From assembly GCA_029258835.1 (NCBI GenBank), contig JAPDJY010000035.1, positions 32,001 to 96,000 on the forward strand: a DNA stretch of 64,000 nt, read 5' to 3'. Numbering within the stretch: position 1 is the stretch's first letter; each line of letters opens with the position of its first letter. Source of the DNA: Thermoproteota archaeon (GTDB lineage: Archaea > Asgardarchaeota > Jordiarchaeia > Jordiarchaeales > Freyrarchaeaceae). Positions 1 to 64,000 of the stretch are shown piece after piece. The notes beneath the pieces are model-generated. The model was not told the origin of the DNA. It saw only the letters and a list, made by a program, of their open reading frames with translations, and did no database searches. The translations under genes were made by a program, and so were the position numbers.

Positions 1-311
1 GGGGAGGTATCCTTCTGAAGTTTAACGTAGTCTATGTTTAAGGTTTCTGAAAGATCTTGTGTGGGGGGAGTACCTATTAATGGGACATGGTATTTTGAAA
101 CTATGCTTGGAGCGAAGCCGGCATGATCTAGATGTGCATGTGTTAGTATGAGGGCGCTTGGAGGGTTAGGAGGGTCAAGCGGAAACATGCTATCATTACC
201 GCTCAGAGAAACGCCTGCATCCAGCATTATACCTCTGTCACCATACTCAACGAAAAGGCAGGATCGTCCAACCTGTCGTGCCCCGCCTAAGAAAGACAAT
301 TTCGTTTTCAA
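1..311 (-). CDS. beta-CASP/MBL-fold ribonuclease (aCPSF-like), N-terminal part; runs off the window edge
   Basis: Manual translation from TTG at 311: MKTKLSFLGGARQVGRSCLFVE..MLDAG..LILTHAHLDHAG. It has the HxHxDH motif and is absent from the ORF track because it is truncated. Confidence 0.85.
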   Translation of the reverse strand, partial: MKTKLSFLGGARQVGRSCLFVEYGDRGIMLDAGVSLSGNDSMFPLDPPNPPSALILTHAHLDHAGFAPSIVSKYHVPLIGTPPTQDLSETLNIDYVKLQKDTS

Positions 312-323
312 CGAGACACCCAG

Positions 324-1250
324 CTAGGTTATTACTTCACAACCGTCATCGGAAACTATCACTGTTTCTTCTGCTTGGGCAACGTAGCTTCCTTTCCTAT
401 CGGAAAGCACCTTGTACTGGCGAAGAATTCCTTTAGACGCAAGCTCTCTTAAAGCGAGGCGCAGCCTACCTCTTGAGAACTGCTTAGCCAACCACCTTTC
501 CGCAAATGGCAAAGTTTTATACTCGCCCTCAACGAACCTAACTATTCGGCGGGCTTCTCTGAGTCTGATAGGAGCTAAAACAGGCTGAATGCTGAAAATA
601 TATGCGTATGGCGCTTCACTAACGCTTCCAGATCCCGTCGAAGCAAACGTCTCGACAGCGTAAACTTCTCCTTCCTCGATCTTTGCTCCATGAGGGAGGG
701 ATATATTTGGGATCACTTTGCCCCCGTGAAGCACGTACTGGCTTAGTAAATGTCCTGAAAGTTCGCGGACAGGCCGGAAACCATACTCTTTTATTATTTT
801 TTCGATCTCTCCGCCGACGGTGTTAGTTTCAACTCCGGGGGCTATTAGTTTGAGGGCAGATTTTAATGCTTCATCCGCGGCTTCCTTGAGAGAAAGAAGG
901 TCAGGGTTAAAGCAGAAGGTCACGGCGGTATCAGCGATGTAACCGTCAATGTGTGCTCCAAAGTCCACCTTAACTACGTCTCCATCCTTAATAGTAAGAG
1001 TGTCGCCTACCGGGGAAGTGTAGTGTGCCGCAACATTGTTGATCGAGATGTTGCATGGGAAAGCTGGCTTAGCGCCTCTCTCAATAATTGCAGCTTCCAC
1101 CTTCTCACATATATCGATACATCTAACTCCTGGTTTAACAAGATCACCGAGTAACTGTTTAATTTCCTGCAGTACTTTTCCAGCTTCCCTATGTTTTTCC
1201 AATATCTCTAAGGTGTTTTGAAATGTTTCCTCGTGCTTATCGTCACTCAA
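324..1250 (-). CDS. map: Type II methionine aminopeptidase
   Basis: AFPCNISINNVAAHY, DFGAHIDGYIADTA, GHLL..Y.LHGG, AVETFAS and AQAEETV motifs. Confidence 0.95.
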   Translation of the reverse strand: MSDDKHEETFQNTLEILEKHREAGKVLQEIKQLLGDLVKPGVRCIDICEKVEAAIIERGAKPAFPCNISINNVAAHYTSPVGDTLTIKDGDVVKVDFGAHIDGYIADTAVTFCFNPDLLSLKEAADEALKSALKLIAPGVETNTVGGEIEKIIKEYGFRPVRELSGHLLSQYVLHGGKVIPNISLPHGAKIEEGEVYAVETFASTGSGSVSEAPYAYIFSIQPVLAPIRLREARRIVRFVEGEYKTLPFAERWLAKQFSRGRLRLALRELASKGILRQYKVLSDRKGSYVAQAEETVIVSDDGCEVIT

Positions 1251-1597
1251 GTTTCCGCCTCCACCCTTTTTTAAGAAGAGGCATGCACGCTCGTTAACAA
1301 AGCCAACTACCAGTAATTATTTTTGAAATAATATAAAGGAACCGCGACAAGAAGGGAGCGATCGAAAAGGACTGGCCAATATAAACATAGAAGAAAAGAA
1401 AATATAAAAGGATTTATTCTTTTTCTTATTAGCTCTATTTTTCTCTCTCCTTGGAAACTTTAACGATTGTGTAGCTTGAACAAATAGTATCCCGGAAAAC
1501 ATGTATAATAACCTTTTTAAGGTTTAAATTTAAACAAAATGAACTGGAAATGAGGAAAAGAATCATATTTATCTTTTAACCAGTTCCTAGTGGAAGG

Positions 1598-1978
1598 GTG
1601 AAATATTTGACGAAAATTGATGAAATTTTAGAGTTACTTCGTAACATGGAAGCATCCACGCCTGGTATCGAGGCGAGTGCGGTAGTAAGCACTGAGGGAC
1701 TTCCAATCGCATCGGCGATGCCACAAGAAGTTGATGATGCTGTTGTGGCGGCGATGGCATCAGCGATCCTCAGCGTTTCAGAGAGAGTTAGCACTGAGCT
1801 CGTCAGAGGCAAACTGCAGCAAGTTTTGGTTCAAGGAGATTTAGGATACGTGATAATTAAGGGTGCTGGAGAAAACGCGTTGATTACCGTCCTTGCAAGA
1901 AATGATGCTAACCTAGGATTGATACTTATGGTCCTAAAGAAAATCTCGGAGGAAATTAAGAGGCTACTTGAAGAATAA
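1598..1978 (+). CDS. Roadblock/LC7 domain protein
   Basis: GIEASAVVSTEGLPIAS..VAAMASAILSVSER..L.RG.L.QVLVQG..GYVII..AG..A pattern. Confidence 0.92.
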   Translation: MKYLTKIDEILELLRNMEASTPGIEASAVVSTEGLPIASAMPQEVDDAVVAAMASAILSVSERVSTELVRGKLQQVLVQGDLGYVIIKGAGENALITVLARNDANLGLILMVLKKISEEIKRLLEE

Positions 1979-2017
1979 GTTAATCGAGGGTAAGGGGTCT
2001 CTTTAAGTTATTTTTAA

Positions 2018-2077
2018 TGGCTCAGACCGCCTGTCGTTCTTCATCCTCATGTCAGATGTTTAGGGTCTTCATCGCCA
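2018..2077 (-). ncRNA. Box C/D guide sRNA; D guide complementary to the 16S rRNA 1398-1408 region, predicted target C1402
   Basis: Minus strand reads TGGC G ATGAAGA CCCTAAACAT CTGA CATGAGG ATGAAGA ACGACAGGCGGT CTGA GCCA: C, D', C' and D boxes plus a 4-bp terminal stem. Confidence 0.85.
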
Positions 2078-2119
2078 AGAAATGATTAACTGAATAGAAG
2101 AAAATAAAATGTTCGGTTT

Positions 2120-2716
2120 TTAAACGTTCTTTTCCAAGAAGGAAGCAACTACTTTCCTTAGTTTCTCTTGAACTTCCTTTAAGGGTAGTGATGAATCTAT
2201 TATGAGGTATCCTTTTTCCTCAGCTCTTTTAAGGTAGTTTTTTCGGACCAACGCAAGAAACTCCTGTTCCTCATATTTTTCTCTTTTCTTCTCTTTGATC
2301 CTTTGAAGGGCGATTCTTACATCCACATCTAGCAGAACCGTTAAGTCTGGTTTAGGAACCCACTTGTTAACTGTTTCAATCCATTCCATATTGAGTCCTT
2401 CAGCCGCTTGGTAGCAAATGGATGATTCAGTGTAACGGTCTAGAATGATGATAGCACCATTTTTGATGAAGGGCTTTAGTTTTTCGAAGTGATCTACACG
2501 GTCAGCTGCAAAGAGGAGCGTCATTACTGCTGGATGAGAAGCTTTTTCAGCTAGTTTTGTCCGTATTAGTTTTCCTATGGAGCTTTCGGTGGGTTCACTT
2601 GTAACTATAACTTTGTATCCCTTCCCTTTTAACCACTCTGCTAGAAGTAGAGCATGGGTTGTTTTCCCAGCGCCATCTATGCCCTCTAAGGCGATTAACA
2701 CTCCTCGCTTCCTCAT
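2120..2716 (-). CDS. tmk: Thymidylate (dTMP) kinase
   Basis: LEGIDGAGKTT P-loop, EPT, LLFAADR, LDRY..SS..YQ; start placed at the ATG of MRKRG. Confidence 0.95.
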   Translation of the reverse strand: MRKRGVLIALEGIDGAGKTTHALLLAEWLKGKGYKVIVTSEPTESSIGKLIRTKLAEKASHPAVMTLLFAADRVDHFEKLKPFIKNGAIIILDRYTESSICYQAAEGLNMEWIETVNKWVPKPDLTVLLDVDVRIALQRIKEKKREKYEEQEFLALVRKNYLKRAEEKGYLIIDSSLPLKEVQEKLRKVVASFLEKNV

Positions 2717-2815
2717 GGTCAAAGAGTGCACCCAAGGAGTTAACTATGGTAATAGATAAGTTTTTTACTGTTTTTCCTCTTCCTCAATGGAGCAATAATG
2801 GAGAAAGGGTGAAGG

Positions 2816-3577
2816 TTGGTGCCTGTTAACTTAGAAGTTGATAGGTTCAGTATATCTGAAGTTAGAGAGAGGGGGATTACTAAAAAAGTGGAAAATGCAC
2901 TGTGCATTCAGGGTATGCCGGGAATAGCAAACGTCGGTAAGACGGTGATAAACGTTATGCTTAAGCAAAACGATGCAGAAAGGATCTCTCAAATATATTT
3001 TTCAGATTTCCCATCGCACGTATCCGTCGATGAAAGCGGAAAGGTTAACGCGTTAAAAAGCGAGATATATTTTTACTATGATGAAGCCTTGAGAAGGGAT
3101 ATTTTCCTTCTGACAGGCGACGCACAGCCCACTTCAAACGTAGGCATGAACGTTCTTTCAAAATATATCGCGAAAACGCTGCATGAAATGAATGTTAAAA
3201 TTATTATAGCATTGGGTGCAATGCCTGTCGAAAAGCTAAACGATAAGCCACGGATTTTCGTAACTGCAACCAGTAACACGTTACTAAAGGAATATGGCAA
3301 ACTGCCAAACGTGGAGGTTCTTAGGAGTGGAATCATAATAGGAATGAATGGTATAGTCCCATGCCTCGCCAGCAATCTTTTTAACATTGATGGTATGATA
3401 CTCCTTTCGGAAACCCTAAGTGTTCTCCAAAAAGACCTTAGAGCTTCTCAAGCACTGGCACGGATCTTAAAGGAAAAGTTGAACCTTAAAATAGATTTAA
3501 GTGCTTTTAGTGGGGGTACAGGGGAGGAAGGGAAAAAGATAGAGAAAGGTACTGGACAGCCAAAATACATAAGCTAA
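2816..3577 (+). CDS. PAC2-family proteasome assembly chaperone
   Basis: GMPGIANVGK, LLTGDAQP, IIALGA and GIIIGMNG motifs. Confidence 0.85.
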   Translation: MVPVNLEVDRFSISEVRERGITKKVENALCIQGMPGIANVGKTVINVMLKQNDAERISQIYFSDFPSHVSVDESGKVNALKSEIYFYYDEALRRDIFLLTGDAQPTSNVGMNVLSKYIAKTLHEMNVKIIIALGAMPVEKLNDKPRIFVTATSNTLLKEYGKLPNVEVLRSGIIIGMNGIVPCLASNLFNIDGMILLSETLSVLQKDLRASQALARILKEKLNLKIDLSAFSGGTGEEGKKIEKGTGQPKYIS

Positions 3578-3658
3578 ATAGGGAGTGATGCATGAAGAGG
3601 CCGACTGAAAAAATTAAAGAGAAAATTTAACATCATGGGAACGAAGTTTCATATTGAA

Positions 3659-5104
3659 TTATTCTCTTTTTTCGAAAATATGCTCTCCGACTAGGGATCC
3701 AGCACATATTGAGTCACCTAGCCCAACCGTTCCCTTTAGCTTGGATGCTAACTTTGACGGGATAAACACTAGGTTGGGCTTACCTTCCACGAAGCCGCGC
3801 TTCAGAAGTAGTTCCCCGTTGACGCCTTCCTCGGATTCTAGGAAGACAGCTAGTTTCTGGTGTTCCTCCAGTCCTTTACCACTTAATTTAAGGGCTTCTG
3901 ACTTCATTAGACGCTCTGCTTCTTCAATTGTAGGTGTGCTACCTGTAACGGCTAAGGTAGCTGCTAGGCTAGCACCTAAGAGGAGGGAGAGCAATTCACT
4001 CCTAGGAGAAACCTTGTAGTTATCATCAAGTAGACTCATCGAAAACTCCCTAGTATGAATGAAAACCCGTTTTAATGAGTACTTGCTCATGAGGGAGCGG
4101 GCCTTAAGATATATTTCTGGAGCAGAATAGGATGAAGAGTTCCAGTCTACACTACGAGATGGAAATGAAAATTGTAGTAGTTCTGACTCATTGAGTCCTA
4201 CCGAGTCGACGTGTGGAAAAAGCAAGTTAAGAATGCCCTTTCTAACCTTAACGCTGGCAGTAAAGCCCATTTCAGCATGTACGGTCAATTCGGGATTAAC
4301 GGATTTCCAATCCTTAATTAAGGAGACAGTCCTCTCAATGTGCTCTTTATAAGTTGTACCGTCCGAGTAAACTTCTTGAAGAAGGTGGTATCCGGCGACT
4401 ACGCATGCTGACGCTTCCTCCACTTTAAGCATACTACCCTCCCAGAAGCCAGGCGCGATTTCAAGACGAGTGTTTATGTCGTCAAACGTGGCGATAAAAC
4501 GGTTTTCTCTAGGAGCTTTCACCTCTAACTCTCCTAGTTTGACCCTGAAGCCCTCTCCAAATTCGAATATCCAGTGGATTAAAGGCTCATCTCTACTTCT
4601 CACGGCTTTGCTGGGAGGTTTAAAGCGTACTTCGCCGTTTGCAAGGGTAGGTATCAGCACGTTCTTATCATGAAAGAGGTCGGCTTGCTGTTGGGGGAGA
4701 GAGGGGGCATTCGGTATAGCCAAATGACCCATTCCTGCTATTATGTTAGACATGTTACCGCCTTGACCGCCCATACGAGTAGAATCCCATCCTAATAGCT
4801 CCTTGAGACGGTGAGAAATGGCGGCGTCGCGTATAATCCACTCTTCTCCTAAGCCGTTTCTCACGCAAAGGAGAAAGCCTGCTAGGAAATCTTCTAGAGA
4901 ATTGATTTCCATTGGCGGTGACTCGATTTTCCGTATAACCTCACTTGGGGAAGCAAAGTTGAAAACACGTTTAACGTCACCTTCATTAACGTGCTTCACA
5001 GCATCTATGTTAACGTTAAAACCTACTATGAAGGTTAAGCGTTGCCTTACGCGTTTAGCGGTTTTTAAGGCGTAACTATATGCTTTACTCCACATCCTTT
5101 CCAT
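3659..5104 (-). CDS. ADP-dependent glucokinase/phosphofructokinase
   Basis: GFNVNID, RMGGQGGNM, IHWIFEF, PRENRFIA, SVGLNESEL, TVGLGDSI. Confidence 0.93.
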   Translation of the reverse strand: MERMWSKAYSYALKTAKRVRQRLTFIVGFNVNIDAVKHVNEGDVKRVFNFASPSEVIRKIESPPMEINSLEDFLAGFLLCVRNGLGEEWIIRDAAISHRLKELLGWDSTRMGGQGGNMSNIIAGMGHLAIPNAPSLPQQQADLFHDKNVLIPTLANGEVRFKPPSKAVRSRDEPLIHWIFEFGEGFRVKLGELEVKAPRENRFIATFDDINTRLEIAPGFWEGSMLKVEEASACVVAGYHLLQEVYSDGTTYKEHIERTVSLIKDWKSVNPELTVHAEMGFTASVKVRKGILNLLFPHVDSVGLNESELLQFSFPSRSVDWNSSSYSAPEIYLKARSLMSKYSLKRVFIHTREFSMSLLDDNYKVSPRSELLSLLLGASLAATLAVTGSTPTIEEAERLMKSEALKLSGKGLEEHQKLAVFLESEEGVNGELLLKRGFVEGKPNLVFIPSKLASKLKGTVGLGDSICAGSLVGEHIFEKRE

Positions 5105-5122
5105 GGGAACCCTCCTATAAGG

Positions 5123-6271
5123 CTAGTAATCGGCGAGTAGGTGTATGTTACCTATCCTAACATTGGTAAGCCCTTCCCCTCTAGCAGCGTCGGCACATTC
5201 CAATGCAAGCTTACGGCTCGTCGTAGGTAAGTCGCGCATAACGTAGTGTGGATGAAAAGCCAGCAGAGAGTAGGGTATATCCGGGTCTATGTCTGCTATG
5301 AAACTTGCTATTTGCCGAACTTCTTCGACGTCCACATAGCCAGGAACCAGTAACGTACTTGCAATCAAGAATGGAGGCTCAGGGGACTTGCGGATGAAGG
5401 GCTTTAACCTAGCAAAGTTTTCTAAGGTGCGTTTATTAGTTACACCGCAAAGGCCTATGTTAAGAGGTTCACTCCACGCTTTCAAGTCAAATTTTATGCA
5501 TCCTCCAGTTTTAAGAGCTAAGGAAGCCGCTTTCCTCAGGAGAGGCCAACTCATTGAACCATTAGTTTCCCAGCACACTCTCATAATTCCGTTCCATTCC
5601 TCCGCCCTCGCAACGGCTAATTCGCTGGATTTAATCGAGTGAGGCATTTGAACTGCGGGGTCTCCTCCAAAGTAACAGATGCAAGAAACACGGTCATTAC
5701 ATTTCTCAGCGAGCTCACGTGCACCCACGATTGGCCTAAGGCTTCTAGCATGCTCCCGGTAATGCCAGTTCTGGCAGAATAGGCAATCAAAGGAGCAAGC
5801 AGCATAGAAAACAGCCAAGTTAAAGTATCCGTACTCGGCTCCCATTCGGTACGCGTACCTTGGAAATCCTATGCCGGTGCATCCAGGACAAACCCATGCT
5901 GCAACACAGTTTGTAGGTAGAGGATCATAGTACCATTCTAAAAGTCCCTTAGAGGGGGTGCCTGCAAGATAAAACAGCCTCCCATCCCTATTCTCGACTA
6001 TGCCACAATATCCGCGTTCGCCCTCAGGGATCATACACTCGTTGACACAGAGCTTACATGGAACCCCACTTTTGTCTTTAGGAGGATAAGGAGGCAAGCC
6101 AAACCGCTTCCTACTTTCAGAGTGGACGGCCATTGCGATGGGTAAAGCGTCATCAGGTCTCTCCCTTAAGCATCTACCACACACGCCCAAGTTGCCAGAT
6201 ATCAAAACGCTTTTCCGTCCGCAAACACTACATCTAGACAGCGTAGTTTTCTTAAGGAATGAAATAATCAT
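5123..6271 (-). CDS. Radical SAM protein (PFL-activase/AmmeMemoRadiSam-related, with N-terminal Cys clusters)
   Basis: CSFDCLFCQNW motif, YFGGDP, WETNG, DLKAW; start at the ATG after GGAGGG. Confidence 0.85.
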   Translation of the reverse strand: MIISFLKKTTLSRCSVCGRKSVLISGNLGVCGRCLRERPDDALPIAMAVHSESRKRFGLPPYPPKDKSGVPCKLCVNECMIPEGERGYCGIVENRDGRLFYLAGTPSKGLLEWYYDPLPTNCVAAWVCPGCTGIGFPRYAYRMGAEYGYFNLAVFYAACSFDCLFCQNWHYREHARSLRPIVGARELAEKCNDRVSCICYFGGDPAVQMPHSIKSSELAVARAEEWNGIMRVCWETNGSMSWPLLRKAASLALKTGGCIKFDLKAWSEPLNIGLCGVTNKRTLENFARLKPFIRKSPEPPFLIASTLLVPGYVDVEEVRQIASFIADIDPDIPYSLLAFHPHYVMRDLPTTSRKLALECADAARGEGLTNVRIGNIHLLADY

Positions 6272-6367
6272 CCCTCCATTTCCCCTATGCCACCATCTTA
6301 AGCGAAAAAACATTCTTTAAATCAAGAAGTTTACAGGAGGAGTAATGAAAGATTCTAGGATGGACGC

Positions 6368-6883
6368 TTACATCGCATCCACCAATTTTTTACACATGAG
6401 GAAAGCGTCCTCTCCATCATGGTAATAACCTTTAAGTGTTTTAACTATAGTGAAGCCCATTAACGTATAAAGCTTTATAGCCGGGTCATTGGACACGCGA
6501 ACCTCTAAAATAACCTCCTCTGCACCGTATTCCCTCATTGCTTTAAGACCTCTCTCCATGAGCTTCTTTCCTATACCCATCCTTCGATATGCAGGGAGTA
6601 CAGCTATTGAAACAACATGTCCTTTCTTTAGAAGCTTAAAGGGTGAAGGGTTAAAAGAGGACATACCCTTCTCAATTCTATTCATCATGTAACCTACCAC
6701 TTCCCCGTTAACCTCAGCCACTATGAAAGCCTTAGGAAAACGCTCTAAAATATGCTGAAAGAAATAATACGGATAATTTTCAGGTAGACATATACGATTG
6801 ATTTCGACGACTTGTGTTAAGTCCTCATAGCGGGCTTCCCTAATAATAACAGCATATTTTTCCTGCAATTCCAGATCCTCCAA
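6368..6883 (-). CDS. Ard1/RimI-type N-terminal acetyltransferase
   Basis: INRICLPENY, GHVVSIAV..YRRMGIG, LEVRVSN, YY.DGEDA. Confidence 0.92.
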   Translation of the reverse strand: MEDLELQEKYAVIIREARYEDLTQVVEINRICLPENYPYYFFQHILERFPKAFIVAEVNGEVVGYMMNRIEKGMSSFNPSPFKLLKKGHVVSIAVLPAYRRMGIGKKLMERGLKAMREYGAEEVILEVRVSNDPAIKLYTLMGFTIVKTLKGYYHDGEDAFLMCKKLVDAM

Positions 6884-7235
6884 GAGGGCAGAGTTAGACT
6901 AAATATTTCAGTAAAATAACGGTCAAATATACCTTTCCGTACGATTTAAACGGGAAAACAAACGGAAATGAATTTCGGAGGTACCTTCCGCAAAACCACC
7001 AGAAAACGGCTAGAAACACCCAGTCCTTCTCAAACATTCTATGGACATTAAAAGAGCTACTTTAAAAGGAGGCGAATTGAGAAAATCGTCGAAAGAAGGG
7101 AGAAAAATTTGGAAAAGCTTAAAAAACTTAAGGTCATTATGAGGAAGCAGCTTATAAAAAAGAAGAGGAAAAGAAACCTTTTAAATAAAGAACAATAAAA
7201 TATTTAGGAGAAAATGCCAAGTTGAGGAGGGTAAC

Positions 7236-7394
7236 ATGTCCGAAGTCACGCCGACACGAGTTAAATGCCCTAAGTGCGGGAGTGTTGATGTGAAACAGGT
7301 TGAAGATAAAAGCAGAGTGCTTAGCTATGTTGGAGGACAACCCATTTATAAGAAAATATGGAAATGCAAAAAGTGCGGGGAAACATGGGAGTAG
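7236..7394 (+). CDS. Small (52 aa) zinc-ribbon protein
   Basis: GAGGAGG RBS, then MSEVTPTRVKCPKCGSVDVKQVEDKSRVLSYVGGQPIYKKIWKCKKCGETWE; below the ORF-track cutoff. Confidence 0.8.
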   Translation: MSEVTPTRVKCPKCGSVDVKQVEDKSRVLSYVGGQPIYKKIWKCKKCGETWE

Positions 7395-7415
7395 CTTCTC
7401 CGAAAAACAATTTAG

Positions 7416-8231
7416 GTGGTCAGGCTGGCGGAAAAAGACAAGACGGGTGTTACAACCCAGGTTTTTTTTACTTTATCTATCCTTCCAGCCGGTATAGTTA
7501 CATGGTACATTTATTACTTCGTTAGCCCCTACATAGCATACTGGCTTGATCCATCTTACGTGATATGGGATCTTTTTAGGTTGTGGATGAACCCGTTAGC
7601 TTGGGGTATGTTCTGGTTTTCGAACTGGTTTCCTGGAGGAGACTTAGGAGTATATATAGCGGTGTTCCTCGTTAGCATATTCGGAAACATTTCGATTATA
7701 TTTCCTGTTCCATATGTTATCTTCTTATGGTTCCTTGTGGTCTTTAGGGTGACTATTAATCCGTTTATTTTGGGTGTATCTGCTGGGGCTGGTGCAGCTA
7801 TAGGTGAAACCAGCGCTTGGATTCTGGGGAGGGGGGCGTCGGAAGTGTTGGAGGATACGCGCTACGGGGATAGGCTCAGACGTTATGGAGAACTTGTTGA
7901 GAGGGGATGGGGGGTTCCATTGGTTATCCTTTTTGCTGCAACGCCATTACCAGATGACGTGCTACTTTTAGCTTTAGGGATGGTGGAGTATTCGTACGTT
8001 AAGACGATCGTGAGTTGCTTCATAGGGAAAATTTTGATGTGTGTGATGATAACTTTTGCAGCCAGAACCCTTTCGAACATTAGGATTTTTGGGAAGACGA
8101 TTCTCGGATGGTACTCGGGGGAAGCCGGATTGGCGACCATGATTGCGAGCATAATACTTATGGTTTTGGTATTTATAGCCTTGGTTTTCGTGGATTGGGG
8201 GAAGATCTACAATAAATTAAGGAGGCGATGA
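7416..8231 (+). CDS. VTT/DedA-like membrane protein
   Basis: IIFPVPY, GAGAAIGE...WILG, FAATPLPDD and G...Y....GK motifs; multiple TM segments. Confidence 0.82.
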   Translation: MVRLAEKDKTGVTTQVFFTLSILPAGIVTWYIYYFVSPYIAYWLDPSYVIWDLFRLWMNPLAWGMFWFSNWFPGGDLGVYIAVFLVSIFGNISIIFPVPYVIFLWFLVVFRVTINPFILGVSAGAGAAIGETSAWILGRGASEVLEDTRYGDRLRRYGELVERGWGVPLVILFAATPLPDDVLLLALGMVEYSYVKTIVSCFIGKILMCVMITFAARTLSNIRIFGKTILGWYSGEAGLATMIASIILMVLVFIALVFVDWGKIYNKLRRR

Positions 8232-8349
8232 TAGGCGGGAAGGAAGGGTAGCATTCAGAGAGGTGATGCCTGATAAGTAGGTAGAGAAGGATTTTTAAAG
8301 GGGGCTTCGTGTCTGGTATTCCATGAAGCGAGTATAGTGGTGATGTTCG

Positions 8350-8754
8350 ATGAAGAAAGCTAGAGAGGAATATGTCCATAAGCTAGTTATCAGTGATCCT
8401 GAGACTGGTAGAAGCGTTACTGTAGGGGTTGATGCTGCAAAGTTCAGAAGCTTGATTGATGTTAAAATAGGGGAGATAGTTAAGGGTGACCCGTTGGGCT
8501 TGGTCGGCTACGAACTCCAAGTTATGGGCGGCTCGGATAAGGATGGATTCCCTATGAGACCTGATATTGAGGGGCCTGTCCGTAAGAGGGTGCTGCTGAG
8601 TAAGGGTCCAGGTTTCAGGCCTAAGAGGAGGGGTGAGAGACGAAGAAAGCTGGTTAGAGGGAATACGATTTCAGAGGAAATATACCAAGTTAACATGAAA
8701 GTTGTCAAGAAGGGAGCTAAGGACATTTTTGAAGGAGCACCTGCTGAGGCTTAG
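8350..8754 (+). CDS. rps6e: 30S ribosomal protein S6e
   Basis: KLVISDPETG, GGSDKDGFPMRPD, GERRRKLVRGN. Confidence 0.97.
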   Translation: MKKAREEYVHKLVISDPETGRSVTVGVDAAKFRSLIDVKIGEIVKGDPLGLVGYELQVMGGSDKDGFPMRPDIEGPVRKRVLLSKGPGFRPKRRGERRRKLVRGNTISEEIYQVNMKVVKKGAKDIFEGAPAEA

Positions 8755-8763
8755 AAGGGGTTT

Positions 8764-9255
8764 TTGAGCGTAATGCTTCTTTTCATTTGTGATGCTATGC
8801 TTGGTAGGGTTTGCCGATGGTTAAGGTTGCTCGGATACGAAGCGGACTATGAGCCAGACGAAAGCGATGATACCTTACTTATGAAGGCGGAAAAGCTTAA
8901 GGGCATACTTCTGACGAGAGACCAGCAGCTTTACATGAGAGCTAAAAGGGAGGGCGTTGAAGCGTTTTATGTGGAGGGAGACGACTTTTATAGTCAGCTT
9001 TCAAGCATCGTTTTAAAGTTTAAGTTGAGGCTGCAGGTGGACCCCTCAATCTCACACTGCCCTAAATGTGGCGGGAAGATAGTAAGCGTGGCAAAGGAAA
9101 GCGTGGCGGGGGTCGTACCTCGAACAACTTTAAAGAGGCATAACGAGTTTTGGGTCTGTGAAAAGTGTGGTAAAGTTTACTGGAAAGGAGGGATGTGGAA
9201 GTCGATGCTTAGAGTCGTTGAGAAAATTAAAGAGAGGAGTGGCGGAGGATACTAG
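8764..9255 (+). CDS. Mut7-C (PIN-like) RNase domain protein with zinc ribbon
   Basis: DAMLGR..RWLRLLGY, LLTRD, CPKCG..C..CGKVYW.G. Confidence 0.9.
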   Translation: MSVMLLFICDAMLGRVCRWLRLLGYEADYEPDESDDTLLMKAEKLKGILLTRDQQLYMRAKREGVEAFYVEGDDFYSQLSSIVLKFKLRLQVDPSISHCPKCGGKIVSVAKESVAGVVPRTTLKRHNEFWVCEKCGKVYWKGGMWKSMLRVVEKIKERSGGGY

Positions 9256-9294
9256 GAAACATTTAAAGTTAAGTTATCAGAGATCTTTTCAAAA

Positions 9295-9957
9295 ATGTGG
9301 CTTGGAGAGGATGATGAAGTGGCCGGCTACCATGAAGTTAAACTAAGTGATGAGGAAGGAAGGTACTTGGTTAGACTCGCAAGGCGGACAATAGAGGAGT
9401 ACGTCAGGTCTGGAAAAGTGATGGAAACGCCTAGTGATGCTCCACCAAGGCTGATGGAGAAGGGAGGCGTATTTGTCACTATTAACAAGTTAGTGGAGGG
9501 AGGAAAGCACTTGAGAGGATGCATAGGCTATCCACTCCCTCACTTTCCATTGGTGGAGGCAACTATAAGGTCAGCTGCCGAGGCAACAAGAGACCCTAGG
9601 TTTCCACCTCTTAAGCCGGATGAGCTTAGCGATGTTGTTGTTGAAGTGACTGTTCTAACTGTTCCAGAGCGGCTTAAGGTTCAAGATCCTAGGGAGTACC
9701 TTGACAAGATCAAGGTTGGACGGGATGGGCTCATGATTGCACGCGGCCCCTTTAGAGGCTTACTTCTACCGCAGGTGCCTGTTGAGTGGAACTGGGATGC
9801 TGAAGAGTTTTTGTGTGAGTGCTGCATGAAGGCAGGTTTGCCTCCTGACGCATGGTTTGATGATGAAACTGAAGTCTACGTTTTCCAAGGCGTTATTTTT
9901 GAGGAGGAGAAGCCGCGGGGGGAAATTATTAGGAAAATACTTTCTGAGGGACATTAG
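9295..9957 (+). CDS. AMMECR1-family protein (AmmeMemoRadiSam protein A)
   Basis: GVFVT, LRGCIG, DPRFPP, GLLLPQV, KAGLPPDAW. Confidence 0.93.
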   Translation: MWLGEDDEVAGYHEVKLSDEEGRYLVRLARRTIEEYVRSGKVMETPSDAPPRLMEKGGVFVTINKLVEGGKHLRGCIGYPLPHFPLVEATIRSAAEATRDPRFPPLKPDELSDVVVEVTVLTVPERLKVQDPREYLDKIKVGRDGLMIARGPFRGLLLPQVPVEWNWDAEEFLCECCMKAGLPPDAWFDDETEVYVFQGVIFEEEKPRGEIIRKILSEGH

Positions 9958-11142
9958 ATGAAAGTGTACTTTGCCCCTAACGGTATGGCTTTAGGACATG
10001 CTGGTAGATGCGTTCCCATAGCAAAGAAGCTGGCAAGCAAAGGTATTCAAGTTCTTTTCTCAACGTATGGCGACGCCGTCGAGTTCATTAAGGCGTCCGG
10101 GCTTCCCGTCGTCACGGTTCCAGAGATCAAGTTGATTGAGGGAGAAGATGGAACCGTTGAAATGCTACAAACGAGCATAAGGTGGCCGAAATACGTTGCG
10201 GTGTTCATTAGGCAGCTTATCAGGGAGATCGAGCTACTCAGGAGCTTTAGGCCAGACGTTGTCGTATCCGACTCTAGGCTTTCGCCAGTGCTCGCTTCTG
10301 CTTTGCTAAGAATCCCATGCATACTCTTACTTCATCAAATCAAGCTAATAATACCGCATAAGAAGCCTTTAAGTAAGATTAAGAGAAAGCTTAAGGCTTT
10401 CGGTGAATGGATAATCCTCAACGTGCTCTGGCTGATGTGGAGTCGGAGCACGAGAATTCTAGTTCCAGACTTCCCTCCGCCATACACTATAGCTAAGGAG
10501 CATGTAAACGTTCCTGTGAAGTTCCTGAAAAAAGTCAGGTTTATCGGCCAAATAATAGATAAGATGGCTTACGAGCTACCAGATAAGGAGGAGGTTAAGC
10601 GGAAGCTGGGATTTGATGGACGCCCCTTAATTTACATAGGCATATCTGGCACGAAAAAAGAAAGGAAGGCCATAAATAAAATTCTTAGAAGGATAATCCA
10701 TGATTTCCCTAAAGACTACCAAATCATAATGAGTACAGGGGATCCGGGGGGAGTGAGAGAAGTTTACAGGGGGAATGGAGTGAGAATTTTTAATTGGCTC
10801 CCTGACAGATATGCCGTTCTTAAATCATGTGACCTTGTTATTTCGCGTTCAGGCCACAACACGATAGCTGAGTCAATGTATTATGGCGTCCCATTGATTT
10901 TGATACCTACTCCCGCCCATACGGAGCATCAGATGAACGCCAAGTCGGCTGAAGAGATGGGCGTGGCGAAGGTTATTCAGCAAGATGAACTAAACAGAGA
11001 GACGCTTCTTAAAGCGGTTAGGGAAGTTCTGGAGTCAAATCTCATCAGGAAAAGAGTGATTAAGATCCAGGAAAAATTGCTGAAGAACAATTCGATCCAA
11101 GAGGTTATTAACGAGATAATTTTACTTGCGGGAAGGCGGTGA
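9958..11142 (+). CDS. GT28/MurG-like glycosyltransferase
   Basis: G.ALGHAGR, PDVVVSD, ISRSGHNT..E, P...HTEH..NA. Confidence 0.85.
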   Translation: MKVYFAPNGMALGHAGRCVPIAKKLASKGIQVLFSTYGDAVEFIKASGLPVVTVPEIKLIEGEDGTVEMLQTSIRWPKYVAVFIRQLIREIELLRSFRPDVVVSDSRLSPVLASALLRIPCILLLHQIKLIIPHKKPLSKIKRKLKAFGEWIILNVLWLMWSRSTRILVPDFPPPYTIAKEHVNVPVKFLKKVRFIGQIIDKMAYELPDKEEVKRKLGFDGRPLIYIGISGTKKERKAINKILRRIIHDFPKDYQIIMSTGDPGGVREVYRGNGVRIFNWLPDRYAVLKSCDLVISRSGHNTIAESMYYGVPLILIPTPAHTEHQMNAKSAEEMGVAKVIQQDELNRETLLKAVREVLESNLIRKRVIKIQEKLLKNNSIQEVINEIILLAGRR

Positions 11143-11148
11143 AAACAG

Positions 11149-12006
11149 TTGTTAGAGGGTGTTAAGAGCGATCTAGAAAGGTTTCTCTTGGAGGACTTAG
11201 GTTTCGGGGACGTAACGAGTGAAGCCGTTATACCGGAGGAGGTTGAAATAGAAGGAGAAATAATTAGTAAGGAAAGAGGCATAATTGCAGGAGTGAATGA
11301 GGCAAAAATGGTTTTCGAGATGGTTGGAGTTAAGGTGGACGTGAAGGTTAAGGATGGAGATGCCGTCGAGAAAGGACAGGTTATCATGAAAGTTAAGGGA
11401 CGGGCAAGGACAATTCTAGGGGCTGAGAGGACGGCGCTTAACATTCTGATGATTATGAGTGGGATAGCCACTGAGACAGCGAAGATCGTTGAGACGGCTC
11501 GAAGGCTGAACAGCAAGGTTAGGGTAGCATGTACCAGAAAAACTACTCCTGGATTCAGGTACTTTGAGAAGAAGGCTGTTGAGGCTGGAGGAGGCGACCC
11601 GCATAGGTTCCGACTAGACGACATGATATTAATAAAAAATAACCATGTCAAAATAGTTGGAAGCGTCTCAGAGGCCATCAGAAGGGCGAGAGAGAGAGCA
11701 AGTTTCTCCAAGAAAATAGAGGTGGAGGTAAGTGAGCCTAGGGATGCGTTAGAAGCAGCATTATCTGGGGCAGATGTAATAATGCTCGACAACATGAGTA
11801 AAGAGAAAGTAAGAGAAACGTTAATGCTTCTAGAGCAGAAGGGGGTTAGAAAGGACGTTATAATTGAGGTATCAGGAGGGATAAGTCTCGAAAACGTTGA
11901 AGAATATGCTGAGCTGGACGTGGACGTGCTCTCCTTAGGCTACGTAACACACTCATCGAAAGCCTTGGACTTAAGCCTGTATGTAACGAAAATTCTAAAA
12001 ACATGA
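11149..12006 (+). CDS. nadC: Nicotinate-nucleotide pyrophosphorylase (QPRTase)
   Basis: EDLG.GDVT, ERTALN, TRKTTPG, HRFRLDD, IMLDNM, SGGI. Confidence 0.96.
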   Translation: MLEGVKSDLERFLLEDLGFGDVTSEAVIPEEVEIEGEIISKERGIIAGVNEAKMVFEMVGVKVDVKVKDGDAVEKGQVIMKVKGRARTILGAERTALNILMIMSGIATETAKIVETARRLNSKVRVACTRKTTPGFRYFEKKAVEAGGGDPHRFRLDDMILIKNNHVKIVGSVSEAIRRARERASFSKKIEVEVSEPRDALEAALSGADVIMLDNMSKEKVRETLMLLEQKGVRKDVIIEVSGGISLENVEEYAELDVDVLSLGYVTHSSKALDLSLYVTKILKT

Positions 12007-12384
12007 CATAGAAAGAACTGGAAATCAGATTGAGCGCCCGAGAGGTAAGAGATTCTTTAAGCAAGAATGCAAAAACGGGAATATACTGCCTTCTTCATAA
12101 ACGAGGCCTCCATTAAGGGTTGGTATGATAATTTGATTAGAGGAAAATGAGCAGCTTATACGTTAGATGAGCGGGAAATGCTTTAAATAATTCTTCCATC
12201 TTGGAAGAGAATATTTAAAATAAGCAAGGAGGCCTGCAGAATTAATTAGTTAGAAGAGCAAGATAACCTTTATATTCTGTCTGAATCTTCTTCTTAACAA
12301 TAATGAAACAATTTAGACGAAGAGTGGAAGGAGGCAAAGGAGAGATAACGCGGATATGAGAAATTAAGTTTTAACACTTGGAGG

Positions 12385-13665
12385 ATGTCTTTTTTGGAAA
12401 TTACGTTTCTAGGTGGCTGTCAGACTGTAGGTGGATCTGGTGTTTTCATATCTGATGGAAAAACTAACGTTTTAATAGATTATGGAGTTTACATGGGGCG
12501 GAAGGAAAAGCCAATGCCGAATCTACCCCCAGACAAGGTGGATGCGGTCTTCCTCACCCATGCACATTTAGATCACGTAGGGGCGACACCTATCCTTTAT
12601 GATGAGAACCATGAAACCAGCCCACCAGTATATGTAACGCCGCCTACACAGGGACTGCTGCCATTGCTAATAGACGATATGCTGAAGATCAAGAAGTTTC
12701 CTTTTGGCAAGAGGGAAGAAAGAAGGATGCTAGGTAGGGCGAGGCTAGTAAATTATGGGGATTTTGTCAAAGTTGGAAGCATAAAAGTAAAGATAATAAA
12801 TTCGGGGCACATACCGGGAGCGTATTCTGCCCTAATAGAGGCTGATGGAAAACGAATATTTTATACGTCAGACTTTAACACTAGGGCAACTCGCCTTGTG
12901 CAAAACGCAGACTTCAACGGGATAAAGCCTGAAGTGGTAATTATAGAAAGCACGTACGCACTAGAAGAGCACCCGGAACGGTTAGAGACGGAGAAGGCGT
13001 TAGTAAATGCGATAATGGAGACCGTGGAAAACGGAGGAGTGGTCCTGATCCCAGCATTTGCCGTAGCAAGGTCGCAGGAGATACTTTGCGTCTTAGAAAG
13101 GTACAATTTAAACTACAGTTACAGTATAACTCTTGATGGGATGGCACGTGACGCGAGCAGAATATTACTTCAATACCCGGACTATCTTAAAGACTATGAG
13201 AGCCTTCTTAGAGCATTAAGCAATTGTAAGTGGGTGCGCAGGTTCCATGATAGGGTTGAAGCAGTAAGCCGTCCAGGAGTAGTCGTTTCAACGGCAGGCA
13301 TGCTTAAAGGCGGCCCAACCATTCACTACATGAGAATGTTAGCAAAAGACCCTGAAAACGCTGTCTTCCTAGTTAGCTTCCAAGTACCCGGAACACCGGG
13401 AAGATTGCTTCTTGATACAGGGTACTTCCCCCTCTATGGAAAACCAGAACGTGTAAACGCTCAAGTTAGGTTCTTCAACTTTTCATCTCATGCCGACGGA
13501 AAACAAATACGTCAAGTAATAGAAACACTCAACCATAATAATTCACCAATATACTTTACAATGCACGGTGAGAAGGAGGCTTGCAGAGCCCTAGCAGAAG
13601 AAATACAGGAAAAATACGATAAGGAGGCTATAACGCCAAAAGCCGGAGAAACGTATGAGATATAA
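12385..13665 (+). CDS. beta-CASP MBL-fold ribonuclease (aCPSF2-like)
   Basis: THAHLDH, SGHIPG, IESTY, IPAFAVARSQE, AGMLKGG, FSSHAD, MHGE. Confidence 0.92.
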   Translation: MSFLEITFLGGCQTVGGSGVFISDGKTNVLIDYGVYMGRKEKPMPNLPPDKVDAVFLTHAHLDHVGATPILYDENHETSPPVYVTPPTQGLLPLLIDDMLKIKKFPFGKREERRMLGRARLVNYGDFVKVGSIKVKIINSGHIPGAYSALIEADGKRIFYTSDFNTRATRLVQNADFNGIKPEVVIIESTYALEEHPERLETEKALVNAIMETVENGGVVLIPAFAVARSQEILCVLERYNLNYSYSITLDGMARDASRILLQYPDYLKDYESLLRALSNCKWVRRFHDRVEAVSRPGVVVSTAGMLKGGPTIHYMRMLAKDPENAVFLVSFQVPGTPGRLLLDTGYFPLYGKPERVNAQVRFFNFSSHADGKQIRQVIETLNHNNSPIYFTMHGEKEACRALAEEIQEKYDKEAITPKAGETYEI

Positions 13666-13714
13666 TTAGATGACACTTAAAATTTGCAACCCAAAAGTTT
13701 TGGAAAACACTTGA

Positions 13715-13933
13715 TTATCGAGGTTTAATTTTCCTTGCTTCCCTCTCAGTTTCTCTTAACATAACTATGTCACCGACTCTGACGGGTCCACGAATATTTC
13801 GGGTTAGAATACGTCCTCTATCTGGACCATCAAGAATGCGTACACGACACTGAATTATCTCGCCGTAAACGCCAGTTCTATCTACTATGGCTATTACCTC
13901 AGCTGGTGTCGCAGTATCCTGCTGGGAACTCAT
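13715..13933 (-). CDS. rps28e: 30S ribosomal protein S28e
   Basis: [40 protein letters not shown]; start at the ATG after GGAGG. Confidence 0.97.
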
Positions 13934-14157
13934 ACCTTTACCTCCTTTTTTAATCGGGCTAAATTTAACACTTTCAGCAGCCAACTGTTGGAAGGAAGCA
14001 ATAAAAAGTTTTCTGGAAATAATGTTGAAAAGGAGAAATAGCTTCTAGTAGCATTTAAAAGAGAGGAAGTTAGTCAGAGTAAGAGGTCGCCGAGGAAACT
14101 TGCTTCGGGATTGAATGCGGTATGCGGTATCCTGAGGAAGAAGTTTTTAGGGGATCA

Positions 14158-15675
14158 TTAACGGGAATTTACCGGCTTATTATCCATGGCATAGGGTATG
14201 TAACGTATCACGTCGGTGGCTGTTATATGGTATCCACTTTGTTGCACGGCGAGGTCTCCGGCTTTCCCGTTTATGAACGCGGCAGCTACAGCGGCCTTAA
14301 ATGGTTCCTTCCTCCAAGAGAGAATGGCGGCGCAACATCCTGTAAGAACGTCCCCTGTCCCTCCAACGGTCATGCCAGGATTTCCAGTAAGGTTTAATTT
14401 CACTTTCTCTCCGTTAGAGATTACATCCCAGTGGGCCTTTAAGAGTATTGTTGCATTAAGGCGTCCTGCCCACTCCTTTACTTTTAATATTTTTTCTTCT
14501 AGTGGCTTGCCAAGAAGGTTTTCTCCTGTTAGGATGGTAAACTCTCCTTGATGGGGGGTCAGCACCATCTTGTTTCCCACAGCGTTTAACCTTTTCGGAA
14601 GCGCTTTTAACCCATCAGCATCTATTACAGTTGGAATGTCTTTTTCCTTAGCTAGAATTATGGTTTCTAAGACCGCTTCTTGTGTTTCCCTTTCAATTCC
14701 AAGTCCAGGTCCTATAGCTAAGGCTGACGATTGGTTTAGTAGATCCCCCACGATGTCTAGCGACTCTTTAGTGTAAACGTCTCCAGGGAGAGAGGCTACA
14801 ATCAGGTTAGGGGAGTATGAGCGTATGGCTTGGGCAACGCTTGATGGGGCTGCAACCACGACGATATCTACTCCCATTGTTAAAGCAGCTAAAGCAACTA
14901 GGGCTGGAGCGCCGGAATACTGCTTGCCCCCGCCAATAATCAGCACTCTTCCATGATCACCTTTATGTGATTGGGGGAGACGTTGAACTTTTATGATTTC
15001 GACGTCTCCGGGGCCGGCTATCAGCTCGGCTTCAGGGGGGATGCCTATCCGGTGAACTTCCAATTCTCCTGTTAACTGGGAGCCTAACAGTGCAGGTTTA
15101 GCGGCATGGAAAGAAACTGTTAAGTCTGCTTTTACCGCTCTCCCAGCAATTTCCCCTGTATCCGGGTTTAAACCTGAGGGAATGTCTACGGACACTTTAA
15201 AGCAGTTTAATGTGTTAATTAGGTCTATTGCTGACGCGGCGGGCTCCCTTACTTCGCCTTTAACTCCTGTTCCAAGGATGGCATCTATAACAACGTCTAC
15301 CTTGGCAAGGGTTTTTCTAAGGGTTTGAATTTCCGAAGAATCTCTAACTATGATTTTTTCTATTTTAAAGAGTTTTTTGGTGATGTTCCAGTTGGTTCGC
15401 GCCTCTGTGGTTCGAATTTTCTCTTCTTCCCCAAGTAAGACAACTTTTACTTTTGCGCCGAGAGATGCGAAGTGCCTAGCCGCTACGAGACCATCGCCTC
15501 CATTGTTTCCCAGTCCGCAGAAAACCACCACTTGCTTTTCTTTAATGTCAAACCTTCTAGCCACCGCATCCGCAACGCATCTTCCAGCGTTTTCCATTAG
15601 AAGAAGGCGTGATACACCTAGGAATTCAGCATTTAAGTCTATTGCCTTCATCTCCTCACTAGTTACGACTTTCAT
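14158..15675 (-). CDS. nnr: Bifunctional NAD(P)H-hydrate epimerase/dehydratase
   Basis: LMENAG, GNNGGDG, DAILGTG, HKGDHGRV, IDADGL, LTPHQGEF, GGTGDVLTG. Confidence 0.95.
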   Translation of the reverse strand: MKVVTSEEMKAIDLNAEFLGVSRLLLMENAGRCVADAVARRFDIKEKQVVVFCGLGNNGGDGLVAARHFASLGAKVKVVLLGEEEKIRTTEARTNWNITKKLFKIEKIIVRDSSEIQTLRKTLAKVDVVIDAILGTGVKGEVREPAASAIDLINTLNCFKVSVDIPSGLNPDTGEIAGRAVKADLTVSFHAAKPALLGSQLTGELEVHRIGIPPEAELIAGPGDVEIIKVQRLPQSHKGDHGRVLIIGGGKQYSGAPALVALAALTMGVDIVVVAAPSSVAQAIRSYSPNLIVASLPGDVYTKESLDIVGDLLNQSSALAIGPGLGIERETQEAVLETIILAKEKDIPTVIDADGLKALPKRLNAVGNKMVLTPHQGEFTILTGENLLGKPLEEKILKVKEWAGRLNATILLKAHWDVISNGEKVKLNLTGNPGMTVGGTGDVLTGCCAAILSWRKEPFKAAVAAAFINGKAGDLAVQQSGYHITATDVIRYIPYAMDNKPVNSR

Positions 15676-15769
15676 CCTCGGCACCCCGATGTTCCCAGAA
15701 GAAAAATACACGAAGTAAGCACTTTAACTTTAAGGTATTTCCTAGATAAAATATTGAGGGAGAAGGCTA

Positions 15770-16392
15770 ATGAAAGCTGGGGTGAAGCTGTTTCTACGAG
15801 CACTTCTAAACCTTTTAAAGGCAGTAATTAAGCCAAATTGTTTCAAATGCCAGAAATGTGGTGCTTGCTGCTCCGTTTATACCATATGCGTCACTGATTC
15901 AGATGTTAAAAAGGATAGCTGAAAAATATGGGGTTGATCCTTGCAGCTTTACTACAGGAGTGATTCCTGCTGGTAGAGTGGCACACACATACTCGGACAT
16001 TCCCAAATTCGGACATTCCCAGATTTATAGGGGGAGGATGGAGTGGAGAGGGTGTTGGCGTTAAGGGAGGAGGGAAAACGTATCTTCAACAGGGGTATGC
16101 GTGGTTTACCCTGTTAGACCGAGAGTGCGCAGAGTGTTTCCATTTGTATGGGGAAGGTGGAAAGTTTAAGCTTAACAGGGAAGCCCTCTTTTTCTGTAAA
16201 GGTATAGGGGGTGGAAGGCGCTGCGATTTTAACATGTTAACCGAGGAAGTGGAGGTGCTTGAAAAGGAAGGGAAGCGATACGAGGACGTGGTCAAGCTGT
16301 GGAATGGCCCCGTGAACGAAGGGAGGATTAAAAAGCCTATGGTGGAGAAATTTGTAAAGTTCATTATGGAGGGACGGGTGAATGGGGTTTAA
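15770..16392 (+). pseudogene. YkgJ-family Cys-cluster protein, frameshifted
   Basis: FKCQKCGACC in the frame of ATG 15770; a shift in the A-run near 15908 restores DVKRIAEKYG; a 16-bp imperfect tandem duplication lies near 15992-16024; CVVYPVRPRVRRVFPF follows in another frame. Confidence 0.75.
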
Positions 16393-17251
16393 GGAGCTCT
16401 ACGTAACGGCTAAAGAACCCTTCTTGTCGTGTTCAAAGGGGTATGGTGAAGCAATTATCGTGTTACTGGGTGTTCCATTTGATGGTACGAGTACATATAA
16501 GCCGGGTTCCAGGTTTGCACCTGAAGCAATCAGAGAAGCGTCGCGGAACATGGAAAGCTTTAGCTTAAAGTATAGGGCTGACGTGAAGGATTTAGGCTTC
16601 TGCGACTTGGGAGACTTGGACGTAGTTCCGGGGAACGTCCACGAAACACTTAGAAGGCTAGGGAACGTAATGACGGAATTAATTGATGACGGAAAGAAAC
16701 CTGCGGTTTTAGGAGGGGAGCACACCATCACATTGGCCGTTGTCGAACGCTTGAAAGGCGTTGGAGTAATCCAGTTCGACGCGCACATGGACCTAAGGGA
16801 TGATTACGCTGGACAGAGGGTTTCCCATGCAACATTTGCTAGAAGGCTTCACGAGAGAGGGGTTCCCTTACTTCAACTTGGCGTGAGGGCGTGCTCAAGA
16901 GAGGAATACAGGTACGCTAGAGAAAACAATGTGAGGTTTGTGTCTGCTTATGACATACGCGACTCCTTAATTTATGCGATAAACACTCTGAGGGATTTCC
17001 AAGAGGAGGTAGGGAGAGTTTACGTTACGGTGGATGTCGACGTGTTAGACCCGGCATTTGCTCCTGAGGTAGGGAGCCCCGAACCTGAAGGATTAACCAT
17101 GAGGGAACTCATGAAACTACTGGAAAACTGTGAGGGAATAGTTGGCTTCGACGTGGTCGAGGTTACACCCACAGGAGGAAGAACAGCGTTTACAGCCGCG
17201 AAAATAGCCTTCGAACTCATGTTCAAACTTCATGGCATGCCAGCCGACTAA
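16382..17251 (+). CDS. speB: Agmatinase
   Basis: GVPFDGT.TY.PGSRFAP, GGEHTIT, DAHMD, SHAT, DVDVLDP. Confidence 0.93.
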   Translation: MGFKELYVTAKEPFLSCSKGYGEAIIVLLGVPFDGTSTYKPGSRFAPEAIREASRNMESFSLKYRADVKDLGFCDLGDLDVVPGNVHETLRRLGNVMTELIDDGKKPAVLGGEHTITLAVVERLKGVGVIQFDAHMDLRDDYAGQRVSHATFARRLHERGVPLLQLGVRACSREEYRYARENNVRFVSAYDIRDSLIYAINTLRDFQEEVGRVYVTVDVDVLDPAFAPEVGSPEPEGLTMRELMKLLENCEGIVGFDVVEVTPTGGRTAFTAAKIAFELMFKLHGMPAD

Positions 17252-17257
17252 ATACTT

Positions 17258-18064
17258 CTAGATTAAACCTATTTTCTGAGGGCGATGCTCTAAGAGCGAT
17301 TCGAGGGGAGCCATAAACCCTACGTCCTGCTTCCTAATGTAAACGTTCGGTATCCCGGTAGCTTTGCCTGCCTCAACCATCTCCTCCAGAGTAGGCCTCC
17401 TTAACCGTTTCATTTCATCCTTCCAAGCAAGGTTTGGCTCGAACTCCTGCAGGGTGTAGCTTGCTTCACCCCTTTCAGCCTTCTCACCGTAGCCCAGCTT
17501 AAGAAGTGTTTCCCCAATGTTCCTCATGTGCTCCGGTTTATCATTAACCGTCGGAATAAAGGTGGTTCTGAGATCAGCGTAAACACTGCTCGAGAAAAGG
17601 TGGGTTAAAGTTTTCTTGAGGCGCTTAATAGCTTCGGCGCCGGCGTTAACACCTATAACCTTGCTGTACAGGTCTGGGTCATTAAACGCTGCCTTAACGT
17701 CAACCGAGACCAAGTCTACATGCCCCAGCAGGTTTCCCACCACTTCCGGAAAGTACCCGTTAGTGTCAAACCCGAAAAGGAGACTATTCTCCTTGCAGAA
17801 GTCGGATAAGCCACGCAAGAAATCAGGGTAAAGGGTGGGTTCACCTCCAGATACTTTAACAGCTTCAACCGCGTCAATAGCTCTTTTCAGTTTTGAAAGG
17901 AGCTCGTCAAAGGCCTTTTCATGTTCAGGTTTAACCTCGAGCATACGCCAGTTATGACACATAGGGCAACGGAAAGGGCACCCTGGAACGAATATGACTA
18001 ATGCAGGGTTACGAGGATAGTCTACCAAGCTAAGCTCAACGACGCCTGACACTAAAACTTTCAT
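17258..18064 (-). CDS. Radical SAM, anaerobic ribonucleotide reductase activase-like
   Basis: SLVDYP, GCPFRCPMCHN, SGGEPT, DTNG. Confidence 0.85.
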   Translation of the reverse strand: MKVLVSGVVELSLVDYPRNPALVIFVPGCPFRCPMCHNWRMLEVKPEHEKAFDELLSKLKRAIDAVEAVKVSGGEPTLYPDFLRGLSDFCKENSLLFGFDTNGYFPEVVGNLLGHVDLVSVDVKAAFNDPDLYSKVIGVNAGAEAIKRLKKTLTHLFSSSVYADLRTTFIPTVNDKPEHMRNIGETLLKLGYGEKAERGEASYTLQEFEPNLAWKDEMKRLRRPTLEEMVEAGKATGIPNVYIRKQDVGFMAPLESLLEHRPQKIGLI

Positions 18065-18195
18065 CAAGCACACCGCCAAGAAGCGAATTAGCTCATGTAA
18101 CCATTTAAGAATACTTCAAAAAACACTTTTAAATATTAAGCATCTCCAAGACATACGTGTCTTAAGCGTACATGGAATAATGTGAGGGGGTTAAT

Positions 18196-18615
18196 ATGAA
18201 TCATAAGAAGGCATACATAACAGAGTTCGTTGACGTTAAGAAGGACACGATGATGAACATACCATCAAACATAGCGGAGGCCCTCAAAATTAAGGAAGGA
18301 ACACGCTTACTCATAGTCGCAGACATCAACAAAATGAACTTCGTAGCGTACCCGATAGTTAAAGAGGAGAGAATGCTCGCCGAAGTAAAAGTGAGAATGC
18401 TTGATAAGCCCGGAGCGCTAGGTGAAATAGCCACCGCTCTCGGAGAAATGGGGATAAACATACACACTACGCTAATTCCCCCAAGCACAACGGGTGTGTC
18501 GGACGCGTACCTAATAGTCGACTGCACTGAAAGTAAGGTTCCACTAACCGAGGTCGAGGAGAAACTGGGGAAACTCAAAAACACAATTGAAGTAGAAGTG
18601 AACCCATTAGAGTGA
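18196..18615 (+). CDS. AbrB-like N-terminus plus ACT domain protein (putative regulator)
   Basis: IP..IAEALKIKEG swapped-hairpin-like motif; DKPGALGEIA..L...GINI ACT motif. Confidence 0.75.
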   Translation: MNHKKAYITEFVDVKKDTMMNIPSNIAEALKIKEGTRLLIVADINKMNFVAYPIVKEERMLAEVKVRMLDKPGALGEIATALGEMGINIHTTLIPPSTTGVSDAYLIVDCTESKVPLTEVEEKLGKLKNTIEVEVNPLE

Positions 18616-18641
18616 AACAGGTAAATAAAGGAAGCGGAAAA

Positions 18642-19289
18642 ATGGAGAGAACACTTGTACTCTTAAAACCAGACGCTACCGTTAGGCGCTTCGTTGGAGC
18701 AAACACCATAAAAGCACTACTTGACGAAGGCTACGAAATACATAAGTTTGCAGAGATACAAGTCAACAGGAAACTTGCAGAGCAACACTACGAGGAACAT
18801 GCAGGCAAACCATTTTTCAACTGGCTTGTCTTCTTCATAATGGTAGCCCCAGTCGTAGCCATGGAAGTAAAAGGAGAAAACGTTGTACAAGGCGTAAGAA
18901 AGCTGCTAGGGGCAACCTTAGTCCAAAATGCAGAGCCAAACACGATCAGAGGAAAATATGGAATATGGGGGGGAGTAAACGTAGCCCACGCATCAGATTC
19001 CATTCAAACAGCAGAAAGAGAACTATCCATCTGGCTCACCAAAACAGAACTAGGGGAAAAAGAAAACGGAAAACAGGCAGAAAAATACGTTGAAAAATGG
19101 ATCCAGTCTCCAAGAGACAACACTCAAAAACTTAGAAAAATCTGCGAGAACCTCTCAGAAGGAAAAATTGAAGCAGAAAGCGCACAAGAAGAAATAGAAA
19201 TGTTAATACTTGAAGAAAACCCTCATACTAATAGTCAATACGTAACCAAATTAGCAAAAGCAATAGTTCAAAACTGCCTAATAGATTAA
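18642..19289 (+). CDS. ndk: Nucleoside diphosphate kinase with C-terminal helical extension
   Basis: ERTLVLLKPDA, HYEEHAGKPFF, TIRG.YG, NVAHASDS. Confidence 0.9.
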   Translation: MERTLVLLKPDATVRRFVGANTIKALLDEGYEIHKFAEIQVNRKLAEQHYEEHAGKPFFNWLVFFIMVAPVVAMEVKGENVVQGVRKLLGATLVQNAEPNTIRGKYGIWGGVNVAHASDSIQTAERELSIWLTKTELGEKENGKQAEKYVEKWIQSPRDNTQKLRKICENLSEGKIEAESAQEEIEMLILEENPHTNSQYVTKLAKAIVQNCLID

Positions 19290-19411
19290 AAATACTTACC
19301 CATCAAATTTTCATCTTTTTTAACGTTATTATCCAAGAAATTTTCAAACGCCACCCCCAAAAGACGAAAACATTAACTAAGAAGATTAAAATTCCAAAAT
19401 GTCGTAGGTTG

Positions 19412-19627
19412 TTACCTAGCTTTCTCATAAAAACGCGTCCATTTAAATTTACGAGGCTTCCGCTTTAGCTTAAGCATGTTCTTCCGACACTTGCTTGAGC
19501 AAAACCTTAAAACAGAGCCGTCACGTTTCACGTACTGTATGCCAGTTCCAGGCTCTATGTCTTTACCACAGAATGAACACGTGAACACCTTCAAATCAGA
19601 CACCAGCATACAACAAAACAGAAACAT
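19412..19627 (-). CDS. rpl24e: 50S ribosomal protein L24e
   Basis: CSFCG..IEPGTG..YVKRDG..FCSSKC..PRKFKWT; exact start uncertain. Confidence 0.95.
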
Positions 19628-19669
19628 AACTTAAATTTTTCCCTCCCCTTTAAAAGAAGCTTAATAAGG

Positions 19670-20221
19670 CTACACTTGGCTACGCGAAAGGATTATAAGC
19701 CTAGCAAGATCGGCAAAAACTTCATTGACGTTCTCGCCGGTTTTAGCACTAGTTTCAAAATAAAGTAGGTTCCTCTTAATAGCAAATTCAAGAGCGTCCT
19801 CAAGCGAGACCGAACGAGGAAGATCACGCTTATTCCCAACCAGAATCATTGGGATATCGCCACAATACTGCTCAACCTCCTCAATCCACGACGGCAAATG
19901 CTCAAACGACTCATAGTTAGTTACATCGTAAACACAAAGGCTGCCGATCGCCCCACGATAATATAAAGGCCGTATATGAGCAAAGCGCTCCTGACCACTC
20001 TGATCCCACACTTGATACTTAACAAGCCTTCTCCCAAAAGGCGTATCAACCTCAATGGTCTTAACGGCAAAATCCACTCCAATCGTCATCTTATAGGATT
20101 CTCGGAATATCCCCTGGCTGAAACGCATGGTAATGGATGTTTTCCCGACGCCGCCATCGCCCACGACAACTACTTTGAAGAGATATGAGTATTCGTTCTC
20201 AGGTTGCAACGTAATCTCCAC
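19670..20221 (-). CDS. Rab-like small GTPase
   Basis: GDGGVGKT, TIGVDF, WDQSGQERF, YYRGA, VYDVT, NKRD, ETSAK. Confidence 0.95.
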   Translation of the reverse strand: MEITLQPENEYSYLFKVVVVGDGGVGKTSITMRFSQGIFRESYKMTIGVDFAVKTIEVDTPFGRRLVKYQVWDQSGQERFAHIRPLYYRGAIGSLCVYDVTNYESFEHLPSWIEEVEQYCGDIPMILVGNKRDLPRSVSLEDALEFAIKRNLLYFETSAKTGENVNEVFADLARLIILSRSQV

Positions 20222-20297
20222 ACTTGGACTGTTTAATTCAAAAGTTTCTGAGGAAAGGAATGTCCTAAAAAAGTTTCTGTTAGGGGGTTTTTGACGC

Positions 20298-21668
20298 TTA
20301 TGCTGGCTCCGAGACCATGAATTCTTGCTCTAGTTTTCTGACGTAATTGGCTGAGCGCTTGACGTCTGAGAAGAGTTTTTCTACTGCTTGTACATCTTCT
20401 TTCGTTATTTTTGAGCGCCCTTGTTCCCTAGCGTGTTCCATGCTAGGTGTTAGGAGCTGTACCGCATAGCGGAGACTTGACTTGGTGCCGATTTCTGTTA
20501 GGTACTGGAGGGCGTCTTCCTCAAGTTCTATTTTTTCTTCTTTAGCTCGTATTTTCAGAATTTCCGTGATTTCGTCGGCAGTGTAAGGTCTGGTGTTTAT
20601 TATGAGGAGGCGATCTAGGAGGTCGAGAGGCATGCCGTGAGGGGATATGAGTTCCGTTCCTCTTATCTTAGCGAATCCCCTGTTAGATGCTAGTATTATT
20701 ATTGGTGCTAGTTCTGATTCCATTGCCCTGGCTATGAAGCTGTAGGCTTCAATATCTAGCATGTGGCTTTCGTCTATAAAGCAGACGCCGGGTAGGATTT
20801 CGGCTCGTCCTTCTTCGACCATGTTTTTGACCATTTCGTTTACTCTTTCACGTATTTCGGGGTCGATTTCTCGTTCTTCCTTGCCTCCGCCGAATATGCT
20901 GAAGATGGAGAAGCTGCTTCTTCTGGCGTTTATTTCATCAAGGTCGTGGAGGGTAAGAGTGTAAATGAATTCTTTCTCTTTAAGTATGGAGCCTGATGGA
21001 ACGGGAACTGGCTGTTCCGCCTCGATGTCGTAATGTTTAGCTAGTGAAGATTCCGATTTTCCTAATCGAGTAACTCTGCCTGTTTCGGCGTCGATCATTA
21101 TTACGTCTCCTTTAGCTACGCCTTCATTAATTAGGCGTATGGCTATGGTTTGCCCTACTTCGAATGTTTTTGACTCATCCTTGGTTGCGAGTGTTATTTT
21201 GGCGGACTGTGGGATCTGCTGGTAGGGGTTGTACGGATTTTTGGTCATTGTGATGTCAATGTCTCTTACTTCGCCCTCATAGATTTTCTTCATTTCGTGT
21301 ATTCTGACTCCTATGGCTTTCCTGAGGACTTGTGTGAGTATTTCTGTTTTCTTGACTTCTTCAGAGTATATTTCTGACCCTGTTATCATTACTACTGGTA
21401 CGTCTGGGCCAAGCTCCTTTGCGATAGCTATTGCTATGGCGGTTTTCCCCGTTCCCGGAGGGCCTGCTAGGAGGACGGCCCTACCAGCCATTTTCCCTTC
21501 CTTTATCATTCGAACAATTATTCCAGCGGCTTCTCTGGCTTCTGTTTGGCCTACCATTCCGTCTGCTATCATTTCTGCTTTCAAACCTTTCAGACCTAGG
21601 CCTTTTATGTGGGAGTGGGCACCTATTCTTTCGAAGCGCCCCGGGGCAACCTCTCTGATCGCCACCAT
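20298..21668 (-). CDS. TIP49/RuvB-like AAA+ ATPase
   Basis: HSHIKGLGL, VGQ..AREAAG, GPPGTGKT, FIDE.HMLD, SPHGMPLDLLDRL, SLRYA.QL. Confidence 0.96.
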   Translation of the reverse strand: MVAIREVAPGRFERIGAHSHIKGLGLKGLKAEMIADGMVGQTEAREAAGIIVRMIKEGKMAGRAVLLAGPPGTGKTAIAIAIAKELGPDVPVVMITGSEIYSEEVKKTEILTQVLRKAIGVRIHEMKKIYEGEVRDIDITMTKNPYNPYQQIPQSAKITLATKDESKTFEVGQTIAIRLINEGVAKGDVIMIDAETGRVTRLGKSESSLAKHYDIEAEQPVPVPSGSILKEKEFIYTLTLHDLDEINARRSSFSIFSIFGGGKEEREIDPEIRERVNEMVKNMVEEGRAEILPGVCFIDESHMLDIEAYSFIARAMESELAPIIILASNRGFAKIRGTELISPHGMPLDLLDRLLIINTRPYTADEITEILKIRAKEEKIELEEDALQYLTEIGTKSSLRYAVQLLTPSMEHAREQGRSKITKEDVQAVEKLFSDVKRSANYVRKLEQEFMVSEPA

Positions 21669-21797
21669 TATCTTACCTCCACTGATTTTAAGATTGAAGG
21701 AAAACAGAGCTAAAGTTGGTTTTTCTCCATTAGGAAAGATAGAGATTAAAAAAATAAAGTTAACTAGTTTCTGAGGAGGACTTTTGTTTATGTGGCG

Positions 21798-22313
21798 TCA
21801 GGTTTCGTTAGTTTGGATTGTGGCAGCTTCGGATGTAGGTTTTTGCAGGTCCTTGTAGAAGACTATTTGGTACGAGTAGCGGATCATTCTTGCTGCGAAT
21901 GCTGCTACTGCTAGGGTTACGACCGGCTGGTAGTTTATGCTGATGAAGGTTACTGCGTTGTACAGTATTTGGGTTGTTGGTATGTTAATGCTAGTCAACA
22001 TCTCCGCGAATACTATCAGGTATATGATCCCTACGAAGTGGCGGAAGGCACCGAATACTCCACTTACAGCAAGGTTTGAGTGATGGAAGTATCGCTCTAT
22101 GAAAATGAAGACTGTTATCACGGAACCGATCACTGCTATGGTTACCGGGTCAAAGAGTCGAACGTAGAGGTTTAGCTTCTCTGCTAAGTTTTTTCCCGTG
22201 ATAGGTGCAATAACTGAAAGTAGAAAAGTTGTGGATGCTCTAAACGACGCGTCAATTATTGGCTTCTTAAAAAGACTTAACATTTTTGCCAGTTGAACCA
22301 CCTTCCTGCTCAT
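21798..22313 (-). CDS. Hypothetical multi-pass membrane protein
   Basis: About four hydrophobic segments; RBS-like sequence upstream; co-oriented with neighbours. Confidence 0.65.
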   Translation of the reverse strand: MSRKVVQLAKMLSLFKKPIIDASFRASTTFLLSVIAPITGKNLAEKLNLYVRLFDPVTIAVIGSVITVFIFIERYFHHSNLAVSGVFGAFRHFVGIIYLIVFAEMLTSINIPTTQILYNAVTFISINYQPVVTLAVAAFAARMIRYSYQIVFYKDLQKPTSEAATIQTNET

Positions 22314-22318
22314 CTTCC

Positions 22319-22843
22319 CTACTTATAGTGTGGAAGTATGGTGTGCAGTGGAATTACAGTTCTGATTACCGTTGGAGTTATTACTTGGATGCTTCCTGCG
22401 AAATAGGTGCTGAACCATGCCACCGTGGTGATGGTCATCCAGAGAGGAGAGCCGTTTGCCGCTGCTTCTATTTCCGCTCTAGGAACAGAGAGGGAGACAT
22501 TCAGCAATCTTAGAGTACCGGGTGAGATGAATAAGGCAGTGTCGTATGCGTAGCTGCCATTACTTGCTAGTTCACCATATGGAGAGCCTTTTCTTACGTC
22601 AATTAGTAGGAGCACATTTAGATCTAGGATGTAGCCGTTATATCCTAGTAGGACAGGGTAGGCATAGTAGAAAGTGTCCCATGGAGGCGGGAAAGACGTT
22701 GTTGACGAGAGAGGAGTAAAGTATATTTTTGTGGCGTTAGCTCCAAGCAGGGATCCGAGGCCAGTCGGCACCAGCCCAAATATGATGGTCAGCAGAACTA
22801 CTATTTTGTATACTAACCGTACAAGTCTTCTTTTTGAGCGCAA
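22319..22843 (-). CDS. Hypothetical membrane-anchored protein (basic N-terminus, TM, beta-rich domain)
   Basis: MRSKRR followed by a hydrophobic stretch; stop codon 5 bp before the next gene. Confidence 0.65.
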   Translation of the reverse strand: MRSKRRLVRLVYKIVVLLTIIFGLVPTGLGSLLGANATKIYFTPLSSTTSFPPPWDTFYYAYPVLLGYNGYILDLNVLLLIDVRKGSPYGELASNGSYAYDTALFISPGTLRLLNVSLSVPRAEIEAAANGSPLWMTITTVAWFSTYFAGSIQVITPTVIRTVIPLHTILPHYK

Positions 22844-23010
22844 CAGGTTGCACCCCGGATTGATAGGGATTAAAATGTTCTTAAAAAGATTATTTGGATA
22901 TCTTTAGCATATCATGTACTCTTAAAACTTAGGTGGAAGGAATCATGTTTTGATGTTTAACGTGTTTAGAGAGGAGTTGGCTAGAGGAAGAGAGGATTGG
23001 AGGGATAACT

Positions 23011-23616
23011 TTGCTGGACAAGATTTCAAGGATATTTAAGAAGAAGCAAAGCTTGGTTTTGGGTGTTTATGGTGCTCCTAATGCTGGCAAAACGACGCTT
23101 GCTAACAGGATATCTTTAGATTTTGCGGGGAAGGAAATTGGCGTGGTTTCTCCGATACCCCATGAAACGAGAAGAGTTACTATTGCAGAGCACATTAACG
23201 TGAGGTTTAATGGAAAAAGCATCGACGTTGACCTGGTTGACATGCCAGGAGTAGCGAGTAAGGTGGATTACAGGGAGTTCGTAAGGTATGGCCTGAGCGA
23301 GGAGGAGGCTATCGAGAGAGCTAAGGAGGCGACGCGCGGGGTTATAGAGGCGATTCAATGGCTTGATAGCATTGACTTGGCGTTGACGGTGTTCGACTCA
23401 ACTAAGGCGCCATACGACCAAGTGAACCTTGTGATACTAGGTAATTTAGAGGCGAAGAAGATACCAACTGTTTTGGTGGCTAACAAGATCGATCTTCCAG
23501 AGGCGCGTCCAGAACTGGTGAAGGAGGCTTTTCCAAACCATAGAGTCGTATGCGTGTCTGCGCTTAGAGGCGACAACATAGAAGAGCTCTACAGGGCGAT
23601 AGCTGAGGAGTGCTAG
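23011..23616 (+). CDS. Era-like small GTPase, OapA/ArvA family
   Basis: IFKKK..GVYGAPNAGKTTLANRI, PHETR, DMPG, EATRGVIEAI.WL, QVN..ILGNLEA, ANKIDLP. Confidence 0.9.
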   Translation: MLDKISRIFKKKQSLVLGVYGAPNAGKTTLANRISLDFAGKEIGVVSPIPHETRRVTIAEHINVRFNGKSIDVDLVDMPGVASKVDYREFVRYGLSEEEAIERAKEATRGVIEAIQWLDSIDLALTVFDSTKAPYDQVNLVILGNLEAKKIPTVLVANKIDLPEARPELVKEAFPNHRVVCVSALRGDNIEELYRAIAEEC

Positions 23617-23629
23617 GGGAGGTGTTAAC

Positions 23630-23950
23630 TTGCGTATAGATATAGTCCCGGAGCGCATTACTCGGAGGATGAGACCGAAGGACAAAGCGAGGATGATTCT
23701 TGAGAGAGTTAAGGGAAATGCGATTCTAGTTTTGGAGGAAAGGTTGAAGCCTGAGGAGCAGGCTGAACTCATTAAAGAGACAATGATGGAAATAGATTGT
23801 GAGCGGTTCTGCGGAATAGAGGTTGTCACGTTTAATGAGGAAAGGAGGAAGGGGAAGATCACCGTTGTGGCGCCGTCCAACGTCGTCGAAGTAGCGAGGC
23901 AGGGAGACTTGATTTCGCTGATGCTTGGGGGGTGCCTAGGAGGAGTTTAA
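23630..23950 (+). CDS. DUF2073 protein, OapB/ArvB family
   Basis: ILVLEE.L.PEEQAELI.ETM.EI....F.GIE..TVVAP; position after the GTPase. Confidence 0.85.
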   Translation: MRIDIVPERITRRMRPKDKARMILERVKGNAILVLEERLKPEEQAELIKETMMEIDCERFCGIEVVTFNEERRKGKITVVAPSNVVEVARQGDLISLMLGGCLGGV

Positions 23951-23952
23951 TA

Positions 23953-24267
23953 GTGATTTACAATGTATGTGCTGTCTGTGGGAAAAAGATCCCGCCTAAT
24001 AGGGAGGAGCTAAGCTGTCCAATCTGTGGTTCAAGTGTTTTTAAGCTTGTAAGAGTTGAGAGTAAGGGAAACGATGTTACGCTTGCAAGTAAGAGGGGGA
24101 AGGCGAGGGAAAAAGTTGAAACTGTGAAAATACTACGTAGAGGCGTGTTCGAAATAGACCTTGAAGCACTACTTCAAGGGAAGCCCTTGATAGTCTCGGA
24201 CAGAGAGGGGGCATACAGGATTTCGCTTCAGAACTTAGCGAAGAACAAGTTTAGTGATTCCCTCTAG
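23953..24267 (+). CDS. Zn-ribbon DUF2072 protein, OapC/ArvC family
   Basis: CAVCG..CPICGS..F, ETVKI...GVFEIDL..L, GAY.I; third gene of the operon. Confidence 0.85.
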   Translation: MIYNVCAVCGKKIPPNREELSCPICGSSVFKLVRVESKGNDVTLASKRGKAREKVETVKILRRGVFEIDLEALLQGKPLIVSDREGAYRISLQNLAKNKFSDSL

Positions 24268-25094
24268 ATTTTTAGGCTCACGGTGTCTCCTATGACCTGT
24301 ATTAGCCCGGCGTCCTTTAACTCTTCAAGATATCGTGCCACCAGCTGTTTTGGGACACCAAGGGTTTGGTAAATTTTATCTAGAGTAAGGTCGTGAGCGA
24401 TCATTAAGAGGCGTAAAATTTTGAATTTTGGGTCTTTCTCAAGAAGCTTATTGATTCGGCTCCAGAGGGATTGCAATGTTTCATGGGAAGGATGAATTGC
24501 AGCTAATGAAGGCTTTAGCTGTCCCAGTGAAGGTTTAAGGGCACCCTGCTCAGCCATGGCTTTCATGTTAGCTATGAGCCTCTCTTGCTCACGAATCTTC
24601 CTATCCCTAACCTTCAGCTCAAGAACTAGCCTATCGATTTCTTTTCTCAGCCGAGAGACCTCACTCTCTACGTCTTCTTGCTCATCTATTTTCCTTTCCG
24701 AAATAGCCTTCTCAAAATTATTAGCTCTTTCTAAAGTAATAGATTTTAACGTGTCTCCTCGCATATCGGCATATTGAGGCTTTTCAGGGAGGGCAACCTG
24801 CAAATCCTGTTGGACGGATTGACGAGGATGAGGGGATTGGCTATTTTCAGGAGGAGCTGCTTCAGGAAGTGTTGCTTCTTGAGGGAGTTCAGTAGATAGA
24901 AGAGAAGAGAAAATACTTATGTTCTCTGTGACTGCGCTGTCGAACGCCTCACGCAGTATTTGTTCTAGACCTCTCATAGGGAAGCGTGAGAGTATGGAAC
25001 GAACTAGTTGCTCTCTTACTGGGGAGAGCTGCTCTATTATCCGTTGTGCTTCCGATTCAACGGTTTCATTAGATGACTCTTGAGAAGCCTTCAT
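24264..25094 (-). CDS. Coiled-coil protein with C-terminal winged helix
   Basis: Heptad-rich centre; DPKFKILRLL..LTL..I...LGV....VARYLEELKDAGLIQV.G. Confidence 0.75.
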   Translation of the reverse strand: MKASQESSNETVESEAQRIIEQLSPVREQLVRSILSRFPMRGLEQILREAFDSAVTENISIFSSLLSTELPQEATLPEAAPPENSQSPHPRQSVQQDLQVALPEKPQYADMRGDTLKSITLERANNFEKAISERKIDEQEDVESEVSRLRKEIDRLVLELKVRDRKIREQERLIANMKAMAEQGALKPSLGQLKPSLAAIHPSHETLQSLWSRINKLLEKDPKFKILRLLMIAHDLTLDKIYQTLGVPKQLVARYLEELKDAGLIQVIGDTVSLKI

Positions 25095-25337
25095 GATTTA
25101 CACCAATAGATTCATCCTTATGGTGAGACGTCTATATTAACTGTTCTGGCTGGTTAATAATAATTTTTTCTTAAAACTGAGGTTGAGAATCATGAAGGAT
25201 ATACGATACTTACTTATTAAGATCTCAATTTTGGTTCATTTAGAAAACATTTCTCATAATTAGAAAAGCAATATTTTTATTAATGAGTGTTCTAATCCAA
25301 TGGAGCAGAGAAAATTTAATAATTTGATGTTTTAATT

Positions 25338-26066
25338 GTGAAAAATGCGAAAGGTGTTGGCGTTATTATGGAAGACTTAAAGTCGGAAAGAGAAAATAAA
25401 AATAACATTGGAAAGATAGCTGAAAAACTCGAGGAACTTAGAGCTAGAAGAATAGCCGAAGATGTCCTAGAAATTATAATGGGAAGGATAACGCCGTTTT
25501 TAGAGAAAATCACCAAGTTTAACGAGGCAATTTCTGAAGTAACGTGTGAAATCGCAGACCTTAAATTAAGCTTCATGAAAGAAATCGGGATAATTCGTGA
25601 TCTATTAAGAAGAATAGATGAAAACCTTGTTAACTTAGAAAAACAAATTAGCAACGCTAATACCGTAGCTGCGGTTACTGAGGGGGGAAAATGGGGGCTA
25701 GAGGAAAGCATCGGAATGGAAAGTAACAGTGTAGAGGGGGGCGATGAAAGTGCTGGTGGAGAGGCTATAGTTTCTGAAAAGGGTGAAAATGAGCTAATGA
25801 AAGAGAGAGGTGAGCCGACAGAGAAAAGACGATTACTAAAGCTAGAGGGCATGGTTCTTATACCAGAAGAGAGAATTCAGGCATATAAAGAGATAGCACA
25901 GCTCGAGACGAGGTTAGTTAAAATTAAAGGTGAAATAGCAAGTCTTAAAAACTTAATTGATGCAGGACTTGGCACAATGGAAGACAAAAGGCTTTTAGAG
26001 GATAAGTTAGAGGAAAAGAGGAGAGTAGAAGAAAGGATAAAAAAATTAAAAGTAGAAGAAAAGTAA
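25338..26066 (+). CDS. Hypothetical coiled-coil protein
   Basis: Two E/K/L-rich helical regions separated by a G/E/S-rich linker. Confidence 0.7.
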   Translation: MKNAKGVGVIMEDLKSERENKNNIGKIAEKLEELRARRIAEDVLEIIMGRITPFLEKITKFNEAISEVTCEIADLKLSFMKEIGIIRDLLRRIDENLVNLEKQISNANTVAAVTEGGKWGLEESIGMESNSVEGGDESAGGEAIVSEKGENELMKERGEPTEKRRLLKLEGMVLIPEERIQAYKEIAQLETRLVKIKGEIASLKNLIDAGLGTMEDKRLLEDKLEEKRRVEERIKKLKVEEK

Positions 26067-26082
26067 GGAAGTAAAGGAATTT

Positions 26083-27864
26083 TTAGGTAAGTGGGCCGAT
26101 TGAAACTTGAGGTTCTCTTCGTATATAACGGCCGCTTCCCTCTATGACATATGAGAATTTTATCTCTTGTCCTGGTTCCACTCTGGCGAAAACCCACGAT
26201 AACATTGTCCCTTCAGATGTTTCACTAACCTTTGGTTGGAGCTCTTCAGGTTTCCAAGAGACAAGTTTAAACCCTGGAGGAACGAAATCCTTTACCGTTA
26301 CATTTTCTATGTTAACTTCTCCTGAGTTGACGAGTACAAGAGGAACCACATACTGGTTCTTCTCGGCTCCCGGTGTGACAGCCTCCTTAAAGATCTTTAC
26401 GGCTCTTCGTGCATACTTGATTCCGATCGCAGGCGGTGCTTCCTCCAACTCGAGGAACTCAGCTTCTAACCCCGGCGGATTAATGTTACATGAAACCTTT
26501 AATGGGGCGAGGTATTTCCCTTGCGGCTTTGGACCCCAAGCAACCATAGGATATGTAACCCTTAACGTTTGCCCCGGCCTGAAGCCGCCAATTTTACCCA
26601 GTCCGCTAATGATTATTTTTAGGGTTTTTGGTTGAGACGGATCTCCTGACGGAGGCTCTAGAAGCGCATCTACACCTTCAGCTAATTCTTGCTCTCCTAT
26701 GAAAACCTTGATCCTATCTGTTGTTGGCGGTTTAAAATCTTCTGGTATTGTGTCTATGATCGAGATTGCATCTAAGTCGGCGCTTCCCATATTGAAAACT
26801 TTTATTGTAGTGGTTATGGGGGTTTTGTCGTATGCATCGACCTCTGAAGGAGTGAACGTCTTCTCAGCGGTTACGTGCATAACAGGGAGCACAGTATCTT
26901 CTTTAACTATTGTGGTGTACGTGTTGCGTACTACTTCATATGCTACTCTATAGTCGAAATTTGTTTCGAAGACTGGTACGTCAGGGCTTTCAACTTGGAA
27001 CGTGTAGGACCATGGTTGGTTTGGTAGAAGCTCCACGTTAGGGGCAATGGAAGCCACTTGTCTTTTTCCATCTGATACGAGGTAGGATTCCACGTTAAGG
27101 AGCAACTCTATAAAATCACTTGTATTGAGGAATTCTAATGTGCAGTCCCATGTATTAGGCTTTGTGGGGGACTCCGCCGGCTCGACGCCGAACCTTAGAT
27201 CAGATATGCAGAAAAGGTCGGGTTCCAGTGTAGACCGCGTTTTCCCTTCAATATGATAAGTGACTTTTATCTCTCCTGCCCCAACTGGCTGAACAGCGTC
27301 AGTTTTCATTTGAACATTTATATTTAGAGTCGCTTCTGCCCCTGGGGCTAATTCAAAATCTTTCCAGACGACTTCTCTTACATCTGCAAGGTACTCTGCA
27401 GTACCTGTCTGGGGGGGCTCAATGGATGGGTCTCCAAATCCCTTGGGTATCTTCTTCCTCACTTCCACATCCTTCACAAAAAGGTCACTAGGGTTCGTTA
27501 ATGTTATCGTGCACCTTATGGGCATCACTTTGTTAAGTGCAACAGCCCAGTTGACAACATCATTCTGGGAAAAAGTGTCAACGGTCTCTTTCAGCCGAAG
27601 TATAGTGTCTTCAACGGGGATATCATATTCGAGAGACCATGTTCCTCCTGCGGGAACCTCGCCTACATTATAAGTTTCCTCCTTTAATGAGGTTGAGGAG
27701 GCTCCTTTAAGGTGTAGCTCGCAGCTCCAGAGCTTATTCTTCGAGCTTAAATTTTTGATGGTAAGAACTCCCTTAGCAGAGATTTCCTTTACTTCATTGT
27801 CTCCCGTTAAAGTACAACTGACATTTTCTGTTAAATCCACAACAGCTTTTAAGGCATCACTCAG
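26083..27864 (-). CDS. All-beta multi-Ig protein with an N-terminal region resembling a mu-homology domain
   Basis: 585-aa ORF extendable to a CTG at 27864; repeated N.(G/S)....V.V.D.IP.GF beta-sandwich units; no signal peptide or TM segment. Confidence 0.7.
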   Translation of the reverse strand: MSDALKAVVDLTENVSCTLTGDNEVKEISAKGVLTIKNLSSKNKLWSCELHLKGASSTSLKEETYNVGEVPAGGTWSLEYDIPVEDTILRLKETVDTFSQNDVVNWAVALNKVMPIRCTITLTNPSDLFVKDVEVRKKIPKGFGDPSIEPPQTGTAEYLADVREVVWKDFELAPGAEATLNINVQMKTDAVQPVGAGEIKVTYHIEGKTRSTLEPDLFCISDLRFGVEPAESPTKPNTWDCTLEFLNTSDFIELLLNVESYLVSDGKRQVASIAPNVELLPNQPWSYTFQVESPDVPVFETNFDYRVAYEVVRNTYTTIVKEDTVLPVMHVTAEKTFTPSEVDAYDKTPITTTIKVFNMGSADLDAISIIDTIPEDFKPPTTDRIKVFIGEQELAEGVDALLEPPSGDPSQPKTLKIIISGLGKIGGFRPGQTLRVTYPMVAWGPKPQGKYLAPLKVSCNINPPGLEAEFLELEEAPPAIGIKYARRAVKIFKEAVTPGAEKNQYVVPLVLVNSGEVNIENVTVKDFVPPGFKLVSWKPEELQPKVSETSEGTMLSWVFARVEPGQEIKFSYVIEGSGRYIRREPQVSIGPLT

Positions 27865-27966
27865 GGTCCTTCCCTCCCAAACAGTTTTTCACGTAAGGAA
27901 GAAATATGTACTTGAAAATATTTAACCATTTTCTGTAGGCTTCCCTAGAAAATTCAAGGAGTTATT

Positions 27967-28677
27967 TTAGGGTTCTACTCCTGTTACCGGTCTGACCACA
28001 AATTCTGTTCCAGCAGCCCACTCGATGAGGAGTTCCTCCCCTGCTTCCATGCGTTTATACTTTACATGGGGAGCCATTATGGGTAAGTGTGCTTCAAAGT
28101 ACTCGATCTCCTCCTGGTTTCTAACATGCATGGGGATTGCTAATTTGGGACTTAAGTCGCCTACAGCTTGTAAAGCATGAACCGGATTGAACGTCTCTGT
28201 TTCGTCTATGCCGATCAATAGCACATCTATTGACCATTGATCCAGTAGGCCTCTCGTGGCGGCATCACCTAAGTGAACAAACTTTACTCGTCCTATCTCG
28301 ACGATGAAAGCCGTGTGGGATATGGAAGGTGGAGATCTAGACGGGCCATGTTTTAAGTCTATGGCGGTTACTTTAACTTCAGGCCTAATGAAGCTCTCCC
28401 CAGGAGGGAGGGGGCGAAGTAGCCATGCTGGGGCTCCTTCCTCCTTCAGCTTCTCTATAGTCTCGGCGTTTCCCACTAAGAATGCTTTCTGAGCGGTAGC
28501 TATTTTAGCAGCGTTTCCGAAGTGGTCTAGATGTGCATGTGTGATGCAAATGACGTTTACACGCTCATCCTCTGATACTAGAGGGGTTCCATTAATGATT
28601 CCAGGGTCGATTAGGATGCTCATTTTAGGAGAAGAAATTTTGAAAGCAGCGTGACCAAAATACTTTAAAACCGGCAT
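27967..28677 (-). CDS. MBL-fold metallohydrolase (UlaG-like)
   Basis: YFGHAAF, IDP, THAHLDH, HLGD, IPMH. Confidence 0.88.
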   Translation of the reverse strand: MPVLKYFGHAAFKISSPKMSILIDPGIINGTPLVSEDERVNVICITHAHLDHFGNAAKIATAQKAFLVGNAETIEKLKEEGAPAWLLRPLPPGESFIRPEVKVTAIDLKHGPSRSPPSISHTAFIVEIGRVKFVHLGDAATRGLLDQWSIDVLLIGIDETETFNPVHALQAVGDLSPKLAIPMHVRNQEEIEYFEAHLPIMAPHVKYKRMEAGEELLIEWAAGTEFVVRPVTGVEP

Positions 28678-28823
28678 AATAACGCCCCTTCAAGACCTTA
28701 CTTTGATTTAATCCGTAAAGGAGGAAAGATCCGTAGAAAATAAAACTTAACGAGTATTTCACTTTTTTGATTAACTTTCAGATAAGAAGGTTAAACTGCA
28801 AATTGAATGAGTAAATTATAAAA

Positions 28824-28883
28824 GGATCCACGTGAATGAGGGTGCTAGATTCCTTACACCGTCAAAGGAAGTGGCAGCGGATC
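28824..28883 (+). promoter_or_regulatory. Structured 5' leader of rpl15e (candidate ribosomal-protein leader)
   Basis: Nested pairings GATCC/GGATC, TGCTA/TGGCA and TTCCTT/AAGGAA, ending about 20 nt before the ATG at 28904. Confidence 0.55.
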
Positions 28884-28903
28884 GTTTACAGGGGAGATGG
28901 GAA

Positions 28904-29491
28904 ATGGTAAAATCAATGTACAATTACATTTCAGAAAGTTGGAGAAGGATTGCTAAAAAGGAAGGAGGGTTGAAGGACTTCTTACGTGAAAGAATGACAC
29001 TTTGGCGTAGGCAACCAGCAATAGTGAGAGTGGAGAAACCTACGCGTCCTGACCGAGCAAGGAGGCTTGGCTACCGTGCCAAGCAGGGCTTTGTGATCGT
29101 GAGGGTGCGAGTTCGTAAGGGAGGGTTAAGGAAGCCTAGACCTAGAAGCGGTAGGAAACCTAAGGGACTTGGAGTAGCAAAGAAGACGCCAAGGAAGAAT
29201 CTTCAGTGGATAGCTGAGGAAAGAGCGGCCCGTAAGCATCCTAACATGGAGGTCCTTAACTCCTACTACGTGGGCGAGGATGGAAGATGGAAGTGGTTTG
29301 AAGTTATACTGGTTGATCCACATCACCCGGTCATAAAGGCAGACCCTAAAATAAACTGGATCCGTGAGAAGCAACATCGAGGACGTGTTTTCAGGGGACT
29401 TACAAGCAGCGGAAAGAAAGCAAGGGGACTGAGAAGGAAGGGGAAGGGTGCCGAGAAAATAAGGCCGAGTCGGGAAAGGTATTATGAGTAG
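28904..29491 (+). CDS. rpl15e: 50S ribosomal protein L15e
   Basis: [51 protein letters not shown]. Confidence 0.97.
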
Positions 29492-29951
29492 ACTGGTGGA
29501 AAGATTGCATAGAGGAAGCGTGAAGGATGTAATAAGCGTTGAAGTTGAGGTTTTTGCGCATTCAACGGAGGACCCGGGTAAGGTTTTAGAGGCAATGCAA
29601 TTTTTCCTGCCTGAAGAAGTTAAGGTGAGGAAGGAGAAGGTTAGAGGACATCATGGCAATGAAGTGTTAATTTACAGGGTTCGGCTTTTGAGGAATGAAG
29701 CTGGCAAGGTATTACGCCATATCGCAGCTAAGATGAGAGAAGAGGACAGGAGGCGGCTAGCAAAGCAGTTCTATTTAAGGGTGGATGGGAGAGGAAACCT
29801 GTACTTACGCTTTGACAAGCAGAAAGCATTTTTAAAAAAGGCTATTCTAAGCTCCGATGAGGACGTGGTGAAGGTTAAGGTGAAGTTTCCAACGAATAAG
29901 CCTGAGGAGATATATGAAATATGCAGGGATGTGGGACTCGTCCAGGAGTGA
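29484..29951 (+). CDS. Exosome-associated RNA-binding protein (DUF54-like)
   Basis: [22 protein letters not shown]; conserved position after rpl15e. Confidence 0.85.
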
Positions 29952-30613
29952 AATACGTTGAGACGTTTATCTGTTCAACCTTGGCTGGGGGAGAAATGTT
30001 ACCGGAGGAGGCTGCTGATGCTGCGTGGACGCTCGGGTACAATGCGGTCTTCGTAGCCACTCGAGAAGATGTGAGGTGTTTAAAGGGGATCAACAGTAAA
30101 TGTAAGGTTTTCCTTAGGTTTAATCTTAAAGGAGGAAACCTTGAAGAGATGAGGCGTTGCTTAGGAAGGATCAGAGGAAAAGTGGACGTTGTGGCTGCGC
30201 CATGCCTAAGCAGAGAGATAGGGTCTTGGGCTGCTAGGAACCCAGACGTTGACATACTATACTTTCCAGACGTGAACTTTTACAGAATACTAGATGGAAC
30301 ATTAGTGAGGCTTGCTTACGAGGGAAGAACCATCTTGGAGTTGTCACTAAGGCCTCTTTTTAAACTTAAGGGAGGTAAGCGCGTCCGTGCGATGACCATG
30401 TTAAGGAGGGCTGCAGGAGTCTTGGTGGATAAGTCAGCTCCCTTCGCTATTACATGTGAGCCGAGGGGAAGGTATGAGCTAAAGGCTCCCAGAGGATTAA
30501 TCGCCATTGCACGCCTACTTGGAATACCACCAGAAATATCGGTTAAAGCGATTTCTACGTATCCATTCTTAGTTTTGGAGTGGCGCGGATACGAGGGAGT
30601 ATGGAAAATGTGA
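29948..30613 (+). CDS. rnp3: RNase P protein subunit Rpp30
   Basis: A.N..VDIL, LVRLA..LE, ELKAPR.L..IA..LG pattern; conserved operon context. Confidence 0.8.
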   Translation: MKYVETFICSTLAGGEMLPEEAADAAWTLGYNAVFVATREDVRCLKGINSKCKVFLRFNLKGGNLEEMRRCLGRIRGKVDVVAAPCLSREIGSWAARNPDVDILYFPDVNFYRILDGTLVRLAYEGRTILELSLRPLFKLKGGKRVRAMTMLRRAAGVLVDKSAPFAITCEPRGRYELKAPRGLIAIARLLGIPPEISVKAISTYPFLVLEWRGYEGVWKM

Positions 30614-30649
30614 ATGTGAAAGAGCGGAGTTGCTGGGCGGTGGTCGGAA

Positions 30650-30973
30650 GTGGGTAGGGTGAGGCGACGGTACGTTGTTTTTAACGTAGTAAGCGACAGC
30701 ATGCTCAACGAAAAAGAAGTAGTACGCGAGATCTGGGGCGAGTTACTCGCTCTCTTTGGGGAGGTGGGCGTTAGCTACATGGAACTACACGTTATAGAGT
30801 ATGATGGGCAGCGAGGGAGAGGGATCCTACGCTGTACCCATAAGACTGTGATGGACGTCTGTGCAGGGGTAACATTAATATCGGAGATTGAGGGGAAGCC
30901 TGCTGCAGTTAACGTTTTAGGCGTCTCTGGAAGTCTTAGGAAGGCGAGGGAAATCATGATGCGGAAACGCTAG
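30650..30973 (+). CDS. rnp2: RNase P protein subunit Pop5/Rpp14
   Basis: RRRYVVF, LFGEVG, GILRC, VLGVSGSLRKA. Confidence 0.9.
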   Translation: MGRVRRRYVVFNVVSDSMLNEKEVVREIWGELLALFGEVGVSYMELHVIEYDGQRGRGILRCTHKTVMDVCAGVTLISEIEGKPAAVNVLGVSGSLRKAREIMMRKR

Positions 30974-31118
30974 GAAATTTAGATACGTTAAGACGAGGAG
31001 GGAAGCGCCGAACATGGTTTGCACGTCATGAAAGATTTGAAGCCACCATTAGGAAGGTTCCTTCCAGAGAACGTCTAACAAGCGATATTAATTAAAGGGA
31101 GGTTCCCCCTCTTATAAA

Positions 31119-31184
31119 GGGGGATGATGGCGCCGTCCCAGTCTGAGTTAGAGGGATGATGAGCTCGTGACGACCTGACCCGCC
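31119..31184 (+). ncRNA. Box C/D guide sRNA; D' guide complementary to the 23S P-loop, predicted target G2251
   Basis: GGG ATGATGG CGCCGTCCCAGT CTGA GTTAGAGGG ATGATGA GCTCGTGACGAC CTGA CCC; AT-rich TATA-like element about 25 nt upstream. Confidence 0.82.
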
Positions 31185-31195
31185 ATGGAGGAGAA

Positions 31196-31834
31196 ATGAT
31201 GACGCAGGGACGGATGGAATCTATAAGGATTTTAGAGGCGAGGCTGGAGAAGCAGGGAGAAGAGATTGAGAAGCAGAAACGCATCATAGAAGAGCTTAGG
31301 GGTGAGGTGAGTGAGTGGAGAAACAGGTATGAAGCGGTTAAGGAGAAATGTGAAAGAGAAATTAAAGAGCTTAAAAAAGTTATAGAACAGATGGATAACA
31401 TTGTTAAAGAGAAGGAAGAGTTGAAGAGGCAAATCGGAGAGAAAGATTTGGAGATTAAAAGGATTAAAGAAGAGAAGAACCTTGCTGAAAAAAGTTTAAC
31501 GATAGAAGTCGAAAGGTTAAGAGGGGAGGTTAAAGCCAGGGAGGAGGAGAACGGTAAGCTTAAGGATAGGATAGCCTTACTAGAAGAGAAAATAGTCGAG
31601 TTACGTGAGGAAAAAGAAAGAACGGAACGATGGTTGCTGAGCATTGAAAAACTAATCGAGGACGACATAAACTATAGACCATACTTTATCTTGAAAAACA
31701 TGAAAAGCTGTAAAATAGGCGATCTAGCTAAAGCGATGGGGATGTCTGAGGGGCAAGTTAGGGTTATTCTCTCACGGCTGGAAAGGAGGCAGGTAGTAAC
31801 TATTGAAGGAGATGAGGCAAAAATTAAGCTGTAA
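31196..31834 (+). CDS. Long coiled-coil protein with C-terminal winged helix
   Basis: About 155-aa E/K heptad run, then YRPYFIL....KIGDLAKAMGMSEGQVRVILSRLERRQVVTIEG. Confidence 0.8.
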   Translation: MMTQGRMESIRILEARLEKQGEEIEKQKRIIEELRGEVSEWRNRYEAVKEKCEREIKELKKVIEQMDNIVKEKEELKRQIGEKDLEIKRIKEEKNLAEKSLTIEVERLRGEVKAREEENGKLKDRIALLEEKIVELREEKERTERWLLSIEKLIEDDINYRPYFILKNMKSCKIGDLAKAMGMSEGQVRVILSRLERRQVVTIEGDEAKIKL

Positions 31835-31848
31835 AAGAGGAGGCTATG

Positions 31849-32337
31849 TTAGCGAAGCTTTTTCAGCGGCTTAGATTTTTTCTCTGAAAAATGCTTTTTT
31901 TCGGGAGAGGGAGCTGTAGGAGGAATTAGGAGAGAAAGTAAAGTGTCAAGTCTTGAGAGGGTTTCTGAGGTTCTTTCATGTAGCTCGCTTTGAATCGTCT
32001 TCAGCACTTCCGACATAATGGCTAGTACTTGCTGAAGGGTCTCCCACCTCTCAATCTCCATCTTTAGGAACGAATCAATTTTTCTTTCAAGTCTTTTAAC
32101 TGCTTCCATGGCGGCTTCTGAGGAGACAACGGTGTTAGCGATCACCTTCTGAACACTTTTCACTTCAGCCATCAACAAGTTTAACGACTCCGAAAGCGAA
32201 AGAGAGATTGCGTTTACATCTTCACTTAAGAGGTTTAGGCCATCCACTATCTTTTTTACACTTTCAACTGTTGGAACCTCACCAGCCGGGGTTTTTATTG
32301 CATCGATTTCTATTTCAACTCTTTTCCCCTGTGACAA
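31849..32337 (-). CDS. Hypothetical helical/coiled-coil protein
   Basis: 162-aa ORF with heptad pattern and basic tail. Confidence 0.65.
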   Translation of the reverse strand: MSQGKRVEIEIDAIKTPAGEVPTVESVKKIVDGLNLLSEDVNAISLSLSESLNLLMAEVKSVQKVIANTVVSSEAAMEAVKRLERKIDSFLKMEIERWETLQQVLAIMSEVLKTIQSELHERTSETLSRLDTLLSLLIPPTAPSPEKKHFSEKKSKPLKKLR

Positions 32338-32757
32338 AGAAAACAGCCATCCATCCTCTTTTCAACCAATAAACATTTACCTAAAACGGAAATTAAAAGG
32401 TTTCCTTAAAAACACTTACCACTGTTCATACCTTCGCTATCTTATTCGATCTAAAAACCACCTGATAAACATGAAGAATACAACTGCAATTTAAACATTA
32501 AGTAAGGATTCTCGTTCCCAAGTTCTCCATAAGGGGTTTAAAAAAGAGTTTAAAACGCCACCTAACAGGGCTACTCTTCAAAACCATGCAGGCTAAAGTG
32601 AATGATCCGATCAACCAATGTAACCTCTTGTTTAAGACGAACCGTCCTCCAGCCAGCCACATCATTAGAACAATTCAGCTGAAGGTTAACCGAGTAGATT
32701 ATTATACTATTTTTCCTTAGGTTTTTTAAGGCAGGATCCAATTTAGACGTTTAGAAC

Positions 32758-33303
32758 CTATAAAGGAAACCTTTCCAAGATTACTTCTAAGATCCTTTGT
32801 GCACATTCTTCAGGATGAAGTTTATCAGACTCTACAACCACATCAGGGTTCTTGGGCTCCTCAAACGGTACACCGATGCCTGGCACGGTCTGACTTTCCC
32901 CTGTTAGCCCTTTCTTGTAGATTTCCCTTGGTGCACCGTAAGTTTCCTTTCTAGTTGTTTCTCTCTCCATGCACACTTCTAGGGGGCATTTGACGTAGGC
33001 AAACAGGAGGTTTTTAATTTCTTTTCTACCACGCTCCCTGTAAGCTTCCCTGTTAGCCGTGGCATCTATTATAACGTTAACACCGTTATCGTTGAGAAGT
33101 TTTGCGATGAACACCAGAACGCCATAGACTATCTCACGCTCCTCCTCCGAGTACGTTGGGTTTGGAGTGACAACCTTCCTAAGGATATCCGTTGAAAGCA
33201 CCTGCACGTTAATACCTCTCTCCCTTAACATGGATTGAAGCGCCCTAGCGATGGTACTCTTACCCGAGCCCGGTAAACCCAGTATCCAAACGGACCATGC
33301 CAA
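32758..33303 (-). CDS. Adenylyl-sulfate-kinase-like P-loop kinase
   Basis: WILGLPGSGKST, Y+EEER, IIDAT, KCPLEVC, VPG..VPFEEP..P. Confidence 0.85.
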   Translation of the reverse strand: MAWSVWILGLPGSGKSTIARALQSMLRERGINVQVLSTDILRKVVTPNPTYSEEEREIVYGVLVFIAKLLNDNGVNVIIDATANREAYRERGRKEIKNLLFAYVKCPLEVCMERETTRKETYGAPREIYKKGLTGESQTVPGIGVPFEEPKNPDVVVESDKLHPEECAQRILEVILERFPL

Positions 33304-33436
33304 GCATTTAATCCTCCATCATCTTTTAAGGCGGCGAGGAAACAAGACAAAAACTAAGTTAAAACTTTAATATTAAAAAGCTAACGTTCATAGAAGAAAG
33401 TGCGGGTTTAAAGTAGAAGCAACAGGAGGAAACGGC

Positions 33437-34327
33437 TTGAGCCTTGTTATTATAGGTGGGTCGTCGGCGCAAGCATTAGCCTTTAAAGTGGCTAAGGAGC
33501 TTAACGCACCCTTCATAGACTGTGAATACAAAAAGTTTCCTGATGGAGAAAAGTACATTCGAGTCGAGGAGGATGTTGAGGGGAAAAAGGTGGCACTCGT
33601 ACAGTCAATGTATTTAACCCCTGACGAGTACCTCCTAGAATATTTCCTCCTAGTAGACAATTTAAAGGACATGGGAGCAAGGGAGATCATAGGAGTAATA
33701 CCCTACTTCGCATATGCTAGACAAGATGCCCGATTTAAGCCAGGAGAAGCCTTAAGCCTCAAAACAATCGTAAACCTCATCGAAAAAACCGGAACAGACA
33801 AAGTTTTCACCGTAGATATGCACCTTCACCGCGTCGAAGACGTAAACAGGCTATTCAAAATCCCCGCTAAAAATTTAACAGCCATACCCCTACTAGGCGA
33901 ATACGTTAAAAAAGAATTCATCCTCCACGACACACTAGTAATAGGACCAGACGAGGAAGCCGAGCAATGGGCTAAAACCATGGCCGAAACACTTGGCACG
34001 GAATACGACATCCTCGAAAAAAAGAGGCTTAGCGCGACCGAAGTGGAGATAGCCCCCAGAGAACTCGACGTTAAAACCAGAGACTTGGTCATAGTTGACG
34101 ACATAATCTCCACAGGAGGGACATTAGCAAAAACCGTAGAGGTACTTAAAAAGAAAGGAGCAAAAAAAATAGTTGCAACATGCACCCATCCAGTACTTGT
34201 TGAAAACGCACTAAAAAGAATCTATAAAGCGGGAGGAGACGCCGTAATCGGTACAGACACCATACCTAGCCCAGTAAGCTACGTGTCCGTAGCACCCCTC
34301 ATAGCCGAAGCACTCAGAAAACTCTAG
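33437..34327 (+). CDS. prs: Ribose-phosphate pyrophosphokinase
   Basis: FPDGE.Y, PYFAYARQD, VDMH, IVDDIISTGGT, CTHP. Confidence 0.95.
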   Translation: MSLVIIGGSSAQALAFKVAKELNAPFIDCEYKKFPDGEKYIRVEEDVEGKKVALVQSMYLTPDEYLLEYFLLVDNLKDMGAREIIGVIPYFAYARQDARFKPGEALSLKTIVNLIEKTGTDKVFTVDMHLHRVEDVNRLFKIPAKNLTAIPLLGEYVKKEFILHDTLVIGPDEEAEQWAKTMAETLGTEYDILEKKRLSATEVEIAPRELDVKTRDLVIVDDIISTGGTLAKTVEVLKKKGAKKIVATCTHPVLVENALKRIYKAGGDAVIGTDTIPSPVSYVSVAPLIAEALRKL

Positions 34328-34333
34328 GTGAGC

Positions 34334-36988
34334 CTACTTAACACTACGGCGAAGCAGAAACTTATCAATAATAGCGTCAATATTCACCGCCTTCCCGTGG
34401 TCACTCTTAGCAGGATCAACTCCGTCTTCCCCATACCTAAACTGGATGATTTCCCCAGACGGCGTCCTCACAGTTCCATCATACTCCACCTTCACATCCT
34501 GAAGCGCATTTATCAACCTCCTCTGCATATACCCGCTTGTACTGGTCCTCACAGCAGTATCCACCAGCCCTTCCCTGCCACCCATAGCATGAAAGAAAAA
34601 CTCTATCGGGTCCAACCCCTTCCGGTAACTGGAAGCCACAAACCCCCTCGACTTAGCGCTCAAGTCACCCTTCTTAAAGTGTGGGAGAGTCCTCCCCCTA
34701 TAACCTCTATGTATACGCTCACCCCTAACAGACTGCTGCCCTATGCAGGCAGCCATCATCGCAAGATTTAAGGGGTTACCCCTAGCCCCAGTCAAAGCCA
34801 TAATCACAGCATGATTATCCGAACCCAAATACTCACTTGCAACCTCGCCAGCCTTATCCCTCACATTAGCAAGCTCACGCATAATCAACATTTCAAGGCT
34901 TTCCTCAATGGTCCTCCCCGGCAACGCCTCCAATTCACCCCGCCTATACGTCTCAATCAACTCATTAACCTTACGCTCCCCCTCCTCCAAGATCTCTTTT
35001 ATCCGGTAAGTTGCCTCCTTAGGTATCTCCACGTCGTTAAGTCCCAACGTGAAACCTTTCTTCGTAATAAAACGAATCAGCATACGTGTCACCGAATCCA
35101 AAAACTCCCTCGCCGCATCAGTCCCAAACTCCTTCACAATCTTATGAAGCAAACTCTCCGGGACGCCAGCCCCAAAAGCAGCTTTATCAATCACACCCTT
35201 AATAAGAACGCCGTCGACAACTACCACATACGCATCATAGGGACACTCTTCCCCCAAGCAAGTATCACACTGCTTACACGCCTTAGACTTAAACCTTGCA
35301 TTAAGGCCCTTCGGCAAAGTCAAACTGAAGATCTGCTTACCCGTCCAGAGCTCCTCAGGCTCACTCACCGTTGGAGGAGGAAGGGAAGTTATACCTGCTG
35401 CAAGCGCCAGCTCACACGCCTCCTCCTTACTGAGGAGGGTTTGCTCTCTGGTTAAAAGATAGGCGGCAGAAATGAAGTCTTGAATCCCCCCTATAATTGG
35501 ACCACCATATCTAGGACTTAAAATATGCTCCTGAACCTTCATTAAAATATGAGCTTCAACACGCGCCTCCTCTGACTGGGGAACATGAAGATTCATCTCG
35601 TCACCATCAAAATCTGCGTTGTATGGTGGGCAAACGCAGAGGTTAAGTCTAAATGTTTTGTATGGCATTACCCGGACTTGGTGAGCCATGATGCTCATTC
35701 TGTGTAGGGAGGGTTGCCTGTTAAATAGGACTATGTCGCCGTCGTTTAGGTGGCGTTCGACTATGCTGCCTATTTCTATGGTTTCGGCTATTTTGCTCCT
35801 GTTTTTTACGAAACGTAGGTCAATGCGTCTGCCATCTGCTCGGATAATGTAGTTAGCTCCTGGGTGTTCGTCGGGTCCTCGCATTACCAGCTCTTTCATG
35901 TCTTCGATGTTTAGTTCTGTTACGCGTTCGGGTATTGTTAGGATCTTTGCGACTTCGATGGGGACGCCTACCTCGTTTATTCCGAGATTTGGGTCTGGAG
36001 ATATGACTGTTCTGGCTGAGAAGTCGACGCGTTTGCCTGAAAGGTTGCTTCTGAACCGTCCTTCTTTGCCTTTTAGTCTTTGGGTTAGTGTTCTTAGTGC
36101 TCGTCCTGAGCGGTGTCGGGCTGGTGGGATCCCTGAAATTTCATTGTCAAAGTATGTTGTTACGTGGTATTGAAGTAGTTCCCAAAGGTCTTCTACGATT
36201 AGTTGGGGGGCTCCTGCTTCTATGTTTTCTCTCAGCCGCTGATTGATCCTAATTATGTCGACGAGTTTATGTGTTAGGTCGTCTTCCGATCGGACGCCTG
36301 ATTCGAGTGTGATGCTTGGTCTAACGCATACGGGTGGGACTGGAAGGACTGTGAGGACCATCCATTCTGGGCGGGCGAAGGAGGGATTTATGCCTAGTAG
36401 TTTGCAGTCGTTGTCTGGTACGCGTTCGCATCGTTCCCTTACGTCGCTTGGGGTGAGCCTGATTGAGCCTATTTCTGTTTCTTCGTAGAATGTGGTTGGC
36501 TTTTCCAGCCTTATTTTGCGTTGGATTTCTCCGCAGTGGGGGCATGTTGATGTTCTGGATGCCCGCCGGAATACTTCTTCGGCTATTTCATCGCTCAGCC
36601 TTCCTGTTTCTTGCTCGTAGCGTTCCATTTCTGCTAGGAAGAATTCTATTTCGTCTTCAGGTAGTAGAAGGCGGGAGCAACGTCTGCAGGTGGCTCTTAA
36701 GACTTTATGGAGGACTTTGACGAAGCCTACGTGGATGACTGGACGGACGAGTTCTATATGTCCGAAGTGGCCTATGCATTCGCCGACTGGGTTGCCGCAT
36801 AGTTTGCATCGTCGTCCGGGTTCTACCGTGCCTAGACGCTCGTCCATGAGGCCTGTTTCGATCGGGGTGCCGTCTTCATCGTAGGTGTCGGGGGTGATTA
36901 TCCGCGTAGCGGACATGCGTCTTATTTCGTCTGGAGAGAGGACGCTGAATCTTATTGAACTGATTCTCTTAACAAACCGGAACGCCAA
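34334..36988 (-). CDS. rpoA1: DNA-directed RNA polymerase subunit A' (Rpo1N)
   Basis: GHFGHIEL, GKRVDFSARTV, NRQPSLH, YNADFDGDEMN, TAVRT.TSGY.QRRL. Confidence 0.98.
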   Translation of the reverse strand: MAFRFVKRISSIRFSVLSPDEIRRMSATRIITPDTYDEDGTPIETGLMDERLGTVEPGRRCKLCGNPVGECIGHFGHIELVRPVIHVGFVKVLHKVLRATCRRCSRLLLPEDEIEFFLAEMERYEQETGRLSDEIAEEVFRRASRTSTCPHCGEIQRKIRLEKPTTFYEETEIGSIRLTPSDVRERCERVPDNDCKLLGINPSFARPEWMVLTVLPVPPVCVRPSITLESGVRSEDDLTHKLVDIIRINQRLRENIEAGAPQLIVEDLWELLQYHVTTYFDNEISGIPPARHRSGRALRTLTQRLKGKEGRFRSNLSGKRVDFSARTVISPDPNLGINEVGVPIEVAKILTIPERVTELNIEDMKELVMRGPDEHPGANYIIRADGRRIDLRFVKNRSKIAETIEIGSIVERHLNDGDIVLFNRQPSLHRMSIMAHQVRVMPYKTFRLNLCVCPPYNADFDGDEMNLHVPQSEEARVEAHILMKVQEHILSPRYGGPIIGGIQDFISAAYLLTREQTLLSKEEACELALAAGITSLPPPTVSEPEELWTGKQIFSLTLPKGLNARFKSKACKQCDTCLGEECPYDAYVVVVDGVLIKGVIDKAAFGAGVPESLLHKIVKEFGTDAAREFLDSVTRMLIRFITKKGFTLGLNDVEIPKEATYRIKEILEEGERKVNELIETYRRGELEALPGRTIEESLEMLIMRELANVRDKAGEVASEYLGSDNHAVIMALTGARGNPLNLAMMAACIGQQSVRGERIHRGYRGRTLPHFKKGDLSAKSRGFVASSYRKGLDPIEFFFHAMGGREGLVDTAVRTSTSGYMQRRLINALQDVKVEYDGTVRTPSGEIIQFRYGEDGVDPAKSDHGKAVNIDAIIDKFLLRRSVK

Positions 36989-37144
36989 CCTTGTACCCCC
37001 AAAATGGACAGAAGGAGGATTTCTTTTTCAATTACTACAAGTAGAGGTAATTTAAACTTTTCTTAACGGGAGGGTCTTCCTTATGTTGGTGCTTACATTG
37101 AGTTGGGTTTTTATGGTTGTTTTCGGCAGTTGGGTGGAGGAGGA

Positions 37145-38122
37145 TTAGGAGAGTTTGCTTTGAATTTTTTCGAGGGGGAGTACTTGCCTTGGTTCGTAGA
37201 CGACTATTCCTTGGGCTAGTTGCCGTAGATGTGGTATTATTTTTAGGAATTCGTCTTTGTGTATTACGGTGTTTAGGGCGTACCATCCTTCTTCCCCAGC
37301 GAGGGGGGATATGGTTGGCTTCTTCAGGGCTGGTAGGACTTTGAGTATTTTATCTAGGTTTTCGCCTTTTACGTTCATGAAGAGGTGTAGCCTTTCTCTT
37401 GCGTCGACAGCGCCTTCGATGAGAGTCATTACGTCTTTTATTTTTTCCTTTTTCCATGGGTGGGTTAGGGCGTCTTTGTTGGCTATTAGTACTGCTTGGG
37501 ATTGGCATATTTCTTCTATTACTTTTAGGTTATTGGATAGGAGGGTTGTTCCCGTTTCCGTGTTGTCGATTATGGCTTCGGCGTCCTCGGGCGGTTTGGC
37601 TTCGGTGGCTCCGAAGGACAGGATTATTTTCACGTTTGGGTTTTCTCCATACCTGTACCATGGAGTTATGACTTCGGGGAGCGTTCTATGGAAGCGTTTT
37701 TGGTATTCATGGTTTTCTAGTATGTGACGGAGTGTGATGTTTATATATTCTGTGGCAATTCGTATCGGTTTCCCTGCGTCTAAAAAGGATTTTATGAGGT
37801 CTGATAGGGAGTTTATTTGTGTCCAATGGCTTGGGACTGCTAGCACGATCTTAACTTTACCGTATGTGAGGTTTGATAGGACTTCCACGTCTGCTGATGT
37901 TTCTCTTACCCAGTCCAGTCCGGTTATTCCTATATCGTGGGCGCCCGCCTCAACGAGGTTTGGGATCTCTTGCGGTCTAAGTACTTTCAGGTTTATTTCG
38001 GGGTCGTTGATCCACGGCCGGTAGGAGCGCTCGCCTCCTTTTACTTCATAGCCAGCTTGCCTTAGGAGGCGTAACGTTGCCTCTTGCAGTGAACCTTTAG
38101 GGATTACGAAGTTTAGCTTCAA
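37145..38122 (-). CDS. hisG: ATP phosphoribosyltransferase (long form)
   Basis: PKGSL, RPQEIP..V..G..DIGITGLD, IATEY, SFGATE, ETGTTL..N.L, PTISPL. Confidence 0.93.
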   Translation of the reverse strand: MKLNFVIPKGSLQEATLRLLRQAGYEVKGGERSYRPWINDPEINLKVLRPQEIPNLVEAGAHDIGITGLDWVRETSADVEVLSNLTYGKVKIVLAVPSHWTQINSLSDLIKSFLDAGKPIRIATEYINITLRHILENHEYQKRFHRTLPEVITPWYRYGENPNVKIILSFGATEAKPPEDAEAIIDNTETGTTLLSNNLKVIEEICQSQAVLIANKDALTHPWKKEKIKDVMTLIEGAVDARERLHLFMNVKGENLDKILKVLPALKKPTISPLAGEEGWYALNTVIHKDEFLKIIPHLRQLAQGIVVYEPRQVLPLEKIQSKLS

Positions 38123-38219
38123 GGGGTTCACCTTTCCTAGGGCTTTCAAGGGGGGGGTAGCAACGATTAAAATTTAAATGTTTGTAAAGGATAGTATGAA
38201 GTAAACGGTTTGAGGTGTT

Positions 38220-38642
38220 GTGATGTCAAAGGATAAGCTTTCGGCTTTAACCGAGATCCTAGATAATATGAACAGGCGGGGTGGCTTTTCGGCGAGTGTG
38301 ATATCCGGAGATGATGGGCTCGTGGTGGCTGAAGCTAGTAGTGCAGAGAACAAGCAGGTGATAGCAGCGATGGCTAGCTTAGCCCATTCGACGGCGATGA
38401 GGGTTAAAGACCAGATTGGGCTAGGGGACTTGGAGCAGGTTACTATTGAAACAACGGATGGGATCATCATTTTTAAAAGCGTGGAGACGCCCAGGAAGAG
38501 GTTGATATTAGCGACGATTTTACCCGTGTCTGCTAAGCGTAGGCTGGTTGATGCTGCGTCTGTACTTTTCTTTAAGGATCGACGTTACGAGCGCATAGTT
38601 GATGATGCTGTTAAGGAAATTCAGAGTGTTTTTTCCGAGTAG
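38220..38642 (+). CDS. Roadblock/LC7 domain protein (divergent)
   Basis: GFSASVISGDDGLVVAE..IAAMASL....L.LGDLEQVTIE...G. Confidence 0.8.
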   Translation: MMSKDKLSALTEILDNMNRRGGFSASVISGDDGLVVAEASSAENKQVIAAMASLAHSTAMRVKDQIGLGDLEQVTIETTDGIIIFKSVETPRKRLILATILPVSAKRRLVDAASVLFFKDRRYERIVDDAVKEIQSVFSE

Positions 38643-38827
38643 AAGACTAAAGGTTTCCTTCCTTTTTTAGGAGGAAGCTTTGCGAGGAAAGTAAATGGGA
38701 GGGGAAGTGCGTTAAAGTGTAAAAGTGTAATAATGCGTCTCCAGTATGAGGGGCTTCCATGCCCTCGTTGTTAAATTTAGAATTTAAGGTGTTCGAAGTT
38801 GAAACATTTTAGATCTAGTTTTCGTTC

Positions 38828-39844
38828 TTGAAGCATGGAATTTGCTGGGTTGGGGTGACGGATGTGGAGGGGTTTTCTCAGAGGCTTTTCGAGTTGATTG
38901 TGGATGCTTTAAGTGTTGAGAGGGGGGTAAGGGAGCTTTTAGAGGATTGCTTGTGGTTTACAGATAAGCTTGTTTCGGGTACGAGTGGCTTTGAAAGGGA
39001 GGGATACGTTGCTGTTAGGAGGGCTTTAATGCACTGGATTAAGAGCCTTAGCACCCCCTTTGATGAGAGAGGAGATTTAGAGTTTTTGGGCGAGAAAAAG
39101 GAGTGGGAAAAAGCGGTGGAGGCGTTTAGGAGGGCGGGGGATCAGAGAGGCGCGTATCGTGCTTTGTTAGTCATGACTGTTAGGAGAGGTGAAAGGTATG
39201 CCTTGGCCGGCGACTTGAACACAGCATGTAATGTAATGGCTGAAGCAGAGGAAATAGCTAAGAAAGCAGGGTTAAGTGCTAAACAGCTGATGCTTTTAAG
39301 GGCTAAACATCTCAGGCTCTTAGCGCTAAAGAAAGAAGTGGAAGGAGACTTCTTAGGTGTGGGGGAATCGTACTTAGAAATTGCACATATAATGGAAAAG
39401 TTAGGGTTGAATTGGAGGGCGGATAAGGTTGCAGCGCTCAGATTCCTGTCACGCCATGCTATGGCTGATGGGATATGGGGTAACGTGGCGAGGTACCAGA
39501 TGGAGATAAGTGAGTTAATGAGGGAGATGGGGGATGTGCAGGGAGCTATGGCTGCTGAGGCAAGGGGGCTGATGGCGATGGCGATTGACGCCGAAGGGAA
39601 AGGGCAGTGGGTTAGGGCGGGGGAGTGCCATAAAAGGGCCGAGGAGGTTTTATGTAAAATGGGAAGTAGGATAAATGCGCTTTATGCCAGGTTGAACGCA
39701 TACGTGTGCTTTAGTAAGGGAAAAGGTGAAAGGCCTCCTTGGATGGACGAGGCTGAAGAGCTCATTAGAAGGGCTAAACGTGAGGAGGATGTAAGGGTGC
39801 TTGAGAGGGAAGTGAAAAGATTGCTTAGAGAGATTGAAGGGTGA
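38828..39844 (+). CDS. Alpha-solenoid (TPR-like) repeat protein
   Basis: Repeated G.W..A...(Y/H)..A.E....G helical-hairpin pattern. Confidence 0.6.
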   Translation: MKHGICWVGVTDVEGFSQRLFELIVDALSVERGVRELLEDCLWFTDKLVSGTSGFEREGYVAVRRALMHWIKSLSTPFDERGDLEFLGEKKEWEKAVEAFRRAGDQRGAYRALLVMTVRRGERYALAGDLNTACNVMAEAEEIAKKAGLSAKQLMLLRAKHLRLLALKKEVEGDFLGVGESYLEIAHIMEKLGLNWRADKVAALRFLSRHAMADGIWGNVARYQMEISELMREMGDVQGAMAAEARGLMAMAIDAEGKGQWVRAGECHKRAEEVLCKMGSRINALYARLNAYVCFSKGKGERPPWMDEAEELIRRAKREEDVRVLEREVKRLLREIEG

Positions 39845-40496
39845 TTAAGCCGGAGCGGAAGAGCCTACGATATTTTTCAAGAAGAAGGGCGGTCCTTGGC
39901 CCTGCCTTGACGTTTTCTACTGACAGGAGATCCTGTGGGTAATCTATGTCCGTTTTGATCCTTGGGGAAGCATATGTTTCCACGTGTACACCTTTAGCTC
40001 TTGCCCTAAGGATGTGCCTTTTGAAGCTGTCTTCTCCAAAGTCGGGAAGAATGGCTGTGGGAGGCTTTAAAAGCAAGGCATTTGTCCCTCCGCTTTTAGA
40101 TTCGGCAAGAACCACAACCTCTTCCTCGTTTTCGCCTTTTTCAATTATGGCGTTAATGTCGCTTACTTCTATGAAGGGTATGTCAGCTGGGAGTACAAGA
40201 ACTGCTTTGGCCCCTAATTTAATACAGAGGAGGATGCCATGTGCAATGGCATTGTTTAAACTATGGGGGGGAGGCTCAACGATTACGTTGATCTTTTTAA
40301 ATGGAAGCGTGAGGTCACGGTCTGGTGTAACTACGTGGATTCCATCAAAGGATCCGGTAGCCACTGCCACATCGATCACGTCTAGTAACATTGCAAGGCT
40401 CAGCTTCTGTCTTTCAGGATGGGGCAGAGAAGGGGAGAGCCTAGACTTTGCCTTTCCTACGCCCTTAAAAGGGATGATTAAGTGAAGGTTCTTCAT
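39825..40496 (-). CDS. cofC: Phospholactate/PEP guanylyltransferase
   Basis: IPFK....KSRLS, AML.DV, LNNA, LPADIP, GGTNAL, FGEDSF..H, DID.P.DL. Confidence 0.93.
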   Translation of the reverse strand: MKNLHLIIPFKGVGKAKSRLSPSLPHPERQKLSLAMLLDVIDVAVATGSFDGIHVVTPDRDLTLPFKKINVIVEPPPHSLNNAIAHGILLCIKLGAKAVLVLPADIPFIEVSDINAIIEKGENEEEVVVLAESKSGGTNALLLKPPTAILPDFGEDSFKRHILRARAKGVHVETYASPRIKTDIDYPQDLLSVENVKAGPRTALLLEKYRRLFRSGLITLQSL

Positions 40497-40508
40497 TTAA
40501 ATCCACCA

Positions 40509-41282
40509 TTAATTGCTGAGAGCTTCCTCCACTTTAAGTGCAATACGGCCGACGAGTGTTGGGTCGTGGATTGCCGCGCGGGCAATAGACACGGCATCAG
40601 CCCCGGAATTTAGCATTCTAATTGCACTTTCGAAGTCTCGGACTGAATTGTTTCCAATAAGGAAGACATCTACGTTTTCGGATAGCTTCCTTATTAGCCT
40701 TAAGTCTCCGCATGCTTCTCCGGGTTTCATTGCGTCGATGTGAATTGCGTCGACCCCAGCAGCCTCCGCTATTTTGGCCACATGCAAGTCGTCTACGACG
40801 TTTCCTCTCCACTTCAAGATCACGTTGAGGTTAAATGAGTCCTTTAAATGTTTAATCCATTCTGACAGCTCGTCCAGTCTTCCTAGGAGGGCTTGCCCAG
40901 CACCTACGGATAGCATTTCAGGCTGGCGGCAATGCGCGTTTATTTCTAAAACTGTGGCTCCACTTTGCGACACGGATTCGCCGGCAAAAATGATGCCTTT
41001 CATGGTCGCTGCCCTAACATTGACGGCGACAGGGGTTCCATTTATCGATGCTTTCCTTACTTCTCCTTTTAAATAGTCAGTAAGAAAGTGAAGGTCTATC
41101 TCAAACTCCCTTCGTCCTCTTTGACTTATTTTCCTGCTGGCAGTAAGGGTTTCCATGTCGAAGTTTAGCCCACCTAATGTGACCATGCCCGCTCCTGCCT
41201 TAGATGCTTTTGAGCAAAAATCGCCATTACAGATTCCAGCCATAGCTGCTAGAATTACGCGACTTCTTAATTTAAGCTTCAT
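40509..41282 (-). CDS. DUS/NifR3-related archaeal FMN TIM-barrel (MJ0144-like)
   Basis: LAAMAGI, GRREF, EINAHCRQPEM..GAGQALL, IHIDAM, IGNNSV, GADAVS.AR. Confidence 0.85.
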   Translation of the reverse strand: MKLKLRSRVILAAMAGICNGDFCSKASKAGAGMVTLGGLNFDMETLTASRKISQRGRREFEIDLHFLTDYLKGEVRKASINGTPVAVNVRAATMKGIIFAGESVSQSGATVLEINAHCRQPEMLSVGAGQALLGRLDELSEWIKHLKDSFNLNVILKWRGNVVDDLHVAKIAEAAGVDAIHIDAMKPGEACGDLRLIRKLSENVDVFLIGNNSVRDFESAIRMLNSGADAVSIARAAIHDPTLVGRIALKVEEALSN

Positions 41283-42211
41283 CGTATCAGCCCCATAATT
41301 TCTGATGCCAAACGTATCGTGTCTTCACGGGTTACCATTAAAGTGTCCGTTACGTAGGTTGCAATACCGATGGAATTTACTGCTTTTTTGAGTGGTGCGT
41401 CTCGTTTATCAAAGACCAACGTGTCTATTAAGTTTTTATAAAAGAGAGCAACGCCGAAAGGTGATACTTCCATCTTAAGACCGCGCATTAGCTTAGCTGC
41501 TGGGCCACTCACAGCCTGTCCGCCGACTATTGGGCTGACAGCGATCTTCTTACAGTTGAGCCTTCTAATGGTGTCTTTTATTCCTCGCACTGCTAATATT
41601 GGCCCTATGCTTGTGATAGGGTTGCTGGGGCCAAATATGATTGCATCCGATGAAGTTAATGTTTCAATCACTTCGGGAGGGGGGTTAGCTTTCTCTGCGC
41701 CTCGATATTCGATGCCAAACACATCCGGCTCTCCCCGGTGCTTAACCCAGAACTCTTGAAAGGAAATAACCCCTAAGTCGGTTCTTACGTAGGTTTGAAC
41801 GCGATCATCGCTCATGGGTAGAACTCTTGCCTTAACGCCTAGCTGCTTACAAATTAGTTTTGTAATGGTAGACAAGGTCATTCCCTTCCTAAGAAGGAAA
41901 GTCCTCAAGATGTGGGTTGCTAGGTCACGGTCGCCTAAAGAGAACCATGTTTCTAATCCGTATTTTTCCATCATTTCGAGACAGTTGAAAGTGTCGCCTT
42001 TTATCCCCCAAAACTTTTCTTTGTCAAGTAAACCTGCTATTAGATAAACTGTGCTGTCTAGGTCCGGACTTATGTGGAGGCCGTGGAATTCTATGTCGTC
42101 GCCCGTGTTTACTATAATTGCAATTTCGTCTTGCGGGAGGATTTCGAGGAAACCTTCCAGGAGCTTTAATCCGCCTGTTCCCCCTGTAAGGAGAGAGATC
42201 AACTTGATCAC
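41279..42211 (-). CDS. cofD: 2-phospho-L-lactate transferase
   Basis: GGTGG.K, VNTGDD, SPDLD, LGDRDLATH, FQEFWV, GPSNPITSIGP, VSGPA. Confidence 0.95.
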   Translation of the reverse strand: MIKLISLLTGGTGGLKLLEGFLEILPQDEIAIIVNTGDDIEFHGLHISPDLDSTVYLIAGLLDKEKFWGIKGDTFNCLEMMEKYGLETWFSLGDRDLATHILRTFLLRKGMTLSTITKLICKQLGVKARVLPMSDDRVQTYVRTDLGVISFQEFWVKHRGEPDVFGIEYRGAEKANPPPEVIETLTSSDAIIFGPSNPITSIGPILAVRGIKDTIRRLNCKKIAVSPIVGGQAVSGPAAKLMRGLKMEVSPFGVALFYKNLIDTLVFDKRDAPLKKAVNSIGIATYVTDTLMVTREDTIRLASEIMGLIR

Positions 42212-42960
42212 CTGAAGAGGTCTCTTTCAGGAGGTATTACTAGGTCCTTGCCGCTTCCTTCTCCTTCAATGTACTTATACCCTCTTACAATGACTGCAGG
42301 GATCCCTTCGTCCGCCTGTCCCATAACCAGCTCGGCCGCCGATGCAATTTCATCTGCAACGGCCACAATGGTTGAACGTAAAGTGTAGCCAAAAAGATCC
42401 CGGTCTCCACGTCGATCCCAAAGTGGCTTCATACCGGCTACACCTAACGCTACATTTACTGCTCCCTCCCTGAAGGGGCGGCCGTGGGTGTCTGAAATTA
42501 TTACAGCTACGTTGGCGCCCGTAAGTTTCAAAACAGTGTTTCTGATCTTTCTTGCAGACTCGTCAGGGTCTGAGGGAAGCAACGTAACATGGCCTCCACC
42601 GGATACGTTAGACTCGTCTACTCCAGAGTTAGCACAGATGAAACCGTGCCGTGTCTCTGTGATTATAACATGACGCATTTTAACTATTCGTTTGGCTTCT
42701 CTTAAGATTACTTCAACTAACTGAGGGGGTTTATTCACTTGCCTACTTACTTCCACAGCAAAAGGTGAGGGGGTCACCTGAGATAAGTTAATTACTTGCC
42801 CCTCTGACTTAGACACTATAGACTGCGCGACTACAAGTACATCGCCGTCTTTTATTTGCAATCCCTGTCTTTTTGCAGCTTCAACAATCAACTTTCCTAT
42901 ATCATCGCCATGCTTTACTAGTGGAATACCCTTAATTCCGATTATTTCCACCCGGTCCAT
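42208..42960 (-). CDS. cofE: Coenzyme F420-0:gamma-glutamyl ligase
   Basis: GIP.V..GDD, IVSKSEG, ANSGVDESN, LLP.DPD.SA, DTHGRPFR.G, ADEIASAA.LVMG; start at the ATG of MDRVE. Confidence 0.95.
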   Translation of the reverse strand: MDRVEIIGIKGIPLVKHGDDIGKLIVEAAKRQGLQIKDGDVLVVAQSIVSKSEGQVINLSQVTPSPFAVEVSRQVNKPPQLVEVILREAKRIVKMRHVIITETRHGFICANSGVDESNVSGGGHVTLLPSDPDESARKIRNTVLKLTGANVAVIISDTHGRPFREGAVNVALGVAGMKPLWDRRGDRDLFGYTLRSTIVAVADEIASAAELVMGQADEGIPAVIVRGYKYIEGEGSGKDLVIPPERDLFR

Positions 42961-43115
42961 TTTCGAGAAACCTCTTCTTAACATTGCAGTTCCTCGGATC
43001 ACTCCCTTATTTGTCTCCTTAATTTTAAGAATGGGATTCAAAAAAGATGAAATTATTTCATGCGGCATTAATTTAAAACTGAGAAATGAAATTTTTATCC
43101 TGAGTTTCATATCAT

Positions 43116-43466
43116 CTATTCTTCAGGCTGTAATTCACCTTTAACTATTTTTGATATGATTTCCTTTTGAGCTTCTTTAACGGCTCCAAGAAAATTGAAG
43201 CCGCGCGTGTCAGCGCCTAGTTCATCAATGGCATCGCCAAAACTATGTGTATTTACTAGCGATATGACAATGTCTGTTATGTTATACCGCTTACCTTTAA
43301 AACGGACAAATATTTTACGAGACTCCCAGTCAACTTCAGCACCATAGAGTTTCCTCTGGAGATTTATAGCTTCAGCAATTGTGAGATTTGGATTTGAAGA
43401 CATAAGTTCATCAACAGAGGGGATCTTAACACCTTCGATGGAAAGTAAAGAATGTTGGATGAACAT
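43116..43466 (-). CDS. Hypothetical protein
   Basis: Open frame with protein-like composition; start uncertain. Confidence 0.55.
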   Translation of the reverse strand: MFIQHSLLSIEGVKIPSVDELMSSNPNLTIAEAINLQRKLYGAEVDWESRKIFVRFKGKRYNITDIVISLVNTHSFGDAIDELGADTRGFNFLGAVKEAQKEIISKIVKGELQPEE

Positions 43467-43632
43467 GCTTATAAGCCAGCACCGGTTAAAACGCCCTTTC
43501 CATACATTAGCCTGCAAGGAACTAACCCCTTTTTAACAACGCCTATCCATGTTTCTAATAAATTTCCAAGGGAAGAAAATATAAAGATTAAGGTGACGTT
43601 TTCGTTTAACTCTACCTCAAAAGTAAACACGA

Positions 43633-43812
43633 CTAAAAGAAACCATTAAACATGTTATTAATGTAATTAAAGAAATTATTGGCGATTCCGCTTGACCAAT
43701 TAAATATAGTGAACATGACATTTAACATTATGGCTAATCCCAACATTGCCAAACCAATCAAGATCGCCTCTTCGACTATTGGTGAGGCTCGCTCGTCTTT
43801 TATGAAGCTCAA
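43633..43812 (-). CDS. Small Flp/type IV pilin-like protein (class III signal peptide)
   Basis: MSFIKDERA|SPIVEEAILIGLAMLGLAIML..: charged leader, Glu at +5, hydrophobic helix; GGGGTG RBS before the TTG. Confidence 0.7.
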   Translation of the reverse strand: MSFIKDERASPIVEEAILIGLAMLGLAIMLNVMFTIFNWSSGIANNFFNYINNMFNGFF

Positions 43813-44084
43813 GAGAAACACCCCCTTTCTAGCCTTCAACTATTGAGATAACAAAAACATATTTAAAATAAACACTTTTAGTGGCGATGTGGGTGCTTGG
43901 TTTACGTGAAGAATTTCCTTGAGAATTTTTTATTAGGTTTAAAAGAGATGTCAACTTTATCATCTATATTATTGATAAAAATGACATTTAAAAAAATTAA
44001 AATAGTAGTAAATCCAAATAAGTATACTGAAAAATTAGAAAAAATTGCTTTATCTTGATAAGATCTTAAAAGGGGAGATGGGAA

Positions 44085-45230
44085 ATGGCTTATGAGGAAG
44101 AAATGATTGCCGCGAAACCTCTCGTACTAGATAATGGCACAGGATTAACAAAGAACGGATTTGCAGGGGAAGATCAACCCCGTTCAGTTTGGCCTACATG
44201 TATAGGATATCCAAAGTACACTTCAATAATGACCGATGTAGAACACCACACAAGGGAATACTACATAGGCGAGGAAGCTCTAAACCTTAGAGGTGTGCTG
44301 AGGCTTGTGTATCCTATCGAACACGGGATAGTTTCCGACTGGGATGCTATGGAGAAAATATGGCACTATACATTCTTCAATGATTTACGTGTCGACCCAT
44401 CGGAGCACCCAGTGCTTCTAACTGAGCCACCGTTAAACCCTAGGGAAAACAGGGAGAAAATGGCAGAGATAATGTTTGAAACATTTAATGTACCGGCGAT
44501 GTATGTTGCAATGCAAGCTGTCCTATCCCTCTACGCGTCCGGCAGAACTACTGGGCTTGTAGTCGACTCGGGTGATGGGGTCACGCACATAGTACCCATC
44601 TACGAGGGATTTGCTCTAACGCATGCAATCACCAGAATAGACCTAGCAGGGAGAGACATAACAGAATATTTGAGGAGGCTTCTAAGGCAGCGTGGGTACA
44701 GCTTTGTTTCAACAGCTGAAAGAGAAATTGTTAGGGACATTAAGGAGAAGCTCTGTTATGTGGCTTTAGACCCAGAAAAAGAGTTGAAGCTTGCAGAGAA
44801 AGTTTCAGGAATCGAGAAAACATATGTACTCCCTGATGGAGAAACAATTACAGTAGGTGCTGAAAGGTTCCTTGCTCCAGAGGTTTACTTTAACCCAGGA
44901 GTTATTGGGCTCGATGCCCCACCACTAGATGAGGTCATAGTGGACGCTGTCAGGAAATGCGACGTTGACTTAAGAAGAGAACTCTACGGAAACATAGTAC
45001 TTTCAGGCGGCTCGACAATGTTCCCAGGATTAAAGGAAAGATTACACAAGGAGTTATCAGAACTGGTTCCAGAAAATGTCGAAATTAAAATAATTGCTCC
45101 CCCAGAAAGACACTATAGTGTATGGATCGGCGGGTCAATCCTGGCGTCACTAAGAACATTCCAGAAAATGTGGGTTACAAGGAAGGAGTATGAGGAAGGC
45201 GGAAGCGCCGTCATACACAGATGCTTCTGA
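44085..45230 (+). CDS. Actin (Asgard lokiactin type)
   Basis: [96 protein letters not shown], terminal HRCF. Confidence 0.98.
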
Positions 45231-45394
45231 GCTGCGAATTACCGCCATTTCTCCCCATTTTTTAGAGCGATTTTCTTTAATAAATTTCCTTTAATAAACA
45301 CATTTAAAATATAAATTCTCAATTTTTCTTGGCAAAGTAAAACTTTAAGACAGGTTTTGCAGGGAATTCCTCAAGGGAATTAGGTGGCTTTAAC

Positions 45395-47014
45395 TTGAAA
45401 AAGCTCCTAGAAGTTAATACCATTAGAAAAGATAGACGGAAGGTAAAGCTTAGATTTGCATTATGCTACCCGAATACGTATATGGTAGGCATGTCATCTT
45501 TAGGCATACGTCTATTATATGCCCTTATAAATTTAAGAGAAGATGTAGCTTGTGAAAGATTTTTTTACGAGCCGGGGAAGGTGCCTCGAAGCGTTGAGTC
45601 AGGGTTTAAGTTATCTGAGTTTGAGGTAATAGGGGTTTCCCTTCAATTTGAGGAGGACTATGTAAGGTTCATCGAAATGATCCTCAATTCAGGGGTTCCA
45701 TTGAAAAGGTGGGAACGGGGAGAGAGGGACCCTATAGTCGTCGCTGGGGGGATCTGTGCTGTGGAAAACCCACAGCCATTATCAGATTTCGTTGACGTCT
45801 TCGTAATTGGAGATGGAGAAGCACTCATAGACCGGATATTGGACATTTGCATCGAAGAACGAGATAGAGAAACACGTATCGAAGCACTCTCAAACTTGGA
45901 AGGATTTTATGTTCCAGCTTATACGGAGGGGAAGGTTAAGAGAGTTTGGTGTAAAAACATTAATGAAATCTTTCATCCAACCAGTCAGGTGCTACCAGCA
46001 CGCGACAGTTCACCTGTTATGCCTGTTTTTGGTAGGTCTATTCTTCTTGAAGTTGCTAGAGGATGTGAAAAGGGCTGTAGATTTTGCTTAATAGGATTCT
46101 GTAATAGACCTAAACGCATTAGAAGCGGAAGAGTCCTTGAGGAAATTGTAGAGAGGGGAGTGAAGGAGAGTGCCACTAAGAAGGTAACTCTTATAGCGCC
46201 ATCCCTTTCAGAACACCCAAACATAACGGAATTGTGCTGGAACATGGTAAATTCCGGATTAGAAATATCGTTGCCTTCATTAAGCATAGACGTTATATCT
46301 GATGAGCTACTTAACGCATTGGTCAAAGGAGGACAAAGAACCGTAACCATAGCCCCCGAAACGGGAACAGAGGAGCTGCGAAAAAAGATTAATAAGCCAT
46401 TTTCCGATGATGAAATAATTTCTGCAGCTGACACCATATTAGAACAAAAATTGAATTTAAAAATGTATTTTATAGTTGGTTTGCCGTTTGAGAAGGAGGA
46501 GGACGTCGAAGGAATAGTGAAGATTGTTAGTAGGATTTCTAAATTAAGAAGGGGGACAAGTGTAAAAGTAAGTGTAAATCCGTTCGTGCCTAAACCTCAT
46601 ACGCCATTTGCATGGGCGCCTCAGCAGCCTCAAATGGTCCTTAAAGAAAAAATGAAGAAAGTACGTTCATTCTTAAGAAAAGAATCCGTTGTTTTTGAGG
46701 GAATGGACCCGCGGAAGGCAGCTATTGAGGCGATTTTATCCTTAGGAGGAAGAGAGTTAGGGGAAATAATAGAATTAGCAACGCTTTATGGAGGAGGATT
46801 CGGTGCATGGAGGCGGGCTTTAAGAGAAAAAACTACTAATTTAGAGGACTTGAGCAAGTTTAGGTCTATGGATGCAGAACAACCATGGGAAGTAATCGAC
46901 GTAGGAGTTAGCAGAAAATTTTTAATTAAGGAGTGGTATAAGGCGGTTGATGGTGTTCAAACATCGCCTTATAGTTGCTGTGATCAATGCGGGGTATGTT
47001 ACACTATAGACTGA
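45395..47014 (+). CDS. Radical SAM protein (YgiQ-like, large family)
   Basis: YPNTY.VGMSSLG, ENP.P, RGC..GCRFC, APETGTE, FVPKPHTPF. Confidence 0.88.
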   Translation: MKKLLEVNTIRKDRRKVKLRFALCYPNTYMVGMSSLGIRLLYALINLREDVACERFFYEPGKVPRSVESGFKLSEFEVIGVSLQFEEDYVRFIEMILNSGVPLKRWERGERDPIVVAGGICAVENPQPLSDFVDVFVIGDGEALIDRILDICIEERDRETRIEALSNLEGFYVPAYTEGKVKRVWCKNINEIFHPTSQVLPARDSSPVMPVFGRSILLEVARGCEKGCRFCLIGFCNRPKRIRSGRVLEEIVERGVKESATKKVTLIAPSLSEHPNITELCWNMVNSGLEISLPSLSIDVISDELLNALVKGGQRTVTIAPETGTEELRKKINKPFSDDEIISAADTILEQKLNLKMYFIVGLPFEKEEDVEGIVKIVSRISKLRRGTSVKVSVNPFVPKPHTPFAWAPQQPQMVLKEKMKKVRSFLRKESVVFEGMDPRKAAIEAILSLGGRELGEIIELATLYGGGFGAWRRALREKTTNLEDLSKFRSMDAEQPWEVIDVGVSRKFLIKEWYKAVDGVQTSPYSCCDQCGVCYTID

Positions 47015-47145
47015 AGAAGCCACCCCTTCCTTTTTAAAAATCGAAACGAACGAGGGCTTTAAGCAAGTAAACATAATCTTTTTATTGTATTTCACAGAAA
47101 GTCTTTTGGGTAAGGGGAAGGTGAATGAGGATTTGGGGGAGAGGA

Positions 47146-47463
47146 ATGGAGTATAACATGAAGAAGTTAAGAGAGGAATTTCCTAATATCGCAAGGGAGC
47201 TTGAGAACAGAGAGGATATTAGAATACGAATAACAGGGGTTAGAACTTGCGAAATAAAGGACATAGATGTTGTAAGACTGATGAGAAGGTGCGACAAAGA
47301 GGAAGAGGCTATAGAGATCATCGAATACCTTACGAAGAGGGGAGAAATATCGAAAGAACATGCTGTCCGCATTCTTAAGCAACTTAAGGAAAAAGGATTA
47401 CGATCATTTGGAAGCAAAATAACTTGGGGTTTTTTCGAAAGAGAATATAGAAGAAATTTCTGA
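47146..47463 (+). CDS. DUF2095-like protein
   Basis: FPNIARELE, RRC..EEEA.EIIEYL.KRGEI, GLRSFG.K..WG. Confidence 0.8.
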   Translation: MEYNMKKLREEFPNIARELENREDIRIRITGVRTCEIKDIDVVRLMRRCDKEEEAIEIIEYLTKRGEISKEHAVRILKQLKEKGLRSFGSKITWGFFEREYRRNF

Positions 47464-47630
47464 AAAATAGTAGAAGAAGGAACCTACTTAAGTTACTTTC
47501 ATTTTAATTAATTAAGTTGAATGAGAAGTTAGCTATCTAAAAAATAAATCAAGTTTTTAGGCCGTTTTTAATTAAATTTAGGAGGACTTTCTAGAGAATC
47601 TCTTTTAGAACGTAAAAGAGAGATGGGATA

Positions 47631-48842
47631 ATGGACATATTAATAGGGATTGTTGGGAAGCCAAATTCAGGCAAAACAACGTTCCTAAATGCTGCGAGCT
47701 TGACATCTTACAAGGTAGCGGACTACCCTTTCACAACGATAGATGCACAACAAGGAGTAGGCTACGTAAGGGTAAAATGTGTATGTGAGGAGTTAGGTGT
47801 GAAAGACAACCCACAAAACTCGATGTGCATAGAGGGCAATAGGTTTATACCAGTAAAGCTTTTGGACGTTGCAGGACTTGTCCCTGATGCATGGAAAGGA
47901 AGAGGACTTGGAAATCAGTTTCTTGACAGCCTTAGGAGAGCAGACGTCCTAATTCACGTTGTAGATGCATCTGGGTCATGTGACGCTGAAGGAAGGCCCG
48001 TAGAACCAGGATCGTGGAACCCTATGGATGACATTAAGTTTTTAGAGAGAGAAGTAGCAATGTGGTTTAAGCAGATAATAAGTAAAGACTGGCAGAGAAT
48101 TGTAAGACAGGTTGAGTCAGGTACTAAATCATTAGAAGAGATTCTTACAGAGAAACTGTCAGGTCTTGCAGTAAGACGCTACCATGTTAGAATGGCTGTT
48201 AAGTCTACTGGTTTTGACCCAACTAAGCCGAGCCGGTGGGGTGATGATGACCTTTACACGTTTTCCCACGAGCTCAGAAAAGTATCAAAGCCCATTTTGA
48301 TCTGTCTGAATAAAATAGACAGAAAGACAGCCAAAAAGAACATTGAAGCTTTTAAAAAAGAAAACATAAAATTTGTAGCAGCCAGCGCCCTCGCGGAGTA
48401 CTTCTTAAGAGTGCTAGCAAGAGACGATGTAATAAACTACCTTCCTGGCGATAACGATTTCGAAGTATTAAAGCCGCAAAAACTAACTGAAAAACAGAAA
48501 GAGGCGTTGGAGAAAATAAAAGAGGAAATACTTGACGTTTATGGTTCAACAGGCGTTCAAGACGCAATAAACAGAGCAGTTTTCGACGTTCTAGGCATGA
48601 TAACTGTTTATCCTGTAGAGGACATGAATAAATTTACAGATCATAAAGGAAATGTATTGCCAGATGCATTACTGGTCCCCAAGGGAACCACGGTAAGAGA
48701 GTTAGCGTATATGATACACACAGAGTTAGGAGAAACATTTATCTACGCTTTAGACGCCCGAACAAAACAGCGCCTTTCAGAGGAGCATAAATTAGAGGAT
48801 AAAAGCGTAATTAAAATCGTTTCAGCCAAAGCGTTAAGGTGA
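47631..48842 (+). CDS. ychF: Obg-family ATPase/GTPase YchF
   Basis: GKPNSGKT, YPFTTI, DVAGLVP.A..G.GLGN.FL, C-terminal TGS domain. Confidence 0.94.
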   Translation: MDILIGIVGKPNSGKTTFLNAASLTSYKVADYPFTTIDAQQGVGYVRVKCVCEELGVKDNPQNSMCIEGNRFIPVKLLDVAGLVPDAWKGRGLGNQFLDSLRRADVLIHVVDASGSCDAEGRPVEPGSWNPMDDIKFLEREVAMWFKQIISKDWQRIVRQVESGTKSLEEILTEKLSGLAVRRYHVRMAVKSTGFDPTKPSRWGDDDLYTFSHELRKVSKPILICLNKIDRKTAKKNIEAFKKENIKFVAASALAEYFLRVLARDDVINYLPGDNDFEVLKPQKLTEKQKEALEKIKEEILDVYGSTGVQDAINRAVFDVLGMITVYPVEDMNKFTDHKGNVLPDALLVPKGTTVRELAYMIHTELGETFIYALDARTKQRLSEEHKLEDKSVIKIVSAKALR

Positions 48843-48869
48843 AGAGGAAAAGTAGTTAGGTGGTGAAGG

Positions 48870-49037
48870 ATGCGGAGAAAATGTCCTAAATGCGGAGGGG
48901 CAGGAAGGATCAAGTGTCCTGAATGCGGAGGGAGAGGAAACCTTGATCCATATAGTGGGCTAATTTGCAAGACTTGCTGGGGGACTGGACGGGTTTTATG
49001 CGATATGTGTAATGGAGAAGGAGTAATAATAGAATGA
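48870..49037 (+). CDS. Stand-alone DnaJ-type zinc finger (4x CxxCxGxG), 55 aa
   Basis: MRRKCPKCGGAGRIKCPECGGRGNLDPYSGLICKTCWGTGRVLCDMCNGEGVIIE; GGTGA RBS; not in the ORF track. Confidence 0.85.
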   Translation: MRRKCPKCGGAGRIKCPECGGRGNLDPYSGLICKTCWGTGRVLCDMCNGEGVIIE

Positions 49038-49242
49038 AAAGGAGAGTTTATCAGCTAATTTAGTTTAGCCACTCGATCCAATCTTAAGTGAAGCTTATCA
49101 CGTTTTACCATAGTTACAATCTGGATGGAATGAGAGAGCAGCTAAAATAACTACAGCCTCTTTTTATATCAGCCTTTAACTCGATTAAGAAACCGAGAAA
49201 CTTTTTAAATAAAATACTGCTCAATGAGTTAAGAAGTGCGAG

Positions 49243-50628
49243 GTGATGGAAGTGGTTAAGATAGTTATCATTGGGGCAGGTGCCGCAGGAACTACGGCGG
49301 GAATATGGGCTAGGAAAACTGACAGGAAAGCAGAGATAACATTAATAACTAGAGAGCCTTACCCAGAGTATTCCCGGTGCGGCCTTCCATACACGATCTC
49401 AAGGCGGATTCCAGAGTTCACGAACCTTATAACTCATGATGCAGGATGGTATTCACGTTTCGGAAAAATGAACCTGCTTCTTGAAACAGAGGCTGTCGAC
49501 GTGAACACCAGCGATAGGATGGTAACTATAAGAGACCTGAAAAGCGGACAGGAAAAAGAGCTTGAATATGATGCATTAGTGCTAGCCACAGGGTCAAAAC
49601 CTGCCTTTCCGCCTATAAAGGGTGTAGAGGGGAAAAACAACGTTTACTCGTTAAGGACAATAGACGATGCGAGGGCAATTCATGAAGCAGCAAAGAAAGG
49701 GAAAAACTGCGTCATAGTAGGGGCAGGGCTTATAGGAGTGGAAACTACGGAGGCATTAGTTGAGCTTGGAGTAAACGTAACGATCGTGGAATTCCTTCCG
49801 AGCGTTCTACCGTTAATGATCGACCAAGACGTGTCGGACATGATTCAGGGAGCGCTTGAAGAACATGGGGTGAGCGTTTATGTTAACACGGCAGTGACTG
49901 AACTTATAGGAGAGGAAAAAGCGGAAAAAGTTGTGATGAAAAACAGGGAGACAGGTGAAGAAACATCTGTTCCTGTAGACTTTGTCGTTATCTCTGCAGG
50001 TGTTAGACCTAATACAGAGCTAGCTGTGAAGGCAGGAGTTAAACTGGGCGATACGAAATACATAAAGGTGGATTCACGGGCAAGGACTAGCGTTGAGGGG
50101 ATATACGCTGCAGGAGACTGCACGGAGTATGTTGACTTCGTAACGGGACAACCTGTACCAATAGGAATGGGAACCATAGCGGTTAGGCAGGGTAAAGTAG
50201 CAGGTATTAATGCTGCTGGCGGAGACGCGACCATGCCTAAAGGAGTATTATTAACAAGGATAACAAAGGTGTTTGGTGTGGAAGTGGCGGCTGTTGGACC
50301 AATTACACGAAACTTAGAGCGTGCAGGTATAAAACCTGTAATAGGCAAAATGACGTACTCAAGCAAGCCGGAGTACATGCCAGGAGGTAAACCAATAAGG
50401 ATGAAGCTAATGGCGGACCAAGAGGGGCGAATATTAGGAGCTCAGATTGTCGGGTATGAAGATGTGCATCAGAAAATTAACGTTATAGCAGCAGCCATGC
50501 AGGCAGACATGAACGTGGAGGAATTAGAATGGCTTGAGACATGCTACGCACCTATAAGTTGCCCAACATGGGACATAATAACCCTGACCGCAGAACCCAT
50601 AGTAAAAAAATTACGGAGAAAGAAGTGA
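49243..50628 (+). CDS. NADH oxidase/CoA-disulfide reductase-family flavoprotein
   Basis: GAGAAG, YSRCGLPY, LATGS, GAGLIG.E, YAAGDC, ETCYAP. Confidence 0.92.
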   Translation: MMEVVKIVIIGAGAAGTTAGIWARKTDRKAEITLITREPYPEYSRCGLPYTISRRIPEFTNLITHDAGWYSRFGKMNLLLETEAVDVNTSDRMVTIRDLKSGQEKELEYDALVLATGSKPAFPPIKGVEGKNNVYSLRTIDDARAIHEAAKKGKNCVIVGAGLIGVETTEALVELGVNVTIVEFLPSVLPLMIDQDVSDMIQGALEEHGVSVYVNTAVTELIGEEKAEKVVMKNRETGEETSVPVDFVVISAGVRPNTELAVKAGVKLGDTKYIKVDSRARTSVEGIYAAGDCTEYVDFVTGQPVPIGMGTIAVRQGKVAGINAAGGDATMPKGVLLTRITKVFGVEVAAVGPITRNLERAGIKPVIGKMTYSSKPEYMPGGKPIRMKLMADQEGRILGAQIVGYEDVHQKINVIAAAMQADMNVEELEWLETCYAPISCPTWDIITLTAEPIVKKLRRKK

Positions 50629-50695
50629 GAGCAGGTGGCTTGAACCCTCTAATTTGATTTCTCTAATTTTTACGGTGTGCCATTTCAGCGTTGCG

Positions 50696-51787
50696 TTAAG
50701 TATCTTTAAGGTACGAGTTGACTTCTCTAGGGTTAAATACCTCGCATTCTAAAACGTTTCTTATGAAGTTTAGCAGTTTCCTCCTTGTTTTGGGTGTTAG
50801 AGTTGGATACCATTGAGGGTGCGATATTACAGCTCCTCTCCAAGCGTAAAATGGTTGAACAACTTTAAGGAGTTCTTCGTCTCCTGTCTTGTCGAGGTAA
50901 TTTTCGTAAAACAACTCAAATAATTGCTTAAATGGCCCTGTAAGCTCGCCGAACGTGATAACACTGAAGAAGAAGTAGTTTATTGACATAGATGTTACGT
51001 CGTCCGCCGGCTCACCCCACTCTCCCCTACTTCTATCTAGAAGAGTGAAGTCTGTTCCTTCCCTGAAAAGTACATTCCAAGGGTGGTAGTCGCCATGTAC
51101 AACACTTAACCTGTGTGTGAACTTTTTTAGTTTCCACCGCCACTCAACACACTTTTTCTCTATTTTAATGAGGTCCTCCGTGGTGGCGTATTCTGGACTT
51201 GGCATATAGGTGTCAAGCAGGCCCATGAGCCCTTCCCCATGCCCTACAAGGTCTCTAACCCTTCTTATGTAAAGGTTCGGCTCGTTTCTTTTAACCTTAT
51301 GAATTTCAACTAAGTAGTCTGAAAGGGCTCGTGCTCTTTCAATGTCTATTTGCTTCAGTTTTTTTTCCTCAGAAATCCTGTCGAGGTCTATTTTGTAAAG
51401 TGTTCCCTCAGCGTATTCCATAAGAACGAAGAATTCCTCAACATCGCCAACTGATATTAAGCGTCCATCGCTTGTTACTCCTCCACAGTCGAAGGATTTC
51501 ACATGTTTGGGAAGTTTATTATATGTTTTATGGGCAAGAAGTACTACCTGAGCGCGGTCAGGCATGTATTCGTGGCCATAAGGCCCAGGTGCAACAAAAT
51601 TCATGACAAACTTTCTCAGGCGTCCTCCAATCTCTGCCTCTATAAGCTGAGGAGTCCCGTATCCAACCTCCTTAATGTCCTCTCCCTCTCCACCAATCCG
51701 GCGTACATCCTTAACTCTAACTGCTTCTTTAAAAACGCCCTTTAGGTAACGTTCAAGCTCTTCCATCGCCAAAGACAAGAAAACCAC
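50696..51787 (-). CDS. Aminoglycoside-phosphotransferase-like kinase
   Basis: GYG.P, VHGDYHPWN.LF, LDRSRGEWGEPADD. Confidence 0.82.
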   Translation of the reverse strand: MVFLSLAMEELERYLKGVFKEAVRVKDVRRIGGEGEDIKEVGYGTPQLIEAEIGGRLRKFVMNFVAPGPYGHEYMPDRAQVVLLAHKTYNKLPKHVKSFDCGGVTSDGRLISVGDVEEFFVLMEYAEGTLYKIDLDRISEEKKLKQIDIERARALSDYLVEIHKVKRNEPNLYIRRVRDLVGHGEGLMGLLDTYMPSPEYATTEDLIKIEKKCVEWRWKLKKFTHRLSVVHGDYHPWNVLFREGTDFTLLDRSRGEWGEPADDVTSMSINYFFFSVITFGELTGPFKQLFELFYENYLDKTGDEELLKVVQPFYAWRGAVISHPQWYPTLTPKTRRKLLNFIRNVLECEVFNPREVNSYLKDT

Positions 51788-51944
51788 CTCCCACAGAGAA
51801 TTTACACGGCAACCATGCTTTAAGTCAAGAGGGACAGTTTAAGTTTTCGCTTCCTAAACTTCAAAAGAAAGTAAAAGTTAATAATTAAACTTAGGTGGTT
51901 TTTCGGTTCCTCGCTTGAGCAAGCAGAGAAGGGGATGATTACAT

Positions 51945-53006
51945 ATGAAAGTTAGAGTGAATGGTTCATTGAAAGAGTACTATACTGTATGGATGGAGGG
52001 TGATGTAGTTTGCATGATAGACCAAGCAATGCTTCCCTTTGAATTTTCTGTTTATAGGGCAAGTACGCCGGAACAGGTAGCTGACGCTATAAGAAATATG
52101 CGAGTGCGGGGGGCACCTGCTATAGGCGTCGCAGCTTGCTATGGATTAGCTCAAGCAGCAATCCAGAACGCTAATCTTCCGGCTGACGAACTCAAATCTC
52201 TTCTTAGAGAGAAAGCGTCTCTTTTCCTCTCGACAAGGCCGACGGCTGTAGACATGAAAAACATGGTTGAACGGGTGCTGAGAACGCTGAATAAGCGAAG
52301 CAACTCCCAGCAAATAGTTCAGGCAGTTCTTGAGGAAGCCCGTAGGATAGCTTGGGAGAACGCCGAGGCTTGCCGAAAAATAGGGGAGTTCGGAAGTCAA
52401 CTAATAACGAAGAATGCCAGGCTTTTAGTTCACTGCAATCCCGGAGCTTTAGGAACAGTGGATTACGGAACTGCTCTCAGCATAGTGCGTTTCGCCCATG
52501 CTCAAGGGAAGAACGTGTATGTCTACGTTACCGAGACGCGACCTTGGTTGCAGGGTAGACTTACCAGCTGGGAACTAGATCAGGAAGGTATACCCTACTG
52601 CCTAATCGCGGACTCTGCGGCGGGATACTATATCTTCAAAAAAGAAGTGAATGCTGTTCTTGTCGGAGCAGACCGCATACTCCCTGACGGAACAGTCATA
52701 AATAAGATTGGGACATACATGCTTGCAGTGGCGGCATATGAAAACGACGTTCCATTTATAGTCGCAGCGCCTACGACTACGTTCGACGCGGCAATCACTT
52801 GCCCAAAAATTGAAGAGCGAGCTCCGAGGGAAGTTACGCATGTAAAAGGTTATGATGATAGAGCTAAAAGGCACGTCCATGTTAGAATTCATCCCGATGT
52901 ACCAGCGAAGAACCCCGCATTCGACGTAACCCCGGCAAAATATGTTACAGCCATAGTAACAGAGAAGGGAATCTTGAAGCCAAACGAGTTAAAGCGCATC
53001 CTCTAA
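51945..53006 (+). CDS. mtnA: Methylthioribose-1-phosphate isomerase (eIF2B-like family)
   Basis: DQ..LP, MRVRGAPAIG, RPTAV, HCN.G, ETRP..QG, GADRI, NKIGTY, NPAFDVTP. Confidence 0.9.
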   Translation: MKVRVNGSLKEYYTVWMEGDVVCMIDQAMLPFEFSVYRASTPEQVADAIRNMRVRGAPAIGVAACYGLAQAAIQNANLPADELKSLLREKASLFLSTRPTAVDMKNMVERVLRTLNKRSNSQQIVQAVLEEARRIAWENAEACRKIGEFGSQLITKNARLLVHCNPGALGTVDYGTALSIVRFAHAQGKNVYVYVTETRPWLQGRLTSWELDQEGIPYCLIADSAAGYYIFKKEVNAVLVGADRILPDGTVINKIGTYMLAVAAYENDVPFIVAAPTTTFDAAITCPKIEERAPREVTHVKGYDDRAKRHVHVRIHPDVPAKNPAFDVTPAKYVTAIVTEKGILKPNELKRIL

Positions 53007-53040
53007 AGTCATTCTCTCTAAAACTTTTTGGGGGTTCTAA

Positions 53041-53838
53041 TTGGGAGAGCTTTTATTTGTCGGCTTAGGATTATGGGATGCTAGGGATATAACCCTTAAG
53101 GGTTTAGAAGCTGCTAGGTCTGCGGACGAGGTTTACATGGACGCTTACACAAGCTTAATGGGCGGCTTGAGAATCGAAGAGTTAGAAGATTTGATAGGTA
53201 AGAAAGTTCTTCCGTTAAGCAGGAAAGACGTTGAGGAGGAAGCGAGGAAGCTCGTACTTCGCGCTAAGAAGCGGCGCATCGCATTCTTAGTTCCTGGCGA
53301 CCCTATGGTGGCTACAACGCATATTGCCCTTAGGTTAGAGGCTGAAAAAAACGGGGTAAAAACCCGCGTGATTCACGGTGTTTCAATATACTCTGCAGCT
53401 CCAAGCATATGTGGACTGGAAAGCTATAAGTTTGGAAGGTCGGTGACAATACCTTTCCCTGAGGGAAACTACTTTCCAGAAACACCGTACTTGGTTATTA
53501 AAGAGAATTTTGAAAGAGGACTCCATACGTTAATTTTCCTTGATATTAAGAAAGAGAAGAAACGTTTCATGACGATTAATGAAGGATTGAAGGTTCTCGC
53601 AAAGTTAGAAGCTAAAATATCACCGTCAGAACCCATTTTAGAAAGAATACTTATGGTTGGAATGGCAAGGGTAGGATCAGAGGATCCCGCTGTTAAAGCA
53701 GGATACTTTCAACACCTGTTAAGTTACGATTTTGGACCGCCCCCTCACATCCTGATCGCCACAGGGAAGCTTCACTTTAAGGAGGCAAAGGCACTCTACC
53801 ACCTAGCTAATGCGCCAAGATCAGTTCTCTCGATCTAA
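53041..53838 (+). CDS. dph5: Diphthine synthase
   Basis: VGLGL....IT.KG, YTS, GDP.VATTH, GL..YKFG.SVTI, GLHTL..LDI, FG.PPH. Confidence 0.95.
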   Translation: MGELLFVGLGLWDARDITLKGLEAARSADEVYMDAYTSLMGGLRIEELEDLIGKKVLPLSRKDVEEEARKLVLRAKKRRIAFLVPGDPMVATTHIALRLEAEKNGVKTRVIHGVSIYSAAPSICGLESYKFGRSVTIPFPEGNYFPETPYLVIKENFERGLHTLIFLDIKKEKKRFMTINEGLKVLAKLEAKISPSEPILERILMVGMARVGSEDPAVKAGYFQHLLSYDFGPPPHILIATGKLHFKEAKALYHLANAPRSVLSI

Positions 53839-53862
53839 AAGCGGTTATATTAAGTCTAAGAG

Positions 53863-54330
53863 CTACGCTTGATCCAGTAATCCCCACTCTCTAGCCTTCT
53901 CTATTATTCTTTTGACAATGATGCTTGAACTATTTAATTCGCCATACTTTGGAAGACGATGAACTTCTGCATGAATCCCTCTTCTTCTCAGTTCTTCTAG
54001 GAATTTTTCCATATCCTTTCTCTGGTCATATCCTAATACGATTATATCCGGCTTTTTTTCTTCAACGATCTTAAGCATGTCCTCTCCCTCGTACCCGAGG
54101 ACTGCCTCATCGACAGGCTTTAACCCTTCTATTAATCTTTTCCTTTCTCCCTCATTGAAAATTGGGGATCGGCCTCTTAGCCTGCGCACGGTTGAATCCC
54201 TAGAAATGACTACAGTGAGCTTAGCGTTTTCCCCTCCAAGCTTCTTTGCTTCCTCAAGGAACCTTAGGTGCCCCACGTGTAATATATCAAAAGTTCCGAA
54301 AACCATTACTTTCTTCATAACACCCACCAT
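53863..54330 (-). CDS. ribL: Archaeal FAD synthase
   Basis: FGTFDILHVGH, LKPVDEA, PDII.LGYDQ, SSS.I; adjacent to ribK. Confidence 0.85.
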   Translation of the reverse strand: MVGVMKKVMVFGTFDILHVGHLRFLEEAKKLGGENAKLTVVISRDSTVRRLRGRSPIFNEGERKRLIEGLKPVDEAVLGYEGEDMLKIVEEKKPDIIVLGYDQRKDMEKFLEELRRRGIHAEVHRLPKYGELNSSSIIVKRIIEKAREWGLLDQA

Positions 54331-54345
54331 TTTTTAGCTTTCCAT

Positions 54346-55023
54346 TTAGCTCTCAAGAACTACGTCAACGGTTACCACGTCCCCGTCTTTTAGGGAAAGA
54401 GCTTCTCTTAGGTAAACGGGTGCGATCACCTCTATTACGTCTTCTCCATAATGAGTTCTATTAATAAGTAACACGCTTCCTTCGGTGCCTTCCACTATCG
54501 CTTTAAAGCACTTAACTCTGCCAAAGGTTCGCCCCCCTTCTTCAAATTCTTCTATTACTATGCCAGGGTAGGCCTTCAACATTCTCCGCGCCTGCATGTC
54601 CTGATATGTTCTTAACCTTAAGTTTAAAGTCCCAGGATACGGGGTGAAACCTAATTTTTCTTCGAACCTTTTCATGTACCCTTCAATAGAGACATAATAT
54701 TTCCCTTCACCCATCCCGCTAAAGACTTCTCCGCTTATCCTGAGGTGGCGAGGCTTCTCTTCGAAAACTTCTTTAAGTCCAAGATAAACTCTTAGAAGTT
54801 CATCCATCCCTTTACCATTCACTCTGATATATTGAGCTTTAGGAGTCATTTCCCTAGTAATTAAGCCTTCTCTTTCTAATTCCTGCAATCTCCTTGATGC
54901 TGTCTGCTGGCTGATACCTAAACGATTAGCGAGTTGAGTCGAAGACAACTTAACGGTTTCTCTGCATCCACCCATTTTAGCTATTTCAAACAAGGTGAAC
55001 CACAATTCCTCATTCACGACCAC
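54346..55023 (-). CDS. ribK: HTH-fused CTP-dependent riboflavin kinase
   Basis: N-terminal HTH (SQQTASRRL); G.V.SG.GEG.YY, PYPGTLN, RTH, E.IAP..LR. Confidence 0.93.
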   Translation of the reverse strand: MVVNEELWFTLFEIAKMGGCRETVKLSSTQLANRLGISQQTASRRLQELEREGLITREMTPKAQYIRVNGKGMDELLRVYLGLKEVFEEKPRHLRISGEVFSGMGEGKYYVSIEGYMKRFEEKLGFTPYPGTLNLRLRTYQDMQARRMLKAYPGIVIEEFEEGGRTFGRVKCFKAIVEGTEGSVLLINRTHYGEDVIEVIAPVYLREALSLKDGDVVTVDVVLES

Positions 55024-55049
55024 ACCCCCGCCGAGGAGAGAACACGCCT

Positions 55050-56606
55050 TTACCTGTTCAACCTAGCTGAAAAACCTATGAATACGGGCCCTCTAACATC
55101 AATTTTCTTGTTCTTTGAAGTTAAGTAAAACCTTATGTTATCCCTCACTAAGAGGTTAATGTCAGCTGCACTTTTAACCATTTTAACTCTCATGGAAAGT
55201 TCCATTTTTTCTCCGTTTAAAATCTCTTTCTCCACTTTTCTGGCGAATAAAGCAGCTAGCCCGTCTAAGTATCTTAACTTCGCCCTTACACCTTTTGCTT
55301 TCTCTAGGGGTAACCCAAGTATGTTTCCGTTTTCAACGCATATTACATTTAACGCCGCTGGACCAAGGAGCTTGACCCCCTTCTCGGTCTCGAAGACGGA
55401 GACTGTAAGTTCACCCTTACTAGTGTTTCCTTTCCAAGCAGTAAACTCGCATGGTGCATCTGCATCCTTATTGGCTTCAGCAGTGTTAATCAACGCGTTC
55501 ATTATTTCACGTCCTAACCCGGTTTCAGGATATTCCGCGTAGGAGAGGCTTTCAGCTATTTCCTCGTCAAGGTAAAATTCTCTCTTGTAAAAGTAGGGGT
55601 AAGTTAGCCTTCTTATGTCCGTTTCACCTGTTCTTATCATAACAAACCTTTCTAAACCGAATCCAGCGTTGAATACAGGGACGCCTATTCCATACTTTGC
55701 TAGACTCACAGGCGAGTAAAAGCCACAGTCACCAACTTCAATCCACTCCTTGGTTTCTGGATGCTGGATGAAAACTTCAAACTCTGTACGTGGCGCATAA
55801 TACTTTGATGTGGCATCCTTAATTCTAAATTCCGCTTTTGAAAAACCTATTTTCCTGAGGAATTCACGTACTACTTCTTTTCCGTCGTCTAACGTGATTT
55901 CATCGGTCATGATAACCAGCGAGGCCGTGAAGGAGCTGTAAAGGTGCACCGCATCAAGCCTCTGCTCCCGCCTAAACTTTTGTCCAACAGTGAATAACTG
56001 AACTGGAAGATCACGCCACCTATAAATTTCACTTAGTACGGGAAACCAGAGAGCAGTCATGTGTGATCTAAGAGTAAGCGATGATGGGATGGGTTTAAGC
56101 TCCTTGAACTCTTGGAAAACACCGTCGATTATTTTTGTGGCATCGCTTTCAGTTAGCTCTAATTCTTTAACCATGGCTTCAACCAGATCGTCAGCCTCGA
56201 TTTCTCCTTTTTTGTACCTTCTAAAGAGCCTCTGCAGCTCCCTAAACCTGTTAAAGGACGGAGTCATCTCCTTGATTTGCCTGATCTTATCCTTGCTAAG
56301 GCCTATGTCAGGTCGAGGCAATCCTGCCAAATAGAAAACCCTGTCTAAAATTATGGGCGCTTCAGGCCCATATTCCTTATAAACCTCACTTTCATTGACA
56401 ATCACCGGCAAGATCACTTCTTCAAAGCCCATTTCCACCAAAGTTCTTCTTACTTCTTCTATGAAATCCATTATTTCATTACTCTTGCCCAACGGCTTAA
56501 GTCTAAAGCACCGCCCTTCTATCCTGAGAAATCTGCGAGACTCCATCCAAGCGGACTCATAATCCTTCTTAGCCTTCTCCAGAAGTGCTTTAATGTTGAA
56601 CCTCAT
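55050..56606 (-). CDS. sepS: O-phosphoseryl-tRNA(Cys) synthetase
   Basis: GPEA..ILDR.FYL.GLPRPD.G, LRSHMT..WF, FRREQ..DA.HL, SKYY.P..E.EV, YSP..LA.YGI. Confidence 0.93.
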   Translation of the reverse strand: MRFNIKALLEKAKKDYESAWMESRRFLRIEGRCFRLKPLGKSNEIMDFIEEVRRTLVEMGFEEVILPVIVNESEVYKEYGPEAPIILDRVFYLAGLPRPDIGLSKDKIRQIKEMTPSFNRFRELQRLFRRYKKGEIEADDLVEAMVKELELTESDATKIIDGVFQEFKELKPIPSSLTLRSHMTALWFPVLSEIYRWRDLPVQLFTVGQKFRREQRLDAVHLYSSFTASLVIMTDEITLDDGKEVVREFLRKIGFSKAEFRIKDATSKYYAPRTEFEVFIQHPETKEWIEVGDCGFYSPVSLAKYGIGVPVFNAGFGLERFVMIRTGETDIRRLTYPYFYKREFYLDEEIAESLSYAEYPETGLGREIMNALINTAEANKDADAPCEFTAWKGNTSKGELTVSVFETEKGVKLLGPAALNVICVENGNILGLPLEKAKGVRAKLRYLDGLAALFARKVEKEILNGEKMELSMRVKMVKSAADINLLVRDNIRFYLTSKNKKIDVRGPVFIGFSARLNR

Positions 56607-57243
56607 TCTTTTTCCACCCTAACTGCTTCATGAACTCTTCAAGTTTTCTTGTCAACCTTTCTTCTTGTAACACAAGGAGAAATTCTGCCCTAGTTTTCTC
56701 TAAGAGGCTACGGGCAACATCGCACTTATGCTTAAAGCCTAAAGCAATAACCTCAGGGTGGTCGATGAGCATCATGCTCAGGTATATTTCCTCCATTAGG
56801 TTCACCGCCCGCTCTGCATCACCAAACCTTTTTTCTTTCATGCTTATTAGGACGCTGCGGCGTAACTCCCCTACGAAGTCACCTAACGCCATTAGGTAAG
56901 AAACATTCGGCACATTCAATTCCTTAGGGGAAGGCATCCTTTCACCTTTCATGAAGGAGTGTAAAAGGCAAGCTTCCGCATACTCTTGAAACGCTGTGGA
57001 CGCAAAGCCCTTGAAAATGAAGTCTACGTATCTCTCCGCTACAGAAACCATTTCCTCTAAACACTTCTTCGCCTTCCTCAAGTTTTCCTCGGCGTCATCC
57101 ATTTTTCCTCTCTGCATGGACCTAATAGCAAAACCCGAATACCTGACAACATCCCTTGAAAGCGATAAAACCCTCTCTCTAACTTTATCACGTTCATCGA
57201 GCTCCCTTATTATCTCAAGGACTATGTCTCTCATGTTAAACAT
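56590..57243 (-). CDS. Translin-family protein
   Basis: RE....SR.VVR.S..AI, QEY.EA, YL..LGD..GELRR, K.DVAR..LEKT. Confidence 0.88.
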   Translation of the reverse strand: MFNMRDIVLEIIRELDERDKVRERVLSLSRDVVRYSGFAIRSMQRGKMDDAEENLRKAKKCLEEMVSVAERYVDFIFKGFASTAFQEYAEACLLHSFMKGERMPSPKELNVPNVSYLMALGDFVGELRRSVLISMKEKRFGDAERAVNLMEEIYLSMMLIDHPEVIALGFKHKCDVARSLLEKTRAEFLLVLQEERLTRKLEEFMKQLGWKKNEVQH

Positions 57244-57312
57244 AACATCACCTAGAAGGAAACGTTTTTACCCTTTTTCTTCTATCGATTGCATGGAAGC
57301 ACACGTTTCTTA

Positions 57313-58284
57313 TTACGCCACTTTCACGGGTTTATCAAGTTTGCTTAAGAGCACAACCCTACTTGCAATGGACGAGCCTATTACTTTATATCCTATCAAT
57401 TCCCCTATTTTCTCTGCGAAGGGCATCAACTCCTTAACCGATAACATGTTACCACTATTCAACCCTCGCCTAGTGGACATTCCAACAGAAACATAACTTT
57501 TACACTCTACATAGGTCGGTTCGGCTAAGTTTATTAGCTTTGCGTACCCTTCCGGGTCCATGAAATTTAATCCTTTAACTAGGGTAAGCCGGACGACTGT
57601 GGGACAGCTGAATCCCCTCATAAGGCTGAGGCTCTCCTTGACACGCTCCCAAGCATCCTTCAGGAGAGGCCTGCAGACCCTTCTATAAGTTTCCTCATCT
57701 GGAGCGTAGAGTGTAAGGTACAATTGAGTAGGATTCCTAATCTCCGCTAACCTTTCGGGCATGGTGCCATTGGTAACTAGAAACGTGGTCATGCCTTTCC
57801 TGTGGAATACTTCTATCAGCTCGCCTAGCTTAGGGTATAGGGTTGGTTCCCCCGCCAAACTTATAGCGGCGTGCTTCGGCTCGAGCGCCTCCTCCCACCT
57901 TTCCCGGCTGACTAATGGATGATGTACTGGATTAAAGCCGGTGAGGATCCTGCGTTGCGCCTCTATGCAGCCTTCAACTATCTCTTCAGGATCATCTACT
58001 TCTGCCCGCATTATCGCTAATTGGTCCCATTCAATACCAGCATCCCCTGGCTCTATGCGCCAACACGGAAGACACCTATTTGTACAGAAAACGGCACAAG
58101 GCGTCATCTGTAAGCATCTATGAGATTTGATATTATACCACTCCTGCTTGTAACAGTGCCCTCTTCCAGTTAGACCCTTATAAAACCAATGGCAGCGCTT
58201 CACCGCAGAGTGCCTTCCAACTAGCTGATACTTTTGCTTCCTCAAAATAGTTGAAAGGTCCTTCGGAATCAGGGTTTCCTGCAT
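57313..58284 (-). CDS. taw1: 4-demethylwyosine synthase TYW1
   Basis: HSAVK.CHW, CYK..Y.I.SHRC.QMTP, CTNRC..CWR, AISL.GEP, VE.K.Y. Confidence 0.95.
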   Translation of the reverse strand: MQETLIPKDLSTILRKQKYQLVGRHSAVKRCHWFYKGLTGRGHCYKQEWYNIKSHRCLQMTPCAVFCTNRCLPCWRIEPGDAGIEWDQLAIMRAEVDDPEEIVEGCIEAQRRILTGFNPVHHPLVSRERWEEALEPKHAAISLAGEPTLYPKLGELIEVFHRKGMTTFLVTNGTMPERLAEIRNPTQLYLTLYAPDEETYRRVCRPLLKDAWERVKESLSLMRGFSCPTVVRLTLVKGLNFMDPEGYAKLINLAEPTYVECKSYVSVGMSTRRGLNSGNMLSVKELMPFAEKIGELIGYKVIGSSIASRVVLLSKLDKPVKVA

Positions 58285-58333
58285 TTTTCAACCACCAATT
58301 TACGAGTGAAACATAAGTTAGAACTAAGCGACT

Positions 58334-59512
58334 CTAAATCACTTTTTCCTCTCTCAGCCTTTTAATCTCTTCCTCACTATAGCCTAGTTCTTTAAGGATC
58401 TCTTCCGTGTGTTCCCCTAGAAGAGGTGGATACCGCCTGATTACACTCCATTTCTCTGAAAATTTTAATGGGAATCCAACCTGCTTAATTTTTCCCGCCT
58501 TTGGATGTTCAACTTCCATTAGCATCTCACGGTGCAAAACCTGAGGATCAGAGAAGACTTCTTCTATCTCGTTAACAGGTCCGCAGGGCACGTCTGCATC
58601 CCCGAAAATCTTCAACCATTCATCTCTCGTCTTACTTCTGATTATTTGACGGATGATCCCGGATAGCTCTTCTCGTTTCTCAGGTGAAAGGTACGGATAA
58701 TTTTCAAGATCCAGCCTACCCACTGCCCTACAGAAGTTCCTCCAGAACGCCTCCTCCAGCATTCCCAAGGTGATGTACTTTCCATCACTCGTCTCGTAAA
58801 CGCCATAGCTACCCAGGCCCCCCGCTAAAATATTCTCCCCTCGCCTTGTAGCGACGCCACCTATAAGGTACATGCCAGCGTAGATTGAAAGCCATGAAAC
58901 CACTCCATCCAGCATCGAGACATCAACATATTGGCCTTTTCCAGTCTTCTCCCTCATAAGGAGGGCTGCCAGTATGCCTACGACCCCCATCATTCCCCCT
59001 CCACCTAAATCTGCTATGGGGACTCCTGGGATGATCGGAGGCTTACCCTTCTCTCCCGTTAAAGCGAGTATGCCGCCGATTCCTATGTAATTAATGTCGT
59101 GGCCGCTTTTTCTAGCATATGGCCCGTTTTGACCAAAGCCAGAAATAGAGCAGTATATTATACGTGGGTTCAACTTGCTAACAGTTTCATAATCTATCTT
59201 AAGCCTCTTTGCAACGCCGGGCCTAAACCCTTCAAGGACGACGTCGCTTTTCCTAATGAGCTTATAGAAGATTTCCCGTCCTTTCTCGCTCTTCAAGTTC
59301 AACGTGACACTTTTCTTGTTACGATTAACTGACATGAAGATTGCGCTTTCTCCATTAATGAAGGGCGGATTCCAGCGAGTCCAGTCTCCGCTCCCTGGTT
59401 CCTCGATCTTTATCACCTCTGCCCCTAGGTCGCCGAGAAACATGGAGCAGAAGGGGCCGGGAAGTAGCCGCGTTAAATCCAAGACGATGATCCCTTCCAG
59501 TGGAGCAACCAT
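58334..59512 (-). CDS. CaiB/BaiF family III CoA-transferase
   Basis: LPGPFC...L.DLGAEVIKIE, NRNKKS..L.LK, GFRPGV, GHDINY, LGEHT. Confidence 0.93.
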   Translation of the reverse strand: MVAPLEGIIVLDLTRLLPGPFCSMFLGDLGAEVIKIEEPGSGDWTRWNPPFINGESAIFMSVNRNKKSVTLNLKSEKGREIFYKLIRKSDVVLEGFRPGVAKRLKIDYETVSKLNPRIIYCSISGFGQNGPYARKSGHDINYIGIGGILALTGEKGKPPIIPGVPIADLGGGGMMGVVGILAALLMREKTGKGQYVDVSMLDGVVSWLSIYAGMYLIGGVATRRGENILAGGLGSYGVYETSDGKYITLGMLEEAFWRNFCRAVGRLDLENYPYLSPEKREELSGIIRQIIRSKTRDEWLKIFGDADVPCGPVNEIEEVFSDPQVLHREMLMEVEHPKAGKIKQVGFPLKFSEKWSVIRRYPPLLGEHTEEILKELGYSEEEIKRLREEKVI

Positions 59513-59561
59513 AAGGGTTCACCTCAATTTTTTCAAGTACTTGAAAAATAATGTAACCATT

Positions 59562-61094
59562 TTAATGTTTAAAGTGACGTTTACCAGTATGTATCATGAC
59601 CATGTCATACTCGTTGGCTGCCTCTGTGACTTCTTGGTCACGCTTAGATCCTCCCGGCTGTATAATGCACGTGATTCCTGCCTCCGCTGCTGCGTCTACC
59701 GTGTCCCTAAACGGTATGAAGCCGTCTGATGCTAGGGCGCCTCCTTTTGCCCGGTCGCCTGCTTTCTCTAAGGCAAGCTTTGCGGAATCAACTCTGCTCA
59801 TTTGCCCTGCTCCCACTCCTACAATCCAGTCTGGCGTAGAAACCACTATAGCATTCGACTTAACATGCTTCACTATCTTCCAGCCGAAAAGTGCTGCTTG
59901 AAGCTCCTTCTCCGTCGGCTTTCTCAGGCTTACAACCTTAAAACCTTCTACTTGCTCGTCTACCACATCCTCTGTTTGAACTAGTAATCCACCAGTCACC
60001 CTCCTGAAGTCTATTCCAGCACTACGCGGATTAAGGCGTGGAAGTCTGAGTACCCTTAGGTTTTCTTTTCTCCTAAGCTCGTTTAACGCAGCCGGCGTGT
60101 AGCCGGGTGCGACAACCGCCTCGACGAATGTGGAGGTAATCTCCTTAGCGACTTCTAAGTCAGCTTCTCTGTTCAGCCCGACTATACTGCCGTAAGCAGA
60201 CAGTGGGTCGCTTTCCCTAGCCTTAACGTATGCTTCACGTATGGTTTCCCCTATTGCTGCGCCACAGGGGTTCGTATGCTTAATTACAACAGCCATTGGA
60301 GACGTAAACTCTCTGACTATCTCTATGGCTGCATTTAAATCCAACATATTATTGAAGGATAATTCTCTTCCGTGAAGCTGCTCGGCGTCAACTACCGTTG
60401 CGTCCTCACTGGGATACGCCTCTCTATACAACGCTGCTACCTGATGCGGATTCTCACCATATCTTAAATTTTGAACCTTAACGAATTTGAGCGTTAAAAA
60501 TTCAGGTAATACTTCTTCCTCGAAAAACCTCTTGGAAAGAGTATATGCTATGAAGTCATCGTACTCTGAAGTGTATGCAAACGCTTTCACTGCAAGACGC
60601 CTTCTCGTTTCCTCCTTAACTTCTCCGTGTTGCTTCAGTTCGTCTATGACTATCTTGTAATCTTTAGGATCTACGACAACCGTGACGCGTTCAAAGTTCT
60701 TTGCTGCAGCCCTAACAAGGCTTGGTCCACCAATGTCGATGTAATCAACGAGCTTCTCTAATCCTTCTCTCACGGCAGCCTCCTTGAAAGGGTACAGGTT
60801 GACGGCGACCAGGTCTATTGGCTTTACGCCTAGTTTTTCAAGTTGCTCTAAGTGATCTTTTCTATCTCTAGCCAAGACCGCACTGTAAATATACGGATGT
60901 AAGCTTTTAACTCTGCCATCTAGAAGCTCTGCGAACCCTGTTAGCTCAGACACCCTCTTGACGGGCAACCCCTTAAGCGCTTTAGCAGTTCCATCCGTTG
61001 CAATTATTTCAACGCCCATCTCATGGAGGGCGGCTGCAAACTCGTAAACTCCCTTCTTGTCCCAGACGCTTATTAGGGCCCGCTTAACCTTCAC
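59562..61094 (-). CDS. purH: Bifunctional AICAR transformylase/IMP cyclohydrolase (bacterial type)
   Basis: ALISV.DK, GRVKSLHP, IDIGGP, LRYGENPHQ, KHTNPCG, KSNA, GQMSRVDS, RHFKH. Confidence 0.96.
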   Translation of the reverse strand: MKVKRALISVWDKKGVYEFAAALHEMGVEIIATDGTAKALKGLPVKRVSELTGFAELLDGRVKSLHPYIYSAVLARDRKDHLEQLEKLGVKPIDLVAVNLYPFKEAAVREGLEKLVDYIDIGGPSLVRAAAKNFERVTVVVDPKDYKIVIDELKQHGEVKEETRRRLAVKAFAYTSEYDDFIAYTLSKRFFEEEVLPEFLTLKFVKVQNLRYGENPHQVAALYREAYPSEDATVVDAEQLHGRELSFNNMLDLNAAIEIVREFTSPMAVVIKHTNPCGAAIGETIREAYVKARESDPLSAYGSIVGLNREADLEVAKEITSTFVEAVVAPGYTPAALNELRRKENLRVLRLPRLNPRSAGIDFRRVTGGLLVQTEDVVDEQVEGFKVVSLRKPTEKELQAALFGWKIVKHVKSNAIVVSTPDWIVGVGAGQMSRVDSAKLALEKAGDRAKGGALASDGFIPFRDTVDAAAEAGITCIIQPGGSKRDQEVTEAANEYDMVMIHTGKRHFKH

Positions 61095-61105
61095 CAGACA
61101 CCCTC

Positions 61106-61981
61106 CTAGGCCTCTCTTCTTAAACTTTTTTTGGCTGCGTCTAAAACATTTTTCAGTAACATTGCCACCGTCATGGGACCTACTCCTCCAGGTACAGGCG
61201 TGATAGCAGAGGCTTTCTCTTTCACCCTTTCAAAGTCGACGTCGCCCACTATCCGCCCCTCAACCCTGTTAATTCCAACATCTACCACCACAGCTCCATC
61301 CTTTACCATGTCTTCGGTGATGAACATCGGCTTCCCAACGGCAACAACCAGAATGTCTGCCGACCTTGTATGGTCCGTGAGGTTAACAGTCTTTGAGTGG
61401 CACACCGTTACGGTTGCGTCCCTATTAGTCATCATAACCATTAAGGGGCGCCCGACAATTTTGCTCCTGTTAATTATAACTACATGTTTGCCTCTGAGTG
61501 AAATTCCCTCCTTGCTAAGAAGGGTTATTATACCAGTAGGTGTACATGGGGTGATTGCTTCATCACCAAGCAGCAAGCGACCCATGTTAACAGGGTGAAG
61601 GCCATCAACATCCTTCTCAGGGGGGATTGAAGTGATTATCCTATTTTCATCTAGGTGAGGCGGTAATGGAAGTTGAACAATTATACCGTGAATGCTACTC
61701 TCACCATTAAGTTTCTGTAAAAGTTCGATTACGTCTTCTTCACCTACGTTTTCTGGTAACGAGTACTTTCTGAACTCGAACGACGCTTCTTCACATGCCT
61801 TCCTCTTTATCCTCAGGTAAACTTCAGAGGCAGGATCACTGCCGACGAGAATAGCCGCTAGTCCTGGACGCACACCGTGCTCTTCCCATAGCAGTTTAGC
61901 TTCCTCGGCAAGCTGCTTTCTAATCTCTGCCGCAATTCTCCTTCCATCAATCACCCGTGCGCCCATCCCCCTAACCTCCAA
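61106..61981 (-). CDS. folD: Methylene-THF dehydrogenase/cyclohydrolase
   Basis: Y...K..AC, VQLPLP, KDVDG, PCTP.GI, RS.IVG.P, PVPGGVGPMT. Confidence 0.96.
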   Translation of the reverse strand: MEVRGMGARVIDGRRIAAEIRKQLAEEAKLLWEEHGVRPGLAAILVGSDPASEVYLRIKRKACEEASFEFRKYSLPENVGEEDVIELLQKLNGESSIHGIIVQLPLPPHLDENRIITSIPPEKDVDGLHPVNMGRLLLGDEAITPCTPTGIITLLSKEGISLRGKHVVIINRSKIVGRPLMVMMTNRDATVTVCHSKTVNLTDHTRSADILVVAVGKPMFITEDMVKDGAVVVDVGINRVEGRIVGDVDFERVKEKASAITPVPGGVGPMTVAMLLKNVLDAAKKSLRREA

Positions 61982-61983
61982 AG

Positions 61984-62014
61984 CACTCTTATGTAAGCGT
62001 GATTTATAAGAGTG
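61984..62014. promoter_or_regulatory. 9-bp inverted repeat overlapping the folD-purH TATA-like box (operator candidate)
   Basis: CACTCTTAT-N13-ATAAGAGTG; minus-strand TTATAAA overlaps one arm. Confidence 0.4.
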
Positions 62015-62131
62015 TGCGTAATCATCTTGCTTCCACGGAGATTTTACATGTTAACTTTCTCTACACGACGCAAGCCTTTTTAAATAGGTGCGTTTCCACT
62101 TCAACTCGAACACACCCGAAAAGGAGTGTGA

Positions 62132-62980
62132 GTTAGAACGTACGTTGCCTTAACCATAGACCTTGACAGGGACTACCCACTTCCGGTTAGGGGTAAGCTT
62201 GAAGCCTCCAGCTATATTCCAGACGGAAGACCAAACTTTACCTGTACAAAGACTGGATTAAGGGAAGTGATCCGCCTCTTGGAGGAAAACGGCATAAAAG
62301 CTTCCTTCTTCGTAGAAGCCGTAACTTTGCAGCACCTACAACTCCAAGAAGAAGAATCAATTAGACCAATCGCGGAGAACGAGGTTGGATGCCATGGACT
62401 AAACCATGAAGACCTCACCGGAAAACACACAGGTCTTCAACTCACGCCAACACAGCAACTTGAAAGTATTAAAAAAGCAACAGAAATTATAGCCCGTATA
62501 ACTGGCGTTAAACCGTTAGGGTTTAGGGCGCCTTACTTATCTATTAACCGTAGCATAGAAAGAATCCTTGCAGACTTAAATTACATGTATGATTCATCGA
62601 AGTATCTGGAAGTATTTAAGCCACCTCACCCATATTTTCTTGGGTGTAAGCTTATCGAGGTCCCTTTACCACTATATCCTATCGGCAAAAGGAAGGCAAC
62701 ACTTTACACTTGGACGCTGCTGGAGGGAAAAAGAACGCTTGAGGAATACAAGAATATTCTAACCACATATATAGAAAACGATGACGGAGGCATACTAATG
62801 GTTTCAACACATACGTGGCATCTAGCGTATAATATATCAAAATGTAAGAAGCTGCCTCCTAAACAAGTAAGAGAAAACATCTATAAGATACATGATCTTC
62901 TGGCGTACCTTGAATCCAAAGGAGCGCGCATAACCCCGATAGCAGAATATTTAAAGCAGAAGGGATTTTCCAAAGGATAG
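62132..62980 (+). CDS. Polysaccharide deacetylase (CE4/NodB-like)
   Basis: ALTIDLD motif lies upstream of the track start; KASFFV, EVGCHG..H, GFRAPY, YDSS. Confidence 0.85.
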   Translation, partial: VRTYVALTIDLDRDYPLPVRGKLEASSYIPDGRPNFTCTKTGLREVIRLLEENGIKASFFVEAVTLQHLQLQEEESIRPIAENEVGCHGLNHEDLTGKHTGLQLTPTQQLESIKKATEIIARITGVKPLGFRAPYLSINRSIERILADLNYMYDSSKYLEVFKPPHPYFLGCKLIEVPLPLYPIGKRKATLYTWTLLEGKRTLEEYKNILTTYIENDDGGILMVSTHTWHLAYNISKCKKLPPKQVRENIYKIHDLLAYLESKGARITPIAEYLKQKGFSKG

Positions 62981-63068
62981 GTTCTAACAGTCTAATTCTT
63001 TAAATTGAGTTTAAGTTTTATTTTTTAGAACGTGAAGGTTTCGCATAGGCGATTAATGAGGTGGTCTA

Positions 63069-63589
63069 GTGACCGTTTACTCATTTAGAGGGAAAACGCC
63101 TCAAATAGATCCTTCAGCCTTTATCGCCCCTAACGCCACGATAATAGGAAACGTTAGAGTTCTGAGAGATGCGAGCATATGGTTTAGCGCTGTGCTAAGA
63201 GGAGATCTTGAACTAATAGAGATCGGCGAACGAACAAACATTCAGGATAACGTGACTATACACGCTGATCCTGGATGCCCTTGCCGTATAGGCAACGATG
63301 TCATAGTAGGACATAACTCTGTTCTGCACGGTTGCACAATAGGAAATAACGTAGTGGTCGGTATGGGAAGTGTCATCCTTAACGGCGCGAAGATCGGGGA
63401 TGGAAGTATAGTTGGCGCGGGAACGGTAATAACCGAAAGAAAAGAATTTCCTCCAAATAGTCTTATAGTAGGAAACCCTGCCATACTTAAAAAGCAACTT
63501 TCTCCAGAGGTAATAGCTAGAATAAAAATGGTGCTGAGATCTACGTTCAATTAGCTCGAGATTACATAAAAATTCTCTCGGAAAAATAG
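63069..63589 (+). CDS. Gamma-carbonic-anhydrase-family hexapeptide protein with a 3' frameshift near 63528
   Basis: IWF.AVLRGD, NIQDN..IH, VGH...LHGC; the typical tail GAEIYVQLARDY is in a shifted frame. Confidence 0.85.
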
Positions 63590-63866
63590 AAGGTCCTTAT
63601 TAGAGCCGCCCATAAGAAAAACCCGAATATACAAGTAATTAAGAGGGCATTCGGCTACTAGCCTATAGTTTTAGAGGGCGCTTTAAGTTGGCATGTTATG
63701 ATATTGTGAGACGCGTCATAGAGGAGTTAGACGCTTTCGCTTCATTCAAACCTCCCTTATTTTCAAGTGTCCTGTTCAGTAACTCTACATATCTTTTTTT
63801 AAGAAAGAATGTGTTAAACGGGAGCATTTTCTCTCTTTTGAAGGGATTAAAGGAAATGCAGAAATT

Positions 63867-64000
63867 TTACAGGCGAACTCTACACTTTCGTGCTTTCATT
63901 TTCTCTTTACTCGCTTGCTTTATCACCTCCTTTTTTGCTCCCATCTTGGGATTAAACGAAGCTTTTACAATATTTCCTGTCACAGCATGCTTCTTAGCAA
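63867..64000 (-). CDS. Possible 3' end of a basic protein entering from beyond the window
   Basis: Open frame ..AKKHAVTGNIVKASFNPKMGAKKEVIKQASKEKMKARKCRVRL*; family not recognised. Confidence 0.3.
   Translation of the reverse strand, partial: AKKHAVTGNIVKASFNPKMGAKKEVIKQASKEKMKARKCRVRL

Follow-up and report, generated by a model that had tools for sequence, protein, structure and literature searches.

A Dus-like TIM-barrel gene embedded in an Asgard F420 operon is a candidate for the archaeal F420 side-chain reductase

Gene organization at the cofE-cofD-X-cofC locus

The window analyzed here, a stretch of 64,000 nucleotides from a Jordiarchaeales genome (Asgardarchaeota), carries four successive minus-strand genes, which the ORF listing places in the order cofE, cofD, X and cofC. 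The first, cofE (42208..42960), encodes an F420-0:gamma-glutamyl ligase matching TIGR01916 at 1e-92. Its reading frame stays open to 43110, but because the family match begins only at residue 54, translation probably begins at M51 (42960), the start also chosen in an earlier sequence-only reading of this DNA. That reading had also described this CofE as lacking a nitroreductase domain, and the profile search agrees, returning F420_ligase as its single Pfam domain. The adjoining cofD (41279..42211, GTG start) encodes the 2-phospho-L-lactate (or enolpyruvyl) transferase and exceeds the TIGR01819 cut-off at 5.5e-103. Next lies X (40509..41282, ATG start), encoding a 257-residue FMN-type TIM barrel of the MJ0144 or “archaeal Dus” family. 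The last gene, cofC (39825..40496), encodes the guanylyltransferase that activates 2-phospholactate or PEP and likewise exceeds its cut-off (TIGR03552, 1.6e-46). Profile searches located cofG and cofH in the same genome.

The four genes are tightly packed. Overlaps of 4 nt join cofE to cofD (42208-42211) and cofD to X (41279-41282), the X start codon lying over the cofD stop, and a 12-nt minus-strand spacer (40497..40508; tggtggatttaa) containing a Shine-Dalgarno-like GGTGGA lies between the stop codon of X and the ATG of cofC. The ORF coordinates thus confirm both overlaps and the gap as originally described. This layout is not a product of chance, because cofD directly precedes X in 12/12 fetched Asgard loci, spanning Jord-, Frey-, Baldr-, Borr- and Sifarchaea with X identities as low as 44%. 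One unclassified archaeon likewise has cofD immediately before X.

Family, motifs and fold of X

X aligns with positions 1-226 of the 231-position TIGR00736 profile (nifR3_rel_arch, the MJ0144 family) at 216.7 bits against a cut-off of 218.7, and its close Asgard relatives pass that cut-off with 220-243 bits. The family, represented by UniProt Q57608 in PMC9775027, has the same NxHC(K/R) and HxD motifs and the same single barrel of ~250 residues, with no sequence-level difference from X; methanogen members add a Cys-rich domain, marker 9. The two motifs appear in X as N115-A-H117-C118-R119-Q and H181-I-D183. In an alignment of 38 homologues N88, R90, E113, H117, C118, Q120, E122, K157, R159, H181, D183, N211, N212, S232 and R235 are invariant. 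The AF2 model (pLDDT 96.8) is one TIM barrel ending in one helix, with no extra domain. Motif and model agree with the initial description of X as an MJ0144-like, FMN-type barrel carrying NAHCRQ without a C-terminal tRNA domain.

Foldseek placed DusB, DHOD-B, DPD, OYE and FabK among the best fold matches to the model. The tRNA-dihydrouridine synthases (DusA/B/C and Dus1-4; PF01207, COG0042) are the closest of these in sequence and fold, with a Pfam Dus match of 1.4e-16 (61 bits; cut-off 20.4) and an E-value of 6e-14 to E. coli DusB 6ei9, and they share with X the FMN-type barrel and its Cys, Lys-x-Arg and His; the Dus catalytic set is kept as C118, K157, R159 and H181. X nonetheless differs from Dus enzymes in several respects. 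Identity is ~20%, NxGCP has become NxHCR around the cysteine (Gly to His, Pro to Arg), and HxR has become HxD (Arg to Asp). The C-terminal helical domain that holds tRNA is absent from the 257-residue X and from its model, and Dus targets of 305-340 residues align over the barrel alone.

Class 1 DHOD, the DPD subunit PreA, and OYE/FabK have the barrel in common with X at TM-scores of 0.66-0.75. In their chemistry, hydride from the flavin together with an acid residue reduces a C=C bond conjugated to a carbonyl or carboxylate. Substrate-binding residues differ from those of X, however, and X scores far under the class 1 DHOD cut-offs (NF005574, 48 vs 269 bits; TIGR01037, 42 vs 270 bits).

Distribution of X follows cofD

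Profiles for X, cofD and the FbiB-C-type nitroreductase were run against 251 evenly sampled Asgard genomes. X occurred in 50 genomes, every one of which also carried cofD, against a cofD background of 166/251. In at least 44 of these 50, the X match follows that of cofD at a distance of ~50-100 nt, both on one strand. A second survey, of 201 Halobacteriota genomes, found X in 134, again all with cofD, so that all 184 X-positive genomes sampled (50 Asgard and 134 Halobacteriota) are cofD carriers. The sequence-only reading had suggested that the MJ0144 family would track the F420 genes, and it does so with respect to cofD; among the genomes searched the family is not common in those lacking F420 genes.

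Adjacency of cofD and X recurs in three separate clades of the X tree, namely the Asgards, the Halobacteria and one methanogen group. The two genes overlap in Halobacterium salinarum, Halobacterium sp. DL1 and Halodesulfurarchaeum, and cofD lies directly upstream of X in the methanogen clade (loci L129-L132).

X and the FbiB-C-type nitroreductase exclude each other among Asgard families

Strong FbiB-C-type matches (75-176 bits) adjoin cofD or are fused to cofE in seven Asgard families (f3, f6, f7, f9, f12, f15 and f28). Across the 251 genomes no strong match of this type was found in the eight families that carry X, the best being 66 bits on a different contig; the best TIGR03553 match of the source genome is weak (E 3.5e-9). 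The anti-correlation anticipated from the sequence is thus observed, since these families have X or a cofD-adjacent nitroreductase and never both, although related genomes are not independent and the effective sample is therefore ~8 X families vs 7 nitroreductase families. The nitroreductase gene of Asgards precedes cofD and X follows it; the two have the operon in common but occupy different slots (loci L116-L121).

Some cofD carriers have neither gene. Profile searches detected neither X nor an FbiB-C-type gene in the cofD-positive Asgard families f4, f13, f14, f18, f25 and f27, nor in ~62/196 cofD-positive Halobacteriota genomes, including Archaeoglobus profundus, ANME-1, Ca. Methanohalarchaeum and Halococcoides. 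These archaea must therefore use a different route.

X in methanogen gene clusters

The genomic setting of X in methanogens, where it occurs with marker 9, CitG-like, DUF447 and DmrX genes, is a complication that lay outside the sequence-only reading. Here X is fused to marker 9, which the source-genome protein lacks. A same-strand run of X-marker-9, a CitG-like gene, DUF447 and the TIGR02700 dihydromethanopterin reductase was present in 34/65 loci (Methanosarcinales, Methanoperedens and Methanocellales), and the same run recurs in other methanogen orders and some Halobacteria. Ca. Methanohalarchaeum, which has lost X, has the arrangement cofE-cofD-CitG-like-DUF447, the latter two directly after cofD.

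Proposed role in F420 side-chain reduction

When the F420 pathway was revised in 2019, the reductase that the new scheme required was missing for archaea; this “CofX” was postulated with no gene assigned (PMC6450877). In 2024 the archaeal dehydro-F420-0 reductase was still termed “yet-unknown” (PMC10949242). Coupled to cofD, and confined to genomes with F420 genes that lack a known side-chain reductase, X is a candidate for the lactyl-forming step. We hypothesize, with a probability of roughly 0.65 and on comparative sequence evidence, that X reduces the enolpyruvyl C=C bond of the F420 side chain and so supplies its lactyl group, and that it is not a tRNA enzyme. The sequence-only reading had assigned X to an F420 step in place of tRNA modification; occurrence with cofD only and the Asgard exclusion lend support to that assignment, and the missing tRNA-binding domain and the H. 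volcanii tRNAs (see below) weaken the tRNA alternative.

Dehydro-F420-0 is the substrate we favor within this role, at somewhat less than even odds. Operon placement and the cofD-only occurrence match what would be expected of a dehydro-F420-0 reductase, and the substrate itself is readily made from PEP in vivo by the M. jannaschii CofC and CofD, as seen in yeast (PMC10949242). X would then be an ene-reductase that depends on FMN and is built on a Dus/DHOD/OYE-type TIM barrel, produced in step with CofD through the overlapping stop and start codons. CofC and CofD would convert PEP, GTP and FO to dehydro-F420-0, reduced FMN in X would donate a hydride to the terminal methylene carbon, and the invariant Cys118 would protonate C2 to give F420-0, the substrate for CofE. 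The electron donor of the stand-alone protein may be NAD(P)H or F420H2; in methanogens it is possibly ferredoxin, acting through the Cys-rich marker-9 domain.

FbiB-C and the stand-alone nitroreductase type (TIGR03553; Bashiri et al. 2019) catalyze the reaction proposed here for X, an FMN-dependent reduction of the enolpyruvyl C=C bond of dehydro-F420-0, and both kinds of gene lie in cofD operons, no Asgard family having both. The FbiB-C type has a nitroreductase fold and is encoded before cofD or fused to cofE, whereas X is a TIM barrel encoded after cofD. [quoted passage not shown]

Alternative substrates and pathways

A variant within the same pathway role, which we consider rather unlikely, is that X reduces PEP to 2-phospho-L-lactate, or EPPG to LPPG. 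CofC and CofD would then never make dehydro-F420-0, and X would replace the never-found lactate kinase “CofB”. Two X carriers, M. jannaschii and M. mazei, have CofC and CofD enzymes that work best with 2-phospholactate, and M. jannaschii CofD prefers LPPG (PMC8764529). The in vitro preferences of the M. jannaschii pair suit a reductase working ahead of CofC more than one that follows CofD. F420 operons have not yielded a gene for a lactate kinase (PMC6450877). Mutual exclusion with the FbiB-C-type reductase would be expected equally if X reduced PEP or EPPG. Graupner and White reportedly detected 2-phospholactate as a natural product in methanogens in 2001, which would suit the PEP variant. 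Methanogen extracts nevertheless form 2-phospholactate from labelled lactate and GTP, arguing for a kinase and against reduction of PEP. The in vivo formation of dehydro-F420-0 described above also counts against this variant, as does the identity of the tightly conserved partner of X, which is cofD rather than cofC: in Borr- and Sifarchaea, Halobacteria and the L129-L132 methanogens cofD and X are adjacent, but cofC is 2 kb off or elsewhere.

An extended form of this variant accommodates the methanogen clusters. The MJ0144 family would reduce PEP or EPPG and, in methanogens and many Halobacteria, would join the CitG-like and DUF447 proteins in one cofactor-building module. We regard this as unlikely, a shade more so than the PEP/EPPG variant itself. 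A Dus-like reduction of PEP or EPPG as the lactyl source is a route that nobody has proposed in print.

The marker-9, CitG-like, DUF447 and TIGR02700 setting points to methanopterin over F420. On this alternative X acts in the synthesis of methanopterin or a related pterin carrier, possibly reducing the ribofuranosyl-aminobenzene unit to its ribityl form, and its adjacency to cofD reflects a mixed cofactor operon. The pattern of co-occurrence makes this improbable. No CitG-like gene was found in H. salinarum or Halodesulfurarchaeum, both of which keep cofD-X, and MptG was also not found in H. salinarum. Conversely, A. profundus has the CitG-like gene without X, and Sulfolobus acidocaldarius, our control, has CitG-like, DUF447 and MptG genes and lacks X and cofD. 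In Asgards X lies inside the cof operon but the CitG-like, DUF447 and MptG genes are on separate contigs. X was never seen without cofD in the genomes searched, and a role in methanopterin synthesis leaves its exclusion with the F420 nitroreductase unexplained.

That X is an archaeal RNA dihydrouridine synthase in an incidental cof-operon position is very improbable: its Dus-like matches and catalytic residues, and the sequence-based grouping of the family under the name “archaeal Dus” (Kasprzak et al. 2012; PMC3674756), a label that derives from this clustering and for which no supporting experiment was found, stand against the altered motifs, a length of 257 vs ~310-340 residues without the tRNA-binding domain, a genomic context and distribution that follow the F420 genes, the presence of an X-family gene in H. 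volcanii, whose tRNAs reportedly contain no dihydrouridine (PMC2584109), and the occurrence of the family in hyperthermophiles such as M. jannaschii and A. fulgidus, where dihydrouridine is rare or absent (PMC7668247).

Implications for archaeal F420 biosynthesis

Methanogenesis relies centrally on F420, a cofactor that many groups attempt to produce in E. coli and yeast. The question of where its lactyl-phosphate comes from in archaea has stood since about 2001, and the lactate kinase suggested as the source was never found. A specific candidate of ~250 residues makes the archaeal F420 reductase question testable. If X does form the lactyl group, the “tRNA-dihydrouridine synthase” label would be corrected across hundreds of archaeal genomes and the sole supposed Dus enzyme of archaea would be removed. 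Should the cofactor-module reading hold, the CitG-like and/or DUF447 proteins, “methanopterin-linked” unknowns, would also touch F420 synthesis. A role for X in reducing dehydro-F420-0 would show clearly how two flavoenzymes of unrelated fold can serve the same step of a cofactor pathway.

The cof operon and its flanks

Four head-to-tail open reading frames on the minus strand of the window make up the arrangement cofE-cofD-X-cofC, and the order, overlaps and spacing claimed by the sequence-only reading proved real. Three of the genes are firmly identified by their profile matches: cofE (42208–43110; TIGR01916, 1e-92), which encodes the ligase domain alone, cofD (41279–42211; TIGR01819, 5e-103), and cofC (39825–40496; TIGR03552, 2e-46). 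X (40509–41282) encodes a 257-aa protein. Overlaps of 4 nt join cofE to cofD and cofD to X, and the 12-nt spacer between X and cofC includes GGTGGA. Because the family match of CofE begins only at residue 54 of its frame, translation likely starts at M51 (position 42960). The same genome also carries cofG and cofH, and a profile search of it returned no strong match to the C-terminal reductase of FbiB.

Two frames without a Pfam match flank the operon. One, of 338 aa on the plus strand (38828–39844), runs towards cofC and shares 20 nt with its 3' end; the other, of 133 aa on the minus strand (43116–43517), lies on the opposite flank. A full-length actin homologue (44085–45230, plus strand; Pfam Actin, 470 bits) sits about 1 kb from the operon, as expected in an Asgard archaeon. 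Ordinary neighbours are a radical SAM protein with a Radical_SAM_N2 domain (45395–47014, plus strand), HisG (37145–38149, minus strand) and an RNA polymerase Rpb1-like large subunit (34334–36988, minus strand).

Family and fold of X

X scores 216.7 bits against TIGR00736, the MJ0144 family, where the cut-off is 218.7, and weakly against Dus, DHOD, PreA and FabK models. Its closest homologues are from Jordarchaeales (70% identity) and Freyarchaeota (55%). An AlphaFold model built with 38 homologues in the alignment is a single (beta/alpha)8 barrel (pLDDT 96.8) that ends at its last helix with no further domain. The nearest solved folds, at 13–22% identity, are E. coli DusB, DHOD-B, DusC, human Dus2, dihydropyrimidine dehydrogenase, OYE ene-reductases and FabK; each of these uses FMN to reduce a C=C bond adjacent to a carbonyl.

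Among the 38 homologues C118, K157, R159 and H181 are invariant, a catalytic set shared with Dus, while R90, H117, Q120, E122, D183, N211 and N212 are among the invariants specific to the X family. Kasprzak et al. (2012) described an "archaeal Dus" cluster with the same motif changes as X, NxHC[K/R] and HxD (PMC3674756), and later Dus papers use MJ0144 (Q57608) to represent it (PMC9775027). No experiment on any MJ0144-family member was found in the literature.

X accompanies cofD and excludes the FbiB-type reductase in Asgards

Scanning one genome for each prokaryotic species for the neighbourhood of X gave 80 loci, 12 of them from Asgards (Jord-, Frey-, Baldr-, Borr- and Sif-archaea). cofD directly precedes X in all 12 and in one unclassified archaeon, usually in the order cofE-cofD-X-cofC. 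Among 251 evenly sampled Asgard genomes, 50 have X at 117 bits or more; cofD is present in every one of these, versus 166 of the 251 as a whole. For at least 44 of the 50, cofD comes first and the X match follows some 50–100 nt on.

The FbiB C-terminal model was searched against the same 251 genomes and gave bimodal scores. Strong matches (75–176 bits) are genes of ~205–230 aa immediately upstream of cofD, or, in family f9, the C-terminal half of ~470-aa CofE-nitroreductase fusions that also abut cofD. They occur in families f3, f6, f9, f12, f15 and f28, and in f7 in exactly its eight cofD-positive genomes. None was found in the eight X-carrying families (f1, f2, f5, f8, f10, f16, f21 and f24), so no cofD-carrying Asgard family has both X and the nitroreductase. 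The two share an operon but differ in their position within it. This comparison had been proposed with an anti-correlation in mind, and exclusion is what emerged at the level of Asgard families.

Six cofD-carrying families (f4, f13, f14, f18, f25 and f27) have neither gene, and no third conserved reductase adjoining cofD was recognised among them. In family f14 a conserved ~305-aa frame that matches neither Pfam nor NCBIfam models immediately precedes cofD in the same orientation (L102:5949–6866, minus; L112:868–1782, plus; L113:5964–6899, minus; L115:1722–2645, plus), and its product might carry out the same step in a third way.

X in Halobacteriota

Family counts cover the Asgards and Halobacteriota, the phylum of Methanosarcina (201 genomes); Methanobacteriota, Thermoproteota and Thermoplasmatota lie outside the samples. 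X is present in 134 of the 201 genomes, all cofD-positive, and cofD in 196; a strong FbiB C-terminal match is present in none. About one third of the cofD-positive genomes lack both X and the nitroreductase. On a tree of the barrel, X tracks taxonomy at roughly one copy per genome, and adjacency to cofD appears in three separate clades.

Adjacent or overlapping cofD and X genes were seen in roughly two dozen GC-rich genomes, among them those of Halobacterium salinarum, Halobacterium sp. DL1 and Halodesulfurarchaeum. Long open frames there raised the possibility of a cofD-X fusion, which was rejected as the frame lengths differ and the genes overlap in different frames. Natural fusions of X to a Cof protein were also absent among the longer proteins searched, which is weak evidence. 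Archaeoglobus fulgidus (G426) has a stand-alone X (340 bits) away from cofD; in A. profundus (G343), which has cofD and a CitG-like gene, X was not found at E 1e-10.

Predicted substrate and alternatives

The phylogenetic profile, in which X occurs only with cofD in the genomes sampled and, among Asgard families, in exclusion with the nitroreductase, supports the proposal that X is a reductase of the F420 pathway, a function that stays a prediction. We put the probability that its substrate is dehydro-F420-0 at about 0.40. Reduction of PEP or EPPG, giving 2-phospholactate or LPPG, is a serious alternative, ranked lower because X is constantly paired with cofD and not with cofC. CofC and CofD of M. 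jannaschii and M. mazei favour 2-phospholactate and LPPG in assays, and published assays find CofC unable to discriminate (PMC8764529); the M. jannaschii pair nevertheless yields dehydro-F420-0 from PEP in yeast (PMC10949242). We found no paper since 2021 that assigns the archaeal reductase step (CofX, DF420 or PEP reductase).

A role in methanopterin metabolism is what the methanogen neighbourhoods point to. The X of Methanosarcinales, Methanoperedens, Methanocellales and other methanogens carries a fused "methanogenesis marker 9" domain, and downstream of it lie a CitG-like gene, DUF447 and a gene for a TIGR02700 dihydromethanopterin reductase (DmrX). The marker 9 domain has eight conserved cysteines in two [FW]CC-x5-C-type motifs (P0033, P0050, P0073 and P0091, residues ~262–370, alignment A1); these look like a metal or iron-sulfur site, and the domain might pass electrons to the flavin. 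One methanogen clade (L129–L132) has cofD, X-marker 9, CitG-like, DUF447 and DmrX in a row on one strand, a mixed cofactor "super-operon", and cofD-X-CitG-like-DUF447 occurs in some Halobacteria. Ca. Methanohalarchaeum, which lacks X, shows cofE-cofD-CitG-like-DUF447; Halococcoides, also X-less, shows cofD-CitG-like-DUF447. Besides L129–L132, these arrangements were seen at loci L093, L095, L084 and L085.

The genes come apart elsewhere. H. salinarum and Halodesulfurarchaeum keep cofD-X with no CitG-like gene (H. salinarum also lacks MptG), while S. acidocaldarius has the CitG-like gene, DUF447 and MptG and lacks both X and cofD. With A. profundus, this double dissociation indicates that X goes with cofD and not with the pterin-type genes. 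The genome from which the window comes has its CitG-like gene, DUF447 and MptG on contigs other than that of the cof operon. F420 specificity of CitG-like and DUF447 was rejected, since S. acidocaldarius carries both without cofD; no papers linking DUF447 to methanopterin were found.

The Dus catalytic set would also suit tRNA dihydrouridine synthesis, against which stand the missing helical RNA-binding domain in the model, the match of H. volcanii to TIGR00736 (E 1e-25 or better) when its tRNAs are reported to lack dihydrouridine (Grosjean et al. 2008; PMC2584109), and the occurrence of the X family in hyperthermophiles, where dihydrouridine is rare or absent (PMC7668247).

As an F420-pathway reductase, X would be one solution and not the archaeal one, given the cofD-positive Halobacteriota and the six Asgard families that have neither X nor the nitroreductase. 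The contrast between A. fulgidus and A. profundus, within one genus, lends itself to a comparison of F420 side-chain chemistry.
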